From Bdellovibrionia bacterium (GTDB lineage: Bacteria > Bdellovibrionota > UBA1018), in contig JBJMMA010000252.1 of the NCBI GenBank assembly GCA_045805065.1, positions 1 through 25,693 of the forward strand: DNA of 25,693 bases. Direction: 5' to 3'. The position numbers and the translations under genes were made by a program. The notes beneath the pieces were generated by a model. That model made no database searches, was not told the DNA's origin, and was given only the letters and a program-made list of their open reading frames with translations. This document shows positions 1 through 25,693 of this stretch, piece after piece; the first letter of the stretch is position 1, and each line of letters opens with the position of its first letter.

Positions 1-1088
1 GTCCTTGCCGACGCCACATTGTAGCGGGTCAGGAAGCGATCAAATATGCTCCACGTAAAATTGAGCGATACCGAGTAGGCGAACTGATCTCCAAGCTGCG
101 TCCATAAGCTACGTTGATTTGGAGGCAGAGTGTCTGTTCCATTCACAATCTGTCGCGTGAGATAGGCACCCGCCCCACCGGCGGTGAAGTTAAGATCCAG
201 CCGTGGGAGATATCCGCTTCTTGCCCGCGTGATATCCCAGTCCGTCGACTTGACTGTCAGCGTCTGCGCCTTAAGATCACTCCGCTGATCCACAGCCATT
301 TTTATCAGCTCTTCGACAGGCTTGCCCGCAAGTGGGGTTACATCTGGAGTCAGCTTTGGAATCTCAAATTCGTATTTTTTCAGCGGATCGACGCGAAGCT
401 TTCGAATCAAAATCGTCGTATCGTCGTTCAGCCGAGTTTGAGTGTTTGAGAGCAGAAGTTCATCAGAACTCGTTTGCGCCTGCTGACGATAAAGGTCAGC
501 AAGCGATGCTGATCCGACCTCAGTTTGTCCCTTTAAGAGCTTCAAGCGCTCGTTTGAAGCTGCCAGATTTCTTACCGCGATGTCGAGAAGTTCACGATCC
601 AGGACGACTTGAAGGTAGGTTTGAACAATATCGAGAATGACCTGCTGCCGTGCAAAGTTGAGTGAAAAGCGAGAAGCATCTCGTTTGGCCAGGGCAAGCT
701 TCAGGCCCGCATAGTCGGAAAGACCGTTGAAGATATTCAGTGATGTTGTCAGCGCATAGTTCGGTGAGAAAGAGCGCTGATCCACGAGATTTGAGCCGCT
801 GAAGGTGTAAAGGTTTGTTCCATCAGCATACGTATAACTTGCGCGTATTCCGAGATTCGGCAAAAACTGAGCGTAACTTTGCAGAAGCTGTTCGCCATTC
901 AGCGCGACGTTATTTTCGTTTTTTTGAACTAAGGCGGAGTTCTTAAGCCCGACATCAATGCTCTGCTCAAGCGTTAAGTGAACAGTGTCTTCCGTCTGGC
1001 CAAAGGCGGTGCCGGAGCCTGTGACAAGCATCGTACCGGCGAGCGACATGAGCAAAAAAATGATGATTGCGATCCTGGAGAGTCTCAT
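1..1088 (-). CDS. TolC-family outer membrane efflux protein (3' end truncated by window edge)
   Basis: Not in the ORF track; both ends translated by hand. ATG at 1088 overlaps the MFP stop (ATGA). N-terminus MRLSRIAIIIFLLMSLAGTMLVTGSGTAFG-QTEDTVHLTLEQSIDVGLKNS...QSYAQFLPNL is a signal peptide plus OEP-like start; near the edge the same frame reads SVSLNFTWSIFDRFLTR. Third gene of an RND operon. Confidence 0.85.
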   Translation of the reverse strand, partial: MRLSRIAIIIFLLMSLAGTMLVTGSGTAFGQTEDTVHLTLEQSIDVGLKNSALVQKNENNVALNGEQLLQSYAQFLPNLGIRASYTYADGTNLYTFSGSNLVDQRSFSPNYALTTSLNIFNGLSDYAGLKLALAKRDASRFSLNFARQQVILDIVQTYLQVVLDRELLDIAVRNLAASNERLKLLKGQTEVGSASLADLYRQQAQTSSDELLLSNTQTRLNDDTTILIRKLRVDPLKKYEFEIPKLTPDVTPLAGKPVEELIKMAVDQRSDLKAQTLTVKSTDWDITRARSGYLPRLDLNFTAGGAGAYLTRQIVNGTDTLPPNQRSLWTQLGDQFAYSVSLNFTWSIFDRFLTRYNVASAR

Positions 1089-2305
1089 GGGTTTCCTGCC
1101 ACCATGTGATCCTTCTGAACGGGTTTCACCTTTTGACCATCGGTCAGGCTGTTTCCGACATTCACCGCGACGCGATCCCCTTGTTTGATCCCGGTTCGGA
1201 TCAGGATTTCTTTTCCGGTATTCTCGGCCAGGTCAATTTTGACGTAACGGACTTTATCGCCGGACTCGATCACAGGAACAAAAGCATCGTTCCCTCTCAT
1301 GACCAGTGCCTCAGAGGGCAACGAGATCAGGGGTTCGGTTTTGATCTTCAAACCCACCTGGACAAAGCTGCCTGGCACGATTTTTTGCTCATGGTTATCC
1401 ATGATGACTTCGCCCAAAAGCGTGCGCGTCTTGGGATCAAGCTCGCCCGCGAGCATCTCGATTTTCGCGTTAAACTTTTCATTGGGCCTGGAAGCCATCG
1501 AGATTTCGACCGGATCCCCGACCTTCACAAAAGGCGCGTCTTTCTGATCGATATAAATGAAAATCCGGAGCCGATCGATTTGCGAAATCGTGAACAAGGG
1601 TTGCGAGGCCGATTGAGACCCGCTTGCGTTCTGGATGAGAGCCCCTGGATCAACAAAACGCTGAGTGATCTTGCCTTCAAAAGGCGCACTCACGTTCTGG
1701 TACCCGAGCACCACTTCCTGGGTTTTCAATGTCGCATCAGCAATATCGGCTGCGGCAAATGCCTGCTGAGCTTCTTGGGCGCTGACCAGCTTGCGTTTCA
1801 GAAGAATGCGATAGCGATCGGCGATTCTTCGTTTGTTGATCTGATCCGCTTTCGCGGAATTATAAGCCTGTTGGGCCTCGGGCGATTCGACATGGGCCAG
1901 AAGCTGACCTTGTTTGGCATCATCGCCGATATCTGTCAGAAGCTTGGTCATGTAGCCGCTGACTCGCGCATACAGTGTGACAGAATAGAAAGCCCTGCTT
2001 TCTCCGATCAGGAGGAGATCTCGCTCCGGCATCGAGAGCTTGGCCTGAGCAAATACGACGGGGCGTCCTTCGCGCTCCATTTTCTTCAAGTTCTGCGCTT
2101 CTGCTGCTTTATCGCTTCTTTCCCTCGAGCCAAGAACCGAGACCACGGCCACCGCTCCGACAAGGATCAGCAAAGAGACCAGCGCCAGTCGGAAGAAGTT
2201 TCTTCGGTGGCGTCTTTTATGCGCATGATGCTCTGGATGCTCAGATCCCATGGGATCCGGATCTTGCTCCTGATACTCGGGACGATCAGAAGGTGGTGTG
2301 TCCAC
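1085..2305 (-). CDS. RND efflux periplasmic adaptor (membrane fusion protein)
   Basis: TM anchor, lipoyl-like halves (LYARVSGY...GDDAKQGQLLA; SAPFEGKITQRFVDPG), LDPKTRTL, PGSFV. Start placed at GTG 2305 behind GGAGGAGG; ATG 2251 is an alternative. The ORF-track start at 2461 lies inside the RND gene. Confidence 0.9.
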   Translation of the reverse strand: MDTPPSDRPEYQEQDPDPMGSEHPEHHAHKRRHRRNFFRLALVSLLILVGAVAVVSVLGSRERSDKAAEAQNLKKMEREGRPVVFAQAKLSMPERDLLLIGESRAFYSVTLYARVSGYMTKLLTDIGDDAKQGQLLAHVESPEAQQAYNSAKADQINKRRIADRYRILLKRKLVSAQEAQQAFAAADIADATLKTQEVVLGYQNVSAPFEGKITQRFVDPGALIQNASGSQSASQPLFTISQIDRLRIFIYIDQKDAPFVKVGDPVEISMASRPNEKFNAKIEMLAGELDPKTRTLLGEVIMDNHEQKIVPGSFVQVGLKIKTEPLISLPSEALVMRGNDAFVPVIESGDKVRYVKIDLAENTGKEILIRTGIKQGDRVAVNVGNSLTDGQKVKPVQKDHMVAGNP

Positions 2306-5300
2306 GTTTTGCCTCCTCCGCCAATTCGGCGTCGTACATGGCCTCTTCCTTGTGATACTCCGCACGGATCTCGTGCTTGTTCGGCATCTTGCCGCGAAGA
2401 AGCGCATAAACCACCGGCACCACAAAAAGCGTGGCCAGCGTTGAAAAAATAAGTCCCCCAATCACCGCGCGACCCAGGGGGACGTTCTGGGAGCCGGCTT
2501 CGCTGAAGCCCAAAGCCATAGGAATCATCCCAAGGATCATCGCGAGCGCCGTCATGAGAATCGGGCGCAAACGAACCTCGCCAGCTTCCAATGCAGCTTT
2601 TGCGGCCGAGGTTCCCTCTTGAGAGATGCGGAAGTCGTTGGCGAAATTGACCAGAAGATTGGAGTTGGAGACGGCGATACCGATTGCCATGATCGCGCCC
2701 ATGAGTGACTCGACGTTGATCGTGGTCCCTGTGAACGCCAGAATCCAAAGCACTCCAATGAGCGAGCCAGGCACCGCCGCCATGATGATCAGGGGATCCA
2801 ACCAGGATTGAAAAAGAGTGACCATGAGTAGATAGACAAGAACGGCCGCAAGGATCATCCCAAAACCAAGTTTTGTGAACGACTCCTCCATCACTTCATT
2901 CTGGCCGCGAAGTCGGATTGCCATCCCTTTAGGAAGCTTTCCAAGTGAGCCAATCAACGAGCGAACGTCCTTCACGACGGATCCTAAGTCTCGACCTTCC
3001 ACGTTCGCTGTGACATCCAAAATGCGTTGAACGTCCACGTGATTGACCTGGTTGAGGGTATTTATGGATTCGACAGTCGAGAGATTTCCGATGGTCTGAG
3101 TCGGAGCGGTCGGATTTGCGCTTGCGACAACTCCCGCCTGCTGCAGAAGCGTGTTTGCGCCCCCTGGCGTGATGGGAACATTCATCAGCTCTTCGAGAGA
3201 GCCCACTTTCTTGATCGGCACCTTGACCACGACCGAATAGTTCACGCCATTTTCAGGATTGAGATAATAGGATGGCGACACAAGGCTTGAGGACGACAGC
3301 GAAACCAGAATGCTGCTTGCCGCATCACGCTCTGAAAGGCCCAGCTGAGCGGCCCGTTGACGGTCCACGTTCATTTTCAAGCTGGGGTAGTTCAGAATCT
3401 GCTTGATGACAACGTCCTTGGCTCCCGGAATCAGACCGAGCTTGTCGCGAATGGTGCGCGCAAACTCAAAAGACTGCGCGATGTTTTGGGATTCGATCTG
3501 AATATCAAGCGGCGCGGTCAGGCCAAAATTGAGCACCTGACTCACGATATCGGCAGGTTGAAAGTAAATCGTCGAATCCGGGAAAGATTTTACAAAATCA
3601 TCGCGGATTTTTTGTCGATAGTCTGCTGTTGGTTCGTGACCCTCTTTGAGCGCAATCAGGATTTCCGCGTCCATGGAAGCCGCATTATCGGTAGGCACGA
3701 ACGAAATGTTGTAGAAAGTCGGAACGCCGATGTTGACGTTGATCGTCTCAAGATCCTTCGCAGGGATCAGCTTGCGGAGCCTATCCTCCACCTGAACGAT
3801 GATCTTTTCTGTCTCTTCAAGGCGGATTCCGGAGGGCCCTCTGAAGTGGATTCGCATCAGGCCTGCGTCCACGGCGGGAAAGAAGTCTTGACCCACTACA
3901 AACACCGGAAGGGCCAGCGAGACGACAAAAAGAAGCAGGGTAGCACCTAAGGTCAGCTTAGGGTGATGGAGCAAAACTTTAAGAATCTTACTGTAGCCGT
4001 GCTTGAGTTTTTCCAGTATGCCTTCATGTTCTTCTTCGTGCGGCGTACCCTTCAGAAGCCAGTGCGCCATCACCGGCACAAGGGTTCGTGAAAGAACATA
4101 AGATGCGATCATGGCCAGAACGACGGATTCTGCCAGCGGAGTGAAAAGAAATTTCGCAGGGCCGGTCAAAAGCACAACGGGGAAGAAAACGATACAGATC
4201 GCAAGAGTGGTGACAATCGCAGGCAATGCGATTTGATGCGCTCCCTTGAGAATCGCGACTGTGATGTTAGGGCTCAGCGGTCGATTGCGGTTGATGTTCT
4301 CGATTTCAACTGTCGCGTCGTCGACGAGCATGCCGATCGAGAGTGCCATCCCTCCAAGCGTCATTGTATTGATCGATTGATTGGTGAGTTTAAGTCCGAT
4401 CAGAGCGAAAAAGATCGATAGGGGAATCGAGGAGCAGACGATCAGAATGCTGCGCCAGCTTCTCAAAAAGATCAAAATCATGAGCGAGACCAGGATCGAC
4501 GCGATGATCGCTTCAGTGAGCACGCTGATGATGGAGCCGCGAACGAAAGTGGACTGATCGAAGTCGAGTTTGAAGTTCATTCCCTCTGGGGCGTTTCGTG
4601 CGAGGGATGGAATCAGCCTTTTCACTGCGTCAACAACTTCAAGCGTTGAAGCATTCGCTTTTTTGAGGATTGCAAGATAGATGGCGCGCTTCCCGTTGAT
4701 TCGAACCGCGTTGGTTTGATCGGCGTGCGAGTCCTCGACTTTTGCCACATCGCTCATCACGACTTCGCGGCCATTGACGACTTTGATCGGAAAGCGGTCA
4801 AACTCCGTGACCTTAAGCGGGCTTGCGTTTGTCAGAACGTTGTATTCAAAGTTGCCGATGCGCGCGACGCCCGCGGGCAAAATAATGTTGGATGCCTGAA
4901 GGGAGTTAGAGACGTCCTGCGGGGAGATGCCTTTTGCGGCAGCAAGCTGAGGGTCAACATCGACATTGATTTGTCGTGTCGCCCCCCCATAGGGAGCAGG
5001 CGTTGCAAGACCTGGAATTGTGAAAAGTCGGATGCGCACAAAGTTCAGCGCATAGTCAAAGAGGTTTTGCTCCGGAATGTTCTCACTGCTGATCGTGAGC
5101 TGAGCCACTGGAACGTTGGCAGCGTTAAATGGAAGAATGTTTGGTGGAGTGATCCCAGGCGGCATGATGCGCAAAATAGTCTGACAGACCGCCGTGATCT
5201 GCGCGGTCGCACTTCCGATATCGGTTCCCGGCTGGAAGTAGACGCGAAGGTTTCCAACGCCGGGGATGGATTGCGATTCGATTCGGGAAACGCCTTGCAC

Positions 5301-5522
5301 GGTCGTGGAAAATGCGCGCTCATTAATGGTAACAACGCGTCTCTCCATTTCCTCTGCGGTGAGACCCGGATAGTTCCAGATGACGCCAACAACAGGAATA
5401 TCGATGACAGGAAAAATATCCGTCAGCATCGAGAAGGCTGACAAGGCACCCATGATCATGAGCACCAGTGCCAGCACGGCAACGGAATAGGGGTTTCTCA
5501 AAGCAAGTCGTACAATCCACAT
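2286..5522 (-). CDS. RND efflux permease, AcrB/AcrD/AcrF family (1078 aa)
   Basis: MWIVRLALRNP start, TM4 SIGMLVDDATVEIENI, TM11 RLRPILMTALAMILGMIP, TM12 PLGRAVIGGL, two large periplasmic domains. Confidence 0.95.
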   Translation of the reverse strand: MWIVRLALRNPYSVAVLALVLMIMGALSAFSMLTDIFPVIDIPVVGVIWNYPGLTAEEMERRVVTINERAFSTTVQGVSRIESQSIPGVGNLRVYFQPGTDIGSATAQITAVCQTILRIMPPGITPPNILPFNAANVPVAQLTISSENIPEQNLFDYALNFVRIRLFTIPGLATPAPYGGATRQINVDVDPQLAAAKGISPQDVSNSLQASNIILPAGVARIGNFEYNVLTNASPLKVTEFDRFPIKVVNGREVVMSDVAKVEDSHADQTNAVRINGKRAIYLAILKKANASTLEVVDAVKRLIPSLARNAPEGMNFKLDFDQSTFVRGSIISVLTEAIIASILVSLMILIFLRSWRSILIVCSSIPLSIFFALIGLKLTNQSINTMTLGGMALSIGMLVDDATVEIENINRNRPLSPNITVAILKGAHQIALPAIVTTLAICIVFFPVVLLTGPAKFLFTPLAESVVLAMIASYVLSRTLVPVMAHWLLKGTPHEEEHEGILEKLKHGYSKILKVLLHHPKLTLGATLLLFVVSLALPVFVVGQDFFPAVDAGLMRIHFRGPSGIRLEETEKIIVQVEDRLRKLIPAKDLETINVNIGVPTFYNISFVPTDNAASMDAEILIALKEGHEPTADYRQKIRDDFVKSFPDSTIYFQPADIVSQVLNFGLTAPLDIQIESQNIAQSFEFARTIRDKLGLIPGAKDVVIKQILNYPSLKMNVDRQRAAQLGLSERDAASSILVSLSSSSLVSPSYYLNPENGVNYSVVVKVPIKKVGSLEELMNVPITPGGANTLLQQAGVVASANPTAPTQTIGNLSTVESINTLNQVNHVDVQRILDVTANVEGRDLGSVVKDVRSLIGSLGKLPKGMAIRLRGQNEVMEESFTKLGFGMILAAVLVYLLMVTLFQSWLDPLIIMAAVPGSLIGVLWILAFTGTTINVESLMGAIMAIGIAVSNSNLLVNFANDFRISQEGTSAAKAALEAGEVRLRPILMTALAMILGMIPMALGFSEAGSQNVPLGRAVIGGLIFSTLATLFVVPVVYALLRGKMPNKHEIRAEYHKEEAMYDAELAEEAKRGHTTF

Positions 5523-5567
5523 TGGAAGTTCCGCCCCGGGTTAAACAACAGACGAAGCGGCTGGATA

Positions 5568-5583
5568 TGCGATCGGTATGCCA
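5568..5583 (-). promoter_or_regulatory. Candidate sigma54 -24/-12 promoter of the RND operon
   Basis: Minus strand TGGCATACCGATCGCA = GG-N10-GC, about 45 nt upstream of the RND ATG. Confidence 0.5.
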
Positions 5584-5597
5584 CTCGATTGCGAGTG

Positions 5598-5606
5598 TGA
5601 TAGTGT
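5598..5606 (+). promoter_or_regulatory. Extended -10 promoter, probable leaderless transcript of the GST-like gene
   Basis: TGaTAGTGT (TGnTAnnnT) ends 6 nt before ATG 5613; no SD present. Confidence 0.5.
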
Positions 5607-5612
5607 GAGCGC

Positions 5613-6320
5613 ATGATCACACTGCATCAGCCACCCCGCACCTGGGGACTGCCAAATATGAGTCCGTTTTGCGCCAAGCTGGAGACTTATCTCCGAATGA
5701 CGGGAGTTGAGTACAAGTTGAAAGGCGGGAACATCACTGAAGCGCCCAACGGCCGCGTTCCTTATGTGAAGATCGACGGAAAGGTCATGGGGGACTCGAC
5801 GCTGATCATCGAGCATCTCAAAAAGACTCATGGGGATCGACTCGATTCAGGCTTGAGCCCGGAACAAAAAGCGCTCTCACAGGCGGTAAAGGGAATGGTT
5901 GAGGATCACCTCTACTTTGCTGCTGCCGCGCTCCGCTGGATGGATGAGGGCTCTCTCGCCCATGTCCGCAAGGCGTTTCTGGGATTTCTGCCTCCTGTCA
6001 TTGGAGCACTGATTTTTGATAAACTGATCCGTAAGGATCTGGTGAAGCTAGTTAAAGCTCATGGAATGGGACAGCACCCTCGTGAGGTCATCTTGAAGTT
6101 CGCGATGGATGATCTTACGGCCGTATCGACTTTGCTGGGCGATAAGCCTTTTTTCCACGGCGCGGAACCCACGACGATTGATGCGACCCTTTATGGGTTC
6201 CTGATCCAGGTTCTTTGGGTTCCTTGGGACAACGAGCTCAAGCAGCACGCCCTGGCTCTGAAAAACCTCGAGCCCTATTGCCAACGGATGAAGCAGAAGT
6301 ATTTTGCAGATTTCAAATAA
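5613..6320 (+). CDS. Glutathione S-transferase-fold protein, metaxin/FAX-like
   Basis: WGLPNMSPFCAKLETYLR, PNGRVPY, MGDSTLIIEHL, LLGDKPFFHGAEPTTIDATLYG. Confidence 0.85.
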   Translation: MITLHQPPRTWGLPNMSPFCAKLETYLRMTGVEYKLKGGNITEAPNGRVPYVKIDGKVMGDSTLIIEHLKKTHGDRLDSGLSPEQKALSQAVKGMVEDHLYFAAAALRWMDEGSLAHVRKAFLGFLPPVIGALIFDKLIRKDLVKLVKAHGMGQHPREVILKFAMDDLTAVSTLLGDKPFFHGAEPTTIDATLYGFLIQVLWVPWDNELKQHALALKNLEPYCQRMKQKYFADFK

Positions 6321-6335
6321 GGATCTGCTGAAATG

Positions 6336-6370
6336 AAAAAAGCCGCCAAGTCTTCGACTCGGCGGCTTTT
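6336..6370. terminator. Bidirectional rho-independent terminator
   Basis: AAAAAA-GCCGCC-a-AGTC-ttc-GACT-c-GGCGGC-TTTT between the convergent GST-like gene and infA. Confidence 0.85.
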
Positions 6371-6405
6371 CAATTTTTGTACTTTTGGTAAATCAGCGTC
6401 GCTAG

Positions 6406-6684
6406 TTAGCGAGGTCCTGCGCCAAAGCCTGCGCCGCCATCTGGACCTGGACCAGGCCTTCCACCTTCTTTATGACGGTGCAAGATCAGGCCGTGAGTTG
6501 GGTCATAAGGAGAGACTCCTACTGTAACCCGATCCCCGAGGATGACGCGGATGTGGAATTTACGCATTCTGCCAGAAAGTTTGGCAGTAATGGTTTGTCC
6601 GCCCGCAAGCTGGACAGTGAAATTCCCACCGGCGAGCACGTCGGTGACTTTACCTTCAATTTGTGCAAGATCGTCGCGTGCCAT
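6406..6684 (-). CDS. infA: Translation initiation factor IF-1 with Gly/Pro-rich C-terminal tail
   Basis: MARDDLAQIEGKVTDVL...AKLSGRMRKFHIRVILGDRVTVGVSPYDPTHGLILHR. Confidence 0.95.
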   Translation of the reverse strand: MARDDLAQIEGKVTDVLAGGNFTVQLAGGQTITAKLSGRMRKFHIRVILGDRVTVGVSPYDPTHGLILHRHKEGGRPGPGPDGGAGFGAGPR

Positions 6685-6687
6685 CGA

Positions 6688-7107
6688 TTACCAGCGTCCG
6701 CCACCGCGGTTGTTGTTACGATCGCCGCCACGTCCGCCGCCGAAGCCGCCTTCGCGACCGCCGCGTCCGCCACCGAATCCACCGCCGCTACCGCCGCGTC
6801 CACCACCAAAGCCGCCGCCGCCGCCGAATCCACCGCGACCGCCGCCGCCTTCACGAGGCTCCATTGGGCGAGCTTCGTTCACGACCATGGCGAATCCGCC
6901 GTAGTCAGCGCCGTTGAACTGAGAGATTGCGTTAGCTGCTTCTTCGTCAGTCGAGAACTCGACGAAACCGAAGCCTTTGGAACGGCCAGTTTCACGATCC
7001 ATGATGACCTTAGCAGAGACCACTTTTCCGACCTGAGAGAAGATCTCATTGAGATCATGATCGGTAGCCGCGAACGGCAACTTACCAACAAAAAGTTTCT
7101 TACCCAT
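6688..7107 (-). CDS. RRM RNA-binding protein with Gly/RGG-rich tail (Rbp type)
   Basis: RNP2 KLFVGKL and RNP1 KGFGFVEF, then VNEARP and a GGRGG-rich tail. ATG 7107 is preceded by GAAGGAGGA. Confidence 0.93.
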   Translation of the reverse strand: MGKKLFVGKLPFAATDHDLNEIFSQVGKVVSAKVIMDRETGRSKGFGFVEFSTDEEAANAISQFNGADYGGFAMVVNEARPMEPREGGGGRGGFGGGGGFGGGRGGSGGGFGGGRGGREGGFGGGRGGDRNNNRGGGRW

Positions 7108-7270
7108 AAATCCTCCTTCGACTTTACTGACCGCCAGCACTTCAAACTCTTGAAAAGCTGCGCGGTAGGATAGGTGGCGCCATATTAACCATTTACTTAC
7201 TTACCCGGCGCCCAGGTGTCGAATGAAGGAATCAGGAGCCCTATGCTAGACACTCTTCTCTTTCGACGTC
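7108..7270 (-). promoter_or_regulatory. Structured 5' leader of rbp-infA (anti-SD helix closing two hairpins)
   Basis: 7218-7230 pairs with 7111-7122 (covering the SD); internal hairpins at 7130-7166 and 7176-7212; alternative partner at 7258-7267. Confidence 0.55.
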
Positions 7271-7310
7271 GTTTCTACAATGCACGTCTAGCACCAATTC
7301 TAATAGAAAC

Positions 7311-8063
7311 CTATGACTTTTTGCAGCAAACCGATGCGGGATCCACACCCCAGGAGCGCAAGACTTGGGCTTCCTCTTGAGCGCTCATCACCTTTTTGAA
7401 CTTGGCTCCGGAAACCCCTTTGACGCGTTTCTCACAGCTTGTCCAATCGGAATGCCGCATGGCAGTGGCGCCGACGAGACTGAGGTAACCCAAAGGCTTT
7501 ACCTTCTCCTCGGTCCGCGGCCTCATTTCCGGAAGCGAAGTGTCGGCTGGTATGTCATGGATGGCGATCGTGTATTCCAAAAGCGGTCCCCTAAATAAGC
7601 GAATGGATTGACCCTTTGAGAAAGCGACGGCGATCTGGTCAACACGCTCATTTCCGGGGATGCCCGAGTGGCCCCGAACAAAATGCCAGTCCACTTTGGC
7701 CGACTTTTCACGGGTTGCAAGCGCAGCCGAAAGACGTTTCCAGAGTTCCTGGTTGGTGACGTCTTTGCCATCAGCTGTTTTCCAACCGTTCTTTCGCCAG
7801 CCCCAGATCCATTGAGTGATCCCGCGGATCACATAAACCGAGTCTGTGTAGACAGCAACGGGTTGGCCTTGGGATTCAGGAGCTTCCAGGGCCTTGATGG
7901 TTGCCATGAGCTCCATGCGATTATTGGTCGTTTGAGGGTCTCCACCGCCAAGTTCGACGACTTTCCCGTCCGGGGTCGCAATGATGGAGCCCCATCCACC
8001 GGGGCCAGGATTGCCGGAGCTTGCGCCGTCGGCAAAAACAATGACGGGAAATTTCTCTGTCAT
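7311..8063 (-). CDS. rnhA: Ribonuclease HI with C-terminal hybrid-binding (viroplasmin-like) domain
   Basis: [48 protein letters not shown]-terminal [18 protein letters not shown]. Start could be ATG 8063 or TTG 8072. Confidence 0.92.
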
Positions 8064-8124
8064 ATGAAGCAAGTAACCTGCTTCGGGTGGACAGTCGAGG
8101 CGCTTTTGGATATTCCTTTAAGGA

Positions 8125-8667
8125 ATGGCTAAATCCGCATCTTCTACCAGCGCGACTTTAAGGACCTTGCCGTGCGGCCGTCAGGCTGCTCCAGGCCCCG
8201 CACTTCCCAGGCCCGAGCGCCTTGCTGAGTGGCAAAAGCAGCTCAGGGAATATCTAGCCGGCCAGGGTTTGAAGTATTCCGAGCAGCGTTGGAAAATTGC
8301 TGAAATCATTCTGGCTTCGGGCGGGCATCTGGATGCCCAAAGCTTGGTGGAGCGGGTCAAGCAAGAGCATCCAGGAATTGGTGCTGCCACCGTTTATCGG
8401 AGCATCAAGGTTCTTTGCGATGCTCACATTCTGAAAGAATCCCTCATGGATACAGAGGGAAAGGTCATTTACGAGCTCTTTGATGACGATCACCACGATC
8501 ATATCGTGTGTATGGATTGTGGAGAGATATTTGAATTCCACAACGACAAGATCGAATCACTTCAGAACGGGATCACGCGCGAGATGCATTTCAGCCAGGT
8601 GAAGCACCGGCACGTGATCTACGTCCACTGTGATTTAAAGAGCGACTCCTCCAAAAAGTCGAAATGA
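8125..8667 (+). CDS. fur: Fur-family metalloregulator
   Basis: GLKYSEQRWKIAE, HLDA, IGAATVYRSIKVL, HHDHIVCMDCGEIFEF. Subfamily (Fur/Zur/PerR) is not resolved. Confidence 0.88.
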   Translation: MAKSASSTSATLRTLPCGRQAAPGPALPRPERLAEWQKQLREYLAGQGLKYSEQRWKIAEIILASGGHLDAQSLVERVKQEHPGIGAATVYRSIKVLCDAHILKESLMDTEGKVIYELFDDDHHDHIVCMDCGEIFEFHNDKIESLQNGITREMHFSQVKHRHVIYVHCDLKSDSSKKSK

Positions 8668-8707
8668 CCTTTCCATCACTTTAGGCATCTCAGAAACCGT
8701 TGACCCT

Positions 8708-9385
8708 TTAGTAGCAAGGGCTGGTCATGACCTTATCGGAAAGATAGTTTTCCATGTTGTAAGAGCCGCTGAAGTTAGCGAGCACTTCTCTGGAGCTTGG
8801 GTTGGTGATCTCAAGACTTGCGTAGCGATCGGTGCGGTTGCGAATGCCTTGGTAGTTTTGAGATCCGTAAACTGGATAAGACTCTTCGTAGCACTCCTGG
8901 TGATGTCCGCCGTGGCCACCATGGCCGTGACCATCGCGGTCATTGCCTCTCTCTGCGACTTCTCTGCAAACGAGACGGGTGCGATAGCCAAGAATGCAGG
9001 ACTCGCTTCCGGATTCTGGATTGCTTGTCGAGGTTTGCGTGATTTCGCCGGCGACGTCAAAAGCCTGCTTCGAAGCGCTTGCTGGAACCGAGAACTTTCC
9101 GAGTCTATCGGCAGCTGGTTCTGGCAAGAGCGCATCGATCGAAGAGAGTGCGTTTGGATGAATGGACATCATCGTGCCTTGAGCTGCCATATGAAGAACG
9201 GTGTCGTAGTCCTTTCCGGCTTCCAAGGTCTTTGTCTTTCCATCCTTATCAGTCACGTTGAAGGCGGTCTTCACGTACAGGTGGCCACCGATATCGTTTC
9301 TGCTCTCGGTGAGCACGCATCCGCTCATTCCCGCAGCCACCGTGATCAAGCAAGCCAAAGATAAAACTGAAGTATTCGATTTCAT
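8708..9385 (-). CDS. Hypothetical lipoprotein with His/Gly-rich loop
   Basis: MKSNTSVLSLACLITVAAGMSG-C lipobox-like signal; GGGGA SD before ATG 9385; GHGHGGHGGHH; four further Cys in the mature chain. Confidence 0.7.
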   Translation of the reverse strand: MKSNTSVLSLACLITVAAGMSGCVLTESRNDIGGHLYVKTAFNVTDKDGKTKTLEAGKDYDTVLHMAAQGTMMSIHPNALSSIDALLPEPAADRLGKFSVPASASKQAFDVAGEITQTSTSNPESGSESCILGYRTRLVCREVAERGNDRDGHGHGGHGGHHQECYEESYPVYGSQNYQGIRNRTDRYASLEITNPSSREVLANFSGSYNMENYLSDKVMTSPCY

Positions 9386-9468
9386 TAAAAATCCCCTAAA
9401 ATTTTTCACTGAGTTCCCCAAAGCACGGGTCGAATTGACCCGGTACTTTTCAATCGGGATGAGCGAAC

Positions 9469-9484
9469 AGCAATAGCTGTGCCG
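9469..9484 (-). promoter_or_regulatory. Candidate sigma54 promoter of the lipoprotein gene
   Basis: Minus strand CGGCACAGCTATTGCT, close to the consensus TGGCACG-N4-TTGCW. Confidence 0.65.
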
Positions 9485-9646
9485 CGAAAAACGGGGGTTT
9501 TTGGACCTATAACGACACCAAAACGGTCAAAGTGACACTGACTTCAGGATGCGTGAGAGTGAGTGGGAGGAGGATGGGAAGAAAAGTGAGACTTTTTGAC
9601 CCATTTCCCAGACCACCTAAGCTTATGAAATCAAAAAGCTTATTTT

Positions 9647-9666
9647 TGTGACAAAGCTGTGACAAA
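9647..9666 (+). promoter_or_regulatory. OmpR/PhoB-type direct repeat (HemR-box-like, TGACA-N6-TGACA)
   Basis: TGTGACAAA-gc-TGTGACAAA with 11-bp period, ending 35 nt before the hemA ATG. Confidence 0.75.
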
Positions 9667-9701
9667 TCACCGGCCAAAATGCCTTAAGCTGGTATCACAC
9701 T

Positions 9702-10685
9702 ATGTCGCTGAATTCTTTGTGCGTCATACATCGCCACAAAGCCCAGAAGTTCAATGGGCCTTTGGCTTCGTCGCTCCCTTCTCCAGATGCGGTTTCGCTG
9801 TCTGGCGCTTTCTATTTGGACACCTGCCAGCGCACACTTTGGGTGACGGTGAAGGAAGAATTTGAGCGCGTTTGTGAAACGATTGATTGGACCGGTTACG
9901 AAATTCTCACTGGAGTTGCGGCTTATAGCTTTCTGCTTCGGGTAGCGACCGGTCTTGAGAGCCAAGTCGTTGGCGAAACCGATGTTTTTGGCCAGCTCAA
10001 AGAAGCCTGGCGCAAAGCAGGTTTAGAGCTCAACGAGAACGTCGATTTCTACATTCAGAAAACTTTCGAAGACACGAAAGAGATCCGCTCTCGCTATCTT
10101 CAGCACTTAGGCGGCGTTTCTTACGGAACGCTGGTTCGCAAATTTCTTCAAACCAAGAAGAACGCAGATCCTACACTTTTGGTTGGCGCAGGTCAGCTGG
10201 CTCAATCGGTTGGACCGTTCCTGCTTGAGCAGGAAATCTGGATCATGAACCGAAGCACCGACAAAGCTCATGCTCTGGCTGAAGAACTCAAGCGTGAGTA
10301 CTCCGCGCGCGTTCGCGTTTTAGAGACCGCTGAAGAACAAGCCTTGGGCTGGAGAGTCGCATCTCAAGCCGTGATTTGTGTTCCCGTGGACGAAGCAATG
10401 GATCCAGCTCGTCTTGAGATCTGGAGAGAAGGAAACCAGGCTGCGGGCAAGGCTCGCACACTTCTTCACCTGGGTGCTCAAAAGAACCAAAGCGGTCCAT
10501 GGCAAACGCTTGAGGGCGCTTCCTACCTGGACGACATTTTCGAATTACAAAAAGCGCAAGGAGAAGTGCGCTCGCTTCAGATTGGGCTCGCTCTGCGTGC
10601 TTGCGACGAGCGGGCAAAACTTCGCGCGCTTGGAAACTCAGTCAGCATTCACCACGGATGGGAAGATCTGGCTGTTTTCGCGTAA
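9702..10685 (+). CDS. hemA: Glutamyl-tRNA reductase, short form
   Basis: Catalytic DTCQR (TCNR-like), LLRVATGLESQVVGETDVFGQLK, NADPH-binding LLVGAGQLA, IMNRS; first gene of the hem operon. Confidence 0.88.
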   Translation: MSLNSLCVIHRHKAQKFNGPLASSLPSPDAVSLSGAFYLDTCQRTLWVTVKEEFERVCETIDWTGYEILTGVAAYSFLLRVATGLESQVVGETDVFGQLKEAWRKAGLELNENVDFYIQKTFEDTKEIRSRYLQHLGGVSYGTLVRKFLQTKKNADPTLLVGAGQLAQSVGPFLLEQEIWIMNRSTDKAHALAEELKREYSARVRVLETAEEQALGWRVASQAVICVPVDEAMDPARLEIWREGNQAAGKARTLLHLGAQKNQSGPWQTLEGASYLDDIFELQKAQGEVRSLQIGLALRACDERAKLRALGNSVSIHHGWEDLAVFA

Positions 10686-10707
10686 GCGTTGCTGTTATTG
10701 AAGCATC

Positions 10708-12258
10708 ATGAACTCTTTGAAATTAGGAACCCGTAAGTCGCTTCTTGCGTGGGCGCAAAGCAGCTGGGTCGCTCGCGAAATCGAGCGCCTCAATCCCGGC
10801 GCCACGGTCGAGCTTGTGGGAATTGAAACTCGCGGCGACAGGATTCAAAACGTCTCGCTTCAACAGGTCGCGGGTAAAGAGTTCTTCGTTGCTGAGCTCG
10901 ATGATGCCTTGAGCGAAGGCCGAGTGGATCTCACCGTTCACTCGATGAAGGATCTTAGCCTGGATCGTCCGGAGCAGTTTATCCTGGGCGCAACTCCTCG
11001 CCGTGAAAATCCTCGCGACGTCGTGTTGTTCGGGCCTGGCGTGATGGAAAAGCTTGCCGCGGGAAAAACCCTTCGCATCGGCACTTCATCGCCTCGCCGT
11101 ATTGAAAACATTCCTCCGTTTTTGCGCAAAGCCTTGCCTCACCTCGGTGGCCACTCGCCATCCGTTGATCTGGTTGAGATTCGCGGAAACGTGAACACGC
11201 GCTTGAGCCGCGTTCATGAGCCAGCGGGTTCTGAGCGCCACTTGGACGCAGTCGTTCTTGCGTTTGCAGGGCTGATTCGTCTTTGGAACGATACCCAGGG
11301 ACGTGCTGAGCTTTCGAAGCTTTTGCAGGGAGTGCGCTGGATGGTTTTGCCGCTGCGTGAGTGTCCTGCGGCTCCGGCGCAAGGCGCTCTGGCCGTTGAG
11401 TGCCGCCGCGATGATCAGCGCGTGCGCTCGATGCTCACCAAGCTTCATGATGAGCCAAGTGCCAAGAGCGCTGCCATGGAGCGACAGCTTCTGGCTGACT
11501 GGGGCGGTGGGTGCCATCAACGCTTTGGTGCAACGGCTGTTCACTCGGACAAACTTGGCAGCATGATGTGGGTTCGTGGCGTAAAACCCGATAACGCTTT
11601 TGTTGAAGAGTTTCGTTGGAAGAATCCTGCTCCTGCAAGCAATGCTTCAACGAGCGAAGTTTGGGATGGGTCGCAATGGCGCGCTGAGGCTGAGAAATCA
11701 GATTCTGATATTTCCTGGAGCGCCGATCTTTCCAGTCAATGCGTTTTCATTTCGCATGCGAGAGCTGTTCGAGGCGATCACGCTCGGTCTCTTAAAAGTG
11801 CACGTGTCTGGACCTCTGGCACTTCCAGCTGGTTCAAGCTTGCTGCTCAAGGCGTTTGGGTTGAAGGCTGCGCAGAGTTGATGGGATATGAAGCGCTGAA
11901 GCCCACCTTGGGCGAAGCTGTCCTGCAGCTTGCGCCTTTGAACGCGTGGACAGTGCTGACGCACGAGTCAGCTCGCGGGGACTGGGCTCAAGGCCAAGTC
12001 ATCGCAACTTACAAAGTGAGCGCACGTTATTCTCAAGAAGCAAAAGACGCGCTTGCACGTGCCAAATATGTGTTTTGGAGCAGTGGCTCCCAGTTTGATG
12101 AGCTTCATTCGCTCGCGCCAGCCGGCGCTCAACAAGCGTGTGGACTTGGAAAAACTGCCGATCGACTTTTGACTCAAGCAAAGACTGCGGGAGTCCAGGT
12201 GTTTCCTTCAGTAGAGGAGTGGAGAAAATGGGTAACAAACAAGGCCAGCTCTCACTAA
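10708..12258 (+). CDS. hemC: Hydroxymethylbilane synthase with ~200-aa C-terminal extension (probable HemC-HemD fusion)
   Basis: LGTRKSLLAWAQ, VHSMKDL, GTSSPRR, IRGNVNTRL, PAPAQGALAVE, GGGCH; extension contains VFWSSGSQF and ACGLGKTA. Confidence 0.9.
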   Translation: MNSLKLGTRKSLLAWAQSSWVAREIERLNPGATVELVGIETRGDRIQNVSLQQVAGKEFFVAELDDALSEGRVDLTVHSMKDLSLDRPEQFILGATPRRENPRDVVLFGPGVMEKLAAGKTLRIGTSSPRRIENIPPFLRKALPHLGGHSPSVDLVEIRGNVNTRLSRVHEPAGSERHLDAVVLAFAGLIRLWNDTQGRAELSKLLQGVRWMVLPLRECPAAPAQGALAVECRRDDQRVRSMLTKLHDEPSAKSAAMERQLLADWGGGCHQRFGATAVHSDKLGSMMWVRGVKPDNAFVEEFRWKNPAPASNASTSEVWDGSQWRAEAEKSDSDISWSADLSSQCVFISHARAVRGDHARSLKSARVWTSGTSSWFKLAAQGVWVEGCAELMGYEALKPTLGEAVLQLAPLNAWTVLTHESARGDWAQGQVIATYKVSARYSQEAKDALARAKYVFWSSGSQFDELHSLAPAGAQQACGLGKTADRLLTQAKTAGVQVFPSVEEWRKWVTNKASSH

Positions 12259-13223
12259 GAAGACTGAGACAAAATCCAATGATCCGTGATCTCGTGCGCG
12301 AGCATCGCGTATCGGTGGATCAGTTGATTCAGCCTTACTTCGTAGTGGACGGGATTTCTGCGCGTGAGCCGATTCCAGGAATCACTGGAACCTGGCGTGA
12401 TACTCCTGCGTCCCTTCTCAAGCAGATCGAATCTGATCTTGAGGCAGGCGTGAGCAAGATTCTTCTCTTTGGCGTCCCGTCTGAGAAGAAGCTCGATAGC
12501 TTTAATTACTCATTTACGACGAAACAAATTGCTGCGATCAAAAAGCAATTTGGCAACGATGTCTTCGTGTCCGTCGATGTCTGCCTTTGCTCATCCACGA
12601 CTCATGGCCAATGCGGGATCTTGAATCCTGAGGGCGATCATATTGTGAATAGCGCAACGGTTGCTGAGCTTGCCCGCGCGGCAACTGAGTATGCTCAAGC
12701 CGGCGCAGATTGCGTGGCTCCAAGCGATATGATGGATGGCCGAATTGGCGCAATCCGCGCGTCTCTGGATCAAGCAGGTCTTGAGCGCACGCTTCTCATG
12801 AGCTATTCCGCAAAATTTCATTCGAAATTCTATGGCCCATTCCGTGTGGCAGCAGACTCTGCTCCTAAGGGTGGCACGTGCCTGAAGGATCGCGCGACTT
12901 ATCAGATCGATCCAGGCTCGCCTCGTGATGCTCTCGCGAGCTCGCTTCGCGACGCCGAAGAAGGCGCAGACATTCTGATGGTCAAGCCAGGCTTGCCCTA
13001 TTTGGACGTGCTTGCCGATCTCTCACGCCAGATTCCAAAGCCTTGGGCAGTTTATGAAGTGAGCGGAGAGTTTGCAGCCATTGAGCTGATGGCAGCCCAA
13101 GGTCTTGTGAATGGACCTGCAGCCCATGTCGAGTCTTGGACCGCATTTGTTCGCGCAGGCGCCTCGATGATCATTACTTACGGCGCACGTAACGCCAAAC
13201 TTTGGTTGGAGCAGAACTCATGA
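12228..13223 (+). CDS. hemB: Porphobilinogen synthase (ALA dehydratase), Zn-type
   Basis: DVCLCSSTTHGQCG, APSDMMDGRI, SKFYGPFR, LMVKPG. ATG 12228 follows GAGGAGTGGAG. Confidence 0.95.
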   Translation: MGNKQGQLSLRRLRQNPMIRDLVREHRVSVDQLIQPYFVVDGISAREPIPGITGTWRDTPASLLKQIESDLEAGVSKILLFGVPSEKKLDSFNYSFTTKQIAAIKKQFGNDVFVSVDVCLCSSTTHGQCGILNPEGDHIVNSATVAELARAATEYAQAGADCVAPSDMMDGRIGAIRASLDQAGLERTLLMSYSAKFHSKFYGPFRVAADSAPKGGTCLKDRATYQIDPGSPRDALASSLRDAEEGADILMVKPGLPYLDVLADLSRQIPKPWAVYEVSGEFAAIELMAAQGLVNGPAAHVESWTAFVRAGASMIITYGARNAKLWLEQNS

Positions 13224-14503
13224 GTGAATCAGAAATCTTATTTGAAAGAGCAAAGAAAGTTTCCCCAGGCGGCGTGCATTCGCCTGTTCGTGGATTTCGT
13301 GGAGTGGGGGGAACGCCTCGCTTTATTCAAGCTGCCAAGGGCGCTGAGCTCATCGATGTGGATGGAAAGCATTACCTCGATTTCTGCATGTCCTGGGGCC
13401 CGATGATTTTTGGCCACCAAGACCCAGAAGTCCGCGAAGCAGTCGATCAGGCTCTTTCGCGCGGCTGGTCCTATGGCGCTGCTGAGCCTTACTCCCTTGA
13501 GCTTGCTGAGCTTATGACAAGCTCGATGCACTGGCTTCAAAAGGTTCGCTTTGTGAACTCAGGCACCGAAGCCACCATGGCTGCTGCTCGCGTGGCACGT
13601 GGTGCGACTGGACGTCATAAGATTTTGAAATTTGATGGCACCTATCACGGACATGCCGATCCATTCCTGGTTCGCGCAGGTTCTGGCTTGGCTGAGATGG
13701 CATCTCCTGATAGCGCAGGCGTTCCACAAGCCTTGGCTGATGCAACGATTGTGGTGCCGCTGGACAATCTTCAAGCCGTTGAGAAGGCTTTTGAGCTTCA
13801 CGGAAAAGATATCGCTGCGGTCATGATCGAAGCAGTGCCAGCCAACAACGGCCTTCTTCTTCAAAAAGAGGGCTTTAACCGCCGCGTGATGGAAATCGCG
13901 AAAAAGCACGGCGCCCTTGTCATTTATGACGAAGTCATCACGGGCTTCCGCGTGGGCTTTGGCGGTATGGCTGAGCGCGAAGGCGTGACGCCTGATCTGG
14001 TCTGCTACGGCAAGATCATTGGCGGTGGCTTCCCGGTCGGTGCTTACGGTGGACGCGCGGATCTTATGGATCTCGTGGCTCCAGCAGGCCCTGTTTACCA
14101 GGCAGGAACTTTGAGCGCGAACCCTGTCGCCATGAGCGCAGGGCTTGCGATGCTCAAGAAGCTCAAGCGCGACAATCCTTATCCAAAGCTTGAAGCTCGC
14201 ACCACAGCCCTTGCTGAGCAGATGGAAAAACTTGCTCAGCAGGCAGGTGCAAACGTAAAAGTGCAGCGTTTTGCTTCCATGTTCTGGGCGGTATTGGGCG
14301 AAGTGAAAACTTCGGACGGAATGGTCAGAACTCCTGAGCAGACTCCATCGACTCAAAAAGAGCGGTATGCCAAGGCATTCCACTCCATGCTCGCGGATGG
14401 CATCTATATGGCGCCAAGCGGATATGAAGTTTCATTCCTCTCAACTGCGCATACGGATGCGGATCTTGAGCGCTTTGTGAAAGCTTTCGAAAAAACTCTT
14501 TAA
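13220..14503 (+). CDS. hemL: Glutamate-1-semialdehyde 2,1-aminomutase
   Basis: PGGVHSPVR, FVNSGTEATM, DEVITGFR, GKIIGGGFPVG, QAGTLSANP; ATGA overlap with hemB. Confidence 0.96.
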   Translation: MSESEILFERAKKVSPGGVHSPVRGFRGVGGTPRFIQAAKGAELIDVDGKHYLDFCMSWGPMIFGHQDPEVREAVDQALSRGWSYGAAEPYSLELAELMTSSMHWLQKVRFVNSGTEATMAAARVARGATGRHKILKFDGTYHGHADPFLVRAGSGLAEMASPDSAGVPQALADATIVVPLDNLQAVEKAFELHGKDIAAVMIEAVPANNGLLLQKEGFNRRVMEIAKKHGALVIYDEVITGFRVGFGGMAEREGVTPDLVCYGKIIGGGFPVGAYGGRADLMDLVAPAGPVYQAGTLSANPVAMSAGLAMLKKLKRDNPYPKLEARTTALAEQMEKLAQQAGANVKVQRFASMFWAVLGEVKTSDGMVRTPEQTPSTQKERYAKAFHSMLADGIYMAPSGYEVSFLSTAHTDADLERFVKAFEKTL

Positions 14504-14512
14504 AAATATTTG

Positions 14513-15472
14513 ATGAAATCCAAGATAGCCTTCTCCAATCAAAGAATCGGTCTTTTGCTCACGGCGCATCTCGTGTGGCTTGGGCTGATCTGTACCTTGG
14601 GTGCATGGTGGGGGCGCCTTGTTTTAAGACAAGCAGGACGAATTGAAGAGCTTCAGGTTGCCGCAGGCCAGCCGGCAAGCGACGCAAGGGCTCAGTGGTT
14701 AAGAACGCAGGACATGGTTTATTGGGAATCGAGCACTTTCTTTGCTCTGATCCTTCTGAGTGCCGCCTTTATCTTCTGGATCTATTGGCGCGATATGAGA
14801 CGCGCTCGCAGCATCCAGGCTTTCTTCGCGTCTGTGACCCATGAGCTCAGGACTCCGCTGACAAGCATTCGCCTTCAGGCTGAGTCGATTGCCGAGAACT
14901 TTTCTGAGGACTCCTCGGAGCGCGAGCTCGTTGGGCGCCTCATGGAAGATACCACGCGCCTGGAAGCCCAAGTTGAGCGCACCCTTGAGCTTGCTCGAGT
15001 TGAGGGGGGCGGCCCGGTTTTCATGCAATCCTTGCAACTCAAGCCTTGGCTTGATCGCATGGTTCAGTCCTGGCGCGAAGTTTATGGGCAACGTCTCCTG
15101 ATTCAGACCGATGCCATTGAGGATGTCACAATCGAAGCTGATCCGACCTGCCTTCAGACCATTTTGAAAAACCTTCTTGAGAACACGCTCAGACATTCCA
15201 AGAAAGAGCAGACCCAGGTGGTTTTCTCAACGATGAGCTCGCCTGTCAGAGTTCGCCTCTTTTATCAAGACAACGGCAAAGGTTATGAAGGGAACCCGAA
15301 AAACCTGGGGCAGCTTTTCTTTCGGGGCTCTTCCTCTCAAGGAACAGGTGTTGGTCTTTATCTGGTTCGCACGCTCATGAGAAAAATGCGCGGTGATGCG
15401 GATTTTTCTGAGAACGGAAAATCAGGCTTTCACGTCGGCTTGGAATTTATTCGGGAGACATCCAATGGTTGA
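14513..15472 (+). CDS. Two-component sensor histidine kinase (Leptospira HemK/Hklep-like by synteny)
   Basis: Two TM helices with a short periplasmic loop, H-box THELRTPLTSI, NLLEN, DNGKG, GTGVGLYLV. Confidence 0.92.
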   Translation: MKSKIAFSNQRIGLLLTAHLVWLGLICTLGAWWGRLVLRQAGRIEELQVAAGQPASDARAQWLRTQDMVYWESSTFFALILLSAAFIFWIYWRDMRRARSIQAFFASVTHELRTPLTSIRLQAESIAENFSEDSSERELVGRLMEDTTRLEAQVERTLELARVEGGGPVFMQSLQLKPWLDRMVQSWREVYGQRLLIQTDAIEDVTIEADPTCLQTILKNLLENTLRHSKKEQTQVVFSTMSSPVRVRLFYQDNGKGYEGNPKNLGQLFFRGSSSQGTGVGLYLVRTLMRKMRGDADFSENGKSGFHVGLEFIRETSNG

Positions 15473-16169
15473 AAAGATCAACTCCCGCATTCTGGTTTTA
15501 GAAGATGAAAGAAACGTCGGCCTGACCTTGGTCGAGCGCCTCAAAAAGGAAGGCTTTGATGTCGCTTGGGCAACAACGACTGCTGAAGCCTATCTTGAGA
15601 TGCAGAACCGCAAGTTTGATCTCGCGCTGATGGATGTTGGACTTCCGGATGGCTCGGGCTTTGACGTTGCGGCACGACTGAGAAAGCATCAGCCTGGAGC
15701 GGCCATTATTTTTCTAACCGCCATGGGAACTCCAGAAGACCGGATCCGGGGTCTTGAGCTTGGCGCGGAAGATTATGTCGTCAAGCCCTTTCATCTGAAG
15801 GAGCTTTTGCTTCGCGTTCGAAACGGACTGAAGCGCGCACGCTATCTCAATGCCGCGGCCGCTGACTCCGATGAGGCAGTTCAAATCGGACGCGCCCTGG
15901 TTCATTTCGGAAAATTTGAGGCTTCAGTGGCAGGTGAGTCCATTGCCCTGACGCATAAAGAGTGCGCACTCTTGCGTCTTTTGTTTGATCGTCGTGGCAA
16001 CGTCGTGAGCCGCGACGAGATTCTCAATCATGTCTGGTCTGAGGACGAGTTTCCAACGTCCCGGACGATCGATAATTTCGTAATGCGCCTGAGGCGCTTG
16101 GTGGAAGTGGATCCGGAAAATCCGCAAATTATCCGCAGCGTGCGCGGAGTGGGGTATCAGCTTTTATGA
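15465..16169 (+). CDS. OmpR/PhoB-family response regulator (HemR-like by synteny)
   Basis: LVLEDE, MDVGLPDGSG, FLTA, DYVVKPF; winged helix SRTIDNFVMRLR...SVRGVGY. ATG 15465 follows GGGAGA. Confidence 0.94.
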   Translation: MVEKINSRILVLEDERNVGLTLVERLKKEGFDVAWATTTAEAYLEMQNRKFDLALMDVGLPDGSGFDVAARLRKHQPGAAIIFLTAMGTPEDRIRGLELGAEDYVVKPFHLKELLLRVRNGLKRARYLNAAAADSDEAVQIGRALVHFGKFEASVAGESIALTHKECALLRLLFDRRGNVVSRDEILNHVWSEDEFPTSRTIDNFVMRLRRLVEVDPENPQIIRSVRGVGYQLL

Positions 16170-17209
16170 ATCTTTTTCAGGCAGCAATCCGTAGACAAAA
16201 CGAAGGCAGGCCTCCCGTATGGTTCATGCGCCAGGCAGGACGCTACCATTCGCATTATCAAAATCTGAAAAAGACCCACTCCTTCATGGATCTTTGCAAA
16301 AAGCCTGAGCTTGCTTGCGAAACGACAATGGGTCCGATCCGAGACTTCAATTTTGATGCGGCCATTTTGTTCTCAGATCTATTGTTCCCGCTCGAAGTCA
16401 TGGGAATGGGACTCGACTATGTTCCAGGGCCAAAGCTCGAGTGGCATCTGAAAAGCCCTGAAGATCTCAAGCGCATGGATAGCAGCGGCGCAACGCTTGC
16501 GCAAAAGCTTCAGTTTCAAGGCGACGCGATGAAGCTGATTCGCAAGGAGCTTGACCCATCTAAAGGACTTCTTGGATTTGTCGGTGGCCCTCTGACTCTG
16601 TTTTGTTACGCAGTCGATGGCAGTCACCAAGGCGGACTACGTGACTCCCGCGATGGGCTGAACGATGGTCGCTACGAAGGTTTCTGCGAAAGACTCTTTG
16701 ATCTTTTGGCTGAGAACATGGCACTTCAAGCGCGCGGTGGTTGCGACACGGTTGCAGTACTCGATACGTGCGCAGGCGAGTTTGATGCCGGCGTGTTTAA
16801 GAACAAAGTGGTGCCTGCGCTTCAAAAACTCTTTGATCGCTTCCAGAAGCTTTGCCCCAATGTGCCGATTGCTTACTATTCCAAGGGAACCGGCCCTGAG
16901 CATTGGAAGTCGCTTGTGGATCTTCCGATTGCTTATCTTGGCATTGATTGGAATCATGATATTTCCAAGGTGCTCACGGATTGGGGCTCTCGCTGGGCGA
17001 TTCAAGGCAATATTGATCCGGATTGGATGCTTCTCGATGGCCGTGAGCTTGAGCCAAAACTTCGTGAAGTCTTCTCACGCGTGAAAGCACTGCCAGCCAG
17101 CGCACGTCGCGGATGGGTTTGTGGTCTTGGGCACGGCATCTTGCAAAAGACGCCCGAGAGCAATGTTCGAATGTTTTTAAAGATTCAAAGGGAGATGTTT
17201 GGCCAATGA
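16166..17209 (+). CDS. hemE: Uroporphyrinogen decarboxylase
   Basis: PPVWFMRQAGRY, DAAILFSDL, LGFVGGP, IQGNIDP, GLGHGI. Confidence 0.96.
   Translation: MNLFQAAIRRQNEGRPPVWFMRQAGRYHSHYQNLKKTHSFMDLCKKPELACETTMGPIRDFNFDAAILFSDLLFPLEVMGMGLDYVPGPKLEWHLKSPEDLKRMDSSGATLAQKLQFQGDAMKLIRKELDPSKGLLGFVGGPLTLFCYAVDGSHQGGLRDSRDGLNDGRYEGFCERLFDLLAENMALQARGGCDTVAVLDTCAGEFDAGVFKNKVVPALQKLFDRFQKLCPNVPIAYYSKGTGPEHWKSLVDLPIAYLGIDWNHDISKVLTDWGSRWAIQGNIDPDWMLLDGRELEPKLREVFSRVKALPASARRGWVCGLGHGILQKTPESNVRMFLKIQREMFGQ

Positions 17210-25693: not shown

Follow-up and report, generated by a model that had tools for sequence, protein, structure and literature searches.

Results

The rbp-infA operon

The window, by which we mean the whole stretch of DNA analysed (25,693 nucleotides), carries on its minus strand an RNase HI-like gene followed, across an intergenic region of 203 nt, by rbp and an infA paralogue. 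The features of this region are:

7311-8072, minus strand: RNase HI-like gene upstream of rbp, 253 aa, stop codon TAG at 7313-7311 (open reading frame list and Pfam)
6688-7107, minus strand: rbp, 139 aa, a single RRM domain and a Gly/Arg-rich tail (Pfam RRM_1, 5.7e-23)
6406-6684, minus strand: infA paralogue, a 92-aa IF-1-like protein (Pfam eIF-1a, 3e-18)
6331-6371, minus strand: intrinsic-terminator-like hairpin at the operon end, with a 16-bp stem, a GAA loop and then a U run

The rbp gene opens with the codons AUGGGU at 7107 and is one of seven RRM matches in the host genome, in which three cold-shock-domain matches were also found. An rbp-infA operon had been proposed in a first-pass annotation of this DNA, and the two genes are indeed separated by 3 nt between stop and start codons, which makes translational coupling likely. 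The naming of infA held in part: the gene is tightly linked to rbp and belongs to the IF-1 family, but it is not the housekeeping gene. Another infA of the genome, with 44% identity to the operon gene, sits in an adk-map-infA-rpmJ-rpsM-rpsK row (the neighbours are named from our own reading of the translated frames), and the operon copy is a second paralogue with a Gly/Pro-rich C-terminal tail of 20 aa. The RNase HI-like protein matches Pfam RNase_H (1.3e-39) and Cauli_VI (2.1e-4), with the RNase H1-type hybrid-binding segment C-terminal. By our own reading of the sequences, at the level of motifs, frames ending in ...GAKFKK...SWG... precede rbp in the same orientation in four other genomes (G001, G011, G006 and G013), and the RNase H C-terminal motif frame lies upstream of rbp, co-oriented, in 5/5 tight-operon genomes.

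Pairing of the ribosome-binding site

Four segments of the rbp leader are involved in its most stable fold:

7102-7122, minus strand: ribosome-site strand GUCGAAGGAGGAUUUAUGGGU, with the SD GGAGGA at 7116-7111 and the AUG at 7107-7105 (sequence and pair list)
7217-7239, minus strand: shared switching strand GCUCCUGAUUCCUUCAUUCGAC, complementary to the codon-2 GGGU, the spacer, the SD and GUCGAA (folds and duplex test)
7176-7212, minus strand: enclosed hairpin 1, a GGGCGCC/GGCGCC stem with a long loop (minimum-energy folds)
7130-7166, minus strand: enclosed hairpin 2, an ACCGC-CAGC-UUUCAA stem (minimum-energy folds)

A long-range helix between UCCUUCAUUCGAC (7230-7218) and GUCGAAGGAGGA (7122-7111), hiding the SD, had been described before. 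We found these 12 bp, with A7224 bulged, in the minimum-energy structure of three leader cuts, and the helix proved longer than described. Through pairing of GCUC 7239-7236 with GGGU 7105-7102 and of UGA 7234-7232 with UUA 7109-7107 it extends to 19 bp (7239-7218 with 7122-7102) and takes in the AUG as well as the SD; of the start codon, A7107 and G7105 are paired. The enclosed hairpins that had been claimed (7166-7130 and 7212-7207/7181-7176) are also present in the minimum-energy folds. The folding energy was -72.2 kcal/mol for the cut at 7090-7310 (z -3.10, 0/200 shuffles as good), -50.1 kcal/mol for 7100-7235 (z -3.41, 2/200) and -59.4 kcal/mol for 7096-7278 (z -2.60, 1/200).

When the upstream leader is paired with the 27-nt ribosome site, the best duplex has an energy of -23.2 kcal/mol; dinucleotide shuffles gave -15.6 +/- 2.4 kcal/mol. 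The native value was reached by 14 of 2000 dinucleotide shuffles and, among random windows taken from this genome, by 16 of 2000. The anti-RBS helix thus exceeds chance at roughly the 1% level, a margin that is not overwhelming. Opening of the ribosome site was computed to cost 9.2 kcal/mol at 37 °C, 11.9 at 25 °C and 15.3 at 10 °C. Since the site closes further in the cold, the earlier suggestion of a thermoswitch is not supported in the form of one opened by melting.

An alternative pairing of the switching strand

Once the main helix is broken, two further segments come into play:

7245-7267, minus strand: 5′ competitor strand (GUCGAA A GAG .. GUC U AGC), the 5′ arm of the alternative hairpin (constrained-fold pair list)
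7170-7175, minus strand: ACCUAU, a second complement of AUGGGU (7107-7102), which pairs there when the main helix is broken (constrained fold)

In the free and constrained folds, strand 7239-7217 pairs either with 7122-7102 or with 7267-7245, the latter forming a hairpin with the apical loop AUAGG at 7244-7240. The upstream elements previously named as competitors, GUCGAAAGAG and GUGUC, are located as described (7267-7258 and 7253-7249), and their pairing with the anti-SD strand is feasible. Forcing GUCGAA 7267-7262 onto UUCGAC 7223-7218 gave an ensemble 4.8 kcal/mol above the SD-hiding ensemble at 37 °C, and the advantage of the SD-hiding fold grows in the cold, from -4.8 to -7.3 kcal/mol. 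The alternative hairpin alone (-15.0 kcal/mol, z -1.79, 11/200 shuffles as good) is not unusually stable. Opening of the ribosome site costs 4.7 kcal/mol in the alternative-fold ensemble, against 9.2 kcal/mol overall, at 37 °C; the AUG is still paired with ACCUAU in this fold, and the site is not fully freed. The idea of mutually exclusive folds that hide or free the SD therefore stands in part: it gains indirect support from related rbp leaders, in which both folds covary (see below), but the window's alternative fold still pairs the AUG.

Other elements of the leader were considered and set aside. A hairpin further upstream, GGUGCUAGAC (7295-7286) with GUCUAGCAUA (7253-7244), appears in the 221-nt fold; it was not counted in the switch, as its 5′ arm may be promoter DNA and it is only partly kept in the related genome G011. 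Transcription attenuation was dropped, there being no U run after either enclosed hairpin and no terminator in the leader by a consensus scan. A leader peptide was discounted as well: an ATG at 7193 opens a 16-codon frame (our own translation), which has no SD and is not kept in G001, a genome of the same genus.

Relatives carrying the leader type

The conserved block of the window's leader occurs in 3 of 116 genomes of the order, and a metagenome scan returned three stretches with the block, which yielded one further distinct sequence. In G001 the leader block is 84% identical over 231 nt, with the differences falling in hairpin loops. Neither helix strand differs between G000 and G001, and this pair thus carries no covariation information. 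Enclosed hairpin 1 of G001 keeps its stem with one G-C to G-U change and differs in the loop; of enclosed hairpin 2, the basal ACCGC/GCGGU pairs alone are left after a 9-nt deletion. An RNA-library contig of a relative also has indels in enclosed hairpin 2, and the G011-type leader has no enclosed hairpin 1. G001 and the G011-type sequences both keep the 5′ competitor block; the competitor strand and the loop block UCUAGCAUAGGGCUC do not vary between two genera, whereas the enclosed hairpins have been replaced.

G011 and one metagenome variant form the one independent lineage with the window's leader type. MAFFT misaligned the 3′ half of the four leaders of this type, and the pairs were read by hand. 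In the hand alignment, the G011 type has CG:CG in place of UU:AA next to the SD and UCAGG:CUUGA in place of UGA:UUA in the SD-AUG spacer, and an extra U in its UUUCGAC matches the third A of the upstream GUCGAAA. Judged from these aligned sequences and the computed structures, each of the two pairings is kept in the G011 type despite the changed letters, the covariation coming from one independent lineage. Conservation and covariation had been named beforehand as a check on the helices; the pairs are kept through two-sided changes, but in that single lineage and in a leader of narrow distribution.

The two folds of the G011 type lie within 1 kcal/mol of each other. For its ribosome site the opening cost at 37 °C is 10.9 kcal/mol whichever ensemble is taken, so the alternative fold is not clearly an "on" state there. 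The duplex test was unremarkable outside the window: the native value was reached by 106/1000 shuffles in G011 and, in the two other tight rbp-infA lineages, by 208/1000 (L160) and 968/1000 (L103).

A leader class before rbp genes of the phylum

A conserved leader of about 95 nt was found in 123 of the 138 rbp upstream regions examined and is present in 71 of 151 sampled genomes of the phylum. We refer to it as the canonical leader; the class is defined here, by alignments A3 and A5, covariance model R1 and an nhmmer profile. It was not found in the literature searched, and 12 leaders of the order gave no family match in Rfam 15. A genome-contig scan with the Rbp protein returned only distant RRM genes without the leader.

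Two folds that exclude each other are open to the canonical leader, a 5′ hairpin and a helix that hides the SD and AUG, and both covary. Across 89 canonical leaders, 89.6% of cells are paired in the SD- and AUG-hiding fold, and covariation is seen between the base that precedes the AUG and its partner (AU 36, GC 15, GU 5, UA 2). In the 5′ hairpin 83% of cells are paired, one apical pair being GC in 58 cases, AU in 23 and GU in 6. Column 80 of the alignment covaries with one partner in each fold. Twenty members from other orders, absent from model building, served as a held-out test: 13 of 18 hairpin pairs showed changes on both sides, the covariation score was 0.363 (0.184 +/- 0.019 in shuffles), and, where codon 2 changes from GGU to AGU, the anti-AUG strand changes in step from C to U (CG 11, UG 6, UA 2).

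The SD-hiding fold is favoured in 66 of the 89 leaders, with a median of 2.6 kcal/mol, and the balance is barely temperature-dependent (-2.9 at 10 °C, -2.6 at 37 °C). Strongly conserved unpaired nucleotides occur in the internal loop of the hairpin and in GGCUCCCAGCC. Pairing of the distal box with the SD was also considered; it is possible in 81% of cases with no clear covariation, and the box is better explained as the 5′ strand of an extended hairpin.

Comparison of the window's leader with the canonical class

The first-pass annotation had not recognised the RNA family, and an Rfam search of the window agrees, with 0 matches at gathering thresholds, riboswitches and known thermometers included; the best weak scores in 6900-7500 (12.5 bits where the threshold is 45, and 12.3 bits where it is 111) belong to unrelated families. 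The canonical models also score the window's leader at noise level. The nhmmer profile gave 6.5 bits (E 0.09) for the SD-AUG part only, and the covariance model 18.8 bits, again for SD-AUG only, with 4.9 bits for the hairpin part; canonical paralogues in the same genome score 46-92 bits with the covariance model. The alignment produced by this model lays the window's alternative hairpin on the canonical hairpin, element by element and in the same order, and other paralogues carry insertions where the window has its two enclosed hairpins. Our first match, of the window's anti-SD with the canonical distal GCUUCUU box, was dropped on the basis of this alignment and the shared AUAG loop; the window's anti-SD corresponds instead to the canonical proximal anti-SD.

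Both leaders directly precede an RRM gene that begins AUG GGN and hold a strand complementary to AUG-GGN. In both, a single strand is the 3′ half of the 5′ hairpin as well as the anti-SD and anti-AUG; the hairpin loop is AUAG in the canonical leader and AUAGG in the window, and insertions between anti-SD and SD are tolerated. The window's leader differs in its length (about 170-200 nt with two extra hairpins, against about 95 nt), in its purine-rich 5′ strand (GUCGAAAGAG, against GCUUCUU), in the internal loop of the hairpin, and in a 6-bp GUCGAA:UUCGAC extension added to both folds, which the canonical leader lacks. As the canonical models fail to recognise the window's leader, its common descent with the class is something that we infer rather than demonstrate.

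Transcription signals

Among the 123 canonical leaders, 90 have an extended -10 of the form TGnTAnnnT some 20 nt upstream; the pattern occurs in 33 of 2000 random windows. The pattern, typical of the canonical leaders, is complete in 0/6 leaders of tight rbp-infA operons. The closest element in the window is:

7285-7293, minus strand: TGCTAGACG, a weak look-alike of the extended -10 of canonical rbp leaders, aligned by eye to TGTGCTAGACT of locus L022

It does not have the final T, and is possibly a candidate promoter element, judging by its letters. No convincing promoter was seen between the RNase H gene and rbp by a consensus scan and the TGnTAnnnT pattern test. A sigma-54-like reading of TGGTGC-N5-GTGCA, made by eye only, was dropped as the motif is not kept in G011. 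At the other end of the operon, the 6331-6371 hairpin (-26 kcal/mol, z -5.55, 0/200 shuffles as good) was not listed by the consensus terminator scan. RNA-library contigs of relatives, 90-97% alike, cover infA, rbp and the leader up to 7182; they show neither strand nor transcript start, and the uncovered 7183-7300 proves nothing.

Discussion

We favour, with some reserve, the view that the leader is a default-off, cis-acting translational control element and a diverged counterpart of the phylum-wide rbp leader. In its most stable fold, 7239-7217 would lie on 7122-7102 over 19 bp and bury the SD together with two of the three start-codon bases, so that the default state would be off. Given the 3-nt gap between the genes, the same helix probably sets the translation of infA too. 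Instead of this, the switching strand may pair with 7267-7245 to give the 5′ hairpin, which would be made first during transcription. The window's leader would then be an enlarged, diverged version of the leader that precedes RRM genes throughout the phylum, built on the same plan. The likeliest trigger would be feedback by the RRM proteins themselves, or the binding of other RNA-remodelling proteins to the leader, an arrangement that would be similar to the leaders of cold-shock proteins and ribosomal proteins. Support for such feedback comes from analogy with the Bacteroides genes discussed below.

The 5′ UTR of the cspA mRNA of Escherichia coli is reportedly a cold-shock thermosensor with feedback by CspA. 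Like the window's leader it is long, precedes a small gene of the RNA-chaperone type and can fold in different ways, with the ribosome site exposed or hidden; for the window's leader, too, feedback from the gene's own product is plausible. The two have no sequence relation, cspA coding for a cold-shock domain and rbp for an RRM, and the window's computed equilibrium closes the site further in the cold. A cold switch of the cspA type, which would need no protein, is a conceivable if doubtful alternative: the 5′ hairpin would form first and leave the ribosome site usable, the RNA would relax to the SD-hiding fold at moderate temperature, and cold would slow this refolding. The competitor hairpin does lie 5′ of the switching strand, hence is transcribed first, and the SD-hiding fold is the stabler one, both in the window and in most canonical leaders. 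A study by Ehira in 2005 is said to have given the rbpA1 5′ UTR of Anabaena a role at low temperature. Against such a switch, the temperature dependence runs the opposite way in the window, where the opening cost is highest at 10 °C (a statement about equilibrium, not kinetics), and the canonical balance hardly shifts with temperature; moreover, with three cold-shock-domain matches in the genome, the RRM proteins are not the sole candidates for a role in the cold. In the part of a 2026 preprint available to us, the RRM proteins of Bacteroides are described as acting as cold-shock proteins (PMC13370968), which speaks for the cold switch.

That the leader is a static structured spacer, either fixing the translation of rbp and infA at a low level or processing or stabilising an RNase H-rbp-infA transcript, seems unlikely. 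The constant presence of the co-oriented RNase H-motif frame before rbp in the tight-operon genomes, with no convincing promoter between, would fit such a transcript, as would the very stable structure (-59 to -72 kcal/mol) and an alternative hairpin that is weak and does not fully free the ribosome site. A spacer, however, would have no need of a competitor strand and a UCUAGCAUAGGGCUC block that remain constant between two genera whose enclosed hairpins differ. The near balance of the two folds in the G011 type and the covariation of both folds in the related canonical leaders also argue against a static structure.

It is very improbable that the pairing has no function and arose by chance, a pyrimidine-rich stretch happening to match the purine-rich SD within a long intergenic region. 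Any CU-rich stretch will readily pair with an SD, some shuffles (14/2000) do as well as the native duplex, the duplex test fails in three other lineages, and no family model matches. Chance does not account for the z of -2.6 to -3.4 of the whole leader, for a leader that is 84% identical within the genus and has changed in its loops only, for pairing maintained through two-sided changes in the G011 type, or for the same design in 123 of the 138 rbp leaders examined. A small-molecule riboswitch with the 5′ hairpin as aptamer might be read from the two mutually exclusive folds and from the conserved unpaired nucleotides of the canonical internal loop and GGCUCCCAGCC, but is extremely improbable given the absence of an Rfam family match, the nature of the controlled genes, which code for RNA-binding proteins and an initiation factor rather than for enzymes of metabolism or transporters, and a hairpin that is small and simple, with a different internal loop in the window.

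Our preferred reading, translational control by the leader, can also be set beside other RNAs. ROSE and fourU thermometers consist of a short and imperfect hairpin; they melt at temperatures of the growth range and turn on heat-shock or virulence genes when warm. In them, as in the window, the SD is held in a helix; the window's helix, in contrast, is 19 bp long, closes a three-way junction and costs 9-15 kcal/mol to open, rising from 37 to 25 to 10 °C, and its genes are rbp and infA, members of the RRM and IF-1 families, which in other organisms have links with cold. These properties are not those of a melting-type thermometer. The Chlorobi-RRM motif (RF01697) is presented in the accessible part of its description as a candidate cis-regulatory RNA before RRM-protein genes of one phylum (Weinberg et al., 2010; PMC2864571). 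It resembles the present leaders in its position upstream of RRM-protein genes within a single bacterial phylum; the phylum is another one, and the comparison, made by Rfam scan only, gave no match in the window or in 12 canonical leaders. In Bacteroides thetaiotaomicron, according to the available part of the preprint cited above, rbpA, rbpB and rbpC have 5′ UTRs of 122-155 nt, reporter fusions show feedback through the leader, and it is an open question whether the 5′ UTRs of RRM genes are thermosensors or RNA sensors (PMC13370968). There too the RRM genes occur in several copies per genome and have long leaders. The phylum differs, no structure is proposed in that part of the preprint, and the likeness is drawn without sequence comparison.

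It is possible, and we advance it tentatively, that the window's leader and the canonical leaders of about 95 nt form one phylum-wide class of bistable riboregulators, in which the hairpin competes with the helix over the SD and AUG and the balance is set by the supply of RNA chaperones (RRM proteins), by refolding slowed in the cold, or by both. Adaptation to cold has of late been connected with bacterial RRM proteins. The analysis provides a concrete and testable structural model in which strands and base pairs are named, both for a single unusual operon and for the large class related to it. The close linkage of rbp to a second IF-1 paralogue suggests a stress module, so far unstudied, that comprises RNase H, an RRM protein and an IF-1 variant. 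If the proposed control is real, the leader would play for RRM proteins the part that the cspA leader plays for CspA; in this lineage it would control a specialised IF-1 paralogue with a tail as well, and so tie RNA-chaperone homeostasis to a dedicated initiation factor.

Organization of the rbp-infA region

The leader lies in the spacer between an RNase HI-like gene and rbp, and is followed by two closely spaced genes.

Features of the rbp-infA region
8072-7311, minus strand: RNase HI-like gene (Pfam RNase_H, 1.3e-39; weak hybrid-binding-domain match)
7310-7108, minus strand: 203-nt spacer between the RNase HI-like gene and rbp, holding the leader
7107-6688, minus strand: rbp, with a Gly/Arg-rich tail (RRM_1, 5.7e-23)
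6684-6406, minus strand: infA (IF-1) paralogue, 3 nt after rbp (Pfam eIF-1a, 3e-18)
~6371-6331, minus strand: strong terminator-like hairpin after infA (fold -26 kcal/mol, z -5.55)

The hybrid-binding-type segment of the RNase HI-like protein (7311-8072, minus) is C-terminal, not N-terminal (residues 208-230; Pfam Cauli_VI, 2.1e-4). By translation alone, the flanking ORFs at 8125-8667 (plus), 5613-6320 (plus) and 2286-5522 (minus) resemble a Fur-family regulator, a glutathione-S-transferase and an RND efflux pump, respectively. The spacer also carries an inverted repeat, GGTGCTAGAC / GTCTAGCATA, at 7286-7295 and 7244-7253 (52 nt overall), whose left arm is similar to the extended -10 element found in canonical rbp promoters; it is kept only in part in the related genome G011, and might serve as a protein-binding site in the DNA or, if transcribed by read-through, as an RNA hairpin.

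Among RRM relatives from named organisms, the best, at 55-56% identity, come from a strain of Bdellovibrio bacteriovorus and from a genome of the Bacteriovoracaceae. RRM genes are present in 115 of the 116 genomes of the order; the window's genome has seven RRM matches and three cold-shock-domain matches. Four rhizosphere RNA libraries gave contigs that are 90-97% like the window, and thus derived from relatives; they span infA, rbp and the leader as far as 7182. The junction between rbp and infA is bridged by one of them; such contigs show neither start nor strand.

A predicted fold hides the ribosome site

The first-pass annotation had proposed a switch in which the SD is hidden by one fold and freed by another. 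The motifs that it named are all in place, and minimum-energy prediction returns its structure for each of three cuts of the leader: 7090-7310 (-72.2 kcal/mol, z -3.10, 0/200 shuffles as good), 7100-7235 (-50.1 kcal/mol, z -3.41, 2/200) and 7096-7278 (-59.4 kcal/mol, z -2.60, 1/200). According to the pair list, the SD-hiding helix is longer than first described, with 19 pairs (7239-7218 with 7122-7102) spanning the SD (7116-7111), the spacer, A7107 and G7105 of the AUG, and codon 2 GGU. It closes a junction that encloses two hairpins (7212-7176 and 7166-7130). The duplex between the leader and the 27-nt ribosome site has an energy of -23.2 kcal/mol (shuffles, -15.6 +/- 2.4), equalled by 14 of 2000 shuffles and by 16 of 2000 random windows from the same genome; thus, the helix is beyond chance at about the 1% level. 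The initial observation is confirmed. No RNA family had been recognised at first, and Rfam 15 at gathering thresholds likewise gave zero matches in the entire window and only noise around the leader.

The alternative fold was computed by forcing GUCGAA (7267-7262) onto UUCGAC (7223-7218), resulting in a long imperfect hairpin (7267-7218) with the apical loop AUAGG. By itself this hairpin is of ordinary stability (z -1.79, 11/200 shuffles), and the alternative ensemble lies above the SD-hiding one by 4.8 kcal/mol at 37 C and 7.3 kcal/mol at 10 C. At 37 C, the cost of opening the ribosome site drops from 9.2 to 4.7 kcal/mol in the alternative fold. AUGGGU is there paired to another element, ACCUAU (7175-7170), so that the site is freed only in part. 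The proposal of mutually exclusive folds is plausible, with weight added by real covariation in a large related class (see below).

The opening cost rises in the cold, from 9.2 kcal/mol at 37 C to 11.9 at 25 C and 15.3 at 10 C. Equilibrium folding at these three temperatures lends no support to a cold-on thermometer, and the thermoswitch suggested earlier is unsupported as stated. Refolding slowed by cold, a putative trigger that we rank second, also has against it this higher equilibrium cost at 10 C than at 37 C.

Relatives of this leader

Among 41 related genomes searched at the DNA level, only G001, of the same genus, has the full leader (84% identity); G011 has a 51-nt piece of it. With at most three mismatches allowed, a 26-nt pattern taken from the conserved block occurred in 3 of the 116 genomes of the order, and a metagenome scan yielded three loci, two with leaders identical to that of G011 and one variant, L040. 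This leader type comprises four distinct sequences from two genera. Both helix strands are identical between the window's genome and G001, which makes the pair uninformative on covariation; the hairpin loops differ, with a 9-nt deletion in hairpin 2.

The G011 type retains the block GUCGAAAGA through UCUAGCAUAGGGCUC and GAUUCCUUC to UUCGAC, and has one different hairpin in place of two and altered sequence around the SD. Reading sequences and structures by hand, we found that ribosome-site pairing survives two-sided changes (UU:AA to CG:CG; UGA:UUA to UCAGG:CUUGA), and that UUUCGAC has an extra U, whose partner is the third A of GUCGAAA upstream. These changes point to maintained pairing and are suggestive, but come from one independent lineage. 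The minimum-energy fold of G011 is the alternative hairpin; the energy gap between the two ensembles is 0.9 kcal/mol there and 0.5 kcal/mol in L040. The G011 duplex at the ribosome site is unremarkable (106/1000 shuffles as good), and opening the site in the G011 type costs 10.9 kcal/mol in either ensemble (30 nt of coding sequence included).

A predicted two-state leader upstream of rbp genes across the phylum

We assembled 138 rbp upstream regions from DNA, RRM and metagenome searches, four paralogues of the window's genome, and 100 further places drawn from the best 150 of 338 RRM matches, a sample that leans towards RRM genes close to that of the window. A conserved leader of about 95 nt was detected with a sequence profile (E < 1e-5) in 123 of them, including four in the window's genome.

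Canonical leaders in other contigs of the window's genome
C37:23084-23200, plus strand
C49:6234-6331, plus strand
C195:12510-12597, plus strand
C144:21560-21661, minus strand

Most of the order's RRM-protein genes are preceded by this canonical leader (loci L004-L203). In 90/123 leaders an extended -10 pattern, TGnTAnnnT, lies just upstream, as against 33/2000 random windows. An Rfam search of 12 canonical loci (E up to 1) returned only tRNAs and two weak unrelated hits.

We aligned 89 of the 109 non-identical leaders scoring at least 40 bits (alignment A3). Near-duplicates, sequences with long insertions and the lowest scores, 20 in all, were dropped by eye (L143, L111, L021, L085, L020, L125, L157, L127, L029, L107, L105, L148, L042, L098, L142, L010, L044, L145, L130 and L124). 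One strand takes part in two mutually exclusive folds, and covariation is seen in each. Fold 1 hides the ribosome site by pairing UGCCCAUA with UAUGGGUA and CCUCUU with AAGGAGG (89.6% of cells paired). Here covariation links the base preceding the AUG to its partner (AU 36, GC 15, GU 5, UA 2), and C in the strand can give way to U, tolerated as G-U (CG 59, UG 30). In fold 2, GCUUCUU-AGAG-..GGGC and GCCC..-CUCU-GAGCGGC form a 5' hairpin (83% of cells paired), with one apical pair present as GC 58, AU 23 and GU 6, and another as UA 51, CG 12 and UG 12. Column 80 covaries in both folds, with a different partner in each, as would be expected from the alignment of a two-state RNA. The site-hiding fold is preferred in 66/89 leaders; its median advantage is 2.6 kcal/mol at 37 C (2.9 at 10 C), and 26/89 are within 2 kcal/mol.

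Of 151 genomes sampled from the phylum, 71 gave a hit to the leader with a covariance model built from A3, as did 49 of 100 genera. Twenty leaders from outside the order, unused in model building but aligned to the model, showed two-sided changes in 13 of 18 hairpin pairs, with a hairpin covariation score of 0.363 (shuffles, 0.184 +/- 0.019, 0/500 as high; slid controls, at most 0.128). Their site-hiding fold was 82.7% paired, and codon 2 AGU, where it replaces GGU, faces U in place of C (CG 11, UG 6, UA 2).

The model also matched C248:25457-25553 (plus strand; 33.2 bits, E 2.8e-5) in the window's genome, ahead of a 65-codon ORF for a very basic protein starting MGQPNRATQGK, which is not an RRM gene. 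The canonical leader may thus control other small proteins too.

As in the class, the strand of the window's leader that hides the SD and AUG doubles as the 3' half of a 5' hairpin (loop AUAGG, AUAG in the class) and holds the complement of the G-rich second codon. Its two extra hairpins occupy the site of the small GGCU-CCC-AGCC hairpin of the class, where other paralogues of the window's genome (on C37 and C195) also have insertions. On 7195-7300 alone, the covariance model aligns each element of the window's hairpin with its canonical counterpart, but scores only 4.9 bits; in a whole-window scan, the model (18.8 bits) and the sequence profile (6.5 bits) match the SD-AUG segment alone. The window's leader also lacks the canonical TGnTAnnnT. 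For these reasons we do not call it a demonstrated member; it is probably derived from the class and, judged by its design, would work in the same way.

Two kinds of rbp-infA pairs

The rbp-infA pairs are of two kinds. In the loose kind, infA has the usual size (73-75 aa), is 55-68% identical to the window's and lies 21-222 nt downstream of an rbp that mostly has the canonical leader. In the tight kind, found in the window's genome, G001, G011/L040, and the related genomes G006 (L160) and G013 (L103), 3-6 nt separate the genes, and the canonical leader was found in none of the five. The IF-1 of the tight kind is 82-100% identical to the window's, with a C-terminal tail of 7-20 residues; such tailed copies 3-6 nt after rbp occur in four genera. 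Read by eye, the frame upstream of rbp ends in the C-terminal motif of the RNase H gene in five genomes. The duplex at the ribosome site is insignificant in L160 (208/1000 shuffles as good) and L103 (968/1000), which counts against universal site-hiding in tight operons.

The window's infA encodes a second IF-1 paralogue, whose tail of 20 aa is rich in Gly and Pro. The ordinary infA of this genome (C261:12081-12296, plus strand; 44% identical) sits in an adk-map-infA-rpmJ-rpsM-rpsK row (neighbours named from ORF translations), so the IF-1 under predicted control of the leader is an accessory one, not the housekeeping copy.

Implications

The study of Ehira et al. from 2005 reportedly concerned the rbpA1 5' UTR. 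The literature searched, whose coverage leaves subscription journals largely outside, did not yield any account of an rbp leader from Bdellovibrio-like bacteria. The Chlorobi-RRM motif is tabulated in Weinberg et al. 2010 (PMC2864571). The available text of a 2026 preprint reports Bacteroides RRM proteins as cold-shock proteins whose genes have 122-155-nt leaders and feedback via those leaders, and calls a thermosensor role of the leaders an open question (PMC13370968).

The most likely function of the leader is to hold translation of rbp, and of the IF-1 paralogue probably coupled to it, in a default-off state. Protein feedback, putative as well but the likeliest trigger, would shift the leader from this state. 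The canonical leader, with no Rfam 15 match in the 12 loci scanned, is present in about half of the sampled genomes of the phylum.
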